The notes beneath the pieces were generated by a model. The model was given only the letters and a program-made list of their open reading frames with translations, did not search any database and was not told the DNA's origin. Shown piece after piece: positions 1 to 64,000 of a stretch of 64,000 nt of DNA. Positions within the stretch are counted from its first letter, which is position 1; the number at the start of each line of letters is the position of its first letter. Source of the DNA: an uncultured Candidatus Saccharibacteria bacterium (GTDB lineage: Bacteria; Patescibacteriota; Saccharimonadia; Saccharimonadales; JBBQAJ01); assembly GCA_964593805.1 (NCBI GenBank), contig CAZQHP010000001.1, positions 517,283 through 581,282 of the forward strand. Direction: 5' to 3'. The translations under genes and the position numbers were made by a program.

Positions 1-86
1 TTATGTTCGCTATCTTTTTCATGATTATCATCACGGCGGCGGACTTTGTATTGGACAAATTATTTAAACAATTGATACTGAAATAG
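1..86 (+). CDS. secE: SecE translocase subunit, C-terminal fragment (gene begins upstream of the window)
   Basis: Frame 3 reads MFAIFFMIIITAADFVLDKLFKQLILK* (a TM helix, stop TAG 84-86) directly upstream of nusG. The secE-nusG pairing is conserved. Confidence 0.5.
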   Translation, partial: MFAIFFMIIITAADFVLDKLFKQLILK

Positions 87-97
87 GAGTAATTTTT

Positions 98-640
98 ATG
101 GTAAAGCGCTACGACGCCACAAAGCAATGGTACGCCATTCACACCTACAGCGGCTACGAAGAAAAAGTAGCCGAAAGTATCCGCCAGCGTACCGAAAGCC
201 TGGACATGAAAGACAAAATCATCCAGGTACTGGTGCCCAAAGAAAAAATGATTGAAGTCAAAAACGGCAAGCGCAAGGTAGTGGAAAAGCGGATTTTCCA
301 GGGCTACGTGCTGGTCCAGATCAAAATGACCGAAGACGCCTGGTACATCGTGCGTAACACGCCGTCCGTAACAGGCTTTGTGGGCAGTGGCACTGAACCT
401 ACGCCAATTAGCGCTGACGAAATAGACAAAATCATGAAGCGCATGGGCCGTGACGAACCAAAACACAAGATTGATTACAAGATTGGCGAAGTCGTGAATA
501 TAATTGATGGACCGTTCAAAGGTTTTGACGGCAGCATCAACGAAGTAGACCAGACCAAAGGCAAGCTAAAAGTCCTGGTAAACATGTTCGGCCGTGAAAC
601 CCCAGTGGAACTTGACAGCCTTCAAGTTAAAAGAGTTTAA
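98..640 (+). CDS. nusG: Transcription termination/antitermination factor NusG
   Basis: 180 aa. The N-terminal NGN region (WYAIHTYSGYEEKV) and C-terminal KOW region (GEVVNIIDGPFKGFDGSI) are present, and GGAG precedes the ATG. Confidence 0.95.
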   Translation: MVKRYDATKQWYAIHTYSGYEEKVAESIRQRTESLDMKDKIIQVLVPKEKMIEVKNGKRKVVEKRIFQGYVLVQIKMTEDAWYIVRNTPSVTGFVGSGTEPTPISADEIDKIMKRMGRDEPKHKIDYKIGEVVNIIDGPFKGFDGSINEVDQTKGKLKVLVNMFGRETPVELDSLQVKRV

Positions 641-642
641 CA

Positions 643-948
643 ATGTTTGAAATTGATCAAGTTTGTCATGCCATTGAGTCTTGGCAGCCCTACGAGACTA
701 CCGATGCAGTATCAGACTTGTACTATCGGGTCGTTGACCTAGCGACCAAACCAAGTCCAACAGCTGATGATTTCAGACGATTAGGGATTGCCCGACTCGA
801 TTTGTCTCTCGAAGAAGATGATATTACTAAATGCGTTGAGTCGAGAGACGATTGGTATAGAGAAGGAAGTCTGGTTGTGGCGTTTTTCAGTTCACTCAGT
901 CAAATAGACGAGATAATTGCTGGACAACAGTGGTCGGAGAGAGTATAA
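643..948 (+). CDS. Hypothetical acidic 101-aa protein intercalated between nusG and rplK
   Basis: The ORF starts 2 nt after the nusG stop. I recognise no motif, and the RBS is weak. Confidence 0.4.
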   Translation: MFEIDQVCHAIESWQPYETTDAVSDLYYRVVDLATKPSPTADDFRRLGIARLDLSLEEDDITKCVESRDDWYREGSLVVAFFSSLSQIDEIIAGQQWSERV

Positions 949-983
949 TACAGTAGTTACGCACTCCTAAAGGAGTATTTTTT

Positions 984-1409
984 ATGGCAAAAAAAGTTAC
1001 AGCAAATTTGAAAATGAAAATCAAAGGCGGGCAAGCCTCAGCAGCACCGCCGGTTGGAAGTACCCTCGGCCAATACGGCGTGAATATGATGGATTTCATA
1101 GGTCCGTTCAATGAAGCCACCAAAGACCAGATGGGGCAAGACCTAACTGTACATATTGCAATCTACGAAGACCGCACCATGGATTTTAGAACAGTAGGCG
1201 TACCAACAGATGACCTAATCCGTAAAGCTTTGGGCATCCAAAAGGGTTCCGGCAAACCAAACACTGAAAAAATTTCCAAAAAACTAACAGACGCGCAGTT
1301 GACCGAAATCTCTGAAACTAAAGCAGGCGATATGAACACAGACAACATCCTCGCAGTTAAAAAAATCGTAGCCGGTACCGCCCGCAGCATGGGCGTGGAG
1401 GTTGAATAA
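984..1409 (+). CDS. rplK: 50S ribosomal protein L11
   Basis: 141 aa with the typical L11 N-terminus (KGGQASAAPPVGSTLGQYGVNMMDF). An AAAGGAG RBS is present. Confidence 0.97.
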   Translation: MAKKVTANLKMKIKGGQASAAPPVGSTLGQYGVNMMDFIGPFNEATKDQMGQDLTVHIAIYEDRTMDFRTVGVPTDDLIRKALGIQKGSGKPNTEKISKKLTDAQLTEISETKAGDMNTDNILAVKKIVAGTARSMGVEVE

Positions 1410-1657
1410 TGGCGAGCCCAGAAACCTCCGCCGAAGCATTCCCTCGGCGTTTTGATTTAATTGCGGCCGCCACAAGGCTTGCAGACGCAAGAGACGCACT
1501 TGCATTGGCCAGTCTGGAGAGAATAGAGGCCGAGACAGCGTTTCGGGACAGTTTTTTTGCCCTGCCACACGAAGAGAGACTAGCTGTTACTAGAACGCCA
1601 ATTGTAGACAGGCAACTTGCCGACATCAATAACGGATATCGCTATACGGACAGATAG
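1409..1657 (+). CDS. Hypothetical 82-aa Ala/Arg/Asp-rich protein intercalated between rplK and rplA
   Basis: Its ATG overlaps the rplK stop in a TAATG arrangement, with GGAGG 8 nt upstream. I recognise no family. Confidence 0.4.
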   Translation: MASPETSAEAFPRRFDLIAAATRLADARDALALASLERIEAETAFRDSFFALPHEERLAVTRTPIVDRQLADINNGYRYTDR

Positions 1658-1714
1658 AAAATTAATACGTGGGAGGCCGTAAGAAAGCCGCACGCACCAC
1701 GAAAGGAGTCCTAA

Positions 1715-2677
1715 ATGACAGAAACTAAGACGAAAGCAGTTAAAAAGGCCAAAAAGCCTGTTAAGGAGGCGGAAGATGGGACTATTGAAAAAACTACTCC
1801 GCTTGCGGCTGAAACAGCTGAGGAATCAAAAGTAGCAAAGCCTGCCGCAAAGGCTGGTAAACGTAGCGAAAAGGCGCTCAAAGAAACCGAAGAAAAACAG
1901 GCCAAACAAGAGCGCAAGAGTGTTACGAAAGACACCACGGATGAAAATCCAACCAAAGCCAAACAAAAACCCAAAACTAGAACTGTACTGGAGCGCAAAA
2001 GTAAAAAGTTCCGAAAAGCCGCCGAACAGGTTGAGGCTGGCAAAACCTATAGTCTAAAGGACGCGCTTGAATTAGCGGTCAAAACCAGCCCGGTCAAATT
2101 TGATGCTACCGTTGAGCTGCACGTCCGTTTGGGGATTGACCCGCGCCAAGCCGACCAGAACCTGCGCGACACTATTGTTTTGCCAGCAGGCAGCGGCAAA
2201 TCGGTGCGGGTGGCTGTATTCGCAGATGCCGATCAAGTAGTTGCTGCCAAAAAGGCCGGCGCCGACGTAGCAGCCGCGGATGAGTTTTTGCAACAGCTAG
2301 AAAAGGGTGCGATTGATTTTGACATACTGATCACCACTCCCCAGCAAATGGCAAAATTGGGCAAATACGCCCGTTTGCTAGGCCCCAAAGGCCTGATGCC
2401 AAATCCCAAAAGCGGTACGGTAACCACAGACATCGCTAAAGCAGTAGCCGAAGCCAAAACCGGACGGGTTGAATACCGGGTGGACAGCACCGGAATTGTG
2501 CACGTAGGAATTGGCAAAGTCAGTTTTGGGGCTGACAAATTGCTCCAAAACGGCCAAGCACTGCTAAGTAGCATCAAAAACAACCGCCCCGCCAGCCTAA
2601 AAACTACTTATGTGAAGTCAATTTTTGCCACAACCAGCATGGGCCCAAGTATTTCTGTGGAAATAACAGAAATATAA
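1715..2677 (+). CDS. rplA: 50S ribosomal protein L1 with a ~90-aa Lys/Glu/Ala-rich N-terminal extension
   Basis: 320 aa. The canonical L1 core begins near [30 protein letters not shown] strong AAAGGAG RBS precedes the ATG at 1715, and I see no in-frame ATG/GTG/TTG start near the canonical L1 N-terminus. Confidence 0.93.
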
Positions 2678-2803
2678 TTTTCAAACCCTCAATTTTCAGA
2701 TGCCGAGGCTAGAAGTTTGATATTTGAAAATTGAAAATTATACCTGCGCATTCAGAATGTATTTAGCTTTAAGCATCAGCGTTTTCTCTGGTACAATACC
2801 CTT

Positions 2804-3559
2804 ATGATTATTTTAGGCATGACCGGACCGATTGGCCACGGCAAGACAACTTTTGCCGAAACCCTAACCGAGCTGGAACCTTCTACGGTGCACTTTGAGT
2901 CTTCGCTTATAATCGCGGAAGTCGGCAATGCGATGCAGGCGGCTTTAACGGACATACCGGACCCGTACAACGTGGAACGGCTAAATAATTGGTTGCGCAC
3001 CCTGCCGGCAATATTACTGGAAGTAACCCACGTGCATTGCACGTTTGAACAGGTAAAGTTAGACCAACTTTCCATGGAAGAACACCCGATTGAGTTTCAA
3101 AAACTAATCCTGCACGTTGAAAACCTGCAGCGCAAACCGGAACTTATGCGGCAGCAAATTACCAAAGAAAACAAAGAAAGCTACCGGCCGTTTTTGCAAT
3201 GGCTGGGCGGTTATTTGGTGCAGCGCATAGACAGCGGCATCTGGTATAACGAAATTGTGCGGCGCATCCGTCAGGCTAGTTCCGCCGGCGCCCAGCTGTG
3301 CATTGTGGGCGGTTTGCGCTACCCTACAGACGCGGCTATTTTGCGGGGAGCAGGCGCTTTAATTATCAAAGTCTATCGCCCGGGCCATTTGCAAAGCGAT
3401 TTGATGGATCCGACGGAGCGAGAACGGCAGAACATACAAGTAGACTGTACTATCATGAGCAACGGCACATTGGCGGACGTAAAACGGTTGGCACCTTTGT
3501 TTTATGCGGATCTAAAGGCCAACAAACTGAACGCTATTTACAGAACCGCTACAGTGTAA
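2804..3559 (+). CDS. P-loop NTPase/kinase (dNMP-kinase or dephospho-CoA-kinase-like)
   Basis: 251 aa with a Walker A motif at the extreme N-terminus (GMTGPIGHGKTT). It lies immediately upstream of dcd and tmk-thyX. Confidence 0.55.
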   Translation: MIILGMTGPIGHGKTTFAETLTELEPSTVHFESSLIIAEVGNAMQAALTDIPDPYNVERLNNWLRTLPAILLEVTHVHCTFEQVKLDQLSMEEHPIEFQKLILHVENLQRKPELMRQQITKENKESYRPFLQWLGGYLVQRIDSGIWYNEIVRRIRQASSAGAQLCIVGGLRYPTDAAILRGAGALIIKVYRPGHLQSDLMDPTERERQNIQVDCTIMSNGTLADVKRLAPLFYADLKANKLNAIYRTATV

Positions 3560-3646
3560 ACCATAAACAATTTGTTGTAAGACAATAATACAACAGTAAA
3601 GTCTAGTACTAGCCTGTTCTCACCCGTACAATAGGAGTGAGGATTT

Positions 3647-4348
3647 ATGTCGGTTTATAGCAATATCCAAATCAAAGACGCCATCAAGCGGGGACACATA
3701 GTCTTTCATCCTTACGCCGAGCCAAACATCGCTGGCAGTAGCATAGACGTGACGCTCGGCGAATGGTTTTACCGCACGGAGCGCCCCAGCGAGGGTGGTT
3801 TTTATAACCCGTTTGATCCGGATGCCGTCCAGAAATACTTTGGTGAACCCCTAAAAGCCGAAATACACGCCGAATGGGCGGAAAAACACGGCCGCAAACT
3901 GTTTGCAAACATACCGCCCGGCCACCCAATCATCGTGCTTCGCCCCAAAGAACGCATTTTGGGCCACACCCACGAATTTATAGGCATCAAAGCACCGGGG
4001 ACCAGCACCATGCAGGCCCGCAGTACCTGGGGAAGGAATGGCGTAGCCGTTTGTTTGGACGCCGGCTGGGGAGATCCTGGCTACATAAACCGCTGGACTA
4101 TGGAAATCTACAACATGAACGAGCACGAAAGCGTGGTTTTACCGGTAGGGGAGCGGATTGCGCAGATGGTGTTTTACGAAACTGGCCCGGTTGACAGCGA
4201 GTACAAAAAGCTCAGCGGCAAATATCAGTCGGCCGAAAGTGCCGACCTGCCGTCTATTATCGCAAATTGGCAGCCCGAACAAATGCTGCCGCGCGCCTAC
4301 AAAGACACGCGGAAACTACCGGAGCAGATCAAAGGTTTAAAAGCATGA
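3647..4348 (+). CDS. dcd: dCTP deaminase / dUTPase-superfamily protein
   Basis: 233 aa with a Dcd-like N-terminus (IKDAIKRGHIVFHPYAEPNIAGSSIDVTLG). The RBS is AGGAGTGAGG. Confidence 0.8.
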   Translation: MSVYSNIQIKDAIKRGHIVFHPYAEPNIAGSSIDVTLGEWFYRTERPSEGGFYNPFDPDAVQKYFGEPLKAEIHAEWAEKHGRKLFANIPPGHPIIVLRPKERILGHTHEFIGIKAPGTSTMQARSTWGRNGVAVCLDAGWGDPGYINRWTMEIYNMNEHESVVLPVGERIAQMVFYETGPVDSEYKKLSGKYQSAESADLPSIIANWQPEQMLPRAYKDTRKLPEQIKGLKA

Positions 4349-6714
4349 TGGGCAAGGACAGGCCCGTGGGCACAGGCACGTTTCTAGCCATAGAAGGCAC
4401 CGACGGCTCAGGCAAAGGCACCCAGTTTGCCAAGCTGGAGCAGCGGCTCAAAGGCGAGGGCTACGATGTCGCGACCTTTGATTTTCCTCGCTACGACGAG
4501 CCTTCGTCTTACTTTGTAAAACAATATTTGAACGGCCAATACGGTACCGCCGAACAGGTCGGACCGTATACTGGGTCGCTATTTTACGCGCTTGACCGCT
4601 ACCAGGCCGCCGAACAGATAAGACAGGCGCTGAGTGATGGCAAAATAGTTATCGCCAATCGTTTCACTGGCAGCAATATGGCGCACCAAGGCACCAAATT
4701 CAGGCATGCTGAGGAAAGGCGCGGGTTTTTCATATGGCTGGACAATCTGGAATTTGAAATGCTCAAAATCCCGCGGCCGGACCGGTCAATTGTTTTACGG
4801 GTACCGGCAGAAATTGCCCAAAAACTAGTTGACCAAAAGCAAACGCGCAGCTACACGGACAAAAAACGCGATTTGCACGAAGCTGACCTGGCTCACATGG
4901 AACAAGCCGTGGAAGTATATGATGACCTGTGCCAGCTGTTTCCAAAAGACTTTACCCGTCTCGACTGTGTGCGTGATGGCAAATTAATGGGTGTTGATGC
5001 CGTTGCCAAACTTCTGTGGCAGTCGGTCGAACCGCACCTGCCACCAAAGCCGAAGGGTGGAGGGCCCAGAGCAGACAACAGAGTCGCGGAGACCAAAGTC
5101 GAAAACCCAAAGACAAATGTCCAAAAAACAGACAATCCATATATTGAAAAAACCGCGACCGGCTACCAAGTAACCCCCGCAGGGCAGACATTTTTGGATC
5201 TGAGCGTTACCAATAGCCAGGACGACGTCTACGCCTTTAGCGAAAAACTCAGCCCGACCACCATTGCCGCCGCCATGGCGCGCCTGTCCCGCCGCGGTGA
5301 TGATATGCGTGTTACGCTTTTGGACGAATTCGCACATGCTATGGGCAAAGACCAAAAACTGCTACAACGCGTTATTTCAGCCTACGGCGACGATTCTGTC
5401 CAGCAGCTGGTCGGCCAGCACGTCGTGGTAGAAAACGCCAGTAATTTGCTAACCAAAAAGCTTGAATGGGGCCGTTTGGCCGCTTATTTGGAGCAATCCA
5501 CCCGCTATATATACTTTGATAAAAAAGATGAAAACGGCAAGTACAAATACTTCACGCCGAAACATTTTGACTCAAAAACCGCCAAAACCTATGAAACGGC
5601 TATGGATCAGATATTTGACCTGTATTCAGACATGGTTCACAAACTTACCACGTACGTGCGCGATAAATCTGACGTGCCAAAAGCCGAACAAGACATAGCC
5701 TGGCAAGGTGCCACGCGCGCTCAAGCCTGCGACGCCATACGCGCGGTTTTGCCTGTGGCTACCAAAGCAACCGTAGGTATTTATGCCTCGGGACAAGCTC
5801 TGGAAAGCCTAATTATGCACCTGATGGCGGACGATTTGCCCGAAGCCGTTCATGTAGGCAAACAGCTGCTTGCAGAAGCCCGCAAAGTCATACCCACGTT
5901 TTTAGAGCGAGCCGATAAACCAGAGCGCGGCGGCGCTACTATTGCTTACAGCGCCAATACTCGGCACGCTGTAAAAGAGCTTGCTGGCAAGTATTTGCCA
6001 GACAACCACGCCAGCACCGCGGACGAAGTACAACTGGTGTCTTATTGGCCCCGCAACGAACTGGATCTGGTTCCAGATATGCTGTATGAACACAGCAGCT
6101 TGCCGCTCAAAGATTTGCAAACCCAAACGGCCAAATGGTCGATTGCCAAAAAAGAGGAAGTTTTTTCAGCTTACGTTGGCGAAAGATTAAACCGCCGGCA
6201 CAAGCCGGGCAGAGCCATAGAAAAAGCGCACTACAGCTGGGATTTGGTGTGCGACTACGGGATTTTTCGCGACCTCCAGCGGCACCGCATGGTGGACGAC
6301 ATGAACTGGCAGCTTTTGACTCCGCGCTACGGCTATGAAGTGCCCAAGCTTGTTGAAGACGCTCAGTTGGCTGAAATGTTTGAAAAGTGTTTCGACCTAA
6401 GCCTAGAGTTGTACAGCGCTCTTCAGGCGGCTGGCTACGCGCTGGAGGCCCAGTACGCCACCCTGCTGGGGCACCGCATGCGCTGGAAAGTTACCTATAA
6501 TGCCCGCGAAGCTTTTCATTTCCATGAACTCCGAACCAGTCCGCAGGGTCACCCGGGATACCGTAAATTGGTACTTCAAATGCACGAAAAACTTGCCGAG
6601 GTGCACCCCATGATGAGTGAGGCCATGAAGTTCGTAAATCAAGACGAAGACCCGGAACTGACCCGCCTAGCCGCCGAACGCGCCACCCAGTTCAAGCTCC
6701 AGCAGCTAGATTAA
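4345..6714 (+). CDS. tmk-thyX: Fusion protein: thymidylate kinase (N-terminal) plus long-form flavin-dependent thymidylate synthase ThyX (C-terminal)
   Basis: The Tmk region contains FLAIEGTDGSGKGTQ and DRY. The C-terminal ~530 aa carries ThyX-type motifs (FRDLQRHRM, FHFHELRTSPQGHPGYRKL). The ATG at 4345 overlaps the dcd stop as ATGA, so the upstream ORF extension from 4267 was rejected. Confidence 0.8.
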   Translation: MMGKDRPVGTGTFLAIEGTDGSGKGTQFAKLEQRLKGEGYDVATFDFPRYDEPSSYFVKQYLNGQYGTAEQVGPYTGSLFYALDRYQAAEQIRQALSDGKIVIANRFTGSNMAHQGTKFRHAEERRGFFIWLDNLEFEMLKIPRPDRSIVLRVPAEIAQKLVDQKQTRSYTDKKRDLHEADLAHMEQAVEVYDDLCQLFPKDFTRLDCVRDGKLMGVDAVAKLLWQSVEPHLPPKPKGGGPRADNRVAETKVENPKTNVQKTDNPYIEKTATGYQVTPAGQTFLDLSVTNSQDDVYAFSEKLSPTTIAAAMARLSRRGDDMRVTLLDEFAHAMGKDQKLLQRVISAYGDDSVQQLVGQHVVVENASNLLTKKLEWGRLAAYLEQSTRYIYFDKKDENGKYKYFTPKHFDSKTAKTYETAMDQIFDLYSDMVHKLTTYVRDKSDVPKAEQDIAWQGATRAQACDAIRAVLPVATKATVGIYASGQALESLIMHLMADDLPEAVHVGKQLLAEARKVIPTFLERADKPERGGATIAYSANTRHAVKELAGKYLPDNHASTADEVQLVSYWPRNELDLVPDMLYEHSSLPLKDLQTQTAKWSIAKKEEVFSAYVGERLNRRHKPGRAIEKAHYSWDLVCDYGIFRDLQRHRMVDDMNWQLLTPRYGYEVPKLVEDAQLAEMFEKCFDLSLELYSALQAAGYALEAQYATLLGHRMRWKVTYNAREAFHFHELRTSPQGHPGYRKLVLQMHEKLAEVHPMMSEAMKFVNQDEDPELTRLAAERATQFKLQQLD

Positions 6715-6721
6715 CTTGGGT

Positions 6722-7153
6722 TCAGAAAATCACCGGGGCAGGAGACCCCAACTCTACAGCCGCATACCAAGCTAACTGCAGCTCTCCGGCAGCATCGCTC
6801 ACGCCTTTGCCGTAGAGTGCTGCTCTGCCCGCAACGGCCTGTAGCTGTGTCGCTTCAGTAAGCGGCATGAACTCTACTCCGACTAATGCTCGGAATGTAT
6901 CGTGCACTGTTTGGTGATACTCGTTCATATCGCGGTTGACAGAGTTAAATACAAAATGCCAAAGAAGTGGATTCTCGGCAGGCGAATCGCCAAAAAGCTT
7001 AAACTGGGCGTGCATCTTTTCTGCCCAACTCGTTGCATGCATGACTGGATTTTGGCGTATTTCTTGAGCCGACAACACGTGCACACGATGATCCGCACGT
7101 TCGTATTCTACGACTTTTTCTACGGCTGAACGTCTTTTTTGATTTATTGTCAT
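6722..7153 (-). CDS. Hypothetical protein
   Basis: The 162-aa ORF opens with TTG at 7210. The first ATG (MTINQKRR) at 7153 was chosen as the start. No motif was recognised. Confidence 0.4.
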   Translation of the reverse strand: MTINQKRRSAVEKVVEYERADHRVHVLSAQEIRQNPVMHATSWAEKMHAQFKLFGDSPAENPLLWHFVFNSVNRDMNEYHQTVHDTFRALVGVEFMPLTEATQLQAVAGRAALYGKGVSDAAGELQLAWYAAVELGSPAPVIF

Positions 7154-7203
7154 ATTTATCTCGCTGGTGTTTCTATAATTTGTTATACGCTTACGTTTAG
7201 GGC

Positions 7204-7377
7204 TTGTCAATAATGTTTTTTAGGTGTATGTTTATCAATTATGGGTACTCGACCAAAGCACAGTTTGCAACTCCTCCTCGGCCTTACAGGGCTGTGCTTC
7301 ACAATGGTTGAAGCCTGATCCGCCGCGGCGGACATTGCACAGCCCCGAGCATCAGGCTTCACCGCCTGATTTTTTTA
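7204..7377 (+). promoter_or_regulatory. Promoter plus ~135-nt structured leader with mutually exclusive terminator/antiterminator (riboswitch or attenuator candidate)
   Basis: The promoter is TTGTCA(7204-7209)-17 nt-TATGTT(7227-7232). A 9-bp helix pairs 7289-7297 with 7337-7345. The terminator pairs 7351-7357 with 7364-7370 and is followed by a T-run. A 10-bp alternative pairing joins 7310-7319 to 7351-7360. Confidence 0.5.
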
Positions 7378-7396
7378 ATATCTTGAGGAGTCTATT

Positions 7397-7615
7397 ATGT
7401 GCAGTGATGGCAGTTGTGTAGAAAGTGCTGAGTTTTTTATGGAAATCAATCCTAATCTTTATGCCGGGGCAATTGGCATTGCTAGCCGCGAAGAAGTGGC
7501 AAAAAAAATAGTCAGCGAAGTTGTGGTTCTTTTGCCATATGACGGGGCAGACGCAAACATGGGCCCGGCAAAAACGGCCGTTTCCACGGACACCAGAGCT
7601 AATTTGATCCCTTGA
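7397..7615 (+). CDS. Hypothetical 72-aa protein downstream of the structured leader
   Basis: A GAGGAG RBS lies 6-7 nt upstream of the ATG. No motif was recognised. Confidence 0.45.
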   Translation: MCSDGSCVESAEFFMEINPNLYAGAIGIASREEVAKKIVSEVVVLLPYDGADANMGPAKTAVSTDTRANLIP

Positions 7616-7640
7616 CCGCAAGAGTCTACTCTGGTAGAAT
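7612..7640 (+). promoter_or_regulatory. Sigma-70-type promoter of the rplJL operon
   Basis: TTGACC(7612-7617)-17 nt-TAGAAT(7635-7640). Confidence 0.6.
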
Positions 7641-7742
7641 CATCTCGTTACCAAAGACAGCGACGATCCGCCTAGGCGGACTTGATAATGTCGCCGAGGT
7701 GCAAGCCGACAATTTGTTTTTGTTTGTGAGCATGTTTTTAAG

Positions 7743-7766
7743 CCCCTGGTAACACCAGGGGTTTTT
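7743..7766 (+). terminator. Intrinsic terminator/attenuator inside the rplJ leader
   Basis: cccctggt/accagggg forms an 8-bp stem with a 3-nt loop, followed by TTTTT. Confidence 0.65.
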
Positions 7767-7794
7767 GGTACTAAACAACTTGTACGGTCGAAGC

Positions 7795-7906
7795 AAGTTG
7801 AATGATCAATAATCAAGTGTCAATGGTCAATGAATGTAGAAATGGTTTAATCATTTAATGCATTGACAATTCATTGAACAATGAGCATTGACGCATTGAA
7901 CATTAA
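7795..7906 (+). repeat. CATTGA-rich intergenic element, copy A (upstream of rplJ)
   Basis: It holds tandem imperfect CATTGA(A/C) units. The 3' part, ttcattgaacaatgagcattgacgcattgaacatta, is homologous to 20295-20357. Confidence 0.7.
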
Positions 7907-7923
7907 CCTCCAGAGGAGGACAG

Positions 7924-8448
7924 ATGGCCTTAACCAAAAATAAGAAGAATGAAGTCGTCACCGAAGTCAGCCAGCTTTTGGCTGATTCTAAGTTGACGGT
8001 TATTGCGGCCTATCAGGGTACTTCTGTGAAAGCACTGCAAGCACTGCGCAAAAGCGGCCGCGAAAATGGCACCACGCTCAAAGTTGTCAAAAACCGGCTG
8101 GTAGTCCAGGCTCTCAAAGCCAATGACACCACCAAAGACATTGATACCAGCGCGTTGACTGGCATGCTCCTGTATGCTTTTAACAGCCAGGACGAGGCAG
8201 CGCCAGCGCAAACTTTGGCAAATTTTGCTAAAACCCAGCCAACGCTGCAGTTTGTGGGCGCAATCACCGCCGAAGGCGCTTTTATGGCAGCCGACGAAGT
8301 AAAAGTATTTGCCGCGCTGCCGGGCAAAAATCAACTTATTGCTGGCATCATCAACACCCTTAATTCACCCGTGCGCGGTGTTATGGGAAGCTTGTCCGGC
8401 AATTTGCATGGAATTTTACAAGCCCTGGAAGCCAAAGCTGCTAATTAA
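7924..8448 (+). CDS. rplJ: 50S ribosomal protein L10
   Basis: 174 aa with L10-like sequence. A GGAGGA RBS is present, and rplL follows. Confidence 0.95.
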
Positions 8449-8465
8449 TTGAAAGGAATCACGAA

Positions 8466-8846
8466 ATGGCAACAGATCTAAAGAAATTCGCGGAACAGCT
8501 GGTAAATCTCAGCGTTCTCGAAGTAAATGAACTAGGAACAATCCTCAAAGACGAATATGGCATTGAACCAGCCGCCGCGGCTGTGGCCGTAGCTGCTCCA
8601 GCTGGTGGAGAGGCTGCTCCAGCCGCCGAAGAAAAATCTGAATACGACGTCGTCCTCAAAGACGCTGGCGCTCAGAAGGTAGCTGTTATCAAGGCAGTTA
8701 AGGATATAACCGGTCTGGGTCTTGGCGAAGCCAAGGCTGTAGTAGACGGCGCTCCAAAAACTGTTTTGGAAAAAGCCAAAAAAGAAGACGCCGAAAACGC
8801 CAAAAAAGTGCTTGAAGAAGCCGGCGCTACCGTAGAATTGTCATAA
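8466..8846 (+). CDS. rplL: 50S ribosomal protein L7/L12
   Basis: 126 aa with an Ala-rich hinge and the C-terminal domain sequence [28 protein letters not shown]. Confidence 0.97.
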
Positions 8847-8906
8847 TTCAACGGTTAGCCGGAGTCCGCTACAGCGGATCGGGCAATCCGAGCTTATGGA
8901 CTATCG

Positions 8907-8927
8907 CCGCCCTAGTAGGGCGGTTTT
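8907..8927 (+). terminator. Intrinsic terminator after rplL
   Basis: ccgccc-tagta-gggcgg forms a hairpin followed by TTTT. Confidence 0.7.
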
Positions 8928-9053
8928 AGTTTATGACGTCTAGCCAGCGACAATTGCCCTCTTTACACCATCTTCCGCATCACGTATCCTAAGTACAAGC
9001 GTTATTAACGCCGGTTATTTATATATATGAAACAAATAGAAGGTAAAGTCTAA

Positions 9054-11987
9054 ATGCCTAGGCTCCCGACCCCCGGTGGTGACAATGGAACATGGGGAGA
9101 TGTCCTCAATGAGTTCTTGAGCGTTGAGCATAATGCTGACGGTACCTTGAAGACTTCCGGTTCGCTGGCATCTAAGGCCGATGATAGCGCAGTTGTTAAA
9201 CTCACTGGCGCCCAAACCGTAGCTGGCGTTAAAACTTTTTCTAGCTCGCCGGTGGTACCGGCCCCAACCAGCGGCACAGACGCCGCCAACAAGACTTACG
9301 TAGACACCACAGCCTCCGCCGGTACCCCTGATGCTGACGCCACTACTAAAGGTAAGCTCCAACTAGCTGGCGACCTAGCCGGCACCGCAGCTAGTCCCCA
9401 AATAGCCACTGGCGTCATAGTTAACGCCGACATTAATGCTGCCGCAGCTATAGCCAAGTCCAAGTTGGCTAGTTTGGATATTGTAGATGCTGACGTCAAT
9501 GCCGCCGCTGCCATAGCCCAGTCTAAGATTGCAAGCCTAACTACCGACCTAAGCAACAAGCAACCTCTGGACTCTGACCTAACCACTATTGCAGCCATAG
9601 CTCCCACTAATGACGACGTTATCCAAAGAAAAGCCGGAGCCTGGACCAACCGGACAATGTCTCAGGTCAAAACAGACCTAGCCCTAGTTAAGGGTGATGT
9701 CGGGCTGGGGAGTGTGGACAATACGAGTGATGCTAGCAAAAACAGTGCGACAGCCACGCTTTCTAACAAAACATTAGACAACACCACTGTTGAAACAATC
9801 AAGGCTGGCAACCTCACCGTTCAGGACGACACGGATACTACCAAACAGGCGAAATTTGTGGCTTCCGGCATAACTACCGTTACCACGCGGTCCTATACTC
9901 TGCCTGATGCTACGACTACTTTAGTCGGTACGGACGCAACCCAAACGCTGACCAATAAAACCATCTCAGGTGCCAGCAATACAATTAACAATGTGAGTTT
10001 GGCAACTGGAGTTACTGGCAATTTGCCCGTAACAAACTTGAACTCGGGCACGGGCGCGTCAAGTTCTACTTTTTGGCGCGGAGACGGCGCCTGGTCCACG
10101 CCAGCTGGGGGCGGCGACGCCAGTACCAACACCGCAACTTCTGTAGATAGTGAAATAGTGTTATTTTCTGGAACCGCCGGCAAAACCCTCAAGCGCGCCA
10201 CCGGCTCCGGGATTGTTAAGTCTACCTCCGGCGTATTCTCGGTAGTAAGCGCGCCAAGCGGGGCGATCGTGGGCGACACAGACACCCAAACGCTTACAAA
10301 TAAAACCCTGACTTCACCGGTAATAAATACTCCCACCGGCATAGTCAAAGGCGATGTGGGGCTTGGGAACGTAGACAACACCAGTGACTTAAACAAGCCG
10401 GTCTCCACCGCTCAGCAAGCAGCGATAGATGCTGCCAAACAGGGGTTAGATGTCAAAGATAGTGTCAGGGCTGCAACTACGGCAGCCGGAACATTGGCTA
10501 CTAGCTTTGAAAACCTAGACGCAATTGATGGGGTGACACTTGCCACAGGCGACAGAATACTTATAAAAGATCAAGCTGCTGGCGCGGAAAATGGGATTTA
10601 TACTGTTAATGCCTCTGGAGCTCCAACTAGAGCTACAGATGCCAATATCAGTGCTGAAGTTACGGCCGGAATGTATGTTTTTGTTTCTGAGGGTACGGCC
10701 AATGGAAATAATGGTTTTGTACTTACGACCGATGACCCGATAACTCTAGGCACGACTGCTTTAGTATTTACCCAGTTCAGTGGCGCCGGTCAGATCACAG
10801 CTGGAGCGGGCCTTACCAAAACCGGAAACACGCTTGATGTTGGTGCTGGCAGCGGTATTAGCGTTGCGGCCGACGGCGTTGCTATAGATACGGCAGTTGT
10901 TGCAAGTAAAACAGATAACCTTTCGGTATTCGCGGCGACGACCTCGGCTCAACTGGCAGGGGTTGTGTCGGACGAAACAGGCACCGGGGCATTAGTGTTC
11001 GCTAATTCGCCAACCCTGGTTACGCCGGCTCTTGGCACGCCTGCTTCTGGAGTAGCCACAAACCTGACTGGAACCGCAGCCGGCCTAACCGCGGGCAACG
11101 TAACAACCAACGCTAACCTGACCGGCCCGATAACTTCTACTGGCAACGCCACGGCCGTGGCAGCCCAAACCGGTACCGGCTCGACGTTTGTCATGAATAC
11201 CTCGCCAACCCTGGTAACTCCAACACTGGGCGCGGCTACCGCCACTAGCATAAACAAAGTTGCCATTACCGCTCCTGCTATCGGATCGACACTGACTATC
11301 CCAGACGGAGTTACTCTGACTGGTCCTGCAACCAGCGGAACGGCCATGACTTTGGGTAATGCTGAAACTGTTACAGGCGTTAAGACTTTTGGCTCGGCTG
11401 GCGCTGTTGGCAAACTTCAGGTAGCTGGCACTACCAGTGGTGCGACCATATTGGATGCTACTGCCGCCGCCAGCGGCACGCTTACCCTGCCGGCTGCAAC
11501 TGATACTTTAGTAGGCCGGGCAACGACCGATACGCTGACCAATAAAACTCTGACAGCACCGGTCATTTCTACCATTTCAAACACCGGCACGCTGACACTG
11601 CCTACATCGACAGACACATTAGTTGGCAAAACCACCACCGATACGCTGACCAACAAAAGAATTACTCCTAGGGTAAGTTCCGAAGCTTCGTCGGCAACGC
11701 CGACGATCAACACCGACAACGTCGACGCGCACTCTATCACCGCGCTAGCCGTTGCCATTACTTCATTCACTACCAACTTATCCGGTACGCCAACCAACTT
11801 CCAAAAGCTTACCATCCGCATCAAAGACAACGCCACCGCCCGTGCGATTACCTGGGGCACCTCATTTGAGGCCAAGGGCGCTGCCTTACCAACCACTACA
11901 GTCGTGTCCAAAGTTCTGACCATTGGCTTTATTTACGACACCGTAACTAGCAAATGGGGCTGTGTAGCCACGGCCCAGGAGGCTTGA
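9054..11987 (+). CDS. Phage-tail-fibre-like protein 1 (977 aa)
   Basis: Its N-terminus, [22 protein letters not shown], is shared with the 13832 paralog. It has the fibre-shaft motif [27 protein letters not shown] and about five (T/S)L(T/S)NK(T/R) repeats. A central domain ([15 protein letters not shown]...RATD...LVFTQF) is typical of phage tail-fibre proteins. The composition is Ala/Thr/Gly-rich. Confidence 0.8.
9295..9740 (+). repeat. 446-bp direct repeat shared by the two fibre genes, copy 1
   Basis: It aligns without indels to 14034-14479 (offset 4739). The first 259 bp (9295-9553) are identical, and about 10 scattered substitutions follow. Confidence 0.95.
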
Positions 11988-11991
11988 GCCC

Positions 11992-13725
11992 GTGGCGAAT
12001 CGTTATTGGGTTGGCGGTACGGCATCTTGGGACGCCACGGCCGGTACAAAATGGGCAACTACTTCTGGTGGGGCAGGTGGCTCGGCTGTCCCTACAGCCG
12101 CCGACGACGTATTTCTAGATGGCCCCTCCGGAGCTGTAACGGTAACAATTAGTGGCTCACGAGTCTGCCGATCATTTACATGTACCGGCTTTACCGGCAC
12201 TCTTACGGGTACAAGCTCGCCAGTTTTATCAATTGGTGATGCCAGCGGCGGGGCTATGACACTAGTTGCTGGCATGACGGTTGGCACTGCGCCCACGCTG
12301 AATTTTGTGTCTACTTCCAACAACGGCGGGACCGGCTGGGCTATTACTACTGGCGGTCAGACTTTGAGCCATATGACATTTGACGGTGTCGGCGGCAAAT
12401 GGGTTTTGCAAGATACAGTCAGCCTTTTTTTTGGAGCTGTGACCCTGACTAACGGCACGCTTGATACGAACAGCAAAACCATGAACATACACAACTTTGC
12501 CAGCAGCAATTCCAATACCCGTACCCTAACACTTGGATCGTCTACCATTAACTGTGATCGCCTGCTTTCTGCCGGGGCTTTCTGGGAGACAACTACCACT
12601 ACCGGCCTGACCTTTAGCGGCGCGTCGTCTACGATAGTTTTGGGCCCGACAAGCAGCGGGCTGACTCGTAACTTTAATGGCGGCGGGTTAACCTACGGGA
12701 CACTATCCTATACGGCTACCGGTTCAACTGGCCGGATGGTAGTTGCCGGATCAAATACCTTTAACACCATCAATGTTGGTTCGGGTAGATCTATCGCTTT
12801 TACGGTCGGGACCACAAACACAGTCACTAACTGGAACGTAAACGGCGCTCTGTTTGAATATCAAAGAATATCCGGTACGTCAGGCGACTATATTTCAACG
12901 CCAGACTCGGCGGCCCTGTCAATAACCGGCGACATTACCATACTCACCAGGGTAGCCATGGATTCCTGGACGCCCTCATCATCAAAAATGTTCGTAGCCA
13001 AACGGGCCGTTACAGGCAACCAGCGCAGTTATCACTGGAATATATCTGGTACTGGTTTTATGGCATTTGTAATTTCCACTGATGGCACCGCTGTGATTGC
13101 AGCGACAGCTGATGCTGCTACCGGCTTCGCTGCCGGCAGTACCAACTGGGTGCTAGTATCTAGGCGCTCTTCCGACGGCCGAGTCCAGTTTTATAAAGCC
13201 GACGGCTCGCTGACAAATCCCGCAGCTTCAGACTTTACGCAGATTGGGACGGACCAGACTCCTGCAGCTGGAGCAATTTTTGACGGCACCGCTCCGCTGG
13301 AGGTAGGCTCTTCGGACTTAGGCACGGTTCAGCCAGCTCCATGCAACGTCTACAGAACAATTGTCTACAACGGGCTGTTTTCTACCGCCGCGTTTGGCGG
13401 TACAATTCAGTTTGACGCCGACTTCACCAGAAAAAAGTTCGGAGACAATACGTTTACCGAGTCATCAGCCAACGCCGCCACAGTTACCATGAACGGCTCA
13501 ACTATTTACGGCGATGGTAGAGTAGATGTAGACTCAGATACTGTGGGTTCACATTTTCTAACCAAGGCTACGGCCGGTGTTTTCGCTAGTGATTACCTAG
13601 TAGTGACGCGTTCCGTGGCTTCGGGCGGTACTTGGTACGCTGGAGGCCATTCTGTTGACGGAACAGCCAACTCCGGCTGGATATTTCAAACATACGGCGA
13701 CGGACGGTTTTTGAGCATGTTTTAG
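11992..13725 (+). CDS. Secreted/structural protein with a C-terminal LamG (concanavalin-A-like lectin) type domain
   Basis: 577 aa with a GTG start and AGGAGG 8 nt upstream. The N-terminal motif is RYWVGGTASWDATAGTKWATTSGGAGGSAVPTAADDVFLD. The C-terminal region (SGDYISTPDSAALSITGDITIL..WVLVSRRSSDGRVQFYKADG) resembles LamG/Laminin_G_3. Confidence 0.65.
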   Translation: MANRYWVGGTASWDATAGTKWATTSGGAGGSAVPTAADDVFLDGPSGAVTVTISGSRVCRSFTCTGFTGTLTGTSSPVLSIGDASGGAMTLVAGMTVGTAPTLNFVSTSNNGGTGWAITTGGQTLSHMTFDGVGGKWVLQDTVSLFFGAVTLTNGTLDTNSKTMNIHNFASSNSNTRTLTLGSSTINCDRLLSAGAFWETTTTTGLTFSGASSTIVLGPTSSGLTRNFNGGGLTYGTLSYTATGSTGRMVVAGSNTFNTINVGSGRSIAFTVGTTNTVTNWNVNGALFEYQRISGTSGDYISTPDSAALSITGDITILTRVAMDSWTPSSSKMFVAKRAVTGNQRSYHWNISGTGFMAFVISTDGTAVIAATADAATGFAAGSTNWVLVSRRSSDGRVQFYKADGSLTNPAASDFTQIGTDQTPAAGAIFDGTAPLEVGSSDLGTVQPAPCNVYRTIVYNGLFSTAAFGGTIQFDADFTRKKFGDNTFTESSANAATVTMNGSTIYGDGRVDVDSDTVGSHFLTKATAGVFASDYLVVTRSVASGGTWYAGGHSVDGTANSGWIFQTYGDGRFLSMF

Positions 13726-13831
13726 GCGCTAAACACTATACAACCCCCCGCCAATCCGGTATATTTAGACACAAGCGGTAACAGTTTTGGATAGACTGAT
13801 ATGAAAAACATAAAATCAAAGGTACTTATAA

Positions 13832-15922
13832 ATGCCTAGGCTCCCAACCCCCGGCGGCGACAATGGAACGTGGGGAGATGTCCTCAACGAATTTTTAGGT
13901 GTCTCTCATGAAACTGACGGCACCCTAAAAGCCTCTGCCAAAGCAGATAAAGTCTCCAAATCCGGCGACACCATGACCGGGGCTCTGACTCTTCCCGGTG
14001 ACCCAACCTCCGGGCTTCATGCAGCTACAAAATCTTACGTAGACACCACAGCCTCCGCCGGTACCCCTGATGCTGACGCCACTACTAAAGGTAAGCTCCA
14101 ACTAGCTGGCGACCTAGCCGGCACCGCAGCTAGTCCCCAAATAGCCACTGGCGTCATAGTTAACGCCGACATTAATGCTGCCGCAGCTATAGCCAAGTCC
14201 AAGTTGGCTAGTTTGGATATTGTAGATGCTGACGTCAATGCCGCCGCTGCCATAGCCCAGTCTAAGATTGCAAGCCTAACTACCGACCTAAGTAACAAGC
14301 AACCTCTGGACTCTGACCTAACCGCCATTGCAGCCCTAGCTCCCACTAATGACGACGTTATCCAAAGAAAAGCCGGAGCTTGGACCAACCGCACCATGGC
14401 TCAGGTCAAAACAGACCTAGCCCTAGTCAAGGGTGATGTTGGGCTGGGGAGTGTGGACAATACGAGTGATGCTAGCAAACCGGTGTCAACGGCCACCCAA
14501 ACGGCGTTGGATCTAAAAGCTAACGACAGTGCGGTTGTAAAGTTGACTGGCGACCAGACCGTCGCGGGGATCAAGACGTTTTCGTCTTCGCCGATTGTCC
14601 CGGTACCGACAACTTCAACTCAAGCGGCCCAAAAAAATACCGTTGACACTGCCATATCAGCACTGAGAACAGCCAACGATGGCTATGGTACAGCCGTAAA
14701 TACCGCCACTGCGGGCGTTTTTAAGATTGATCAAGTTATTGACGTACAGACTTTTACGACAACAGGTGCGTATAACTGGGTACCGCCAACTTGGGCTGCC
14801 TCAACGTCTACTGTTGAAGTAGAAGTAGTTGGCGCTGGTGGGGGCGGTGGGGGCGCTCGGCGAGGTGCTACTGGTACTATTCGCGGCGGAGGTGGCGGCG
14901 GAGCCTCTGGCAATCACTCGATTAAAACATTTTTATACGGAGACTTAACCCTGCCGAACGGTATTTGGATAAGTGGCAATGTCGGGGCTGGCGGAACGGC
15001 TGGTGCAGGAGCCTCGGCAGATAGTACAGATGGAAGTGACGGGGGAGATGGTGGTGCATCATATTTTGGTATTTATCTTTACGCTTCAGGCGGGGGTGGT
15101 GGGAAAAAAGGCACCAGTACCGACGGTGGGGCAGGCGGTGTAGTTGGATCGAGAGGCATGTTCCCAGGCCTACCAGGAGCAAAAGGCGGTGGTCTAACTA
15201 CTGCGGCTTCGCTGGCTACATACGGGCTATTTGACAATTCCTACGGCGAAGTTACGCAAGCCACCAGCAAATCGACTGGCGTAACGCTAAATTCCCGAAC
15301 TGGGCAAATAACTATGAATAACGCGTCATTGGCCGCTACAACAAGCGTTAGCTTTACGCTGACCAACTCGGCAATACTTATAAACGATGATGTTGAGGTC
15401 AATATTGCCAGCGCGGCAACCACCAATTCATATTCCGTTACGGTGGATTTGGTTGCAAACGGGTCATGTCGAATACATGTGCGCAACGTGACAGCGGGCG
15501 CACTTGGCGAAGCGCTAGTACTAAACTTTAACGTAATCAAAGCCATGAACGCTTTTGGTTCGGCGCAGGTGGCAAGTGGCGCTGGTGGCGGAGGTGAGGG
15601 GCTTACAGCCGCAAATGCGTCAGCAACAGGCTCGGACGGCGGAGCTGCAAACGGCTATACCGACGGCTCCACTGCAGGCGGTATTCACGGGGTTATCTTA
15701 TCTAATGTCGCTGCAGCTGGAACGACCGCCGGACCATTCATAGCATCTGGCGGCGGTGGCGGACAGCGTGGTTCCGGCGCCGGGCTTGGAGGCGGAGCCG
15801 GTGGCGCAGGCGGTTCGCCGGGCGGCGGTGGTGGCGGCGGTGGCTGTAACAGCAATGGATCTGCTAGTGGTGCTGGTGGTGTCGGTGGCGCCGGAAAGGT
15901 TAGAATTGTTACTCGGCCATGA
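13832..15922 (+). CDS. Phage-tail-fibre-like protein 2 with a glycine-rich C-terminal region (696 aa)
   Basis: It shares the N-terminus of the 9054 protein. The motif SKSGDTMTGALTLPGDPTSGLHAATKSYVD matches the phage tail-fibre repeat (GDTMTG type). The C-terminal half carries G6-G8 runs, as in actinophage minor-tail/glycine-rich proteins. Confidence 0.8.
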   Translation: MPRLPTPGGDNGTWGDVLNEFLGVSHETDGTLKASAKADKVSKSGDTMTGALTLPGDPTSGLHAATKSYVDTTASAGTPDADATTKGKLQLAGDLAGTAASPQIATGVIVNADINAAAAIAKSKLASLDIVDADVNAAAAIAQSKIASLTTDLSNKQPLDSDLTAIAALAPTNDDVIQRKAGAWTNRTMAQVKTDLALVKGDVGLGSVDNTSDASKPVSTATQTALDLKANDSAVVKLTGDQTVAGIKTFSSSPIVPVPTTSTQAAQKNTVDTAISALRTANDGYGTAVNTATAGVFKIDQVIDVQTFTTTGAYNWVPPTWAASTSTVEVEVVGAGGGGGGARRGATGTIRGGGGGGASGNHSIKTFLYGDLTLPNGIWISGNVGAGGTAGAGASADSTDGSDGGDGGASYFGIYLYASGGGGGKKGTSTDGGAGGVVGSRGMFPGLPGAKGGGLTTAASLATYGLFDNSYGEVTQATSKSTGVTLNSRTGQITMNNASLAATTSVSFTLTNSAILINDDVEVNIASAATTNSYSVTVDLVANGSCRIHVRNVTAGALGEALVLNFNVIKAMNAFGSAQVASGAGGGGEGLTAANASATGSDGGAANGYTDGSTAGGIHGVILSNVAAAGTTAGPFIASGGGGGQRGSGAGLGGGAGGAGGSPGGGGGGGGCNSNGSASGAGGVGGAGKVRIVTRP
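14034..14479 (+). repeat. 446-bp direct repeat shared by the two fibre genes, copy 2
   Basis: See 9295-9740. Confidence 0.95.
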
Positions 15923-16737
15923 GCATAGCCGTAGCCGCCAGAGTTTCATCCTACAGAGTTGTTTTTGACGGGCAGTCCCTAAATTCATACGGATCCCCCA
16001 ACCATTATCCTGCGAAACTAATGTCTGGGAGAGGCATACCCTGGATTGATGTTGCTATAGCAGGCTATGCTTGGCTCCAGCTGAAAACAATGCTAGACAA
16101 CAGAGTAACGCCCCACCTTGTACGTGGTTCAATCACAATACTGATTGGTGTGGGGGGAACAACAGATTACGCACTAAACCAGACCGGCCAAAACGTTTAC
16201 GATTCTGAGGTTACCTGGGCTACAAATGCCCGAGCAGCCGGTGCCGACTACATTATTCAAACAACCACAACCCCGTCTACATCCTTTGGCGCCAACACAA
16301 CCGTCGCTTCTGGCTCAAATGGTGTTAATACCAATACTTTCGCTGGTTCGGGAACACTAAATGTAGCTAGTACTACCGATGCACCTTCGTCAGGTACAAT
16401 TATCGTTGCCACTGGCGGCACGCCAGCCACCATTACTTACACCGGTACAACATCTACAACTTTTACTGGTTGCAATACGACGTCAGGCGGTGGCGTTATG
16501 AGCACAAACGGTACGGTTAGGAACATTATATATTCCCGGTTTTACGACGGCAATGCGCTGGTGATGGCTGACGCTTCAGCCGCCTTTGACTACAAGGTAG
16601 ATTTGGCTGGTGATTCTCGCTTAGCAGATCCAACTAACACAACTTATTACATAGATGGCACCCACCCCACCAATGCCGGCAGGCAAGTCATGGCCGACCT
16701 AGTCGCGCCTGCCCTGAACGCGATTCTCGCACTGTAG
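15919..16737 (+). CDS. SGNH/GDSL-family hydrolase-like protein (putative esterase)
   Basis: 272 aa, with its ATG overlapping the previous stop as ATGA. Block I is FDGQSLN near the N-terminus and block V is DGTHPT near the C-terminus. A Thr/Gly/Ser-rich insertion is present. Confidence 0.55.
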   Translation: MSIAVAARVSSYRVVFDGQSLNSYGSPNHYPAKLMSGRGIPWIDVAIAGYAWLQLKTMLDNRVTPHLVRGSITILIGVGGTTDYALNQTGQNVYDSEVTWATNARAAGADYIIQTTTTPSTSFGANTTVASGSNGVNTNTFAGSGTLNVASTTDAPSSGTIIVATGGTPATITYTGTTSTTFTGCNTTSGGGVMSTNGTVRNIIYSRFYDGNALVMADASAAFDYKVDLAGDSRLADPTNTTYYIDGTHPTNAGRQVMADLVAPALNAILAL

Positions 16738-16866
16738 AAAGAACTGGGATTTTCTCTAGTCGCACGGTCCTACTTTATCCACAGCCCTTTTGACTTGAGC
16801 GCTGCATCGTGGTACGGTAAGTTCAGAAGTGTACCAAATAAACACTTACCAAAAGAGACTTAAGAA

Positions 16867-17376
16867 ATGTCAGATGTACCAGAAAAACAAATCAAACGGT
16901 TAAAATCCTTGATTCAAGAGGCGGAGACTAGCTTGGCAGCAGCCAAGGAGTTGCTGATGAGCCTGGTTGGCGAGGATCCGGTTGTAGCCGCGGCTATCGC
17001 CGAAGAACCGCTGGGCAAAATTATAGAGGGCGTTTTTGACGGCCAAACCATGGTGGGTTCTGACGCCAAAAACTACCCCGTACCGGCAAACTACGCTAGT
17101 AAATCTAAGCTCGTCCAGGGTGACATATTGAAGCTGACAATTGCCGATGACGGTTCGTTTTTGTACAAACAGATTGGCCCGGTTCCCCGCAAGCAAGTGG
17201 TGGGCATGCTCAAACTGGAAAACGGCCACTACTTTGTAGACGTTGGCGGCAAACAGTACCGCGTGCTACTGGCCAGCGTCACCTATTTCAAAGCCAAGCC
17301 CGGCGACCAAGTCAGCGTGAACGTTCCAGAAGACGACACCCACGCCGAATGGGCCGCCCTTGAAGCTGCCCTTTAA
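16867..17376 (+). CDS. Hypothetical protein
   Basis: 169-aa ORF with an N-terminal helical region. No motif was recognised. Confidence 0.5.
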   Translation: MSDVPEKQIKRLKSLIQEAETSLAAAKELLMSLVGEDPVVAAAIAEEPLGKIIEGVFDGQTMVGSDAKNYPVPANYASKSKLVQGDILKLTIADDGSFLYKQIGPVPRKQVVGMLKLENGHYFVDVGGKQYRVLLASVTYFKAKPGDQVSVNVPEDDTHAEWAALEAAL

Positions 17377-17476
17377 AAAGCTAACGGCATACAGCTTACA
17401 GTAAACAGTTTGTAGCTTCAAAAAAACTAAACTTCCTCTGTCAGCCGTCAGCTGTCTGCTGTATACTTATTGGACT

Positions 17477-18922
17477 ATGGGCAAAGCACTATACCGGAAA
17501 CACCGGCCTAAAAAACTATCTGAAATTATCGGCCAACAGCACATCACCGATACGTTAGAACGCGCCCTAAAACAGGGAACTGTTAGCCATGCTTACCTGC
17601 TTACCGGCCCGCGCGGAGTCGGCAAAACCAGTATTGCTAGAATCCTGGCCTACGAAGTCAACGGCCTGCCTTATGACGAAGAAGCTACTCACCTGGACAT
17701 TATAGAAATAGACGCTGCCAGCAACCGCCGGATAGACGAAATCCGCGAGCTCAAAGATCGCGTAAACATTGCGCCCACAAGCGCCAAGTACAAGGTCTAC
17801 ATAATTGACGAAGTCCACATGCTTACCAAAGAGGCTTTTAACGCGCTGCTAAAAACGCTCGAAGAGCCGCCAGAACACGCCATATTTATCCTGGCCACCA
17901 CCGAAGCCCACAAAGTGCCGGCCACCATCACCAGTCGCACCCAGCGTTTTACCCTTAAGCCCATAGAGACCGACAAAGTAGTGTCTCACCTCAAAGAAAT
18001 TGCCCAAGCCGAAAAAATCACGATTGACGGGGCTGCCCTGGAACTCGTAGCCGCTCACGGCGAAGGAAGTTTCCGAGATAGCATCAGCCTGCTAGACCAA
18101 ATAAGGCACGCCAGTGGCCATATTGGACTAAAAGATGTCCAGCAAGCGATTGGACAGGCTCCAGACGAGTTGTTAAATGACTTGCTGAACGCCGTTAGCA
18201 GCCGCGATGTCCAGGCGGTTGGCGCCAGCCTGGCCGCACTGCGCTCGCACGGCGTCCAGGCCGCCCAAATCGCCCACCAACTATCCAAGCTACTGCGCCG
18301 GGGCTTGCTGGACAACGAACTACAGTTGCCGGCCGAGCAAACCCTGCGGCTCCTGGGAGAACTGCTGCACATACCAGCCGCCCATGATCCTGCCGTAGCA
18401 CTTGAGCTGGCTCTTTACAGCACCGCCTTGTCAGACAAACATCATGAGTCCCTAGACATGAGCCCTGAGCAAATGCCCGCAAATCCAAAGAAAAAAGAAG
18501 AAAAGGTCGAAGAGCAAACGCCAGCAAAAAGTCCACCAGAAGATGAAAAGACCCCCGCCTATCACGACTCAACGGGCGTTCTTGATGCCGAGTCTTGGCA
18601 AGAGGTTCTGGCCGCCGTCAAAGCCAAGTACAACACTTTGTATGGTATCGCGCGGATGGCGTCGCCTAGTTTTAGTAAAGACAAACTAACTTTGGCTTTT
18701 GTGTTTGCCTTCCATCAGAAAAAACTGGGTGACAGCAAAAACCGGCAACTGCTGCAAGACATAATTGCCCAGGTCACCGGAGCCAATGTAAGCGTGGAGT
18801 GCGTGCTTGATAAAACGGCCGAACCAGCGCCAGCTATAACCAAACCAGAGATAAAACTAGCCAGTGCCGTCAATCTGGAAACCATAAGCAATATCTTTGG
18901 CGGCGCAGAAATAGTAGAGTAG
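17477..18922 (+). CDS. dnaX: DNA polymerase III subunit gamma/tau
   Basis: 481 aa containing AYLLTGPRGVGKTS (Walker A), IIDEVHML and SRTQRF. Confidence 0.93.
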   Translation: MGKALYRKHRPKKLSEIIGQQHITDTLERALKQGTVSHAYLLTGPRGVGKTSIARILAYEVNGLPYDEEATHLDIIEIDAASNRRIDEIRELKDRVNIAPTSAKYKVYIIDEVHMLTKEAFNALLKTLEEPPEHAIFILATTEAHKVPATITSRTQRFTLKPIETDKVVSHLKEIAQAEKITIDGAALELVAAHGEGSFRDSISLLDQIRHASGHIGLKDVQQAIGQAPDELLNDLLNAVSSRDVQAVGASLAALRSHGVQAAQIAHQLSKLLRRGLLDNELQLPAEQTLRLLGELLHIPAAHDPAVALELALYSTALSDKHHESLDMSPEQMPANPKKKEEKVEEQTPAKSPPEDEKTPAYHDSTGVLDAESWQEVLAAVKAKYNTLYGIARMASPSFSKDKLTLAFVFAFHQKKLGDSKNRQLLQDIIAQVTGANVSVECVLDKTAEPAPAITKPEIKLASAVNLETISNIFGGAEIVE

Positions 18923-18926
18923 TTAG

Positions 18927-20285
18927 ATGGATTCAAAAGCACCGCTGGTGCCGCCCCAAAATACCGATGCCGAGGCCTCGCTGTTAGGCGCCATACTGAT
19001 TGACACCGACGCGCTGGTCAAAATTGCCGATCGTATTGATTCTTATGACTTTTACGATGAAAAACACCGCTACATCTATGAAGCCGTTACCCAGTTGTAC
19101 GACAAGCACAGCCCCATAGACGTTCTGACGCTGTCTGACCAGATGAAAGCCAACACCACGCTGGAAGCCATCGGCGGCTCGTCATATTTGGCGGAACTAA
19201 CCAACTTTGTGCCTACCGCGGCGCATGTGGAGCAATACGCCGAAATCGTGGCCCAAAAGGCCTTGCGCCGGCGGCTTATCAAAGCCGCGCAAGACATCAC
19301 TACCATGGGCTTCAACGAAACAAACCAGCTTCAGGAACTGATTGAAGAGGCCGAAACCCGTTTGTTTGAAGTGAGCCAAAAACACGTCAAACAGGACATT
19401 ACCAGCCTGGAGACAATATTGAGCGAAAGTTTTGAACGGCTGGACGAGCTGCACAAAGACAAGGGCAAAATTCGGGGTATCCCAACTGGCTTCAAAGACA
19501 TGGACAACATTCTGGCCGGTTTGCAAAAATCTGACCTGATTGTTCTGGCGGCGCGGCCATCTATGGGCAAAACCGCTCTGGCGCTCAACCTCGCCCACAA
19601 TGTAGCCGTAGAATCCAAGCAATCAGTTCTGCTGTTTAGCCTGGAAATGAGCAAAGAACAGCTGGTGGACCGCATGCTGGCCAGAGAATCAGGCGTGGAC
19701 GCCTGGGCTCTAAGAACCGGCAACCTCACGGACGCTGATTTTGAAAAAATCGGTCAAGCCATGGGCGCGCTTTCGGAAGCCCCAATCTACATTGATGACA
19801 GCCCGAGCATTACCGTCAGCGAACTTCGCACCAAAGCCCGCCGCGAAGCCCACAACCGCGAACTCGGCCTGATTGTAGTCGATTATCTCCAGCTCATGAG
19901 CGGCGGCGCCAAATTTGGCGGCGACGGCAACCGCGTACAGGAAATCAGCGAAATATCCCGCGGCCTCAAAGGCGTTGCCCGTGAACTGAACGTACCGGTT
20001 TTGGCCCTCAGTCAGCTGAGTCGTTCCGTAGAAAGCCGCAGCCCGCAAATACCGCAGCTAGCCGACCTGCGCGAATCCGGTTCTATTGAGCAAGACGCCG
20101 ACGTAGTCGCCTTCATTTACCGCGAAGATTACTACAACCCGGACACCGATAGGCGCAACATTACGGATATTTTCGTTAAAAAGCATCGTAACGGCCCTAC
20201 CGGGTCGCTAGAATTGTATTTTGACAGAGAAAAACAGCGTTTCCGCACGTTGGACACCAAGCACACCCAGCCGTTTGAAAGCTAA
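18927..20285 (+). CDS. dnaB: Replicative DNA helicase DnaB
   Basis: 452 aa containing PPQNTDAEASLLGAIL, ARPSMGKTALALN and IVVDYLQLM. Confidence 0.95.
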   Translation: MDSKAPLVPPQNTDAEASLLGAILIDTDALVKIADRIDSYDFYDEKHRYIYEAVTQLYDKHSPIDVLTLSDQMKANTTLEAIGGSSYLAELTNFVPTAAHVEQYAEIVAQKALRRRLIKAAQDITTMGFNETNQLQELIEEAETRLFEVSQKHVKQDITSLETILSESFERLDELHKDKGKIRGIPTGFKDMDNILAGLQKSDLIVLAARPSMGKTALALNLAHNVAVESKQSVLLFSLEMSKEQLVDRMLARESGVDAWALRTGNLTDADFEKIGQAMGALSEAPIYIDDSPSITVSELRTKARREAHNRELGLIVVDYLQLMSGGAKFGGDGNRVQEISEISRGLKGVARELNVPVLALSQLSRSVESRSPQIPQLADLRESGSIEQDADVVAFIYREDYYNPDTDRRNITDIFVKKHRNGPTGSLELYFDREKQRFRTLDTKHTQPFES

Positions 20286-20294
20286 TCCAAAAAC

Positions 20295-20357
20295 ACATTG
20301 AATGATTGAGTCATTTTTACATTCATTGAGCATTGACACTTGAACATTGAACATTAG
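20295..20357 (+). repeat. CATTGA-rich intergenic element, copy B
   Basis: cacattgaatgattgag...attcattgagcattgacacttgaacattgaacatta is homologous to 7795-7906. It is followed by the extended -10 TGTATACT. Confidence 0.7.
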
Positions 20358-20382
20358 TTTCCTGTATACTAAACGGTAAGAG

Positions 20383-21585
20383 ATGAAACAATCCGGTAGC
20401 AAATTTAGAGAGTGGGTTTTCATGATGTGGCGGCCTATTTTGGCTTTTTTGGGCGTGGCGCTGGTGGTTAGCTCTATCTTGGGCTTTCGACTGGGAGCCC
20501 TGACACCCGCGGCCAGCGCCCCCGAGCAAAACTACATAGCCAGCGTTAATTCAGGCAAGGAACTGCTGAAACATCCTGTCTATGCGGTCCACAAAGTACC
20601 GGTATACGTGCTTTCTAAACTTCGCGTTAATCGGCTGGCCGCCTACCGGGCAGTCAGCGCGGCGTTCGCCAGCCTGGCGGTTGTGAGCTGTTTTTTTGTC
20701 CTCAGAGAGTGGTACACCAACCGCATCGCCGTCTTAGGCAGCTGGATATTTCTCAGCTCCGCCTGGGTTCTGCATACCGGCCGTCTGGCCACGCCCGAAG
20801 CTTCGTACTTGTTGCTTATGCCACTGCTATGGGCGGTCGTATGGCTGTATAACACCACTTTGCGCAAAACAGCCCTGTTGCTCCTCAGTTTCTTGTGCGC
20901 CGCCAGTTTTTACATCCCGGGCTTTGGCTGGCTGCTTATCATCATAGCCATCTGGCAGCACAAGCGCATCTGGGACGAGCTTAAGTTTGTGCCGTGGTGG
21001 TTTAGGGTCATCTGCGGGATAGTTATCGCGGTTGGGCTGGCGCCGCTGGTGTGGGCGGGGGTAGCGTCTCCGCGCGAACTACTGCTAGCCGGCGGTTTGC
21101 CAGAACATCTGCCCACCCTAAAAAGCCTCGCCCTCAATCTGCTGGGTATACCCGAACAGCTGTTCGCTCGCGGCCCCAACGACCCAGTTCGCTGGTTAGG
21201 CCGCCTGCCACTGCTGGACGTTTTCAGCACCGCCATGCTAGTACTCGGGATTTATAGCATACGCTACCACCTAAAACTCATTAGGATTCAGCTACTTGTA
21301 GGCAGTTCGCTGCTGCTAGCACTGCTTATTACGCTTGGCGGGCCACTGACAATTACCGTACTTATGCCAGCTGTGTATATTTTGATAGCCGGCGGCATGG
21401 CTTTTATGCTCCAGCAGTGGCTGGCGGTTTTTCCGCGCAATCCAATCGCCCGCACTATTGCCACCACTCTGTTGGCTGTCTCCGTGTTGCTCGTATCTTT
21501 TTATCACATAAACCACTATTTCATTGCCTGGCCGCAGGCACCGGCTACAAAAGCCGCTTTCTCTGGTAAAATAGTACAGAAGTAA
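20383..21585 (+). CDS. Polytopic membrane protein, possibly an ArnT/PMT-like (GT-C) glycosyltransferase
   Basis: 400 aa with at least 9 hydrophobic segments. The family assignment is tentative. Confidence 0.5.
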   Translation: MKQSGSKFREWVFMMWRPILAFLGVALVVSSILGFRLGALTPAASAPEQNYIASVNSGKELLKHPVYAVHKVPVYVLSKLRVNRLAAYRAVSAAFASLAVVSCFFVLREWYTNRIAVLGSWIFLSSAWVLHTGRLATPEASYLLLMPLLWAVVWLYNTTLRKTALLLLSFLCAASFYIPGFGWLLIIIAIWQHKRIWDELKFVPWWFRVICGIVIAVGLAPLVWAGVASPRELLLAGGLPEHLPTLKSLALNLLGIPEQLFARGPNDPVRWLGRLPLLDVFSTAMLVLGIYSIRYHLKLIRIQLLVGSSLLLALLITLGGPLTITVLMPAVYILIAGGMAFMLQQWLAVFPRNPIARTIATTLLAVSVLLVSFYHINHYFIAWPQAPATKAAFSGKIVQK

Positions 21586-21602
21586 TAAAGGGGCGAGGGA
21601 CT

Positions 21603-21896
21603 ATGAGTAAATTTGATCAAGCTAAAATGTTATTGAAAGTCAAAAAACTACAGAAAGAACTGCAGAAAATGGTCATAAAAGTAGAGAAGGGCGACGGAGC
21701 TGTCAGCGTGGAAATTACCGGCGAACAAAAAATCAAAAAAGTTCACATTGACCCGGAATACGTAGACCTTGACGATATTGGCCAGCTGGAACGCTGGGTT
21801 GAAGACGCTGTCAAAGAAGCCATCCAGGAAAGCCAAAAAATCGCCGCCGAAAAAATGCAGCCAATGATGGGCGCACTCAGCGAGCTTGGTCTGTAA
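21603..21896 (+). CDS. ybaB: Nucleoid-associated protein YbaB/EbfC
   Basis: 97 aa with a typical YbaB sequence. It sits upstream of recR. Confidence 0.85.
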   Translation: MSKFDQAKMLLKVKKLQKELQKMVIKVEKGDGAVSVEITGEQKIKKVHIDPEYVDLDDIGQLERWVEDAVKEAIQESQKIAAEKMQPMMGALSELGL

Positions 21897-21903
21897 TAAG
21901 CCT

Positions 21904-22509
21904 ATGGGAGTTTTGCCGCCCGCCCTGGAATCTGTGATTGAAGCGCTCGGCGCTTTGCCGGGTGTTGGCTCGCGCACAGCCGAACGCTATGCTTACTATT
22001 TGCTCAAAGCGGATCCGGCAGCGGCCCAGAAGATTGCCAATGACCTTGGTAAACTACACGCCGGCGTTGGATTTTGCCAAAAAACCTTCGCGCTCGTGCC
22101 AAAAGGCCAGAAGTTGTCTGATTTATACACCGACGCGAGACGAGACAAGCAATTAGTCGCTGTAGTCGCGGAGCCGTTCGACATATTGGCACTAGAAAAA
22201 ACCGGGCAGTTCAAAGGCACTTATCACGTCCTGGGCGGCTTGGTGTCTCCCATAGACGGCATTACGCCCGAACAACTTCACGTCAAAGAACTGCTGCAGA
22301 GGATTGACGATGACAAAGTCAAAGAAATCATCTTGGGCACAAATGCCAGCGTAGAAGGCGAATCAACCGCCCTGTACATCCAGCAGCAAATTGGCAGCCG
22401 CAAAGTCAAAATCACGCGTTTGGCGCGCGGCCTGCCAGTTGGAGTAGACCTGGAATATGCAGACCAAATTACGCTCGGCAGAGCCCTGGAAGGCAGGACA
22501 GTCCTATGA
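21904..22509 (+). CDS. recR: Recombination protein RecR (zinc-finger cysteines absent)
   Basis: The HhH motif (LPGVGSRTAERYAYYL) and the Toprim region (VAVVAEPFDILALEKTGQFKGTYHVLGG) are present. Only one Cys sits where CxxC-x8-CxxC is expected. Confidence 0.88.
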   Translation: MGVLPPALESVIEALGALPGVGSRTAERYAYYLLKADPAAAQKIANDLGKLHAGVGFCQKTFALVPKGQKLSDLYTDARRDKQLVAVVAEPFDILALEKTGQFKGTYHVLGGLVSPIDGITPEQLHVKELLQRIDDDKVKEIILGTNASVEGESTALYIQQQIGSRKVKITRLARGLPVGVDLEYADQITLGRALEGRTVL

Positions 22510-23540
22510 GCGCGAGCCAACAGATTAGTGAGATTCTGAACACCGCGCAGAAAATAGTTATTTTGCAAGCCGACAATCCAGACGCCGATAGTTTGGGAAG
22601 TGCTTTGGCACTGGAAGCCATACTGGCAGAACAGGGCAAGGATGTATCTTTGTACTGCGCGGTGGACATGCCCGACTACTTGAAATACCTGGAGGGCTGG
22701 AGCCGGGTAAACAAAGATTTGCCGTCACAATTTGATGCCAGCGTCGTAGTAGACGCTTCTACTTTAGATTTATTTGAACGGCTCAAAGATTCCGGCAATA
22801 CGTCCTGGCTGGCGGCCAAACCGTGCATAGTGCTGGATCACCACGCCGAATCGTCCAACAACATAGACTTCGCGACCGCCACACACAACGATCACGATGC
22901 TTCTTCAACCTGCGAAGTCATTTACGCCATAAGCAAAGAGTTTGGCTGGAAATTGCCCACAGACGCTCTTCCGTATCTTCTTACAGGTATTTTGGGCGAT
23001 ACCCAAGGCTTGTCCAACCAGTTAACGCGCGCTGAAACCTATCACATTGTAGGGGAGCTGGTAGAACAAGGCGTGGATCGGCCGGCTCTGGAAGAGCTGC
23101 GCCGGGCTTCCAGCAAAATGCCGGAATCAGTCTTTCGCTACAAAGCCAAACTGATTGAACGAACGGAGCTTTTCGCCGACGGCCGCTTGGCCATAGTAAC
23201 CATTCCGCAGGATGAAATCATCAGCTACAGCCCGCTGTACAACCCCGGGCCGCTTATTCAGACGGATATGTTGCAGATAGCCGGCGTGCTAGTAGGAGTT
23301 GTCTGCAAAGTCTACGACACCGGCCGCGTCACTGGTATGATCCGCTGCAACCCGCCCGGCGGCATTGGCGGCGACCTAGCGGCAGCGCTAGGCGGCGGTG
23401 GCCACGCCTTCGCAGCTGGTTTCAAAGTCCAAGACGGCCGCCCATTTGCAGAAATAAAAGACGAATGCATAGCCAAGGCCACCGAATTGTTAGACAATTT
23501 GAACAGGAAAGATTTTGATGAAGCTATACAACACGCTTAG
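22506..23540 (+). CDS. nrnA: DHH/DHHA1 phosphoesterase (NrnA-like oligoribonuclease/pAp phosphatase)
   Basis: Contains DNPDADSLGS, VLDHH and GGGGHAFAAG motifs. Confidence 0.8.
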   Translation: MSASQQISEILNTAQKIVILQADNPDADSLGSALALEAILAEQGKDVSLYCAVDMPDYLKYLEGWSRVNKDLPSQFDASVVVDASTLDLFERLKDSGNTSWLAAKPCIVLDHHAESSNNIDFATATHNDHDASSTCEVIYAISKEFGWKLPTDALPYLLTGILGDTQGLSNQLTRAETYHIVGELVEQGVDRPALEELRRASSKMPESVFRYKAKLIERTELFADGRLAIVTIPQDEIISYSPLYNPGPLIQTDMLQIAGVLVGVVCKVYDTGRVTGMIRCNPPGGIGGDLAAALGGGGHAFAAGFKVQDGRPFAEIKDECIAKATELLDNLNRKDFDEAIQHA

Positions 23541-24948
23541 CCGCAAAGTTGAGGAATTTAAACCCGCAAACGGCAAAAGTGCCAGCTTGTATACTTGCGG
23601 GCCAACGGTTTATGACTATTACCATATTGGCAACCTGCGCAACGCTGTTTTCAACGACACCTTGCGGCGCACGCTGGAAGCCAGCGATTACGACGTAAAA
23701 CACGTTATGAACATAACCGACGTGGGACATCTGGTCTCTGATGCCGACGAAGGCGAAGACAAACTAGAAAAAGGCGCCGCGCGCGAGGGCAAAACCGTCT
23801 GGGAAGTGGCAGAACATTATACCGACGCCTTCAAAGCCGACATGGCCGCCATGAACGTCCTGCCGCCAAACGCCTACAAAAACTCCAAACATCACGACAA
23901 CTATGCCAGGGCAACCGATTTTATAGACGAACAGATTGAAATGGTAAAGCTGCTGGTAGACAAAGGCTTTGCTTACCAAACCAAACAAGCGATTTATTTT
24001 GACGTCACCAAACTGCCGGACTACGGCGTGCTGACCGGACAACGCCTGGCGGACAAAGAAGTCGGCGCCCGCCGCGACGTGGTAACCGACCCAGACAAAC
24101 AAAATCCCCACGATTTTGCGGTTTGGTTTTTTGCCGTGGGGCATTTTGCCAACCACACCATGCAGTGGGAGAGCCCGTGGGGCAATGGTTTCCCAGGCTG
24201 GCATTTGGAATGCTCAGCCATCGTTCACGCTACGCTCGGCGACCCCATAGACATCCACACTGGCGGCACAGACCACATTGGCACGCACCACCCCAACGAA
24301 ATGGCCCAAACCGAAGCGGCCTTTGGCCACCCGCTAGCACGCTTTTGGGTGCACAACGAATTTATCCTGGTAGACGGCGCCAAAATGTCCAAATCCAAAC
24401 ACAACAGCTTTACCTTAAAAGACGTCACCGACCGCGGCTTTGACCCGCTGGCTCTCCGACTTTTGTACCTGCAAGCCCACTACCGCACAGAACTAAATTT
24501 CAGCTGGGAAAACCTAGAAGCCGCCCAAAACCGCTTGCAGGAACTGCGAGCCTTAGCGGACTTACGCTGGCAGCCTAAAAAAGAAACTATGCATCTCACT
24601 TATTACGACACGTACACCGAGTCAATATTGGAGCATATTCAGAACGACCTGAACACTCCTATGGTCTTAGCTGTTGTAAGCGGGCTCACGAATGATCTTG
24701 AGGAAGCAGTGCCTCCAGAAAACATCGACGAGTTTATGTCACTACTCCAACTAATTGATGACGTGCTGGGCCTAGAACTCCTTTCTTCAAAGGATCTATC
24801 AAACGTACAAAAAGAGGCTCTGGGTGAACGCCAAAAGGCTAGAGAGGATAAAAACTTCACCGAATCAGATCAATTGCGGGATCAACTTAAAGAGCAGGGA
24901 ATAGGCGTCCGAGACACCGACCAAGGTCAAATCTGGTACAGGCTTTAG
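23518..24948 (+). CDS. cysS: Cysteine--tRNA ligase
   Basis: Contains the HIGN and KMSKS motifs. The ATG at 23518 was preferred over the TTG at 23515. Confidence 0.95.
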   Translation: MKLYNTLSRKVEEFKPANGKSASLYTCGPTVYDYYHIGNLRNAVFNDTLRRTLEASDYDVKHVMNITDVGHLVSDADEGEDKLEKGAAREGKTVWEVAEHYTDAFKADMAAMNVLPPNAYKNSKHHDNYARATDFIDEQIEMVKLLVDKGFAYQTKQAIYFDVTKLPDYGVLTGQRLADKEVGARRDVVTDPDKQNPHDFAVWFFAVGHFANHTMQWESPWGNGFPGWHLECSAIVHATLGDPIDIHTGGTDHIGTHHPNEMAQTEAAFGHPLARFWVHNEFILVDGAKMSKSKHNSFTLKDVTDRGFDPLALRLLYLQAHYRTELNFSWENLEAAQNRLQELRALADLRWQPKKETMHLTYYDTYTESILEHIQNDLNTPMVLAVVSGLTNDLEEAVPPENIDEFMSLLQLIDDVLGLELLSSKDLSNVQKEALGERQKAREDKNFTESDQLRDQLKEQGIGVRDTDQGQIWYRL

Positions 24949-26060
24949 GCTTCGGTGATTGATTGTCTGGCTTCGGCTTTGCTCAGCAGTTTTCGGCTGG
25001 TCAGGTAATCCAGTATCAAAATTCTCACGCAGCCCGCCACGGGGATAGCGACCAGTCCGCCAAATAAACCGCCAAAATTGACCCCGATAATAACAGAGCT
25101 AAACACCAGTAGCGGCGACATATTGGTGGAGTTTGACTGGATTTTGGGCTGCAATACGTAATTTTCAATCTGTTGGTAGGTAATATAGTAGATCAAAACG
25201 CCGATGGCTGAGGCGGGGGAATGGAACAGCGCCACGGTACTGACAATAATTGCGCCGATGGTATGCCCCACCAGCGGAATCAACCCGCAGATAAACACAA
25301 TCACCATCAGGGCAATCGGATAGCTGACCTGGAACGCGAACAGCGGGATCAGAATAAGCAGGGCGGCCAGGGCGGCCAGCGTGACCTGTCCGTTCACAAA
25401 ACCAGTTATGACTTTGTACATATCCCTGGTAAGCCGCTCAAAATGGGGCTGCTTGGCGTCTGGTACAAGCCGTCTAGCAAAAGCCAGCCAGCGCGGGCCT
25501 TCGATCAGCATCATAAAAGTCAGCACCAGCAGTGTCAGCGTAGAAAAAATACTGCTCGTGATGCGCGTAAAAGTAGACACCGCCGCACCGCTGACGTTGC
25601 TCAGGCGATCAGATAGTTCACCCGACAGTTTATCTGTTTGATCCTGCAAATTATATTTGCGCACAAACCGCCCCAAACCGCTGTCTTCACTGCGCACGTC
25701 TTCCACCAAGCCCGGCGCAACTTCTATAAAGTCGCGTGTCTGGCGAATCAGGGGCGGAACAATACTGGCCAAAAAACCCGCCAGCACCACGATGATAATA
25801 AAAAACGACAGGCTCGTGGCCAGCGTCCGATTGCCTTTGCGCTTGCCTGGTATAGCTTCTGCCAGCCACCGGACCGGCCCGTTCAGCGCCAAGGCCAGGA
25901 AAAATGCCGTAAAGATCAAAATCAGCGCGTGAGAAGCTTTTTGCAGGGCGGCCAGGAAAAGAAACGACGCGATTGTCAGCAACAGCACCCGGATGACCGT
26001 GGGGTTAGAGATAGTGATTTCTACTGCGTCTTCTTTGTTTCTGCGCCCAAAGCTAAACAT
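24945..26060 (-). CDS. AI-2E family transporter (PerM-like permease)
   Basis: 371 aa with multiple TM segments and a PerM-like pattern. Confidence 0.7.
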   Translation of the reverse strand: MFSFGRRNKEDAVEITISNPTVIRVLLLTIASFLFLAALQKASHALILIFTAFFLALALNGPVRWLAEAIPGKRKGNRTLATSLSFFIIIVVLAGFLASIVPPLIRQTRDFIEVAPGLVEDVRSEDSGLGRFVRKYNLQDQTDKLSGELSDRLSNVSGAAVSTFTRITSSIFSTLTLLVLTFMMLIEGPRWLAFARRLVPDAKQPHFERLTRDMYKVITGFVNGQVTLAALAALLILIPLFAFQVSYPIALMVIVFICGLIPLVGHTIGAIIVSTVALFHSPASAIGVLIYYITYQQIENYVLQPKIQSNSTNMSPLLVFSSVIIGVNFGGLFGGLVAIPVAGCVRILILDYLTSRKLLSKAEARQSITEA

Positions 26061-26067
26061 GAATTCA

Positions 26068-27201
26068 TTATCTCATTTCTTGCCGTCTTTGCAACAGAGC
26101 TTCCGCGTACAGCTTCATAATTTGCCCGCCAACGATGTCAACATCGTACTGCCTGACCGCGGCCTGCTGCTGGGCGTGCAGCCGTGCCCGCAATTTTTCG
26201 TCTTCCAAAAACGCGCGCAAACGCCTGCCAAAAGCCCTGTTGTCGCGCGGGTTGAACAGGACTTTGGGCCAGGCGGCCAGCACGCTTTGGTAGCCAGGAT
26301 TGTTGCCGCCCAGCACCACCCCCGCGCCGGCCGCCATGGCTTCTATAAGTACAATTCCAAAACTTTCGCCGCCCAGCGACGGAAAAACCGCCAGCTGCGC
26401 CGAAGCTAGCAAATCGCGTTTGTGCCGTTCGTCTATATAGCCAAGAAAAACTACTTGCCGCAGTTTGTGGCGACCAGCGAATTTTTCCAGTTTTTGGCGC
26501 TCCGGGCCATCGCCGGCAATTAGCACCTCCAAATTGTTTCGCAGCGGCTCAGGCAGTTCCAAAACGGCCCACAGAAGCTCTGCGCAGCCTTTGCGCGGAA
26601 CCAGCCGGCCCAAAAAAACAATCCGGCCGGCGTGCGGATGCATCGCGCTGTGCCACGCCGGGGCGTCTATCATGTTTGGTATAACTCTGCTGGCCAGCCC
26701 GTAGTGGGTCTTGGCAAATTTCTGGGCTGGCGCGGACACGCTACATATAGCGTCCAGGCGCCGTAATTGGCGTTTTTGTACCAGCCCTAGCGCCCGGTTG
26801 CCATAGCGCTGCAGGCCGCCAATGGGCAAAATGTGAAACGTCCCGACCACTGCCGTCCCCATAGACGCCAGCCGGATAACTTTGCCCGCCATCAGCGGGC
26901 TGTAGGGCATCTGGATATGCAAAACGTCGTACTTTTCCCGGGCCAGCAGCGTTTTGATAGCCCTGGCGCTGGCCGGAAGGGGCATACTCAAGCGGTTGCC
27001 GTTAAACTTCACGCCGATGTTGCGGCTCAGGCTATGCACGGCCTTGCCGCCGCTGCGGGTTTGCCCTGCCAGAAAGTGGACGGTGTGGCCCTGGCGCACG
27101 AGCCAGGCGCCGAGCGAACGCACGTATTGCTGAACGCCGTCGTTTCTGTCCAGGCTATCATCTAAAACCAACCCGATTTTAAGCTTTGTAGAGTGCTTCA
27201 T
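26068..27201 (-). CDS. Glycosyltransferase family 4
   Basis: 377 aa with a GT-B C-terminal motif (GGESFGIVLIEAMAAGAGVV). Confidence 0.8.
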   Translation of the reverse strand: MKHSTKLKIGLVLDDSLDRNDGVQQYVRSLGAWLVRQGHTVHFLAGQTRSGGKAVHSLSRNIGVKFNGNRLSMPLPASARAIKTLLAREKYDVLHIQMPYSPLMAGKVIRLASMGTAVVGTFHILPIGGLQRYGNRALGLVQKRQLRRLDAICSVSAPAQKFAKTHYGLASRVIPNMIDAPAWHSAMHPHAGRIVFLGRLVPRKGCAELLWAVLELPEPLRNNLEVLIAGDGPERQKLEKFAGRHKLRQVVFLGYIDERHKRDLLASAQLAVFPSLGGESFGIVLIEAMAAGAGVVLGGNNPGYQSVLAAWPKVLFNPRDNRAFGRRLRAFLEDEKLRARLHAQQQAAVRQYDVDIVGGQIMKLYAEALLQRRQEMR

Positions 27202-28294
27202 ATTGGTCGACTATGTTTTTGTACTGATACTGCTGGACACTTTTGGCGGCCCACGCCTGCCACGCCTGCCTTACTGGCTGGTCGTTCATCATGAGATCCA
27301 GTTTGCGTGTAAATTCCGGGGCATCGCGAGGATCAACCAGCGACAAACGCCCGGTTCCGCGCAGCACGGTGGCGTAGCCGGGGTTGTCCCCCGCCACAAT
27401 AGGCAGGCTCGAAGCCATGGCCTCCAGCAGCACAATCCCGAAACTTTCGCCGTAACGGGCAGGCGAGCAAAAAACTCGCGCCTCACGTAGCTCCCGCAAC
27501 TTTTCAGCTTCGCTGATCGCGCCCAAAAATTCCACGCGGATGCCGCGTTCACGGGCGTAGCGTTCCAATGATTGGCGGTCTGGCCCGTCGCCGGCTATGC
27601 GCAGTAACACCTCCGGATTTGTGCTTTGCAGCCGTTTGGCGGCGTTTAGCAAAAACTTCACGCCCTTGCGCTTTTCCAGGCGCCCAACGTAAAAAATCGT
27701 CTGAGCTGAGAGTTTAGAGTTTTTGACTCTGGACGCTGTGCTCCGTACTCTGTACTTCTCAAGATCTATGCCGTTTGGCACGATTTCTATTTTGGCAGCA
27801 GTGAGTGTCCGCACGTAGGTGGCCGCGGCATCGGATACTGCCGTCATGGTGGAAAAGTATTTGAGTAAAGATTTGGTATACGGCGTAATCACTTTTTCTA
27901 TGGTACGGCTCATCACGGTGTCTGGCAGTTTGGCGTGAAAAGTGGCTATATTCCTAGCCTTACTTCGTAGCAGTAGTTGACGGGAAAGCAGCGGCACCCA
28001 CGGTTCGTGAAAATGTAAAACGTCAAACTGCTCACTCTCCAGCAGTTCGTCCACTTCGTTGGTGTCTACGCTTACGGAAATCTGCGCGGTGGTGTGGAAG
28101 GGAGACTTTATGTCTGTCGCCGTGCCCAGCAAACGAATAAAATCAGGTACGTGATTGGGCCGTCCCCTGAGCTTCGGCGCAACAATGAGTACCTCGTGGC
28201 CGCGCCGGCCAAGTTCTGCCTGCACAGCCAACACGCATTCCTGCACGCCGCCGCCCTTGAACAAGTCGTAGGGACAAACCAAACCTATTTTCAT
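27179..28294 (-). CDS. Glycosyltransferase family 4
   Basis: 371 aa containing YGESFGIVLLEAMASSLPIV. It overlaps the downstream GT4 gene by 23 nt. Confidence 0.8.
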   Translation of the reverse strand: MKIGLVCPYDLFKGGGVQECVLAVQAELGRRGHEVLIVAPKLRGRPNHVPDFIRLLGTATDIKSPFHTTAQISVSVDTNEVDELLESEQFDVLHFHEPWVPLLSRQLLLRSKARNIATFHAKLPDTVMSRTIEKVITPYTKSLLKYFSTMTAVSDAAATYVRTLTAAKIEIVPNGIDLEKYRVRSTASRVKNSKLSAQTIFYVGRLEKRKGVKFLLNAAKRLQSTNPEVLLRIAGDGPDRQSLERYARERGIRVEFLGAISEAEKLRELREARVFCSPARYGESFGIVLLEAMASSLPIVAGDNPGYATVLRGTGRLSLVDPRDAPEFTRKLDLMMNDQPVRQAWQAWAAKSVQQYQYKNIVDQYEALYKA

Positions 28295-28316
28295 GCTGCT
28301 AACAGTATAGCCTATC

Positions 28317-29249
28317 TTAGACGCGTTCCGAGAGTAATGCGCGGATCTTGGCGGGCGTAAAGGGGCGGGCTTCGGCTTTGCTGAGGATAATGCTTGGGGC
28401 GTGGTTGTTCATTTTGGACTTTACGGAGTGGAAATCTTCAAACACCACCCGCATATGTTGTTCCACTCGGTGGCTGTCTAGATACCTGTCGGCATCTACC
28501 TCAATATGCCAGACCGGCAGGTTGACCCGTTTTTGGCAATTATCCAGGGTCAGAAATGCGGCGGCGGTGGCCATGTAGGTACGGACGTCGTTGCTGTGCC
28601 ACAGATGTATTTCAAAATTCATGATGTCGCGGTGTTCAGCCCGGGTAAGTCCGGCAAACTTTTCGCGGGCGTTGTTGGTTCGGCTGTAGGCAAGCCGCAA
28701 GATAGTGGGGTTTAAGCACACGTTTTGAAAGAAAACCGCCGGCCAGTGGCGCTTGAAAATACGCGCCGCCAACAAATACATACCGTGGCGCCGAGGCGTA
28801 AAGCTAAAGTCGTCATGATGCGTAAAACCGACCGCGCTAATCAACAAGTCAACTTTTTTGGCCAGGTCGGGGTAGCGCTGCAGCATGCGAGTGGCAATCA
28901 CGAATCCCAGACTGAAACCGATGATGGTCAAGTGCTTGCGCCGGTAACGCAGTTTTATAAAACTAGCCAAATAGTCAGCAAAGTTATCAAGCGTCGGTTC
29001 TTTTCCAACCTTGTAAAAACTGTCCATGCCGCCGAAACCAGGCAGGTCGGGCATGGTAACCGCGCCGTAGTCGTTCATGTCTTCCATGATGCCCCAATAG
29101 CGCTCCAGCGAAGCATGGTGGCCATAGACAAACAAAATTTCGCGCTTTTTGCCTGCCGGAGCAGGGATGTGCAGCATGCGCCCCTGCATGCCGTTTATGT
29201 ACAGCGGCGTTATGTAGTCCGCCGGTTTTTGTTGTGAGGTATTTGCCAT
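28317..29249 (-). CDS. Alpha/beta-fold hydrolase
   Basis: 310 aa with a nucleophile-elbow-like motif GFSLG. Confidence 0.6.
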   Translation of the reverse strand: MANTSQQKPADYITPLYINGMQGRMLHIPAPAGKKREILFVYGHHASLERYWGIMEDMNDYGAVTMPDLPGFGGMDSFYKVGKEPTLDNFADYLASFIKLRYRRKHLTIIGFSLGFVIATRMLQRYPDLAKKVDLLISAVGFTHHDDFSFTPRRHGMYLLAARIFKRHWPAVFFQNVCLNPTILRLAYSRTNNAREKFAGLTRAEHRDIMNFEIHLWHSNDVRTYMATAAAFLTLDNCQKRVNLPVWHIEVDADRYLDSHRVEQHMRVVFEDFHSVKSKMNNHAPSIILSKAEARPFTPAKIRALLSERV

Positions 29250-29294
29250 GAGTCTCTACACTCTACCCGTTCAGAGGTGGTTTAGGCAAATAAT

Positions 29295-30563
29295 TCAGTA
29301 TTTCAAATATCCGCCCCCGTGGCGCAAACGCCAAAGCGCCGACCGGGTGGCAATGGCTTCGGCGGCCACTAGCGGCACTTTGTATTCCATGTCGCCCGCA
29401 TGCAGTGTTAGCGTGCCCAACTCATCTCCTGCCGACACCTGGGCGCGCAAAGGTGCCATGCTGAATTCCGCGCGCATGGTTTGCGCCGCCCAGCTCACCA
29501 CAGCTACCCCTTGTTGCGCCACAATCGGCACACTGCTTCCGCCGGGCTGGGAAACCAGGCCGATAATCTGATTGGTTTCTACCGGTTTGGTAACTTTGAA
29601 ATTTTTGAAGGCTTCGTCCAGCAAAGGCAGGGTATCTTTCATAGCTATTACCAAATTTGGGGCGCCCATGACGGCACCGACTACCGTAACGCTGTTTGAA
29701 GCATCTAGCTGTCGCTTGGCCGCGAACAAGTAGCAGCCGCCGGCTTCGTCGGTGTTGCCGGTTTTTATGCCCACAATTCCCGCGCTGCCCAGCTGATAAT
29801 TGACGTTGTACACCGTGCCAGCAACCGGCAGGTCGGCTTGGGGCTGGACTACGATTTCGGCGATTACCGGTTGATTCATGGCTATTTCGGCCAGTTTGGC
29901 CAGGTCTGCCGCCGTGCTGGCTGTTTGGGCGGAAAAACCGCTGGCATCGGCAATCTGCGTATTGCTCAGGCCCAGCGTATCTACAAACGGATTGGCAAAG
30001 GTCAGGTAGTCTTGGGCCGACCCAAAAGCCCAGCGCACCAGCACGTCGGCCATGTTGTTGGCAGAGGGCAGCAGCAGAGCCTGCAGGGCTTGGTATTCCG
30101 TCAACTGCTCGCCGACTTCTACCTCTACCACAGATTGGCCTTCGGCTAAGTACTGGTTATAGGTGGCCACATCTTGTTTAGTAATTGTCATAGTCTCGCC
30201 CTGAGTGCCAGGCTGGATGGGATGGACTTTGAGCACCGCCAGCGCCGTGATTACTTTTGCCACGCTGGCCATGGGCAGCGGCTTTTGTTCGCCGTTTTGG
30301 GCCAGCAAGCCGTATCCGACCGCGCCAATAGCCGCCTGGCCGTAGCCTGGCCACGGCAAGCTCACCGTAACGGCCGCCGGTAGTTTGGGCTCATTCATCC
30401 GTGCCTGCAGCGCAGGCAAGGGGACAACCAGCGCCGCCACGACATACACGGCCAAAATCAGGCATATAAATGGCGCGGCCGACCGCTTACGGCGTTTGGT
30501 TTTTTGCTTTTTGGCGCGTTTGTGCCGCCGCTTTTCCAACTCTTTAGCCTCTAAAACGCGCAT
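29295..30563 (-). CDS. Serine-type D-Ala-D-Ala carboxypeptidase (PBP5/S11-like)
   Basis: It has an N-terminal membrane anchor, an SxxK motif (ASVAK), and a PSANN motif that matches SxN. Confidence 0.8.
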   Translation of the reverse strand: MRVLEAKELEKRRHKRAKKQKTKRRKRSAAPFICLILAVYVVAALVVPLPALQARMNEPKLPAAVTVSLPWPGYGQAAIGAVGYGLLAQNGEQKPLPMASVAKVITALAVLKVHPIQPGTQGETMTITKQDVATYNQYLAEGQSVVEVEVGEQLTEYQALQALLLPSANNMADVLVRWAFGSAQDYLTFANPFVDTLGLSNTQIADASGFSAQTASTAADLAKLAEIAMNQPVIAEIVVQPQADLPVAGTVYNVNYQLGSAGIVGIKTGNTDEAGGCYLFAAKRQLDASNSVTVVGAVMGAPNLVIAMKDTLPLLDEAFKNFKVTKPVETNQIIGLVSQPGGSSVPIVAQQGVAVVSWAAQTMRAEFSMAPLRAQVSAGDELGTLTLHAGDMEYKVPLVAAEAIATRSALWRLRHGGGYLKY

Positions 30564-30690
30564 ATACTTCTAATTATAGTGCTTATGCTGCCCACGGCTT
30601 ATTGTAAAAAATACTTGACTAACTATGTATGCCGGAGTATACCAATGATATTAAGCAAATAAAGATTAAATAATCTAGAAAGCAATACAA

Positions 30691-30933
30691 ATGCAACGGG
30701 GATCAGGATTAAAAAGAGAGCAATTAACAGAAGCTCGTAAAATTGCATATTTGTCAGTTATAGAAGGTCGTAGTGGTGACCCAGGCGTTAGAGAAGAGCA
30801 GTTTTTACAGGCACTAATAGGGAATTTACCAACTGAGCAAGCCGAAAGAGCACTATATGCTTTTCGTAAAAGCATACTACCCGCTGAACAACGAGGAATA
30901 CCGGTTGGAAGAATCGCTGTCGAAGCCGAATGA
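30691..30933 (+). CDS. Hypothetical 80-aa protein
   Basis: ORF only. A promoter-like TTGACT-17-TATACC lies upstream. Confidence 0.3.
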   Translation: MQRGSGLKREQLTEARKIAYLSVIEGRSGDPGVREEQFLQALIGNLPTEQAERALYAFRKSILPAEQRGIPVGRIAVEAE

Positions 30934-31007
30934 TTGTTATATCCACCTAAGATTGTTCAAATCAGTAATATGAGCTAAAATCTAATCTGTTACCAATCTG
31001 AATATAT

Positions 31008-31082
31008 TGGGGGTTGGCCAAGTGGTAAGGCACCAGTTTTTGGTACTGGCATTCGCAGGTTCGAATCCTGCACCCCCAGCCA
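31008..31082 (+). tRNA. tRNA-Gln (anticodon UUG), CCA encoded
   Basis: I folded the cloverleaf manually. The acceptor stem pairs tgggggt with accccca. The anticodon arm is ccagt-TTTTGGT-actgg, and the T arm is gcagg-ttcgaat-cctgc. The sequence is closely similar to E. coli tRNA-Gln. Confidence 0.93.
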
Positions 31083-31128
31083 AAGGAATTATATTGACAA
31101 TAGGTTTATCTTAAGTTAAACTTTAATT

Positions 31129-31362
31129 ATGAAAACAACGAGCTCTAGTAACACGGTCAGCCTAAAAGATCTACGGGAAAGATTTCCCGAATATATTGAC
31201 GCCATAGCTAAGGGGCAAAGTTTTACGGTGGTTAAGCGCTCTAAGCCCATCTTTCAAATCAACCCAATTAGTGACGAAGGAAATTGGCAAACAATTGCAG
31301 ACTTCACGCAAATCAGTGAGCACGGAATTCCAGCTGATGAAATTCTCAATGCGCTAAGTTAA
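31129..31362 (+). CDS. Type II antitoxin (Phd/YefM- or RelB-like)
   Basis: 77 aa located 8 nt upstream of a RelE/ParE-like toxin. The pattern LKDLRERFPEYIDAIAKGQSFTVVKRSKP is antitoxin-like. Confidence 0.6.
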   Translation: MKTTSSSNTVSLKDLRERFPEYIDAIAKGQSFTVVKRSKPIFQINPISDEGNWQTIADFTQISEHGIPADEILNALS

Positions 31363-31370
31363 CATTCGTT

Positions 31371-31616
31371 ATGGCAGATAAGATTAAAAAAATTCTAGCC
31401 AAGTTATCCAAACAAGAGCTCGAAATAGTTAAACTTCTTATACTCAGAATTAAGCTAGACGACACTTCAGGTCTTGATATTAAACATTTGAAAGGCCACA
31501 AGGACTTATTTCGAGTCAAAAAAGGCAGGCTAAGAATTGTATACCGAAAGACCACGCATAGCTTTCTGATACTCAGGATTGATCGTAGAAACGAAAAGAC
31601 ATACAAAGACCTGTAG
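31371..31616 (+). CDS. Type II toxin, RelE/ParE family
   Basis: 81 aa. The C-terminal pattern FRVKKGRLRIVYRKTTHSFLILRIDRRNEKTY matches the RelE/ParE consensus. Confidence 0.65.
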   Translation: MADKIKKILAKLSKQELEIVKLLILRIKLDDTSGLDIKHLKGHKDLFRVKKGRLRIVYRKTTHSFLILRIDRRNEKTYKDL

Positions 31617-31704
31617 TTGCTCAAGTAGCGGCACGGTTCAGATCCCTCCTCTCCGGCCAAATGCGGCACAACACGGATTTAAGCAAACCGAGTACAATAG
31701 ACTT

Positions 31705-32925
31705 ATGGTTAAAAGACAGGGTGGATTCGCCCATCCGGGGCTTACACTTATTCTATTGGTAGTTTTAGCTGCCATTGGTTTAGCTGGTCGTCAAGTCTGG
31801 CAAGCCAAGCATACCGCCAAAAATCAACCGGCTAATTCCGGGCTTGAAAACGCCCAATCAGACGCATTATCCAAGTGCACAAACGGCCCGCTGTTTGACC
31901 ATATACCAATGGCCTTGGGCGATTTCAAGGCCTTTCGGCCGCTTGGTTTCGTGAGTATTCCAATTCATATCTTCGGCGCCAAACACTCCAACTTCGCTAT
32001 TAACTTGCCGAACGAGCACATCAGTGGAAAGCCAGTGGAATTCCCCGGCGACGCCGTAGTTACCAGTCTCATTTCCACCGCCAGCACTAGCGGTAACGGT
32101 TATCAAATAGTTTTCTACCCTTGCCGCGAGTTCAAATCCTACTTAACGCACCTGGGGACGATTTCAGATAGGCTAAAAACGGAGTTTTCTAAGGCCTCGC
32201 CAAAATGCCAGGATTTTGTCTTTGATAGTAGTGGCAAAACTACCAAATGTACGGCCGCCATGAATATAAAAGTAAGCTCCGGCGAGCTGGCGGGCACCAA
32301 CGACGGGTTTGGCGGGGTAGATTGGGGAGCTGTTGACTACCGTTTGTCCGCTGAATACGCTAACCCTAGCCGCTACGATGGGGACTATCCGCACTACACC
32401 TCACCGATACTCTATCTGCGCAAGGATCTGAAAGCCACGATAATGGACAAGTTGGGTAGCTGGGACGGCGAGGTTAAACGGACCGCTGAACCGCGAACTG
32501 GAAGCTTGAATCAAGATGTCAAAGGTACCGCACAAGGCAACTGGTTCATAGGGGATAAAAATTTTTATAACACGCAAGATTTTAATCCCTTCATGGCGTT
32601 ACTTCACGATTACATAGACCCGGCCCAGCCGGAATTTTCGATGGGGACGTCAGTAAAAGGTTTGGCGGCCGGTATATACAGCTTCCGGGTAAGCAACAGC
32701 GGACTAAAAAACCGCGATTTTAATGATGTTAAGCCCGATGGTAACATTTACTGTTACGACGCTTGGATTTCGGGCCGCTCAACTGGCCATCTGCCCCTGA
32801 CCACTCCCAGCGGAGTAATTCTGTTAAAAATGTCTGATGGCCAGACCCTTCAGGTGGAGCATCAAAGCGGCTCCTGTGCGACGGCGCATTCTGTTACTGC
32901 TGCGGCAACTATTTTTAAACGCTAA
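31705..32925 (+). CDS. Hypothetical secreted/membrane-anchored protein
   Basis: The ATG at 31705 is followed by a signal anchor (GLTLILLVVLAAIGLAG). The upstream part of the ORF overlaps the toxin gene. Confidence 0.55.
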   Translation: MVKRQGGFAHPGLTLILLVVLAAIGLAGRQVWQAKHTAKNQPANSGLENAQSDALSKCTNGPLFDHIPMALGDFKAFRPLGFVSIPIHIFGAKHSNFAINLPNEHISGKPVEFPGDAVVTSLISTASTSGNGYQIVFYPCREFKSYLTHLGTISDRLKTEFSKASPKCQDFVFDSSGKTTKCTAAMNIKVSSGELAGTNDGFGGVDWGAVDYRLSAEYANPSRYDGDYPHYTSPILYLRKDLKATIMDKLGSWDGEVKRTAEPRTGSLNQDVKGTAQGNWFIGDKNFYNTQDFNPFMALLHDYIDPAQPEFSMGTSVKGLAAGIYSFRVSNSGLKNRDFNDVKPDGNIYCYDAWISGRSTGHLPLTTPSGVILLKMSDGQTLQVEHQSGSCATAHSVTAAATIFKR

Positions 32926-33175
32926 AAGAACTTCAGTTCCGAATTGAGGAGGCTAAGCCATACCAAACTCAAGAGTAAGTTAGAAACCTCAGAGCCTAGC
33001 ACGCCAACAAACATGGCTATAATGCCTCAGAGGGTTCCAAACCCGTACGCTCAGCCAAGTTGATTTGTAAAATTATATATTGTTAGAAAACTACAGCTTT
33101 TGTGCTTTTCCTGATTTGACTTCGGCATAAACATGACCATAATGGGTTGCGGACTATTTAACGCAAAGGATTAGT

Positions 33176-33886
33176 ATGAAATTGAATGAAAATGGCTCGC
33201 TGTCGTTAATAATTATTAGTATTGTTGCTGGCCTTTTTGTAACAAGCACCGGAGTGGTTGTTGCGGCCAATGGCAGCAAACCCGGAGATACACTTTATAG
33301 CATTGACCGAAAGGCAGAAACGGTGCAGTTGGCTCTTGCCATCACGGATGGTATTAGGAAGGAAACCCATAAAACCATTGCCGAGGAACGGCTCCTGGAG
33401 CTCCAGGCGCTATTTGCCGAAAAAGACCTGGACGTACCCGGCATTGCCAATGCACTTAACAGTTTTGAAGAACATAAATCTAAAGCGGACGATTTATTGG
33501 ACGATGATGGCGATATTGATGAAAATGAGCAGAAAATAAAAAATGAATTAGAAGATAAAAAATCCAGGATAGATAAACTGTTCGAAGCCCAACAGAAAAC
33601 TATGGAAAATCAGCGCGAAAGCCTGAAAAAGCAATACGAACAAGCTGTAAAAGACGGCAATACTGCCCTGGCAGCCTCTTTGCAAGCTCAAATTGACAGC
33701 TACGAAACTTTACTTAAAGACGCTGAAAACATGCGTGAAGACCAAAAGCAAGAAGCAGAAATCCAGCAAGAAACAGAAAAGAAGGCCGCCGAAGAGCAGT
33801 CTGAGGCTGAAAAACAAGCGGCAGAAGCCGCCAAAAAAGCTGCCGAACAACAGGCCGAGGCAGAAAAAAAAGCTGCCGAACAGTAA
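33176..33886 (+). CDS. Membrane-anchored coiled-coil protein (DUF5667-like N-terminus) with a Lys/Glu/Ala repeat tail
   Basis: It has a signal anchor, the motif PGDTLYSIDRKAETVQLAL, and C-terminal AAEQQAEAEKKAAEQ repeats. Confidence 0.6.
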   Translation: MKLNENGSLSLIIISIVAGLFVTSTGVVVAANGSKPGDTLYSIDRKAETVQLALAITDGIRKETHKTIAEERLLELQALFAEKDLDVPGIANALNSFEEHKSKADDLLDDDGDIDENEQKIKNELEDKKSRIDKLFEAQQKTMENQRESLKKQYEQAVKDGNTALAASLQAQIDSYETLLKDAENMREDQKQEAEIQQETEKKAAEEQSEAEKQAAEAAKKAAEQQAEAEKKAAEQ

Positions 33887-33947
33887 TACCTACAGGAACG
33901 TCCTTAATCTAAATCTACGTGTTATAAATCCTAATTCTCCGGTCAAT

Positions 33948-34505
33948 CTACACAAGCGGGACGAACATAAAGCCCGGGTGCGTTTTGGTTTCATAATCGC
34001 CGCCCTTGTTTTTAGTAATTTCTAAAACGTCATCTATGACGGGAATTACCAGTTTGCCGCCGACTTTTAGCTGGCCAAGTAGTTCTTCGGGCAGCTTTTG
34101 GGCGGCTGCGCTTACCAATATGCGGTCGTATGGCGAGTGCTTTGGCAGGCCGTAGCTTTGCCCGGCTTGAAAAAATTGAACATTCTGCGCCCCGGCTTTT
34201 AGGCAGTTGCTCCTGCCCAATTCCACTAACTCTGGGATTCTTTCAACGGCATACACCTTGCCCCTGGAACCAACGATTTGCGATAGCAGCGCCGAAGTCC
34301 ACCCCGACCCGGACCCAACATCAAGCACCCTGTCGCCGGGCTGAGGCTCAAGCCACTCCAGCATCATACGTACGGTGCTGGGCTGGCTAATGGTCTGGCC
34401 AAAACCTATGGGCAGGGGGGCATCAATGTTTACTTGGCCGCGCAGGCTTTCGTGTACAAAATCTTCGCGGCGGACTTTGCTAAAGGCCTTCTCTACTGTG
34501 TCCAT
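33948..34505 (-). CDS. pcm: Protein-L-isoaspartate O-methyltransferase
   Basis: Contains GQTISQPSTVRMML and the SAM-binding motif VLDVGSGSGW. Confidence 0.88.
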   Translation of the reverse strand: MDTVEKAFSKVRREDFVHESLRGQVNIDAPLPIGFGQTISQPSTVRMMLEWLEPQPGDRVLDVGSGSGWTSALLSQIVGSRGKVYAVERIPELVELGRSNCLKAGAQNVQFFQAGQSYGLPKHSPYDRILVSAAAQKLPEELLGQLKVGGKLVIPVIDDVLEITKNKGGDYETKTHPGFMFVPLV

Positions 34506-34556
34506 AACACTAATTATAGTCCAGCGGCTCCCAGACCCGCACGATCAGCTATTGAT

Positions 34557-34698
34557 TTGAACGTTTATGAGGGGCGTGGTATAACAATTGCATGGCTAAA
34601 CACATAATTAGCATTCAAATTATTAGCAGGAGTTGCTCCGCGTAGTTTGATTTGTCAAAAATTAGGTAACTAGCGGAGGCAAACAGGCCTCCGTTTTT
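34557..34698 (+). ncRNA. Candidate ~105-nt small RNA or terminator-containing leader
   Basis: The promoter is TTGAAC(34557-34562)-17 nt-TATAAC(34580-34585). The terminator is cggaggc-aaacag-gcctccg followed by TTTTT (34674-34698). It contains a 17-codon ORF, MAKHIISIQIISRSCSA. Confidence 0.4.
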
Positions 34699-34714
34699 GA
34701 TTGAAAAGGAAACC

Positions 34715-34996
34715 ATGGAAGCTAAACCAAGTTTTACATTTAGCGATTACTGGCGATTGTACGAAACAGCCGGTGAAATGGGCATAAAGCCCCTCGCCGA
34801 GCATAAAATAGGCGACCTGCACCGTAAAACCGTCGGCGGGGCGCGCCGGCAGGTGAACGGTAGTGAGTATTTAGAAAGTTGCGGCTTTGAGCCGACAGCG
34901 GCCAAAGAGGTAGCCGACCGCTTCAAAACCACGCTAGAACTCCTGCAGTCGCTGGCCGTGGGCACGACAGTCAATCCAGGCAATCGCTATAACTAG
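34715..34996 (+). CDS. Hypothetical 93-aa protein
   Basis: An AAGGAAA RBS precedes the ATG at 34715. No motif was recognised. Confidence 0.45.
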   Translation: MEAKPSFTFSDYWRLYETAGEMGIKPLAEHKIGDLHRKTVGGARRQVNGSEYLESCGFEPTAAKEVADRFKTTLELLQSLAVGTTVNPGNRYN

Positions 34997-35889
34997 TTGT
35001 TTTGGTGTTCTTTGTAGGCGATGAAATAGATGCTTGTCAGGGCGATGACAGAACCAATCAGTTTTTCGAACGAATACGGTTCAGACAGAATCAGCACCCC
35101 GGCAAGAGCCGAAAAGAATATCTGCATATTGTTGAGCACGATTGTGTTATTAGCGTTTATCAGATACACCGCCCGGGCAAACGTTTTCATACACAGCCAA
35201 TAGAACAAACCAGCCAGGACAGCAAAGGGCAAAAGGCTACGCACCAGCGCCAGGTCGTTTATGATAAACGGAGAGGCTGCAAGGGCAATGACGCCGCCAA
35301 TCGCCAGCCGTACATCTGGGACCAACCGAGCACCACCCATCTGTTTCATTACAACCCGCGAATAGGCATTGCCAAAGCCAAAAAACAGCGCCGAGCCTAA
35401 GATAATGGCATCGCCCTTATGTAGGGCCAGAGATCTAAATCCAACCACCCCGATGTATAAACCTACAAACAAAGCAACAATCCAAACGTACTGCGTTTTG
35501 TGGTGTCGTTCCTTCAAAAGCAGGTGGGAGAAAAAACCAGTTGCCACAATTGTAGCCGTCATAAGTAGTGAAGCATTGACTGCCGAAGTATAGCGCTGTC
35601 CAACCACAAATATGGCTACGGCCATGGTGCCGGCAACTCCGACTGCCAACAATGGCTTAAAATTTTGCTTAATCAGTGTCGTGTTTTCCGCGTTACGCTG
35701 AAACTGCAGGGAAATCAGTGCAAAAAATGCACCGAATATAGCAAATATCAAACTGTACTCGAGGGCACTGATGTCATAGTGCGTATAAATGTATTTGTTG
35801 GTCGTTACATAGCCAGCAACAAAAACGGCCGACAGAATACCACATAGCAGACCTAGGGTTTTTTCTGGTAGGTTGTGTCGATTCATCAA
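34993..35889 (-). CDS. EamA/DMT-family transporter
   Basis: 298 aa with about 10 TM segments and a duplicated EamA-like architecture. Confidence 0.7.
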   Translation of the reverse strand: MMNRHNLPEKTLGLLCGILSAVFVAGYVTTNKYIYTHYDISALEYSLIFAIFGAFFALISLQFQRNAENTTLIKQNFKPLLAVGVAGTMAVAIFVVGQRYTSAVNASLLMTATIVATGFFSHLLLKERHHKTQYVWIVALFVGLYIGVVGFRSLALHKGDAIILGSALFFGFGNAYSRVVMKQMGGARLVPDVRLAIGGVIALAASPFIINDLALVRSLLPFAVLAGLFYWLCMKTFARAVYLINANNTIVLNNMQIFFSALAGVLILSEPYSFEKLIGSVIALTSIYFIAYKEHQNN

Positions 35890-35898
35890 TTATGGCAC

Positions 35899-36315
35899 TC
35901 AGTCTAGAACAACGTCTTCGGTCTGTCCTGGTGGTTTTAGGATGTTGTCTACCAAAATATCTAGCTGGTCGTTGGTGAGGTTTGATTTCATGGCGTAGCC
36001 TTCAATCCCAAGGTTTCGCAAGCCTTCTGGGGCGTCGGCTTCGCTGAGGGCGGAAAGCACTAGAACCGGGATGTTTTTGCCCCAACTGCTGGCGCGCATA
36101 ATTTTGAGTATTTGATCGCCGGCGATTACCGGCACCATCAGGTCCAAAAGTACCAAATTTGGCAGTTCTTTTTCTATCAGCGCCAGGGCCGTTTTGCCAT
36201 CAAACGCCGTAAAACATTTGTAACCCAAAAGCTCCAGTCTGGTTTTATAAATTTCAGAAAGGTTGGCTTTGTCTTCTACAATAACAATTTTTTGAGCCGT
36301 GCCGAATTTGTCCAT
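35899..36315 (-). CDS. Stand-alone response-regulator receiver domain (CheY-like)
   Basis: 138 aa with a phospho-acceptor context (LVLLDLMVP) and a conserved Lys region. There is no output domain, and no kinase lies nearby. Confidence 0.8.
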   Translation of the reverse strand: MDKFGTAQKIVIVEDKANLSEIYKTRLELLGYKCFTAFDGKTALALIEKELPNLVLLDLMVPVIAGDQILKIMRASSWGKNIPVLVLSALSEADAPEGLRNLGIEGYAMKSNLTNDQLDILVDNILKPPGQTEDVVLD

Positions 36316-36388
36316 ATGCCTACAATTCTAACCCAACTTGCCAATTTCAACCATTTACACTTCTGTTTTGATGTATAATGCTTGCTAT

Positions 36389-36634
36389 ATGAGGGAAGAT
36401 GAGTTTACTAAACTATTCAAATACATGCAGAAAGAGTTCAAGGTTATTAACGACCGTCTTGAACAAACTGCAACCAAAGATGAGTTAGGTCGTCTTACTA
36501 ACGCTATTGACGCGTACGCAAAACAAACCGAAACCTACATGCAGGAAATGTTGGCACTCGGGAACAAAGTTGACCGCCTTGAACAGTGGATTCTGAAGGT
36601 TGCCGAGGCAACGGGCGTAAAGCTAGCAACCTGA
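36389..36634 (+). CDS. Hypothetical coiled-coil protein (81 aa)
   Basis: The ATG at 36389 lies about 9 nt downstream of a perfect TATAAT (36374-36379), so the transcript may be leaderless. Confidence 0.45.
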   Translation: MREDEFTKLFKYMQKEFKVINDRLEQTATKDELGRLTNAIDAYAKQTETYMQEMLALGNKVDRLEQWILKVAEATGVKLAT

Positions 36635-36668
36635 AAACTGTTCGTATAACCGAACTTTGCCCACGCAG

Positions 36669-36711
36669 CTATTGTGCTCATGGTTGCATTTGTTAGTTGT
36701 AAATGTATTAC
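36669..36711 (+). promoter_or_regulatory. Conserved promoter-like element, copy 1 (divergent)
   Basis: ctattgtgctcatggttgcat-16 nt-tattac, upstream of plsC. Confidence 0.5.
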
Positions 36712-36720
36712 TGTTTGTCA

Positions 36721-37470
36721 ATGAACAGGCCAGAATTAGTACCAGGAAACCACGAAGCTATTTTTGAGTTTTACAGGGCTTTTGAGCCAAATCAGAAAAT
36801 ACAGCGCTTTGGCTTTGCGCTAATGCACGCGGTGTACCGGAGCGAAGTTCATTACGACGCCGATGCAGCAAGCGCGATAAGGGAGCACCTAGAGGGTGGC
36901 GGCAGTTTGATTGTGGCGCCCAATCACCAGTCCAACGCCGACACCCCAACCATAGGCGGTCTTATTTACGAAGACGCTTTTGCTCTGCTAAGGGACAACG
37001 TGATAGCGCCAGGCAAGGCGTCACTATTCCGGTGGCCCATTCTGGGGAAATTTCTTGAACACATGGGAGTGCATCCTACCTTTAGGGGTAAAGATTATCA
37101 GGACGACGAAGAGGGCCAATTACTTAGAAAAACCGTTGCTGATTCTGTGGTAGGCCTAAACATTGACTATGTAAACAACGGCGGCAGCATAGCAATCTTC
37201 CCAGAAGGCACGCGCAACCGTGGGAACCCCCTAGAAATTCAAAAACTCAGAACCGGAATCGGCAACATAGCCGTGGGAGTAGAAGACCCGGCAAATGTTC
37301 TGATTGTGCCTATGGGATTTGCCTACAGATGGCAGCATGTCAAACTGAGCCCGGTTGTAGTTGTAAATGAACCATTTAGCCCTGAGAGTATGACGCGAGA
37401 CCAAGTTTTGGCCGAAACGCAAACAAGAATACAATCCGCCACAATAGAAGCATTCGACCTAGCAGCGTAG
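36721..37470 (+). CDS. plsC: 1-acyl-sn-glycerol-3-phosphate acyltransferase family protein
   Basis: Contains the HX4D motif (NHQSNAD) and FPEGTRNRG. The ATG at 36721 was chosen because 36703 lies inside the promoter element. Confidence 0.8.
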   Translation: MNRPELVPGNHEAIFEFYRAFEPNQKIQRFGFALMHAVYRSEVHYDADAASAIREHLEGGGSLIVAPNHQSNADTPTIGGLIYEDAFALLRDNVIAPGKASLFRWPILGKFLEHMGVHPTFRGKDYQDDEEGQLLRKTVADSVVGLNIDYVNNGGSIAIFPEGTRNRGNPLEIQKLRTGIGNIAVGVEDPANVLIVPMGFAYRWQHVKLSPVVVVNEPFSPESMTRDQVLAETQTRIQSATIEAFDLAA

Positions 37471-37525
37471 CCGCTGGCGTACTGAGAAACAGGGACAAGT
37501 GGACTGTCCCCCAGCTGCTTTAAAT

Positions 37526-37840
37526 TCATGCGTCCAGTGTTTCTAGCTCTTCAAGAATGTCTGTGAGCGAGTCGGGATTTTCAAGAATACGGTCAACATA
37601 CTCGGGCGGAAGTTCAGCGACAAGGCCATCTATAATTTCTGCAGGGTCGCCAAAAACTCGACCCATTGAAGCAACCATGGCGCTTAGGTCGTGATCTACG
37701 TCTATCCCACTTGCACTCATTCGTTCTCGAACTTGTTCGTCAGTTTCACGAGCCGTAGGGTCATCTAAATCAACCTCCCAATAGGAATTTGGCAGAGATT
37801 CGGCAGAATCAGGTATGTGCGGAAAATGTTGTTCTAACAT
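37526..37840 (-). CDS. Hypothetical highly acidic 104-aa protein
   Basis: ORF only. Confidence 0.45.
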   Translation of the reverse strand: MLEQHFPHIPDSAESLPNSYWEVDLDDPTARETDEQVRERMSASGIDVDHDLSAMVASMGRVFGDPAEIIDGLVAELPPEYVDRILENPDSLTDILEELETLDA

Positions 37841-37858
37841 AGCTCCATTATACAGTAC

Positions 37859-37901
37859 CTATTTTGCTCATGCTTGCCTTTTTCTAACAGAGGCGTATAA
37901 G
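37859..37901 (+). promoter_or_regulatory. Conserved promoter-like element, copy 2
   Basis: ctattttgctcatgcttgcct-16 nt-tataag. Confidence 0.6.
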
Positions 37902-37928
37902 TGTAGGTAATTATTTGAAGGAGACGTT

Positions 37929-38855
37929 ATGGCTGAGCAAGCAGAAAGACAAATTATTATTGAAGGGTTACCACCTGTTTTTGACGAAGTTGTAAATGAT
38001 TTTATCGATGCGCGTCATCCAGACCACTTTATTAACAAAGATGTAAGCGTAAGATTAGGAGGAGTTGCAACTGTCGGTGGTCTGGCTGCAGTAATTGGCA
38101 CATGGGATTTTGCAGCTACCAGTATTGGTAATATAGGCTTCTCAAAGGACACTCGGCGTGATGAAGTTACGACTTCAATGGGCGAAAGGATTGATTCAAT
38201 CGAAGATCAGTTAAGCCGTCATCCATATGAAATCTCGGTATGCCGAGAGTCGTCATATGGCGTTTGTCAACAATCTGAGGTTTATGATGTAAGAACTGAG
38301 CAAGGTGTGGTGGCTTTTTTGGATGATGATATCAGCCCGACGGATTCGCCTTCTACTGAAGACCAGGTACTCTTATCTGGGCTGCCAGCTGAAACTAATG
38401 GCCAGCGTACAGCTTCGTTTGACGAAACAATAATCAACGGCTTAAACGCAAAAACAGAAGAATATGTGGGAACAATCCCGGATACCAAGCCAGAAACTAC
38501 CAGCACTTTCACCGGTGAGTTTATAGAGTTTGGTGGTTCTGTAGCAATTATATTCGCAGGTTTAGCTGCGTTTTTATTCAAGAGATACGAACATCAGGCC
38601 AAGCGTTTAGCGACAGCGACTGATAAGTTAACCGATTATAAAAAGTACCAGGAAGTAGGTGACGTGCCGCGAAGTGGCCGTTTAGATGCCACTTCTATAA
38701 AAGAATCGGCTGCCTGGAAGCCCGGATATGCGTGGCAAGGTAATCAAAAGCTAGTCCCACTGCCTAGAAAAGGTGGCAAAAAAGCAAGGCTTGAATTACG
38801 CAGTTCAGTGCACAGACTGGTGGAAGCTCAGTTGGATCGCCAAGAAGCAGGTTAA
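37929..38855 (+). CDS. Hypothetical protein with two predicted TM segments
   Basis: 308 aa with an AGGAGA RBS. The hydrophobic segments are GGVATVGGLAAVIG and GGSVAIIFAGLAAFLF. Confidence 0.55.
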   Translation: MAEQAERQIIIEGLPPVFDEVVNDFIDARHPDHFINKDVSVRLGGVATVGGLAAVIGTWDFAATSIGNIGFSKDTRRDEVTTSMGERIDSIEDQLSRHPYEISVCRESSYGVCQQSEVYDVRTEQGVVAFLDDDISPTDSPSTEDQVLLSGLPAETNGQRTASFDETIINGLNAKTEEYVGTIPDTKPETTSTFTGEFIEFGGSVAIIFAGLAAFLFKRYEHQAKRLATATDKLTDYKKYQEVGDVPRSGRLDATSIKESAAWKPGYAWQGNQKLVPLPRKGGKKARLELRSSVHRLVEAQLDRQEAG

Positions 38856-38896
38856 AATCTGCTCGTGCTTGCGTTTTTATAACAGAGGTGTATAAA
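38854..38896 (+). promoter_or_regulatory. Conserved promoter-like element, copy 3
   Basis: aaaatctgctcgtgcttgcgt-16 nt-tataaa. It begins at the stop codon of the preceding gene. Confidence 0.6.
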
Positions 38897-38920
38897 TGTA
38901 AACAATTTTGGAGATATCTA

Positions 38921-39466
38921 ATGGCTAATTTGATGGAAGTACAACTTGGGCACTATGGTCAAGAAAGAATTGACCCAGAAATCTATGCCAGCATCTTCGA
39001 GACCGATGAAGCCCTCGCCGTTCAAGAGAAAGTAGCACAAGCTAGGGGCGCAGTAAGTGCATTAATGCAGAAAACTGGGTTAGTGCTTGTGCGCAGCGCA
39101 TCATTCGATCTACCAACAGAAGCCGCTATAGCAACAAAATATAAAGTATGGCTACCCCGAGATGTTTTTCACAAGTATGACGAGCCCTACGTGACTGGTG
39201 CTTCTCAAATTGACGGTCAAGTAAATGGGATGATTCGTATGAAATTGGATCCAGCCGAGGATTTTAACGTTTCTTTTAGTGGGACTCGGAGTGGCGGGAA
39301 CTCATCTGGTAGGTTTGAGACAGCAATTCCAAGTTCGGCAGAGACTAACAGAATACCTGCCAGGCCTGTAAGTAAAAACAAAGCACGTTTAACGATTCTT
39401 GGCCTAGCTGCAGCCGCTGAGTATGCACGAAGCTGGAATTTGGACGAAGCGTTCCAAGAAGTTTAG
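38921..39466 (+). CDS. Hypothetical protein (181 aa)
   Basis: The ATG at 38921 has a GGAGA RBS. The 38888 start lies inside the promoter element. Confidence 0.5.
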   Translation: MANLMEVQLGHYGQERIDPEIYASIFETDEALAVQEKVAQARGAVSALMQKTGLVLVRSASFDLPTEAAIATKYKVWLPRDVFHKYDEPYVTGASQIDGQVNGMIRMKLDPAEDFNVSFSGTRSGGNSSGRFETAIPSSAETNRIPARPVSKNKARLTILGLAAAAEYARSWNLDEAFQEV

Positions 39467-39547
39467 GAGAATATTATTCACACACATAAGGCCTACTAAT
39501 GCCTAGGTCAAGAATATGAGGTTAGAGTTGATATAACTTCTGTGGTA

Positions 39548-39592
39548 CTACATTTTGCTCACGCTTGAATTAGTGTTTCGTGGGTGTATGCT
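39548..39592 (+). promoter_or_regulatory. Conserved promoter-like element, copy 4
   Basis: ctacattttgctcacgcttgaat-16 nt-tatgct. The ATG at 39599 is only 6 nt downstream, which implies a leaderless transcript. Confidence 0.55.
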
Positions 39593-39598
39593 TAGTCT

Positions 39599-39859
39599 AT
39601 GAAGCGACCTGAATCAACGGAACAAAAACCCAGAGTCCAGCAATTCGAAAGGTCGGAAGCTAGAACTTTCGGGGCAATTGCAGTACAAGGGAGGCTCACA
39701 GAAGCGTCTACCCCGTCAGCATATGATGATAGAGATGTTCCAGGGCAAAGAACTATATTAGTAACCGGAATTGATTTTGCTCCAAAACGAACACAATACG
39801 ATAGTTTTGGTTTAATTGCTTATCACGAAGAACAACAGAGAACTAGTAAAAAGCAGTAG
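39599..39859 (+). CDS. Hypothetical 86-aa protein
   Basis: ORF only, with a possibly leaderless start. Confidence 0.4.
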   Translation: MKRPESTEQKPRVQQFERSEARTFGAIAVQGRLTEASTPSAYDDRDVPGQRTILVTGIDFAPKRTQYDSFGLIAYHEEQQRTSKKQ

Positions 39860-39884
39860 CTACCGTATTATTGTGCGGAGGGTG

Positions 39885-39913
39885 CTATTTTGCTCATGCT
39901 TGCGTTTTTGTAG
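39885..39913 (+). promoter_or_regulatory. Conserved promoter-like element, copy 5 (upstream half only)
   Basis: ctattttgctcatgcttgcgtttttgtag. No obvious -10 sits at the usual spacing. Confidence 0.45.
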
Positions 39914-39979
39914 AACCCGGCCGCGCTTTTTAATTCTTATGTTTATGCTATCCTTAAATCAATAACTAGGGGGAGTTTT

Positions 39980-40672
39980 ATGGACAAGCCAGCGGAATCA
40001 ACAGACGCAATACAACCTGCAAAACCAACTGAAACGGCACAGCCAACAAAACCAGGCAAAAAAAATCGCGGCAAAACCATACAACTAGCTCTGTTAATTG
40101 CGGTCTTGGTGCTGGCGGCCGCGGGAACTGCCTACTGGTGGCGCAACAAAACCGCCAACCAAGCCGAAAAGAAACAAGCTGCCACCATAACTGCTTTGCA
40201 GCAAACAACGGCGAGCTTGGAAAAACAACTGGCCGAAGAAAAAGACAAAAACGCAAAACCTGCCGGCGCGCCCGCTCCAGCGCCTTGTACCGCTAAAGCA
40301 CCTACCGCGGCGGTAATTGAAAACATTGAAGCGTCTATAACGTCTGGCAACACCGCCGCGCTGGAAGGCTACATGGCGGCGAGTGTAAACGTAATTATTG
40401 CCGCTTCCGAGGGGCTTGGCGCCAAAACGCCCACCCAGGCGGTTGCTAGCATCACCGATTTTATTTCCAGCGATACTGCGTCTTGGGACTATGATTTTTC
40501 ACTGCCGGCTCCCACGCTAACTTCTTACGCCAAAGGCAGTTACGCCCAGTATTTCCCAAGCATTGCGGTTGTGGGAAAAGCCTCCAACAAAAAAGTTATT
40601 TCGTTTTCGTTTGATTGCAACGCCAAAATCAGCACGGTGTTTTTGGCTGCCAACGAAGACCTCCTAAAATAG
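39980..40672 (+). CDS. Hypothetical membrane-anchored exported protein
   Basis: 230 aa with a GGGGGAG RBS and a single N-terminal TM segment (IQLALLIAVLVLAAAGTAYWW). Confidence 0.6.
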   Translation: MDKPAESTDAIQPAKPTETAQPTKPGKKNRGKTIQLALLIAVLVLAAAGTAYWWRNKTANQAEKKQAATITALQQTTASLEKQLAEEKDKNAKPAGAPAPAPCTAKAPTAAVIENIEASITSGNTAALEGYMAASVNVIIAASEGLGAKTPTQAVASITDFISSDTASWDYDFSLPAPTLTSYAKGSYAQYFPSIAVVGKASNKKVISFSFDCNAKISTVFLAANEDLLK

Positions 40673-40713
40673 CAGTCTCTACGGCGCAAACGCCGCTTCT
40701 TCCTTTCTGCTAG

Positions 40714-41124
40714 CTAATACTGGTCAAACCGCGTGTGCCGGCGGCGCCAAGTTAGAATCGCCCACAAAATTGCCAGCGAAATCAAAAGTATAGAAAAACC
40801 AATAGCGCCGATTTTCCAAAATGACAAGGTTTTGGCCGAATCGGGCGCCACGGAGCTGGCTGGCGTGCTTGACTGATCTGTTTGTGAGGGATCACTGGAA
40901 GTAGATGGTTCATCAATCACTGGGGTAGCGGGTGCTGCGGTATCTCCAGAAGCGCTGCTGCCCGCACCGGCGGGGGATTGGGTGCAGTTGTTATTGTATG
41001 TGCCAGCACCATACGTGCCGCAGCCGTAAGTAGCGGCAAAAGCCGGGCTGGCGATTGCTAGGACAAATAAAACTGACGCTAAGCTAACTTTTATAATCTG
41101 TTTTATTTGCCTAAACGTAGACAT
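40714..41124 (-). CDS. Hypothetical surface protein with a signal peptide and a C-terminal TM anchor plus basic tail
   Basis: The signal peptide ends at AFA. A Ser/Pro/Thr-rich linker follows. The C-terminus is IGAIGFSILLISLAILWAILTWRRRH. Confidence 0.55.
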   Translation of the reverse strand: MSTFRQIKQIIKVSLASVLFVLAIASPAFAATYGCGTYGAGTYNNNCTQSPAGAGSSASGDTAAPATPVIDEPSTSSDPSQTDQSSTPASSVAPDSAKTLSFWKIGAIGFSILLISLAILWAILTWRRRHTRFDQY

Positions 41125-41194
41125 TATTACAAAATTCCGTTCTTTGAGGGTTATGTTATACTTATTCTAGCAACTTTAATAAGCGAGGGAAAGC

Positions 41195-41359
41195 ATGGGT
41201 AAGACAGAAGAGCTCTTAATAATCCTTGTCATCATACTGCTTTTGTTCGGGGCAAAAAAGTTACCCGAACTGGCACGCGGTCTAGGCGAATCAGTCAAAG
41301 AAGTCCGCAAAGGCTTTAGCGAAGACACAGACAATAAAAAAGAGAAAAAAACCAGCTAG
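41195..41359 (+). CDS. tatA: Twin-arginine translocase subunit TatA/E (54 aa; below the ORF-track cutoff)
   Basis: My manual translation is MGKTEELLIILVIILLLFGAKKLPELARGLGESVKEVRKGFSEDTDNKKEKKTS. It has a GAGGGA RBS and sits directly upstream of tatC. Confidence 0.85.
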   Translation: MGKTEELLIILVIILLLFGAKKLPELARGLGESVKEVRKGFSEDTDNKKEKKTS

Positions 41360-41368
41360 GCACCAGCA

Positions 41369-42277
41369 ATGGCCCTGCGTAAAAATAAAAAACTGGCCAA
41401 CCCAAACAAACCGCTAACATTACTGGATCATTTGCACGAATTGCGTTTCCGGGTGGCATGTTCCGCCGCAGCCTTTCTGGCTGGAGGCGCCGTTGGCTAT
41501 GTATTCCACCTCCAGATAATTGAGTGGGTACGGCGGCCCCTGCACCAAACCCTGTACTTCAACACGCCGGCCGGCAATTTTAACTTTATCATGAGCATTT
41601 GCATGCTGACGGGACTGATAGCGGCTATCCCCGTGATAGCCTACAACCTAATCGCGTTTATCCAGCCCGCCCTCCCCAGCGCCGTGCTTGGCAAAAAAAT
41701 CCGCCGTATGACGCTGTTTTCTTTCGTGCTAGCCATGTGCGGCATGTTTTTTGCTTATTTTGTGATTATACCAGCATCTCTACGCTTTTTCTTGGGCTTT
41801 AACATCGCTGGCATTGAAGCGATTATAACGGCCGACAGCTACCTGCAGTTTATAATTAGCAGCCTGATATCTTTTATGGTTATTTTTCAAATACCGCTTA
41901 TTATGACCATAATAGACCGCATCAAACCCATCCCACCCAGCAAACTTATCAAAAAAGAGCGGCACGTGGTTGTTGGATCGCTGGTAATAGCGCTGGCGCA
42001 GCCTTTTACCTATGACCCGCTAACGATGTTTCTGATTGCCGCGCCCATGATTGTCCTATACAACCTGTCAATTATTATGCTTTACCTGGCGCACCGCAAG
42101 CGGCCGGCAGGCCTGCCAATGCAGACGCCGCTTTTCCGCCCGGCCACCAAACTTTCCATGGTGCCTTCCCAGGCGTTGCCCCAGCTTTCTTTCATAACAA
42201 CTTCCGCCGCCAAACCAACGCTCATACAAGATGTTGTCAGGCAGACGGAACAGCCAAGTTTGCATTACCAAATGTAA
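41369..42277 (+). CDS. tatC: Twin-arginine translocase subunit TatC
   Basis: 302 aa with the N-terminal motif LLDHLHELRFRV and 6 TM segments. Confidence 0.88.
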   Translation: MALRKNKKLANPNKPLTLLDHLHELRFRVACSAAAFLAGGAVGYVFHLQIIEWVRRPLHQTLYFNTPAGNFNFIMSICMLTGLIAAIPVIAYNLIAFIQPALPSAVLGKKIRRMTLFSFVLAMCGMFFAYFVIIPASLRFFLGFNIAGIEAIITADSYLQFIISSLISFMVIFQIPLIMTIIDRIKPIPPSKLIKKERHVVVGSLVIALAQPFTYDPLTMFLIAAPMIVLYNLSIIMLYLAHRKRPAGLPMQTPLFRPATKLSMVPSQALPQLSFITTSAAKPTLIQDVVRQTEQPSLHYQM

Positions 42278-42319
42278 TGCCTTAAAATAAAACATAACCA
42301 ATAAAGCGCAGTCATAAAA

Positions 42320-42520
42320 ATGCAAAATATATTCCAAAAAGAAATGAGCCGGCAGGATTTTTTCCGTTATGTGGGATCTATAATCCTTGGTGTTATAGGG
42401 GTAACCCACCTGATAACTACGCTCAACCGGCACGGTTTGGGCAGCCAGCGTTCCTCTAATGCCGGGGTTGGCTATGGCGGCAGTCCTTACGGCGGGCCCA
42501 AAAAAGCCAAATTACTCTAG
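42320..42520 (+). CDS. Small hypothetical protein with a degenerate Tat-like signal (SRQDFFRYV plus a hydrophobic stretch)
   Basis: 66 aa immediately downstream of tatC. The motif has RQ in place of RR. Confidence 0.35.
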   Translation: MQNIFQKEMSRQDFFRYVGSIILGVIGVTHLITTLNRHGLGSQRSSNAGVGYGGSPYGGPKKAKLL

Positions 42521-42533
42521 TATCTGACTTTAT

Positions 42534-43010
42534 CTACTCTAAAATAGAACGCTCGGCGGCTGGAATTTGATCCAGCAGAGCTGTGATCGGCTTCTTAGTG
42601 CGAGGATCTATCAAGTCTTGGCATAGGTCGCAGAGGGGACGCAGCACAAAATCACGCTCGGCAAAACGGGGGTGGGGAAGTGTCAAGTCCGGTTTCTCCG
42701 CCACAATATCATCGTAGAATATAATGTCTATGTCTATTTCGCGCGGACCCCAGCGAAAGCGCTTTATCCTGCCCAATTCTAGCTCCACTTTTTTGACAAA
42801 CTTCAACAATTCCTTGGGAGCGAGCTCTGTCTGTCCGCAAACCACCGTATTCAAAAAATCCGCCTGATTGGTGTGACCCACGGCTTTGGTGGTATACAGA
42901 GGCGCACTCACGGCGCAGTCCAGGACTTTTTGCAGTTCTTCCTGCGCCGCGGTGACATGCCCAAGGGTATTGCCGACATTTGAACCCAACGCCAGATATA
43001 CAACAGCCAT
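42534..43010 (-). CDS. folK: 2-amino-4-hydroxy-6-hydroxymethyldihydropteridine diphosphokinase (HPPK)
   Basis: Contains VYLALGSNVGN and RWGPREIDIDII, both characteristic of HPPK. Confidence 0.85.
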   Translation of the reverse strand: MAVVYLALGSNVGNTLGHVTAAQEELQKVLDCAVSAPLYTTKAVGHTNQADFLNTVVCGQTELAPKELLKFVKKVELELGRIKRFRWGPREIDIDIIFYDDIVAEKPDLTLPHPRFAERDFVLRPLCDLCQDLIDPRTKKPITALLDQIPAAERSILE

Positions 43011-43076
43011 AAATTGATAGTAGCACAATCCTGTTTTGACTGCGACAGATTGATGCGCCTATACTTAGAACGTATC

Positions 43077-43670
43077 ATGAAAAGCATACCTTGGCCCTCG
43101 GACAAACTACTAAAACGAGTAAACCACGCACTCCTGGCCAGCATTATTTTGACCAATGGTTATGTCCTGCTGATGCCTTTGTTGCCAAAGGTGAATTACG
43201 AACTCAAACAGCGTATTACAAAGCCCGTAAAAGTCAATCCGGCGGATTCCAACAGCGTAGGTAGCATTGACCGGTCGCGCGACCACCTGATATTGCCAAC
43301 CATGCAGCTGGATGAGCCGGTTTATTTTGGCACCAATGCCTCGCTAGTCCACAGGGGCATCTGGCAGCGCCCACAGACAAATACGCCAGACAAAGGAGGC
43401 AATACCGTGCTGGTAGGCCACCGCTTTACCTACGCCGGAGCGGCGGTGTTTTATAACCTGGACAAACTAAAGACTGGCGACGACGTCTACTTTGCGTACA
43501 ACCAAAAAATTTATCATTACAAAGTAACCAGCTCTGCCATAGTGCCGCCGACGGCTGTGGAAGTAGAAGCACCTAGCCATGAAACCAAACTCACGCTCTA
43601 CACCTGCGCGCCGCTTTTAACTGCCAAAGACCGTTTGGTATATGTAGCCGAACTAAAGGAAATCTTATGA
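43077..43670 (+). CDS. Sortase family transpeptidase
   Basis: It has an N-terminal TM anchor, the catalytic His context VLVGHRF, and the TLxTC motif (LTLYTCAP). The promoter is TTGACT-18-TATACT upstream of the ATG at 43077. Confidence 0.8.
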   Translation: MKSIPWPSDKLLKRVNHALLASIILTNGYVLLMPLLPKVNYELKQRITKPVKVNPADSNSVGSIDRSRDHLILPTMQLDEPVYFGTNASLVHRGIWQRPQTNTPDKGGNTVLVGHRFTYAGAAVFYNLDKLKTGDDVYFAYNQKIYHYKVTSSAIVPPTAVEVEAPSHETKLTLYTCAPLLTAKDRLVYVAELKEIL

Positions 43671-43777
43671 GTGAAAGAAAGCGGTTTGTAGTCTTACTGG
43701 TATTAGCGGCGGCGAGCGTCGCGCTGTTGCTATACGTGCGCCATAGCGTTGGCGCGAATTTTACGAACCAGTTTTAG
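43667..43777 (+). CDS. Possible 36-aa membrane peptide coupled to the sortase gene
   Basis: It shares an ATGA overlap with the sortase stop. The translation is MSERKRFVVLLVLAAASVALLLYVRHSVGANFTNQF. This is speculative. Confidence 0.25.
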   Translation: MSERKRFVVLLVLAAASVALLLYVRHSVGANFTNQF

Positions 43778-44448
43778 TTCTGGTTAGCGCGCCTAACAAC
43801 CAGGTAGTAGTAGCCTGCCGCTAACAGTGCTGCCAGGCCGCCGGCGTACCACCAATTGCTGGTTTTTGAGCCGTCATCGGTTTTTTTGGTTTCCGCGCCC
43901 AGGACATCCTTCTTGTCTTTGTCAGTGCTAGCGGCTTGGTCGTCCACTACGCCATCACCGTTAGTATCGCCAGCCACAGCGCCAGCAGTTTGGCCGCCCG
44001 TAGCCGTGCCAGCTGTACCGGCTCCTTGGCCGCCAGCACCAGTGTTGGTAAACACCGTCGTAACGGTTGGCTGTGGTGCATTAGTAATCTGGACGCTTAC
44101 CGTTTTGCTGGGTTTTGTGCTTTCACCGTCCCCATGGTTTGTGGATTGGACGTAGTAGCTATATGTTCCGGTTGCCGGCAGGGAGATACTGAATACCCCT
44201 GAGTTGCCGTTGTTGTGAGTAACTTCTTGCGTTCCTTTTGAGAGGCTGTTTTCAAATAACTCTACTTTGAAATCGTCTTCTGGGATTGTAGAAGTCACGC
44301 CGTAAGCAATGTTTAGGGTTCGGTTTGAGGTAGCCGCTGGCTCAGATATATCAACATTTACATATCGTTGCAAAACCGCGTAAGCGGGAACAGTAAGTAC
44401 TACAAGACTTACTAGAGTAATGATTGCCGTGGTAATTAGACGCTTCAT
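43774..44448 (-). CDS. Secreted Ig/FN3-like protein with a Gly/Thr/Ala linker and a C-terminal TM anchor, coupled to the giant adhesin
   Basis: The ATG at 44448 overlaps the adhesin stop as ATGA, with AGGAGG upstream. The signal peptide is MKRLITTAIITLVSLVVLTVPAYA, and the C-terminus is GGLAALLAAGYYYLVVRRANQN. Confidence 0.65.
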   Translation of the reverse strand: MKRLITTAIITLVSLVVLTVPAYAVLQRYVNVDISEPAATSNRTLNIAYGVTSTIPEDDFKVELFENSLSKGTQEVTHNNGNSGVFSISLPATGTYSYYVQSTNHGDGESTKPSKTVSVQITNAPQPTVTTVFTNTGAGGQGAGTAGTATGGQTAGAVAGDTNGDGVVDDQAASTDKDKKDVLGAETKKTDDGSKTSNWWYAGGLAALLAAGYYYLVVRRANQN

Positions 44449-47400
44449 TTTGCACCTCCTTTCACGGGGTTGCGGCGCTTGGCAGTGGCGACTCCTAGCA
44501 CCATGAGAATCATGGCAGTAATCGCATAACCTAGGGCTATTGGCGAACCGGTGTTTACCAGTACTGTGGTAGAAGCGCCCAGAACTTGGGGCGATTTTAC
44601 GGTTACTTGCGTGGCAACGAACGGATTGTCCGCAAAGTGTACGTTGCTGAGTACGACTTCTTCGTCTGGGCAACCTTCGTATGGCGGCAGAGCACAGCCT
44701 TGGGCAAAGGCAACGTCTGGGTAAGTGCCATCACTGACGCTTGCGGCAATCTTGGCCAGGTAGGTCAGCGTTACGACTTCACCAGGAAGCATATCTCCCA
44801 AAATCCAAGTACCAGGCGAACTATAGGTTGGTTCGGTGGTAATGCTAGCGGCTTTCAGGTCGCCGCGGAAGTTGGATACGGCCGTCCAGCTGCCAGGTAC
44901 GTAGTTGAAACCGGCTGGCGGCAGGTCGGTAACGGTGGCGTCAAACAGCGCGCCACTCTGTTCGCTCAGGCTGGCAACCAACGTGTAGGTAACCGTGTCG
45001 CCAACAGTAGTCGGGTTAGGCCGGTTGTTGCTCTTGGTCAGGGTAAGCTCAACGTCATGGTAGTTGCCCACAAAGCACTCCACGGTTTCGCCCGGCTCAG
45101 CGTACACATAGTACTCGTCTTCCACTAGTATTCCGCGCTCATCGCCATTGCAGTGAATGTTTGACAAGTGCCAGCCGTCTTGCGGTGTTTCGCTCAGCTC
45201 GTGGCCTATGCCCGGCTTAATGTCCGTGAAGGTGGTTATACCGTCCTCACCAGTTGTTTGAGTCTGGTCGTAGTCGTACTCTTGGCAGGAGTTTTCTGAT
45301 ATGACTTCGATCAGGAACTCTAGAAAATCAACTTGTTCGCAGTTCTGGTGGCCGTTCAGGTTGAACTCCCAGCCAGGCAAGGGTGGTTCTGGCAGCGCAG
45401 TTTCACCTGGGTCATACTGGCCATTGCGGTTGAAGTCGTTGTATTTGGTAACTATTACAGTAGCGCGCTCGGTATTGGTGATTACACAAGTTACATTAGC
45501 GCCCTCACTCATACGGATTTGATTGTTTAGGCCATCGTCACCGTGGGAGAATACGCCGGCAGAACTAGTACATTCCCATTCACTTGCATCAAATGTACCG
45601 TCAGAGTTGTTCACTTCGCTTAAGGTGTACGTCATATGGGACACAGCTTCTTCTTCATCCACGCCGTCTTCGCCGTTACCGCTAATAGAATCACCGGTTG
45701 TTGGGGTAGCTGTCAGAGTCCAGTCAGATGCCTGGTGAGCGGGATTGACACTGTCGACTTCTTTTTTAAGTGTCAGAACGGGAGCAATGTCATCGTTGGT
45801 GATGGTGCAGGTTTTGGTTTCGCCGATGGCAATGGTGCCACTACAATCGGAGCTAAGTGACTTGGTGTAACCGTCGTCAGCTAATTCATCCACGGCGTAG
45901 CTGCCTTCGTTTAGAAGCACGGTTGTGCCGGGAGATTCTTCACCAGGGAAGTCTTTTACAACTTGAGAATTGCCGCCTACCGTCATGGTAAAGTCATCGG
46001 CATTTTTTTCACCGCCGTTGTCGTTTATGACGTGTTTGATGACAATGAGTTTTGGCTGGATGGCCGTGTTGGTGATGGTACAGGTATATGACCCGCCCAA
46101 ATTTAGCACAATGCTGATGATGTCATCGTCCAGGGTGCAGTCGCCGTCTATGCCGGTAAATTCGTAGCCGGTTTGCTGAGTTTCGCTAATCGTGTAGCTG
46201 CCAGCGTCAAACTGCGTGGTTGAAACGCCGCTGGTTACGGAAGTGCTATCTACAAACAGAGGGAAGGCCGAAGCCAGTAGCGGGTTGCCGAACGGATTTA
46301 GCACTAGCTTTGTAACTGTCAAAGTTGGCGCAATATCAGTATTAGTGATAGTACAAACTGTGGTTTGACCGTTAGTAAGCGCAATCTGGCTGTTTGTGAC
46401 AGTAACGTTGTTTGTGCAAGTCCAGAGACTAGCAGAATAGCCTTCTGGACCGGTGCTTTCACTTAGCGTGTAGGTACCGGCCGAAAAGTCTGAACCGCTG
46501 ACTACGTCCGTATCACCGGTTGCACCAGCGCCAGAAAGAGGCGTTGGGCCAGTGGCGGTTAGCGTCCAGTCGCTTTCTGCTGCGTCGCCGCCATGCGTGT
46601 TGCTGACAAGCTTGTTCAGAGTCAGGCTGGGGGCTTGGTCGTCGTTGGTGATGGTACAAGTGGCAGATTCGCCTAAACCAAGCATGACAGTATCACTATC
46701 ATCCTGAGTACCGCCTTCGCAGTCCCAATCACTGGCCGTGTAGCCGGCAGTGCCGCCAGATTCAGACAGGTCGTAAGTGCCAGCGTCAAAGGAAGCGCCA
46801 TTGGAAACCGAAGGACCGGCACCGCTAAAGCCGGTTGGGCCAGTGGCGGTTAGCGTCCAAGCAGATGCGTCCGCTGTGCCACCGTTATCGTTAACTACCT
46901 CTTTTACCAAAGTAAGAGAAGGGGCATCGTCGTCATTGGTAATGGTACAAGTAGTGGACTGACCGTTAGTTAGAGTTATCTGGTTGTTGGTGACCGTTAC
47001 TTGGTTATCACAACCCCAGGTGCCTTCGGTGTAATCACTGGGGCCGGATTCATCAAGTGTGTATGTGTCAGCTTTGAAGTCAGAACCAGAGGTTGCTCCG
47101 CCGGCCCCGCTCAGGTTAGTCGGCGACTGTGAGCCGCCGGTAGCTGTCAGCGTCCATTCGCTGGCAACACGCTGGCCGCCGTTATCGTTGGTAACTGTCT
47201 TAACTAATGTAAGTGATGGAGCATCGTCATCGTTAGTGATGGTGCAAGTCTTGGTTTCGCCCAGGGCTACAGTTACGGTTGCGTCCTCGGCACAATCGCC
47301 GCCCCAGGCTCCAGCCGTATAGCCGGGTAGGCTGGCTTCACCTGCAGTGTGAGTACCAGGGTTAACCGGGTAGGCTACTTCGTCTAGTACGGCGTTGCTA

Positions 47401-49628
47401 TCAACAGTCAGGCTGAAGTCGTCGGCAACGGCTGAACCGCCGTTATCGTTTACGACTGTTTTGTCTACAATTATGTAGGCTTGCTGGTCGTCGTTGGTGA
47501 TGGTGCAGATTACAACTTCACCCAAACTTAGCGTGAGATCGCTGCCCACTAGAGTGCCGCCGTCACAGCTCCAAGTGCTAGGAGTGTACCCGTCTGGGCC
47601 AAGTTCGCTCAAGGTGTAGGTAAGTCCTGCCGTTGCCTCAGCAGTACCGGTCAGGGCAGTTTCCCCGCCATCGCTGCTAGTACCTTGTTCGTCAATTATC
47701 GGGGTGTCGCTGCCGCTTTGCGCGGTTAGAGTCCACTCATCGGCCAAAAATGTACCGCCATCGTCGTTTATAACCTGCTTCATCAGTTGCAGAACTGGCG
47801 CAATATCAGTATTAGTAATGGTACAAACGGTGGTTTGGCCATTGGCTAGAGTAATCTGGGCGTTTGTGACAGTAACGTTGTTTGTGCAAGTCCAGAGACT
47901 AGCAGAATAGCCTTCTGGACCGGTGCTTTCACTTAGCGTGTAGGTACCGGCCGAAAAGTCTGAACCGCTGACTACGTCCGTATCACCGGTTGCACCAGCG
48001 CCAGAAAGAGGCGTTGGGCCAGTGGCGGTTAGCGTCCAGTCGCTTTCTGCTGCGTCGCCGCCATGCGTGTTGCTGACAAGCTTGTTCAGAGTCAGGCTGG
48101 GGGCTTGGTCGTCGTTGGTGATGGTGCAGTATTTGTGTTCCCCGATGGCAATACTGCCTGAACAGTTAGCGCCAAGCGTCTTGGCATAGCCATCAACAGC
48201 GTCTTCATCAACCGAATAGCTCCCAGCATCTAAAGTAATGGTTGTTCCGGATTCATCGCCGGGGAAGGAACTGTCGCTTGGGTTTGTTGCCGTAACGTTC
48301 ATAGTGAAATCACCTGCCGCGGCGCCACCGCCGTTATCGGTAACAACATGCTTGGTTACGGTCAGCTGGGGAGCAATGTCATCGTTGGTGATGGTGCAAG
48401 TTATATTCTGTCCGTTGGCAAGCGTGACATTTCCGCCAAGCTGGGCAGGACAACCAGTACCAGTGATATTTACAAAACTGTAGCCAGTTAGACCAGCTTC
48501 ATTGATAGCGTACGAACCCGGTGCGAGCGTCAAAGTTTGTCCGGACGTTACAGACGTACCGCCGGTAGTCAGTCCAAAATCATTTGCGCCGGCCGTGCCA
48601 CCGTTGTTGTTTACAACGCTTTTTATGAGGGTAATAGTGCCTGTTTGTCTGGTGTTTGTGATCGTACAGACAACGTCCGCGTCTTCTGCCAGTGTGAAGC
48701 TAAGTTGCCTGGAAGTTGTGCCAGTCGGCGAAGCACTGCCTATAATTGAACCTGTACCGTTCAAATCTCGGCACACAATCGTGGTGTCATAACTTGAAAG
48801 CGCCGTGCTTGTGCCAGCTGTCTCTTTCACAATTACGGTGCCTTTTTTAACTACACGCTCGCCAGTAGTTCCACCGTCACCTTGGTTATTAACGGTAATG
48901 GTATCACTTGCTTCTGGGCCATCAATTATTAAATTAAAGAGTCCCGTATCGGAATTGGGGACTATGTCTTTGATAAGTTCTACTTTGCCAAAATCTTCAC
49001 GGGCAATCACACAATCTGAAGGGTCAGAGTTTGGCTGAGCCGATGGGAACGAACATACGTCAATAAGTTTAGCTGCTGCACCGCCAACAGTTGAAAGTTG
49101 AATAGTACAAGCACCTTGAGTATCTACTGGCGAACCATTCCCGGTAGGAAATGGGTCGGTACTTTGCTGGCTAACTGAACAGCTGGTTGTGCCGCTTGAA
49201 ATAACTGCCGCGGTAGAGGTACAGCGGTCAATTTTGGCATCTCCACAAGAATAAGTAGTCAGGGTTTGCAAAGTAGCTGGAGTATTTTCTGTAGTAACAC
49301 AGACCGCGTAATTGATATTGCCGTCTCCGTCCGTATCAAAAAGATTACATGCGTCCAAAGTATTCGCGCCGCTAGTTCCCAGATCGTCCCAGTTCCAGGT
49401 GGTCGCCACGGTAGTTGGCACTCCCGCGTAGTCAACACATAGTTTGGTCAGGTCTTTTTGGCCGGGTTCGTCATTGGCACCAGCAGTATCAGATACACAA
49501 ATTGGAGCGGCGGCGGCTTTTTGTAGTGATAAAAAAGGGCCAGATGCGGTGGCAACCTGGCCTGTGGCGATAACTAATATAAGAAACAAGCTTCTAAGTT
49601 TGTTTATAAATCCGCGAAACCTTTTCAT
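44445..49628 (-). CDS. Giant cell-surface adhesin-like protein (1727 aa) with 12 tandem Ig-like repeats, a DUF11-like domain and an LVNTG sorting signal
   Basis: A signal peptide is present. There are twelve ~100-110-aa repeats, each ending in C(T/V)ITN(D/T), with SpaA/Cna-B-like G.Y.L.E....GY cores. A C-terminal DUF11-like region (VGDTVTYTLV...VTDLPPAGFNYV) follows. The protein ends with LVNTG, a TM segment and KRRN. Confidence 0.9.
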   Translation of the reverse strand: MKRFRGFINKLRSLFLILVIATGQVATASGPFLSLQKAAAAPICVSDTAGANDEPGQKDLTKLCVDYAGVPTTVATTWNWDDLGTSGANTLDACNLFDTDGDGNINYAVCVTTENTPATLQTLTTYSCGDAKIDRCTSTAAVISSGTTSCSVSQQSTDPFPTGNGSPVDTQGACTIQLSTVGGAAAKLIDVCSFPSAQPNSDPSDCVIAREDFGKVELIKDIVPNSDTGLFNLIIDGPEASDTITVNNQGDGGTTGERVVKKGTVIVKETAGTSTALSSYDTTIVCRDLNGTGSIIGSASPTGTTSRQLSFTLAEDADVVCTITNTRQTGTITLIKSVVNNNGGTAGANDFGLTTGGTSVTSGQTLTLAPGSYAINEAGLTGYSFVNITGTGCPAQLGGNVTLANGQNITCTITNDDIAPQLTVTKHVVTDNGGGAAAGDFTMNVTATNPSDSSFPGDESGTTITLDAGSYSVDEDAVDGYAKTLGANCSGSIAIGEHKYCTITNDDQAPSLTLNKLVSNTHGGDAAESDWTLTATGPTPLSGAGATGDTDVVSGSDFSAGTYTLSESTGPEGYSASLWTCTNNVTVTNAQITLANGQTTVCTITNTDIAPVLQLMKQVINDDGGTFLADEWTLTAQSGSDTPIIDEQGTSSDGGETALTGTAEATAGLTYTLSELGPDGYTPSTWSCDGGTLVGSDLTLSLGEVVICTITNDDQQAYIIVDKTVVNDNGGSAVADDFSLTVDSNAVLDEVAYPVNPGTHTAGEASLPGYTAGAWGGDCAEDATVTVALGETKTCTITNDDDAPSLTLVKTVTNDNGGQRVASEWTLTATGGSQSPTNLSGAGGATSGSDFKADTYTLDESGPSDYTEGTWGCDNQVTVTNNQITLTNGQSTTCTITNDDDAPSLTLVKEVVNDNGGTADASAWTLTATGPTGFSGAGPSVSNGASFDAGTYDLSESGGTAGYTASDWDCEGGTQDDSDTVMLGLGESATCTITNDDQAPSLTLNKLVSNTHGGDAAESDWTLTATGPTPLSGAGATGDTDVVSGSDFSAGTYTLSESTGPEGYSASLWTCTNNVTVTNSQIALTNGQTTVCTITNTDIAPTLTVTKLVLNPFGNPLLASAFPLFVDSTSVTSGVSTTQFDAGSYTISETQQTGYEFTGIDGDCTLDDDIISIVLNLGGSYTCTITNTAIQPKLIVIKHVINDNGGEKNADDFTMTVGGNSQVVKDFPGEESPGTTVLLNEGSYAVDELADDGYTKSLSSDCSGTIAIGETKTCTITNDDIAPVLTLKKEVDSVNPAHQASDWTLTATPTTGDSISGNGEDGVDEEEAVSHMTYTLSEVNNSDGTFDASEWECTSSAGVFSHGDDGLNNQIRMSEGANVTCVITNTERATVIVTKYNDFNRNGQYDPGETALPEPPLPGWEFNLNGHQNCEQVDFLEFLIEVISENSCQEYDYDQTQTTGEDGITTFTDIKPGIGHELSETPQDGWHLSNIHCNGDERGILVEDEYYVYAEPGETVECFVGNYHDVELTLTKSNNRPNPTTVGDTVTYTLVASLSEQSGALFDATVTDLPPAGFNYVPGSWTAVSNFRGDLKAASITTEPTYSSPGTWILGDMLPGEVVTLTYLAKIAASVSDGTYPDVAFAQGCALPPYEGCPDEEVVLSNVHFADNPFVATQVTVKSPQVLGASTTVLVNTGSPIALGYAITAMILMVLGVATAKRRNPVKGGAK
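44448..44561 (-). other. Cell-wall sorting signal of the giant protein (LVNTG, hydrophobic segment, basic tail)
   Basis: The LVNTG codons lie at 44547-44561 (ctggtaaacaccggt on the minus strand). They are followed by SPIALGYAITAMILMVLGVATA and KRRNPVKGGAK. Confidence 0.7.
46326..46655 (-). repeat. Intragenic 330-bp direct repeat, copy 1
   Basis: It aligns to 47796-48125 (offset 1470 bp, or 490 codons). The segment 46392-46655 is 100% identical to 47862-48125 (264 bp). Confidence 0.95.
47796..48125 (-). repeat. Intragenic 330-bp direct repeat, copy 2
   Basis: See 46326-46655. Confidence 0.95.
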
Positions 49629-49832
49629 ACCAACGCTCCTTGTTGTTTATGGAAATTGGTTGGGTTCGCTACTCCTAGGCTCCACACTGTTCAAGCGACA
49701 CTAATACAAACAGTGTTTCATCGCCCCCCAATGTCCCCTAAGCCGTTTTTAAGCTCTTTGTTCTGAAAAGCATTATCACCCTGTTTTAATAAAAATGCAA
49801 GACCATAATACCAATTTAATGACAAAAACCAC

Positions 49833-49853
49833 CCCGGAGGATGGCTTTTGCTG
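49833..49853 (-). terminator. Intrinsic terminator after the 49869-50402 gene (minus strand)
   Basis: On the minus strand, ccatcc-tccg-ggggtgg forms a hairpin followed by TTTTT. Confidence 0.55.
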
Positions 49854-49868
49854 TTTACGAACTGTGTT

Positions 49869-50402
49869 TTAAACTGTTGGTGTTGTTGGTGTAGCTGTTT
49901 TGCCGCCAAATTTTTCCCGGACTTGGAAAAGCAAGTAAAAGGCTATGGCAGAGCCGATTAGGCTGCCAACAAAACTGCCGACGCCGCGGTTAAACGTAAA
50001 GATCTGAATCACGCCGTAGCCTAGGTTGATCAGTGACGCCAAGAACAACAAATCCCAGCCGCTGCGCAGCCGTTTTTGCAGCTTTGGAAACGCCATCAGC
50101 AAAATCACCGCGTCTACCGCCAGCAGGGCAATGCCCAAGTAGATTACTGTCTTGTCAAACCCAGACGGGCCAGCCGCGTACCCGGCGTAATAAACGGACA
50201 ACGAATTGGCCACGTCAGTCACGCGGTCTGCCCAATTAGCTAGATTCCACAAAGCAAGCGCCGCGAACAGTTGCAGCACGCCGCCAATCAGCGCCAGCCA
50301 TGGCCAAACTTTTGCCAAGCCTTCTTTGGTGCTGTCTGGCAACGACGGCAAATCTTTAAAAACTTTTTCCAGACTTGTTTCTGCCTTTTGTAATGCCCCC
50401 AT
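49869..50402 (-). CDS. Hypothetical integral membrane protein
   Basis: The ATG at 50402 (MGALQKAETS) was chosen as the start. The protein has 4 TM segments. Confidence 0.55.
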   Translation of the reverse strand: MGALQKAETSLEKVFKDLPSLPDSTKEGLAKVWPWLALIGGVLQLFAALALWNLANWADRVTDVANSLSVYYAGYAAGPSGFDKTVIYLGIALLAVDAVILLMAFPKLQKRLRSGWDLLFLASLINLGYGVIQIFTFNRGVGSFVGSLIGSAIAFYLLFQVREKFGGKTATPTTPTV

Positions 50403-50474
50403 ACGAACTCCTTTGGTTAATAGTTTAAGAATAAACCCCCGACACCCCGAACGCAAGCAAGGTACAATGTACCT

Positions 50475-53400
50475 GTGCAAAACTTTGAGACTGAGTACAG
50501 CAAACTGAACGATCAACAGAAACTAGCGGTCGATGAAATTGACGGGCCGGTACTGGTAGTGGCCGGCCCCGGCACTGGCAAAACTCAGCTGCTCAGCGCC
50601 CGCGTGGCCAACATCTTGAAACGCACCGACACCGACCCATCGAGCATCCTCTGCCTGACTTTCACCAACAAAGCCGCGCTCAACATGCGCCAGCGCCTGA
50701 ACAAACTCATCGGGCCGGATAGCCGATTCGTGGTGGTCAAGACGTTTCACAGCTTTGCGGCCGAGCTGATGAACAATTATCCGGACTATTTCTGGAACGG
50801 TGCTAGTTTGAGCGTAGCGCCAGAAGCCGTTCAGCTGGAAATAATTCAGAACATCCTGGCCGGCCTGCCGCTGGATAACCCGCTTAGCAGTACCTTTGCC
50901 GGCGCTTTCACGCAGCTGCCTGACGTCAAACAGGCCCTGAAACTCGCCAAAGAAGCCGGCCTGACTCCAGACGACCTGCGCACTGCCATAAAACACAATC
51001 TAGACTACCTGGACAAACTAGAACCAACCATGGTTGATTTGCTGTCGCCGCCGTTAAGCGGCAAACAACTTCCAGTTCTGGAAGCCAAAATCTCCAAGCT
51101 GCCGCTGCACAAAACTCTCCCCGCCAGGCTTATCCTGCCTCTAAACCAAGTTATCGCTGAGAGCCTACGGCTCGCCATAGAGCAAGACGAGCCAACTGGC
51201 AAAACCACCAGCACTGGCAAATGGAAAAAACGCTGGATTCAAACTGTCGACGGCCAAAAGGGCATGTTTGACGAACGCCGGCGCAATCAGTGGTGGCTGG
51301 CCGTTGCCGACGTGTATGAAAACTACCGAGACCAGCTGCACCAGCGCGGTTTCTATGACTATGCAGACATGATGATAGAAGTTATCGAGCAGCTATCCCA
51401 AAACGCGGACATGCGCGCCGATGTCCAGGAAAGGTTCTTGTACGTGCTGATAGACGAATTTCAGGACACCAATGCCGCCCAACTGCGGCTGGCTCATCTG
51501 GTTGCCGATCATTACACCGCCAACAACCGGCCGAACCTGATGACAGTTGGCGATGACGATCAGTCCATCTTTGCCTTTAACGGCGCCGAGCTAAACAACA
51601 TGCTCGAGTTTCGGCGCAGCTACCCTGACACCAAACTGATAGTGCTGCAGAAAAACTACCGCTCGTCACAAAAAGTCCTGGACAGCGCTACAGACATTAT
51701 CACTCAGGCCGAAGACCGCCTGGTAAACCGTGAACCAGACATTACCAAGCAGCTGTCGGCCGAAAACGAGCCTAAATCCAAAAGCGTGATTCAGCATTTG
51801 TCCTACCCGACCCGCCAGCACCAGCAGCTAAACGTCGCGCGGCGAGTTAAAGAGCTATGGGAAAACGGCAACGACAGCGTAGCGGTGCTAGCCCGTACCC
51901 ACGATAGTTTGCGGCAGCTGGCCGGCATATTGTCTGCTGAACAGGTGGACATCAGCTACGAGCGGCGCAGCAACGTACTGGAACATTCAGCCGTGTTAGA
52001 CGTCTACACCATGGCAGCGGCTGCTCTAGCCATAAGCAGCGGCGACAAAACCCAAACCAACCTGCTACTAGCCAAACTGCTGCGTCACCCCATGTGGGAC
52101 ATCAGCCCAAAGGCGCTTTGGAAACTGGCAACCGACAACTACAGCTCGCCGGACTGGCTGGGCAGCCTGCATGAAAGTGCCGACTCCAAACTGAGTAACA
52201 TTGCTTTGTGGCTTGGCTGGCTGGGGCGCAGCAGCGCCGAACAACCGCTCGGGATCACCCTGGAGTACTTGCTGGGACTTAGAGAAGGCGAATACCTGGA
52301 AAGCCCTTTCCGGAATTATCATCTCTCTCAGCGCACCCTGACCGCTGAATACCTGGAGTGTTTGTCGGCAGTCGAACAGCTGCGCAACCTGGCTCAGGAG
52401 TTTTCGACTCAGCCCAACCCTACGCTGGAAGACTTTGTACGCTTTATAGAGCTCAACCACCGCACCGGGCAGGTGATAGCCGACGAATCGTGGTTTAACA
52501 GCGGCGAAAAAGCCGTCGAGCTGCTGACTATATATAAAGCCAAGGGTCTGGAGTTTGATCACGTCTTTGTGATTGACGCCATAGAGGATATGTGGAAACC
52601 GCGAACAGCTCGGCGTAAGTCTCCGGCCAACCTGCGGTTAGAGTCCTACGGCGAAAAATATGACGACTACGTCCGACTGTTGTACGTGGCGGCGTCTCGT
52701 GCCAAAAGCACTCTGACAGTCAGCAGTTACCGTAGTAGCGATAACGGCACGGACTTGCTGCCTTCGCCACTGCTTTCTGCCTTGCCGCTGAAAACCATAG
52801 ATGAACCGGCTGAACAGCCGCAAGAAGTCCTGGAGGCAGATTTGCGCTGGCCACGCCTGCACATAACGGATGAAAAAGCGCTGCTGGCCGGCCGCATGGA
52901 GGACTTTTACCTCAGCCCCACCAGTTTGACGGACTTTCTGGACGTTACCCAAGCCGGACCGGCGGTGTTTATGGAACGGCATTTACTGCGACTGCCCCGC
53001 GCTAGCTCGCCATCCGGCGGTTATGGCACCGCCATCCACGCCGCCCTAGAAACCGCCCTGCGGCTTGTCAACACCGTAAAGCTAAACCTAGACACCGTGT
53101 TAGACAGGTTTGAGACCAGCCTAACCGAGCAGCGGCTAGCACCAGCCGACTTTGAACTGTACAAAAACAAAGGCCGCGGACTACTGACTGAACTTATCCG
53201 CGGCAAACAGCTGATACTGCCCAAAGGCAGCCTGGCCGAACAGTCTATAAATGACGTGCTGATTGGCGAAGCCAGACTAGGCGGCAAACTGGACCGTCTG
53301 GACTTGCCGGACAAAAACACGCTCATCATCTCTGATTACAAAACCGGCAAAGCCCTGAGTAGCTTTGATACCAAAGACAAAACCAAAGAGCACAAAGCCT

Positions 53401-53684
53401 GGCGCAGCCGCTACCAGTTGCTGTTTTACTGCTTACTGGCAAGAAACAGCAGCCGCTACGGCAAAATCTCCAACGTATCTGGCAAAATCATCTACGTCGA
53501 AGCCCCGCATCCAGATGCTACGGCTCTCACGCTAGTACCAACGGAGCAGGAACTAGAGGAATTATCCCGCCTAGTCCAAGTAGTCTGGCAGCACATCGTA
53601 AACCTAGACTTCCCAGACATCTCTGCCTACACCCCCGACCTAACCGGCATCCAAGCCTTCACCACCACCATCCTCAAGAAGTAA
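50475..53684 (+). CDS. UvrD/PcrA-family SF1 helicase fused to a C-terminal PD-(D/E)XK (RecB/AddA-type) nuclease domain
   Basis: It has a GTG start, a Walker A motif (VVAGPGTGKTQ), LIDEFQDTN and YRS motifs. The C-terminal sequence GGKLDRLD...IISDYKTGK is the RecB-family nuclease signature. Confidence 0.85.
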   Translation: MQNFETEYSKLNDQQKLAVDEIDGPVLVVAGPGTGKTQLLSARVANILKRTDTDPSSILCLTFTNKAALNMRQRLNKLIGPDSRFVVVKTFHSFAAELMNNYPDYFWNGASLSVAPEAVQLEIIQNILAGLPLDNPLSSTFAGAFTQLPDVKQALKLAKEAGLTPDDLRTAIKHNLDYLDKLEPTMVDLLSPPLSGKQLPVLEAKISKLPLHKTLPARLILPLNQVIAESLRLAIEQDEPTGKTTSTGKWKKRWIQTVDGQKGMFDERRRNQWWLAVADVYENYRDQLHQRGFYDYADMMIEVIEQLSQNADMRADVQERFLYVLIDEFQDTNAAQLRLAHLVADHYTANNRPNLMTVGDDDQSIFAFNGAELNNMLEFRRSYPDTKLIVLQKNYRSSQKVLDSATDIITQAEDRLVNREPDITKQLSAENEPKSKSVIQHLSYPTRQHQQLNVARRVKELWENGNDSVAVLARTHDSLRQLAGILSAEQVDISYERRSNVLEHSAVLDVYTMAAAALAISSGDKTQTNLLLAKLLRHPMWDISPKALWKLATDNYSSPDWLGSLHESADSKLSNIALWLGWLGRSSAEQPLGITLEYLLGLREGEYLESPFRNYHLSQRTLTAEYLECLSAVEQLRNLAQEFSTQPNPTLEDFVRFIELNHRTGQVIADESWFNSGEKAVELLTIYKAKGLEFDHVFVIDAIEDMWKPRTARRKSPANLRLESYGEKYDDYVRLLYVAASRAKSTLTVSSYRSSDNGTDLLPSPLLSALPLKTIDEPAEQPQEVLEADLRWPRLHITDEKALLAGRMEDFYLSPTSLTDFLDVTQAGPAVFMERHLLRLPRASSPSGGYGTAIHAALETALRLVNTVKLNLDTVLDRFETSLTEQRLAPADFELYKNKGRGLLTELIRGKQLILPKGSLAEQSINDVLIGEARLGGKLDRLDLPDKNTLIISDYKTGKALSSFDTKDKTKEHKAWRSRYQLLFYCLLARNSSRYGKISNVSGKIIYVEAPHPDATALTLVPTEQELEELSRLVQVVWQHIVNLDFPDISAYTPDLTGIQAFTTTILKK

Positions 53685-53696
53685 CCATTCAAAAAC
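53671..53696 (+). repeat. 26-bp direct repeat (helicase 3' end and stop), left copy
   Basis: tcctcaagaagtaaccattcaaaaac is identical to 54427-54452. Confidence 0.95.
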
Positions 53697-53724
53697 CCCT
53701 CTAAAAGTGCTATGCTCCTATGCA

Positions 53725-54375
53725 ATGAGTGAGTTAATCGGAGATGACATCAAGGCTGTTCTTTTTGATCATGATGACACACTGGTTGGAACTATCGAGG
53801 CAAAATGGGCTGCACACAAACATGTAGCAAAAACTCATTACAACAAAGAACTTCTCGATGAGGAGATTCGGCAACACTGGGGCAAGCCTCTGAGTACGTT
53901 AGTGGGGTTGCTTTACGAGACTAACGACATTGATACTGCTTTGAAGCGTGAAATGGCTACGCACCCGGATTTCCCAAAGCGTCTGTTTGAGTCAACCATC
54001 GGCGTGTTGGAGCGTATAAGGCAGCTAGGAAAATTCGTGGGCCTAGTAACGGCAACAAGTCGTAGATCCTTTGTATATGATTTAGATACATTGGGTATCC
54101 CACTGGCCTTGTTTGATTACACTCATACAGAGGACGACGCAGTATTTCATAAACCCGACTCACGAGTCTTTGAGCCGGCTAAACAATGGCTGGCACAGCA
54201 TGACATTGTTGCAGAAGAGGCCATGTATGTCGGTGACGGTCTTCATGACAAAAGAGCGGCTGAAGACGCTGGGTTTAATTTTGTCGGAGTGGCCACCGGG
54301 CTAGTTACAGTTGAAGAGTTTAGAAAAGCCGGCGCAAAAGCTGTCGCCTCGCTTGAAGACCTCCTACCAAAATAA
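53725..54375 (+). CDS. HAD-superfamily hydrolase (subfamily IA-like phosphatase)
   Basis: Contains motif I (LFDHDDTLV), motif II (VTATS) and motif IV (VGDGLHD). Confidence 0.8.
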   Translation: MSELIGDDIKAVLFDHDDTLVGTIEAKWAAHKHVAKTHYNKELLDEEIRQHWGKPLSTLVGLLYETNDIDTALKREMATHPDFPKRLFESTIGVLERIRQLGKFVGLVTATSRRSFVYDLDTLGIPLALFDYTHTEDDAVFHKPDSRVFEPAKQWLAQHDIVAEEAMYVGDGLHDKRAAEDAGFNFVGVATGLVTVEEFRKAGAKAVASLEDLLPK

Positions 54376-54426
54376 GTTCAAAAACCCCTCTAGAGGCGCG
54401 GCACGTACAGGCCACCAATCGCACCC

Positions 54427-54452
54427 TCCTCAAGAAGTAACCATTCAAAAAC
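54427..54452 (+). repeat. 26-bp direct repeat, right copy
   Basis: This exact copy of 53671-53696 lies in the intergenic DNA after the HAD gene. A second shared 16-mer, ttcaaaaacccctcta, occurs at 53688-53703 and 54377-54392. Confidence 0.95.
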
Positions 54453-54479
54453 AGAGGCTATAATGTTATCCTAGGACAT

Positions 54480-55385
54480 ATGGCAAACGGGGTAACAATA
54501 GAAAAACCTAGGAGTGTGGTTAGGACTAAACCGGCTAAAAAAACGGTTACTAGTTCAAAAGATAAATTACTCTCAAATCTGAAACAGAAGCCGTTTTTTG
54601 CAGCCAAGGACTTCGTACTTTACGAAGGTGACAGTATTGAACTACTCAAACAGTTGCCAGAGAACTCCATTGATATGATCTTTGCTGATCCACCTTACAA
54701 TTTGTCTAATGGCGGCTTTACAGTTCACGCAGGAAAACGCGTAAGCGTAAACAAAGGTAAGTGGGATGTAAGCAAGGGACTGAAAGAAGATTTCAATTTT
54801 CACCTAAAATGGATTGAAGCCTGTCGCAGAGTTTTGAAACCCGAAGGAACAATCTGGGTAAGCGGAACATATCATTCTATTTATGCATGCGGCTTTGCCC
54901 TGCAAGTAGCTAAGTTCCACATTTTAAATGATATTAGCTGGTTCAAGCCCAACGGATCGCCGAATTTGAGCGGGCGATATTTCACGGCAAGCCACGAAAC
55001 TTTAATATGGGCACGTAAGGATTCTAAGGCGAAGCACAACTTCAATTACAAATTGATGAAAGAAGGTTCGTGGCCAGAAGACAAAATGAAAAAACCCGGG
55101 CTTCAAATGCGGTCAGTCTGGTCTCTAAATACTCCGAAAAAAGACGAAAAAAAATTTGGCAAACATCCTACACAAAAACCTCTTGATTTACTTAATCGCA
55201 TAGTTTTAGCAAGCACCAAGCCAGGTGATATCATCGTTGATCCGTTTAGCGGCAGTAGTACAACGGGGATTGCTGCCGTTGCGCACAACCGTAAATTTAT
55301 CGGGTTTGATTTAGAAAAAGAATATTTAGATCTGTCTATTAAAAGGTACACTGCCACACAAAATGAGCTTAAATTTACTAGCTAA
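54480..55385 (+). CDS. Type II DNA methyltransferase (beta-class N6A/N4C; DPPY motif)
   Basis: Motif IV is IFADPPYN and motif I is DPFSGSSTTG, in that order. The gene is AT-rich. Confidence 0.85.
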   Translation: MANGVTIEKPRSVVRTKPAKKTVTSSKDKLLSNLKQKPFFAAKDFVLYEGDSIELLKQLPENSIDMIFADPPYNLSNGGFTVHAGKRVSVNKGKWDVSKGLKEDFNFHLKWIEACRRVLKPEGTIWVSGTYHSIYACGFALQVAKFHILNDISWFKPNGSPNLSGRYFTASHETLIWARKDSKAKHNFNYKLMKEGSWPEDKMKKPGLQMRSVWSLNTPKKDEKKFGKHPTQKPLDLLNRIVLASTKPGDIIVDPFSGSSTTGIAAVAHNRKFIGFDLEKEYLDLSIKRYTATQNELKFTS

Positions 55386-55959
55386 ACCATCGGTCGTAAG
55401 TTGGTGCTATCGTCCCGCAACGGCGGATTCATTGATTAATACAAGCGATCCAAAAAAACTAAAAGTTGCAAACCAAGTTGAAAAAGACTGGGCTCGGTCG
55501 ATTTTGGGCGGTGCTGGCAATCAATGGACAACCCAATTATGCCAGGAAATCGTTCGCGAAGTACTAATTGCAATAGGTAGAAAAAATGTCAGAAATGGTA
55601 GTTTAACTAAGGGTTCGTTTGGCAAAAAAAGCTATCAACCTGATCTTGAATCTGATGAATTTGTTTACGAAGTCAAAGGGAGAAGTTGGACAACACCTGG
55701 AACAGCCGGTGAAAAAATCCTAGGCGTCCCTTTGAAGTACGGGGAGTTACCAGAGTTATTACACAAACCACTTCGGATAATTCTAGTGGGCTACCAAGAA
55801 TTCGAAGCACGAAATCACTACGCGTTCGGGGATTTATTAGACGAGGCTAATCAGACCAAGCAATTGAACGACAGCTTAAATTACTTTAGTGAGCACAAAA
55901 TTCAATATATAGGACTCACGGACCTTCTAAAGACAGTCAATCAACGCCTCAAAACCTGA
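55363..55959 (+). CDS. Putative type II restriction endonuclease (PD-(D/E)XK)
   Basis: 198 aa overlapping the methyltransferase gene by 23 nt. The candidate catalytic motif is YQPDLESDEFVYEVKG. Confidence 0.55.
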   Translation: MSLNLLAKPSVVSWCYRPATADSLINTSDPKKLKVANQVEKDWARSILGGAGNQWTTQLCQEIVREVLIAIGRKNVRNGSLTKGSFGKKSYQPDLESDEFVYEVKGRSWTTPGTAGEKILGVPLKYGELPELLHKPLRIILVGYQEFEARNHYAFGDLLDEANQTKQLNDSLNYFSEHKIQYIGLTDLLKTVNQRLKT

Positions 55960-56089
55960 CTTTGTAACGTTCTTGAACGAAAATAGACTAAACAGCCTCA
56001 AACACACCTACTGCCTCCATCCACCCCTAACAGATGATTAATTTTACTTTCCACTGAAGATAATAACAAGAACTGCCGGGCAGACTTAG

Positions 56090-56668
56090 CTAAGTTTTAT
56101 TCATCTTTATGTATGTTGGGGGTTCTGGAAGTCGAATTCGATACTTAGGCCATGGGTGGAGTGAGTAGCCGAGATAGAAGTAATATATTTCCTTTTTAGC
56201 TCGACTTATATTAATCTTTGCCCGCGCAGCACTAATACTTTTCGGAGAAATAACTTTCATATTCCTAGCTCCTACATACATAGAGTTTTCTCTCAATTCT
56301 TTATCTTTTCCCGCGTTTTTGTTTCCTTCCAAAATGAACGCAACTCTATGCCTTCGCAATATCGTGACTCTATCCTTTGAACCAAATTTTACCTTATGAT
56401 TAACCAAATCGTCTTGGAGCTTACCATTTGGATGATCATGGTGATGGTCGTCAATCATTCGCGCTTTAGAGGCCTCTTCAAGCGCAAGTAGCGCGAGCAA
56501 GTTTGCTCTCGCAAATTTCTTATGACCATATAGAAGCCGTGCTTCTTCCACTAGGCTGATAGAATTCATCAAAGCTTCTCGAACTATTTTGCCAGGCTTA
56601 ACAATTGCTAAGGTAGCCATTTGTGTCTTCGCGGGGAAGTCTGTTATATAGCTTAAGCCTCTTTTCAT
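56090..56668 (-). CDS. HEPN-domain protein, AbiV-like (abortive-infection candidate)
   Basis: 192 aa. The helical N-terminal region (EEARLLYGHKKFARANLLALLALEEASKARMIDDH) contains an Rx4H HEPN-type motif. The gene is AT-rich and adjacent to the R-M pair. Confidence 0.4.
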   Translation of the reverse strand: MKRGLSYITDFPAKTQMATLAIVKPGKIVREALMNSISLVEEARLLYGHKKFARANLLALLALEEASKARMIDDHHHDHPNGKLQDDLVNHKVKFGSKDRVTILRRHRVAFILEGNKNAGKDKELRENSMYVGARNMKVISPKSISAARAKINISRAKKEIYYFYLGYSLHPWPKYRIRLPEPPTYIKMNKT

Positions 56669-56863
56669 AAATTAAGTCTACCAGAGCTGAGGACTGCATC
56701 CTACAAGCACTAACACCTCGCAACACCTAAATTGAAAAGCTGGCTTGATTCTGCAAGTATCTATTTGCGTTTGGACGCTTTGGCGGGGAGGGGTGGACTC
56801 TGCTAGTTTTTTTGTTCTATAATATGCAGAAATTCAAGTATTTAGCACACAAAGGAGAGCATT

Positions 56864-57454
56864 ATGGGCGGAACCGAAATAACAGGTAGTGGATCAGACC
56901 ATGGAAATGTAATCCGCATTTTTCCGGATGCAGACGCAATAGTAGGTGAACCAGCCCCGAATCGCCATTGGCCATTGAGGTTAGGTGTAGGCTTGGGAGT
57001 TTTAGGCCTAACAGCTGCTGGGTTATTTGTGGCCGCACGCGGTGGTGACATCCCAGAGCCAGAATTCCTACTCAGCGGGCCCATACCGGGTGCCAACCCA
57101 GACGCCGATGTAGAAGGCGCTGTAGACCTGGACTGTATTCGAAGCGGCGATCGTGCCGTAGTAAATGCCACCGTCTTTTTAGTTACCGACAGAGCTGGTG
57201 AAAGTGGCGGCGATAGAGGAAGAATAGTCCAATCACAAGAGATTTTTGACAATGAAACTTGTGCCGATGCCGTAGCCCAGGTGGAAGCTTATCCTACGCA
57301 TATAATCAACGACGTTGTGACTAGTGTGCACAGCGCCGTAACTGAGCGTGTTTTCGGTGACGGTAACTTTAATGCCGCAGATAAATACCAGGCCGCTATA
57401 GACGAAGCCCGCGAAGACGGCGTGCCCGAGATCAAAGTAGAAATGCGCGGCTAG
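56864..57454 (+). CDS. Hypothetical membrane-anchored protein
   Basis: 196 aa with an AAGGAGAG RBS and one TM segment (LGVGLGVLGLTAAGLFVAA). Confidence 0.5.
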   Translation: MGGTEITGSGSDHGNVIRIFPDADAIVGEPAPNRHWPLRLGVGLGVLGLTAAGLFVAARGGDIPEPEFLLSGPIPGANPDADVEGAVDLDCIRSGDRAVVNATVFLVTDRAGESGGDRGRIVQSQEIFDNETCADAVAQVEAYPTHIINDVVTSVHSAVTERVFGDGNFNAADKYQAAIDEAREDGVPEIKVEMRG

Positions 57455-57461
57455 CCAAAGA

Positions 57462-58109
57462 TTACTTGCGTTTGGAGGCTTTGGCTGGGGTGAAGAGCTG
57501 GACGTAGAGGTTCATGCCTATGATTGCCCCTAGTACCGGGCCAGCCGCATACGCGAAGCTCCAGGACTGAATGCCGAGGGCAACGGCTGGGTTCAGCACG
57601 CCATTGCTGGCAACAGAAGCAGCCAACATGCCAAGCCCCAAAGACGCGCCGGCGGTTGCGGCTAAGCGCAACCCTTTGTAACCCTGGAACAAAGCGGCCG
57701 CAAGGCCAAACGTGAAAATAAGCGTGCCCACGGTTTCCGCCGTAAAGACCCGCCAATCAAAGGCTTTATCTGCCAGAGATTTCAGCGGCCCATCCAGAAA
57801 ATACTCGTTTAGGCGCCACGCCGCGGCCGCGGCCAGAAACTGGACGGCTATGTAAACAACAGCAAACGTGGTCTCTATTTTACGCAGAGACCACAGCCCA
57901 AGCGTCACCGCCGGGTTGATGTGCGCTCCAGAAACCCGCCCAACCGTAAGTACAACCAGCCCAAACGCTACGCCAGCGGCGCTGGCAACAAACAGCGCTG
58001 GCAATCTTTCTAACAGCACGGCGTAAATCGCGCTGACCAAAACAAACGTACCAATAAACTCCGCCACAATTATGGCTAATTTCTTTCGCCCAAATAATGT
58101 TGAACTCAC
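57462..58109 (-). CDS. MIP-family channel (aquaporin/glycerol facilitator)
   Basis: Two NPA boxes are present (HINPAVTLG and VLNPAVALG). Confidence 0.9.
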   Translation of the reverse strand: MSSTLFGRKKLAIIVAEFIGTFVLVSAIYAVLLERLPALFVASAAGVAFGLVVLTVGRVSGAHINPAVTLGLWSLRKIETTFAVVYIAVQFLAAAAAWRLNEYFLDGPLKSLADKAFDWRVFTAETVGTLIFTFGLAAALFQGYKGLRLAATAGASLGLGMLAASVASNGVLNPAVALGIQSWSFAYAAGPVLGAIIGMNLYVQLFTPAKASKRK

Positions 58110-58172
58110 AAACCCTCCTTAGTTATAAGCTAAGGATAGCGCTTGCTCTGGGCATTTGTCAAACAGTGTACG

Positions 58173-59093
58173 TTAAGTTTGGGTAAAGCGTTGGTCTCGC
58201 GTAAGACCGTAGGCGATTGATATGTTGTAGGCATAGATGGCGTGGCGCATGAGATCAGCTTCCAACTTGTTACGGCTGAGCACATTAGCAATTTCATCAA
58301 CTGCACTTTTATCTAGCTGGAAGTAACGGATAGCAGTTGCGTCTCGGTTGTTGCTCTTCGATGGATCGGTATTGTGGTTGATAGCTTCAGCGCCGTGGCC
58401 ATGGCGGGTATTTTCCGCATCGCCAGGGATAACTACATCCTCAGCATCCAGCACTTCAACTACACCGCCCAACTTTAGGACTGTCTCCTGGGCTTTAGCG
58501 GCATTCCAGTCTCTGAAAAAGCCCGTTTCTTCAAGCCTCTGGGATCTGGCTACAATCTGGGCATATAAATCGGGGTCGAAATCATCGTTCATCACAGCGG
58601 CCACAATCGGTTGTAGCTCACTGGCTCCTAGCAGTGCCAAACGGGCATTGCCAGCCGCAGCACCATCCATAGCTCCACAATTAGTAGCTTCCCCTTGCGC
58701 ACGACTATCGGTATGCGCTCCTAGTTCAATTTTGCGCGTGGCCATTTCATCGGCCACAAAATCAAAAGTTTCATTTGCGGTCGGCTGTTCATCTTTAGCC
58801 GGAACGCTAGGCAATAGATACCAGTCAGCCAGGACTGCGGCTTCAAAACCGCTCATGGCGGCTCCGCCGGCCGTTTTGCGGCGTATGGCTTCAGCTCCGC
58901 CGGCGGCATGCCGCTCATCTATGCACACAATTGCCGCATCTTGAACCGGTTCTTGAGTTTTGGCAACCTCACGTGCAACCTGATCATCAGTGTAAGTCTC
59001 TGTCGGCGCAACAACCCCTTGGCCAAAGCCTGTAAGGTGGGTAACTTCAACTCTTCGGGTTTGTCCGGACATGGCTTCTAGTGATCCTCTCAT
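58173..59093 (-). CDS. Hypothetical protein (306 aa)
   Basis: A long ORF of unrecognised family. Confidence 0.5.
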   Translation of the reverse strand: MRGSLEAMSGQTRRVEVTHLTGFGQGVVAPTETYTDDQVAREVAKTQEPVQDAAIVCIDERHAAGGAEAIRRKTAGGAAMSGFEAAVLADWYLLPSVPAKDEQPTANETFDFVADEMATRKIELGAHTDSRAQGEATNCGAMDGAAAGNARLALLGASELQPIVAAVMNDDFDPDLYAQIVARSQRLEETGFFRDWNAAKAQETVLKLGGVVEVLDAEDVVIPGDAENTRHGHGAEAINHNTDPSKSNNRDATAIRYFQLDKSAVDEIANVLSRNKLEADLMRHAIYAYNISIAYGLTRDQRFTQT

Positions 59094-59242
59094 AGCTTAA
59101 TCTACAGTCCTTTTTTATTAACTAATACAGTGCGATATTATACCATACAATGTATTATTTCTGGCTTGGGTGAAGAGTGTGATATAAATCTCAGACAAGC
59201 ACCGGTTAAATTGCTACCATAGAGTCGTAAAAGGGAAGACCT

Positions 59243-59638
59243 ATGGTAACTCCAGAACATCCGCGAGTAGATTCTGATACAGCCGAACAAATCCGAGGTG
59301 CTGTTGTGCAAACAATGGCTGACCCGGAACTAAGCTTGCGAGCAGCCAAAGAAATTGCCACCGAACACCCTGATCAAGCAGTCGACGCTGCCCGCACTGC
59401 CTTTGAGCTATTCCCAGATGACCCCGCGAAACGTGATGCTTTTTTGAGTGGCACCGAGTACAAGCTGTTGCAAGAGCGCCAGGCCAGAGAAGCCGCTAAC
59501 TTACGCCTGGCCGTCGAAGGTCCGGAACCAGTCGTCTCAACACCGCAAAGACGGAAATGGCTTGGAACACGAGTAGCCTTGCTTGCGGTCGGTTTATTCA
59601 CAGAATCACGCAAGCCTAGCCCCGGCGGCGGCGTTTGA
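59243..59638 (+). CDS. Hypothetical protein with a C-terminal TM segment
   Basis: 131-aa ORF whose end overlaps the atpC 3' end convergently. Confidence 0.4.
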   Translation: MVTPEHPRVDSDTAEQIRGAVVQTMADPELSLRAAKEIATEHPDQAVDAARTAFELFPDDPAKRDAFLSGTEYKLLQERQAREAANLRLAVEGPEPVVSTPQRRKWLGTRVALLAVGLFTESRKPSPGGGV

Positions 59639-60041
59639 GGCCAGCTACTTGCAGGCGGACGGCGCTGCGGTCTATCATGCTCTGAGCGTGTTCTAGCGAC
59701 ACTTGGTCTTTGGCTTCTGACTTCATCTTTTGAGCCAGCTCAAAGGCTTTTTGGGCTTCAGCTTCGCTGATTTCGTCGGCGTGGTCGGCTTCGTCCACCA
59801 GTACGCGCAAGGTGTTGTCGGCCACTTCTATCACGCCACCACTGATGGCAAAAACATCCATCATGTCGTCTTTGTCGGCAGATTTATGGCGAACGCTTAC
59901 CACGCCATGGGTAGCGGCGCTAATCAGCGGCATGTGCCCGGGCAAAACGCCGATAATGCCATCCAGGGTAGGTAAAAGCACTTCATAAGCTTCCGTATCA
60001 AGCTTCACACCGTCTAAACTAACTAGCTGAAAATGAATCAT
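59616..60041 (-). CDS. atpC: F1 ATP synthase subunit epsilon
   Basis: The ATG at 60041 (MIHFQLVSLDGVKLDTEAYEVLLPTLDGIIGVLPGHMPL) has an AAGGAG RBS. Confidence 0.88.
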   Translation of the reverse strand: MIHFQLVSLDGVKLDTEAYEVLLPTLDGIIGVLPGHMPLISAATHGVVSVRHKSADKDDMMDVFAISGGVIEVADNTLRVLVDEADHADEISEAEAQKAFELAQKMKSEAKDQVSLEHAQSMIDRSAVRLQVAGLKRRRRG

Positions 60042-60464
60042 TGGGGAGCTCCTTTGGCGGTCGGCGACCCTTAAAAACATGCTGTTCATCGTGGGGAGTT
60101 GGCTGTGGCGCGCCACCAGCAGTTTCGGCGCCTGGGCTGGCATCTGAACCCAATGGCAAAACTTGATGCAAAAGGGCAATATCGGCTTTTACGTGCAACA
60201 ATGCCACGGCTTGGCGGCGCTCCAAGGTTTCGTAGCAGTGCGGGTCAGCGATGTTTTGGCTCATCCGGAAAGCTTGCTTGTTGGCAAGCCGACTCAGCTG
60301 GGCGTAGAAGTCTTTGCGCATGCGCTGATTGGCTATACGGATGATATGCTCGGCACTGACGTCCGGGTACTCACCCGCCAATTCCTGCACATGCCCACGA
60401 TGCTCAAGCCTTTGCTGTGACGTGCGGTTGTACAGAGCAGTCTCATTCACGTCAGTTTCGATCA

Positions 60465-60465
<1 letters not shown>
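60019..60465 (-). CDS. Hypothetical 148-aa protein intercalated between atpD and atpC
   Basis: Its ATG overlaps the atpD stop as TAATG, with AAGGAG upstream, and its 3' end overlaps the atpC start by 23 nt. Competing ORFs on the opposite strand lower the confidence. Confidence 0.4.
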
Positions 60466-62199
<1,734 letters not shown>

Positions 62200-62203
<4 letters not shown>

Positions 62204-63072
62204 TTCTGAATTGCCTCCGCTCCGCCGGTTATTTCGGCTAGTTCCTGAGTAATTGCCGCCTGGCGGGCGGTGTTGAATTCCAGTGTCAGGTCATCTATCA
62301 GGTCAGTCGCGTTGTCGGTGGCGCTTTTCATGGCCATCATGCGCATACTGTGTTCGGACGCCAGACTTTCCAGCAGGGCTTGCCAGACTTGCACCTCCAG
62401 CAGCCGCTCGGTCACACTGTCCAAAACCACTTCTATAGACGGTTCAAAGGTAGTGTTATCTAGCGCATGGGCGGATTCTTCGGTTTCTTCAAACCGAGCG
62501 GGCAATAGCGCCATGGCGGTGGCTTCCTGCACCAGGTTGGATTTGAACTGCGTGTACAGCACTTTGACGTCATCCGCATCTTGAGCTCGGTAAGATTCGA
62601 TTACGGTTTTGAGCACGGGACGGATGTCATTGGCGCTCGGATGATCTGGAAACTCCGTGTAGGCCGCCACCATGTCTACGCCAGACACGCGGCGGGCGAA
62701 TTTGGCGCCTTGCTTGCCAATGGCAATCACCTGGGTTTTCACGCCGGCTTTTTGGTCTTCCAGGATGGCGCGGGTCAGCATGCGTAGTATGTTGGCGTTG
62801 TAAGCGCCGGCTAGTGTGCCGTTGCTGGTGATGACCACGTACAAGCGCTGTTTGACAGGCCGCTGAACGAACAACGGGTGTTCGCTAACTTCCGTGATGG
62901 CGCTCAGGCGCGTCAGTAGTGAATAAGCAAATTCGCGGTATGTCCGGCCAGCCAAGGCGTATTCCTGAGCCCGGCGCATTTTGCTAGCGGCGACAAGTTC
63001 CATAGCCTTAGTAATCTGCTTGGTGTTTTTTACCGACCCAATCCGGCGCTTGAGGGTAATCGTATTAGCCAC
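62200..63072 (-). CDS. atpG: F1 ATP synthase subunit gamma
   Basis: 290 aa with the N-terminal motif RRIGSVKNTKQITKAMELVAASKMRRAQ. Confidence 0.93.
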
Positions 63073-63144
63073 GCGAAGGCACCTCCGGTGCCGAAGCGGG
63101 AAGTGTGGAGTGCGAAGTTATAGGAATTGCTGTTATTCTCACTC

Positions 63145-64000
63145 CTAACTCCTCTCTCCTCTCTTCGTAGAAACAGCTTCAGCCGTTTCTGCTGGACGGT
63201 AGGAAATGGCGATTTTGTTAGCAATGTCTATGATTTGCTTCTGGATCTTTTCGTCCGGTTCGTCGCCGGCATTAATCTTTTCCATCACTTTGCCGTGGTC
63301 GTGCTTGAGCTCAATCAGCAGGTTAGCCTGAGCGGTTTTGACTTTGTCTAGTGGGACGGCATCGAACGAGCCGTTGGATGCAGCCAGTAGCGTGGCGTAC
63401 ATCTGCCAGACGCTGTACGGACTGTACTGCGGCTGTTTGAGCAGTTCTGTCAGGCGCTGGCCGCGTTCAATCCGGTGGCGGGTTTCCGCATCCAGGTCGG
63501 TAGAAAACTGAGAAAAGGCCGCTAGTTCGCGGAACTGGGCCAGTTCTATACGCAAAGACTTGGCCACGGCTTTGACGGCTTTGGTCTGGGCGGAACTACC
63601 CACGCGGGAAACCGATAAACCAACCGATATGGCCGGACGAATGCCCTGGTAAAACAGATTGGTTTCCATGAAAATCTGGCCGTCGGTTATGGAAATTACG
63701 TTGGTTGGAATGTAGGCCGAAATATCACCGGCCTGCGTTTCAATGATAGGCAAGGCGGTCAGCGAACCAGCACCAAGCTTGTCGCTGAGTTTAGCGGCTC
63801 GTTCCAACAGGCGGGAGTGCAAATAGAACACGTCGCCCGGGTAGGCTTCGCGGCCCGGCGGGCGGCGTAGCAGGAGGGACATCTGGCGGTAGGCCGCGGC
63901 GTGTTTGGTCAGGTCATCGTAGATAATCAAAGCGTGCTGTTTGTTGTCCCGGAAATATTCGCCCATGGTGGCGCCGGCGTACGGTGCTAAGTATTGCAGG
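63145..64000 (-). CDS. atpA: F1 ATP synthase subunit alpha, C-terminal part (gene continues beyond the window)
   Basis: Contains [44 protein letters not shown]. The reading frame remains open to position 64000. Confidence 0.93.

Follow-up and report, generated by a model that had tools for sequence, protein, structure and literature searches.

The window, by which we mean the whole 64-kb stretch of DNA analyzed here from a Saccharibacterium, a tiny and parasitic bacterium, was compared with 81 related loci (82 loci with the window). A gene encoding a sortase of 197 aa (43077..43670, plus strand), recognized by its match to PF04203, is followed on the same strand by an unannotated open reading frame (ORF) of 36 aa with a single transmembrane (TM) helix (43667..43777, plus strand; MSERKRFVVLLVLAAASVALLLYVRHSVGANFTNQF, read directly from the sequence). 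The sortase gene is convergent with a pair of genes on the minus strand, one encoding a giant adhesin of 1727 aa (44445..49628; ORF together with Pfam and NCBIfam domains) and the other a protein of 224 aa that we refer to as the partner (43774..44448; ORF and AF2 model). The gene immediately upstream of the giant, also on the minus strand (49869..50402), encodes a polytopic membrane protein of ~177 aa without a Pfam match; homologs are present at the same place in two related loci (L001, e value 1e-52; L082, e value 3e-46) and were not found at other partner loci, and whether this protein is part of the module is uncertain. All elements listed in the initial annotation of this DNA are present where it had placed them.

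The giant consists of a signal peptide, a Cys-rich head, one SpaA_4 and 11 SpaA_2 domains, a CnaB-like domain, a DUF11/CLIPPER domain, the pentapeptide LVNTG, a TM helix, and the basic residues KRRN. The head (aa ~40–225; 48954..49511, minus strand), delimited by homolog alignment and an AF2 model (pLDDT 88.7, pTM 0.83), is a β-sandwich that contains the motif GANDEPGQKDLT and a DxDxDG-type loop, DTDGDGNINYA. We collected 334 head homologs, whose sources bear the names Chloroflexota, Actinobacteria, and Acidobacteria, and the alignment has 16 invariant columns including four Cys, with three further Cys nearly invariant. No Pfam family covers this part of the giant, and a PDB sequence match was not found over the domain; EF-hand matches are weak (e value 0.019), and comparison of the fold with the PDB gave no significant match, the best hit being weakly CBM9-like (e value 0.08).

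The stalk, delimited by Pfam and by repeat dissection, comprises the SpaA_4 domain (aa 226–326) and the SpaA_2 repeats (aa 327–1386), which together span 45471..48953 on the minus strand, and Pfam identifies the 11 SpaA_2 stretches with an e value of 3.9e-163. Twelve repeats of ~105 aa, each closed by C(T/V)ITN(D/T), had been proposed for this region. The motif C[TV]ITN[DT] does occur exactly 12 times in the giant, closing the SpaA_4 domain and each SpaA_2 repeat, but the repeats are not uniform, the SpaA_2 repeats ranging from 87 to 107 aa. Each of the latter contains a Lys (in L.L.K), a Glu (in Y.L.E), an Asn (in C.ITN), and two Cys that are invariant, the Lys/Glu/Asn triad being present in all 11. 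SpaA_2 is among the families predicted to have intramolecular isopeptide bonds, and CLIPPER is also an isopeptide family (10.1101/2025.04.25.650565); given these reports and the invariant triads, the stalk domains are probably locked by Lys–Asn isopeptide bonds and by disulfides. Judged by DNA identity, repeat 9 (46297..46596, minus strand) is a recent internal duplicate of repeat 4 (47767–48066), with 92% identity over 300 nt of DNA and 97% identity in protein. A comparison of repeat number across relatives, as the initial annotation had suggested, revealed that this number differs between lineages. The stalk is followed by a CnaB/SdrD_B-like domain (aa 1387 to ~1510), with weak SpaA, SpaA_4, and SdrD_B matches, and by the DUF11/CLIPPER domain (aa ~1528–1634; both within 44727..45470, minus strand). 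The DUF11-like domain expected after the repeats is confirmed by matches to PF01345 (27.6 bits, cut-off 24.6, residues ~1528–1634) and TIGR01451 (residues 1532–1583).

The giant combines tandem stalk domains with a surface anchor, as fibrillar adhesins do, and its sequence supports its assignment as a stalk-like, sortase-type fibrillar surface adhesin. The arrangement of a signal peptide, an N-terminal head, and a sorting signal is shared with Cna/SdrD-type MSCRAMMs, SpaA_2/CLIPPER (DUF11) adhesins, and Gardnerella Cna, as are the tandem CnaB-type domains with Lys/Glu/Asn triads, the CLIPPER domain, and the variation of repeat number between lineages; for Gardnerella Cna even the same pentapeptide, LVNTG, has been reported (PMC12095359). 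Unlike these proteins, the giant has a head for which neither a Pfam family nor a solved fold gave a match, its host is an epibiotic Saccharibacterium, and giants of the window type always have a membrane partner behind them, either coupled or fused.

The C-terminus of the giant (44448..44585, minus strand) was read from the sequence as a cell-wall sorting signal in which the motif VLGAST (aa 1682–1687) precedes a tripartite arrangement of LVNTG (aa 1690–1694; 44547–44561), a TM helix of 22 hydrophobic residues (aa 1695–1716; 44481–44546), and the tail KRRNPVKGGAK. It is the only sorting signal of its kind in the 64-kb window. Relative to LPXTG, V replaces P and N occupies the variable X position; the earlier description of an N-for-P, or LxNTG, variant was misaligned, as it is position 2 that deviates (P to V, A, S, T, or Q) and the N that varies. 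In orthologous giants the pentapeptide is LVDTG, LVKTG, or LVNTG with a constant spacing to the TM helix, position 3 being N, D, or K, and LVxTG is kept even though the flanking residues have diverged. The initial annotation as a surface adhesin whose sorting signal departs from the canonical form is therefore upheld by the orthologs; the same annotation would have given way to a plain TM anchor if homologs had no conserved xxNTG, and what homologs conserve is L-V-x-T-G with a variable N. We also surveyed the 81 related loci for tripartite C-termini encoded no more than 10 kb from the sortase family and found LVNTG (at least 10), LVDTG, LVKTG, LADTG, LAATG, LANTG, and LTNTG; unrelated proteins beside the same sortase family bear L[VAT]xTG, with V the commonest residue. 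The termini found in these loci are mostly L[VA]xTG and most often LVNTG. Giants that are fused in frame to their partner have LANTG, LAHTG, LSVTG, LQNTG, or LSETG, and never P at position 2. Two loci near this sortase family have xPDTG signals, indicating that the specificity of the clade may be broader or that a second sortase may exist. With these two exceptions, the comparative signals follow the substrate preference of class E sortases, LAXTG (PMC5148588) and not LPXTG. Comparison of these signals indicates that the sortase clade uses a proline-less L[VA]xTG signal, of which LVNTG is the usual version and not a peculiarity of this one giant.

The giant might instead be held only by its C-terminal membrane anchor, with LVNTG left unprocessed and the nearby sortase serving other substrates. 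Its C-terminus matches neither of the LPXTG anchor models TIGR01167 and PF00746 at an e value of 0.01 or less, and the sortase is not beside the giant/partner pair in 75 of the 82 loci, both of which would agree with such an anchor. We consider it improbable nonetheless, as a TM anchor by itself would not constrain these five residues, yet L-[VA]-x-T-G persists at a fixed TM distance between diverged flanks, recurs in unrelated neighbors of the same sortase clade, and forms part of a complete tripartite architecture. That the sortase adjoins the pair in only seven loci means that adjacency is not obligatory.

The sortase matches PF04203 with 88.5 bits (Pfam cut-off 26.6) and TIGR01076 with 81.7 bits (cut-off 39.35). 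Its N-terminus is a TM anchor, and its catalytic residues, His115 (in VGHR), Cys177 (in TLYTC), and Arg186, are invariant across 33 sortase homologs; ORF, profile matches, and catalytic triad all bear out the TLYTC sortase that had been described as converging on the giant and its partner. The enzyme falls below every curated class cut-off, the class C, D, and E models giving 67–72 bits against cut-offs of 140–165 (C, 71.5 vs. 160; D, 67.5; E [NF033747], 69.2 vs. 160), and a similar spread of C, D, and E scores is seen in all 33 family members. By sequence match the closest solved structure is the class C enzyme 8t28 (e value 8.5e-15), and SrtE1 is a weak PDB match (e value 8e-5). The homologs and their loci carry the names Saccharibacteria or Saccharimonadales, and NCBI labels some of these relatives class E sortase. 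As judged from its sequence, the sortase belongs to a Saccharibacteria-specific clade and is a member of no curated class. Tn-seq data exist for one Saccharibacterium, in which a "class E sortase" of 199 aa, which may not be orthologous to the window sortase, was dispensable in co-culture.

Class E systems (Streptomyces SrtE1/SrtE2 and Actinomyces oris SrtA, with LAXTG and SafA) resemble the system in the window in three respects: position 2 of the signal is without proline, one membrane-anchored sortase handles the wall-anchored proteins, and the gene that comes directly after the sortase gene encodes a small single-TM protein. They differ in the enzyme, the window sortase reaching 69 bits against 160 and lying no nearer to class E than to C and D, and in the motif, where V is favored over A. 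In SrtE1, Tyr229 of the β3/β4 loop has been proposed to select Ala over Pro, and F92 of CpSrtD is its equivalent (PMC5148588). The corresponding position of the window sortase, which could be aligned only via F92 of CpSrtD (4d70), is an Arg (R98, consensus GiWRRP), and W96, two residues before it, is nearly invariant. By analogy, the L[VA]xTG system would function in the manner of LAXTG sorting by class E enzymes in Actinobacteria, with an enzyme from outside that class.

The start of the 36-aa ORF overlaps the sortase stop (ATGA), and the encoded microprotein has a basic N-terminus and a single TM helix, followed by a short tail on the outer side. Homologous ORFs of 32–43 aa lie behind the sortase in 77 of the 82 loci, with the ATGA overlap in 58, and at one locus (L083) the gene caller predicts a 39-aa gene at this position. 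The 75 distinct sequences have a mean identity of 35% and keep the architecture; the microprotein does not match any Pfam or NCBIfam family. SafA is likewise a small TM protein encoded directly downstream of a housekeeping sortase, and has 52 aa, an exoplasmic FPW, and an N-terminal PGP (PMC9282373). In contrast, the window microprotein has 36 aa, and its consensus, MsEk.RFvILL.LL.aSlaLL.yln...g..fl..l, contains neither FPW nor PGP; in gene position the two are analogous.

The partner is an Ig-like type I membrane protein. A signal peptide is followed by an Ig-like β-sandwich (aa ~28–125; 44074–44367, minus strand; AF2 pLDDT ~90), a G/A/T-rich disordered linker (aa 135–197) that includes the motif DVLGAE (aa 181–186; 43891–43908, minus strand), a TM helix (aa 199–222; 43783–43854, minus strand), and the tail RRANQN. 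It has no Pfam or NCBIfam match, and Foldseek returned generic Ig/CARDB/FN3-like matches only (e value ~1e-4). Its family comprises 239 representatives.

The partner ATG (44448–44446) overlaps the giant TGA (44447–44445) as ATGA, and a GGAGG Shine–Dalgarno sequence (44455..44459, minus strand) lies 6 nt before this ATG, within the final codons of the giant (KGGAK). This junction, AAAGGAGGTGCAAAATGA, is kept in two related loci (L001 and L002, with GGAGG), and a third (L012) has a weaker AAAGGA. ATGA with an upstream GGAGG is present in three loci, a 1-nt gap or overlap in three more, and the 4-nt overlap on three further independent contigs, one of them without a sortase within 10 kb; in total, the 4-nt overlap is found in seven loci and a partner start no more than 1 nt from the giant stop in another three. 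The giant lies directly upstream of the partner in all ten partner loci examined, and the translational coupling first noticed in the window is thus conserved. The order of a sortase convergent with partner and giant recurs in L001, L002, L012, L031, and L036, and in L029 with a headless giant. Moreover, at least eight cluster representatives are in-frame fusions of giant and partner, one of which was confirmed as a single ORF on its contig, and in most of them, P0372 included, the start codon of the partner is missing. Misassembly could in principle account for the fusions. That the partner is a small, independent surface protein sharing the operon for expression, with no physical or functional link to the giant, would be consistent with its generic fold matches, but we regard it as unlikely in view of the invariable position behind the giant in the ten loci, the fusions without a partner start codon, and the juxtamembrane VLGA motif common to the two proteins (VLGAST in the giant, DVLGAE in the partner). 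The partner would most likely be an accessory subunit for the base of the adhesin or for its sorting.

The initial annotation had noted an internal FTNTG, a C-terminal TM helix, and an RR tail in the partner and had likened it to a tip or basal subunit of a pilus operon. All three features are present, but FTNTG is not conserved: it occurs in 3 of 31 partner homologs, the others having FVNNG, FTNNG, and similar sequences. A sortase-assembled pilus in which the giant is the shaft or adhesin subunit and the sortase joins the partner to it as tip or basal pilin would accommodate the Ig-like fold of the partner, the clustering of the genes with a sortase, and the class C enzymes that are the best PDB sequence matches of that sortase. 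It is extremely unlikely, because none of the ~100 family representatives inspected has L-x-x-T-G before the TM helix, the alignment of the 31 homologs revealed no conserved Lys in the mature partner, the single sortase remains far below the class C cut-off, and no YPK-type pilin motif was noticed on reading the giant translation. SpaA-type pilus clusters also group a sortase with secreted proteins of Ig or CnaB fold; the window differs from them in that its sortase is not of class C, a pilin-motif lysine is absent, and a sorting signal is present on the giant but not on the partner or any other protein. The Pam pili of Saccharibacteria belong to the same phylum and are likewise built on Ig-like folds, but the pilins PamA and PamB are two-domain proteins of 38.7 and 55.3 kDa that use donor-strand exchange and PamC/PamD chaperones without a sortase; for the partner, the best fold matches are Ig-like domains of a generic kind.

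We consider it probable that the locus is a self-contained surface module of two convergent, translationally coupled gene pairs, in which the adhesin is anchored via LVNTG and the partner is not a pilin. One pair would supply the membrane-anchored, lineage-specific sortase and its 36-aa single-TM microprotein, and the other the 1727-aa fibrillar adhesin and the 224-aa Ig-like type I membrane protein. The adhesin would be exported by Sec and retained in the membrane through the C-terminal TM helix and the tail KRRN until the sortase, as the comparative evidence suggests, cuts between T and G of LVNTG and joins it to the cell wall, from which it would project the Cys-rich head on a stalk of 12 CnaB-type domains and the CLIPPER domain. 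The partner would be made at a ratio of ~1:1 with the adhesin, through Shine–Dalgarno and ATGA coupling or, in some lineages, through in-frame fusion behind the sorting signal, and would remain membrane-bound, its Ig domain carried by a flexible tether of ~65 residues.

Both small membrane proteins, the microprotein and the partner, are conserved and previously undescribed. More tentatively, and with well under even confidence, we suggest that they are working parts of a Saccharibacteria-specific surface-display machinery and not bystanders. If so, the adhesin would depend on the partner as an obligate co-factor, whether for presentation to the sortase, for holding the adhesin base, or for marking a shedding site that both proteins share. 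The microprotein would then stabilize the sortase or regulate it, and the principle known from SafA would extend beyond Actinobacteria via an unrelated sequence family.

We confirmed the sortase, the giant adhesin and the coupled partner recognized in the initial annotation from an ORF listing of the window, which places a sortase of 197 aa with a TLYTC motif at 43077–43670 (+ strand), a 1727-aa fibrillar adhesin (hereafter the giant) at 44445–49628 (− strand) and a 224-aa Ig-like membrane protein (hereafter the partner) at 43774–44448 (− strand). The ATG of the partner gene overlaps the TGA of the giant gene in an ATGA at 44445–44448. Because the junction reads AAAGGAGGTGCAAAATGA, a canonical GGAGG lies 6 nt before the partner ATG, where it encodes the terminal KGGAK of the giant. 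The module forms a compact island since its neighbors in the window are housekeeping genes, namely those for TatC, HPPK, a UvrD/PD-(D/E)XK helicase-nuclease and a DNA methylase. Between 42900 and 50600, promoter-like and terminator-like sites showed no excess over shuffled sequence and were thus at the level of chance.

The giant ends in PQVLGASTTV-LVNTG-SPIALGYAITAMILMVLGVATA-KRRNPVKGGAK. The initial annotation had read this signal as an "N-for-P" variant with the general form LxNTG; alignment of LVNTG to LPXTG instead puts V at the position of P, and the orthologous giants of two related loci carry LVDTG (L001) and LVKTG (L002), so that variation falls on the third residue, the X of LPXTG. 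Using a custom script that requires a pentapeptide with a hydrophobic stretch and then a basic tail behind it, we scanned all stop-to-stop ORFs of 81 loci and the window and found LVNTG (at least 10 times), LVDTG, LVKTG, LADTG, LAATG, LANTG and LTNTG near members of the sortase clade. The same scan of 81 loci gave two xPDTG exceptions, at L030 3–1460 and L045 9123–10523 (GAPDTG, AKPDTG), which would mean either that the sortase clade accepts more than one motif or that those genomes have a second sortase. Giants that are fused to the partner add LANTG, LAHTG, LSVTG, LVDTG, LAATG, LQNTG, LVNSG and LSETG, and proline was never found at position 2 among them. No second tripartite signal was found elsewhere in the 64-kb window. 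As LVNTG recurs near the sortase clade and orthologs vary only in X, the earlier proposal that the giant is a sortase substrate with a non-canonical signal holds. Neither of the LPXTG anchor profiles TIGR01167 and PF00746 matches the terminus of the giant, and such substrates would therefore probably escape annotation by these profiles. LAXTG is the motif of class E (PMC5148588). LVNTG has a single mention in the literature, as a "non-canonical" signal of Gardnerella Cna (PMC12095359); our literature search for LPXTG and Saccharibacteria found no paper containing both. A juxtamembrane VLGA is common to the giant (VLGAST, 44568–44585) and the partner (DVLGAE, 43891–43908), both encoded on the − strand, and lies some 15–20 residues ahead of the C-terminal TM helix. 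Partners of this family carry it almost without exception, and L[VA]xTG signals of the phylum often have it upstream; the VLGAST of the giant sits just before LVNTG, and in short signals VLGA merges with the motif (VVLAHTG, EVLSVTG).

The enzyme matches PF04203 and TIGR01076, and its His115, Cys177 and Arg186 are invariant, identifying it at the sequence level as a true sortase. Its class is less clear-cut, as it scores 71.5, 69.2 and 67.5 bits with the class C, E and D models, respectively, against cut-offs of about 160 and thus reaches none of them; all 33 aligned relatives show similar scores. The nearest solved structures are class C enzymes, and SrtE1 (5cuw) is a weak match. The HMMER match to SrtE1 begins after the β3/β4 loop. 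In Clostridium perfringens SrtD, F92 corresponds to the class E Tyr229 (PMC5148588); in a profile alignment to this enzyme, the F92 position is occupied by Arg within a conserved G-I-W-R-R-P loop. Some relatives carry the NCBI label "class E sortase." The clade resembles class E sortases in having signals without proline, although the scores do not place it in that class, and we suggest that the enzyme works like class E in this respect. The sortase has 145 homologs, and a scan of species-representative genomes with the sortase yielded 80 loci, nearly all from genomes named Saccharibacteria or Saccharimonadales. Since it adjoins a giant/partner pair in only 7 of 82 loci, the enzyme probably acts on several substrates. 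In the Tn-seq tables of Southlakia epibionticum, a 199-aa "class E sortase," which is only a putative relative, is non-essential and insertions in its gene give a growth advantage; a second sortase of 448 aa is essential. No SpaA_2 giant is listed in the genome tables of this organism. We considered its adjacent essential envelope genes SEML1_0890 and SEML1_0891 as a giant/partner pair and ruled them out; SEML1_0891, downstream of SEML1_0890, encodes a lysozyme-like protein of 565 aa that has a 7-bladed domain.

In Pfam searches, the giant matches SpaA_2 in 11 stretches (E 3.9e-163) and SpaA_4 once (226–327). The motif C[TV]ITN[DT] occurs 12 times, once at the end of the SpaA_4 domain and once at the end of each of 11 repeats, which are 87–107 aa long. 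All 11 repeats keep two Cys, a first-strand Lys (L.L.K), a Glu (Y.L.E) and the C.ITN Asn. By sequence, the Lys, Glu and Asn correspond to the CnaB-type isopeptide triad, and SpaA_2 is listed among the families predicted to hold intramolecular isopeptide bonds (10.1101/2025.04.25.650565). Behind the repeats follow a CnaB/SdrD-like domain and a DUF11 domain (PF01345, 27.6 bits against a cut-off of 24.6; TIGR01451), a family renamed CLIPPER after a crystal structure showed a Lys–Asn bond (10.1101/2025.04.25.650565). Repeats 4 (47767–48066) and 9 (46297–46596), which are 1470 nt apart, share 92% identity over 300 nt of DNA and 97% at the protein level; the remaining repeats have mutual identities of 26–66%. 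We take this similarity as a sign of recent internal duplication or gene conversion. Among orthologous giants, length varies from 814 to 2060 aa and the number of repeat closures from 1 to 12; stalk length therefore differs between lineages, as is usual in fibrillar adhesins.

The stalk is preceded by a Cys-rich head of ~185 residues after the signal peptide with the motif GANDEPGQKDLT. This head has 334 homologs at E ≤ 0.001, some of them labelled Chloroflexota, Anaerolineae, Microbacterium, Acidobacteria or Solirubrobacteraceae, and no Pfam domain covers the region. An AF2 model is a confident β-sandwich (pLDDT 88.7, pTM 0.83). A Foldseek search of the PDB with the head gave nothing significant, the top match (E 0.08) being weakly CBM9-like, and a profile search of PDB sequences found nothing over the head part. 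A CBM9-like identity was not adopted given a TM-score of ~0.3–0.36, which is too weak for such a claim. We consider the giant, whose head is without structural precedent, a candidate host-binding adhesin.

The partner family comprises 31 close homologs and, in an exhaustive profile search, 239 representatives. The window member matches no family in Pfam or NCBIfam, and Foldseek against the PDB returned only generic Ig, CARDB and Sec63-FN3 matches with no functional lead. Read from its N-terminus, the partner has a signal peptide, a sandwich of Ig-like fold modelled with confidence (aa ~28–125), a disordered G/A/T-rich linker (135–197) and a nearly invariant (D/E)VLGAE; some 15–20 polar residues separate this motif from a TM helix, behind which lie an aromatic YY(W)F segment and a basic tail. 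The initial annotation had pointed to an internal FTNTG and likened the partner to the tip or basal subunit of a pilus. FTNTG occurs in just 3 of the 31 homologs, no LxxTG precedes the TM helix in ~100 representatives inspected, and the mature protein has no conserved lysine; we therefore reject a role as a pilin. The interpretation of the locus thus retains the sortase substrate, its non-canonical signal and the coupled partner and gives up the proposed motif register, the FTNTG and the pilus analogy. The partner was also considered as a Pam pilin or chaperone, which was dropped because sizes, architecture and assembly route differ from those of the proteins in the Pam pilus paper.

The coupling of the partner to the giant, also proposed initially, proved general: in all ten partner loci examined, a SpaA_2 giant lies directly ahead of the partner, whose start falls at the stop of the giant with a 4-nt overlap in seven loci and a 1-nt gap or overlap in three. 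One of the ten has no sortase within 10 kb. Moreover, in at least eight cluster representatives from metagenomic relatives (P0350, P0356, P0362, P0372, P0375, P0382, P0392 and P0396), giant and partner form an in-frame fusion in which the partner follows the sorting signal of the giant, in most cases with the partner start codon missing, and one fusion was confirmed on its contig as a single ORF of 1439 aa (L084 339–4658). The predicted topology is self-consistent: the TM helix of the sorting signal would run out-to-in and be followed by a basic loop, and the former signal peptide would then run in-to-out and end in an AxA site, leaving the Ig domain outside and the final TM helix last. Sortase and signal peptidase, by cutting the fusion, would release the two products that the split genes also give. 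Coupling and fusion with cleavage to the same products argue for production of giant and partner at the same site and in equal amounts, and we infer an accessory role for the partner at the base of the adhesin or in its sorting. Many standalone partners are 300–350 aa long and have two stretches matching the partner profile, and fused sequences, when read through, have an extra domain after the Ig-like one.

Reading of the convergent intergenic region revealed a previously unannotated ORF of 36 aa (43667–43777, + strand), whose start overlaps the sortase stop (ATGA) and whose stop codon overlaps that of the convergent partner gene. Its product has a basic N-terminus, a single TM helix and then a short tail. 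In 77 of 82 Saccharibacteria loci, the sortase is followed by a homologous ORF of 32–43 aa, which has the same ATGA overlap in 58 and was called by a gene caller at one of them (L083). These homologs comprise 75 distinct sequences of a single architecture, on average 35% identical, and comparison of the microprotein with Pfam and NCBIfam identified no family, the sole matches being TM-composition noise. SafA, a 52-aa membrane protein encoded directly downstream of an actinobacterial housekeeping sortase, shields that sortase from signal peptidase (PMC9282373). The microprotein is similar to SafA in its position behind the sortase but has neither the FPW nor the PGP motif of that protein.

Among the other genes around the locus, one for a polytopic membrane protein of ~170–177 aa that matches no Pfam family separates the giant from the UvrD-type helicase in three loci, immediately upstream of the giant and on its strand (window 49869–50402, − strand; L001 18113–18625; L082 4795–5307; E 1e-52 and 3e-46) and is absent beside the pair elsewhere. 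Beyond it, the UvrD-helicase/PD-(D/E)XK nuclease gene is found in the window (50475–53684, + strand) and two distant relatives (L001 18927–20594; L082 1522–4722), a conserved synteny yet one without an obvious functional tie to the module. A 136-aa ORF at 40714–41124 (− strand) starts with a signal peptide, is of low complexity and rich in S/T/P/D in its middle, and ends in a TM helix with RRRH behind it; it lacks a sorting pentapeptide and matches no Pfam family.

The lifestyle of Saccharibacteria is one of attachment to Actinobacteria, and the literature that we searched discusses type IV pili and Pam pili as the structures by which they attach. Judged from its sequence, the locus is a proline-less, class-E-like sorting system in Saccharibacteria, and it provides a testable rule, namely that sortase substrates of this phylum carry L[VA]xTG and not LPXTG. 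To this it adds an adhesin head whose fold has no significant match in the PDB, together with two accessory membrane proteins, conserved and previously undescribed, the partner being coupled to the substrate and the microprotein to the enzyme, both of which are open to probing now that Saccharibacteria are genetically manipulable. Established knowledge of sortases is not overturned by these findings; rather, class-E-like logic is extended to a new phylum.
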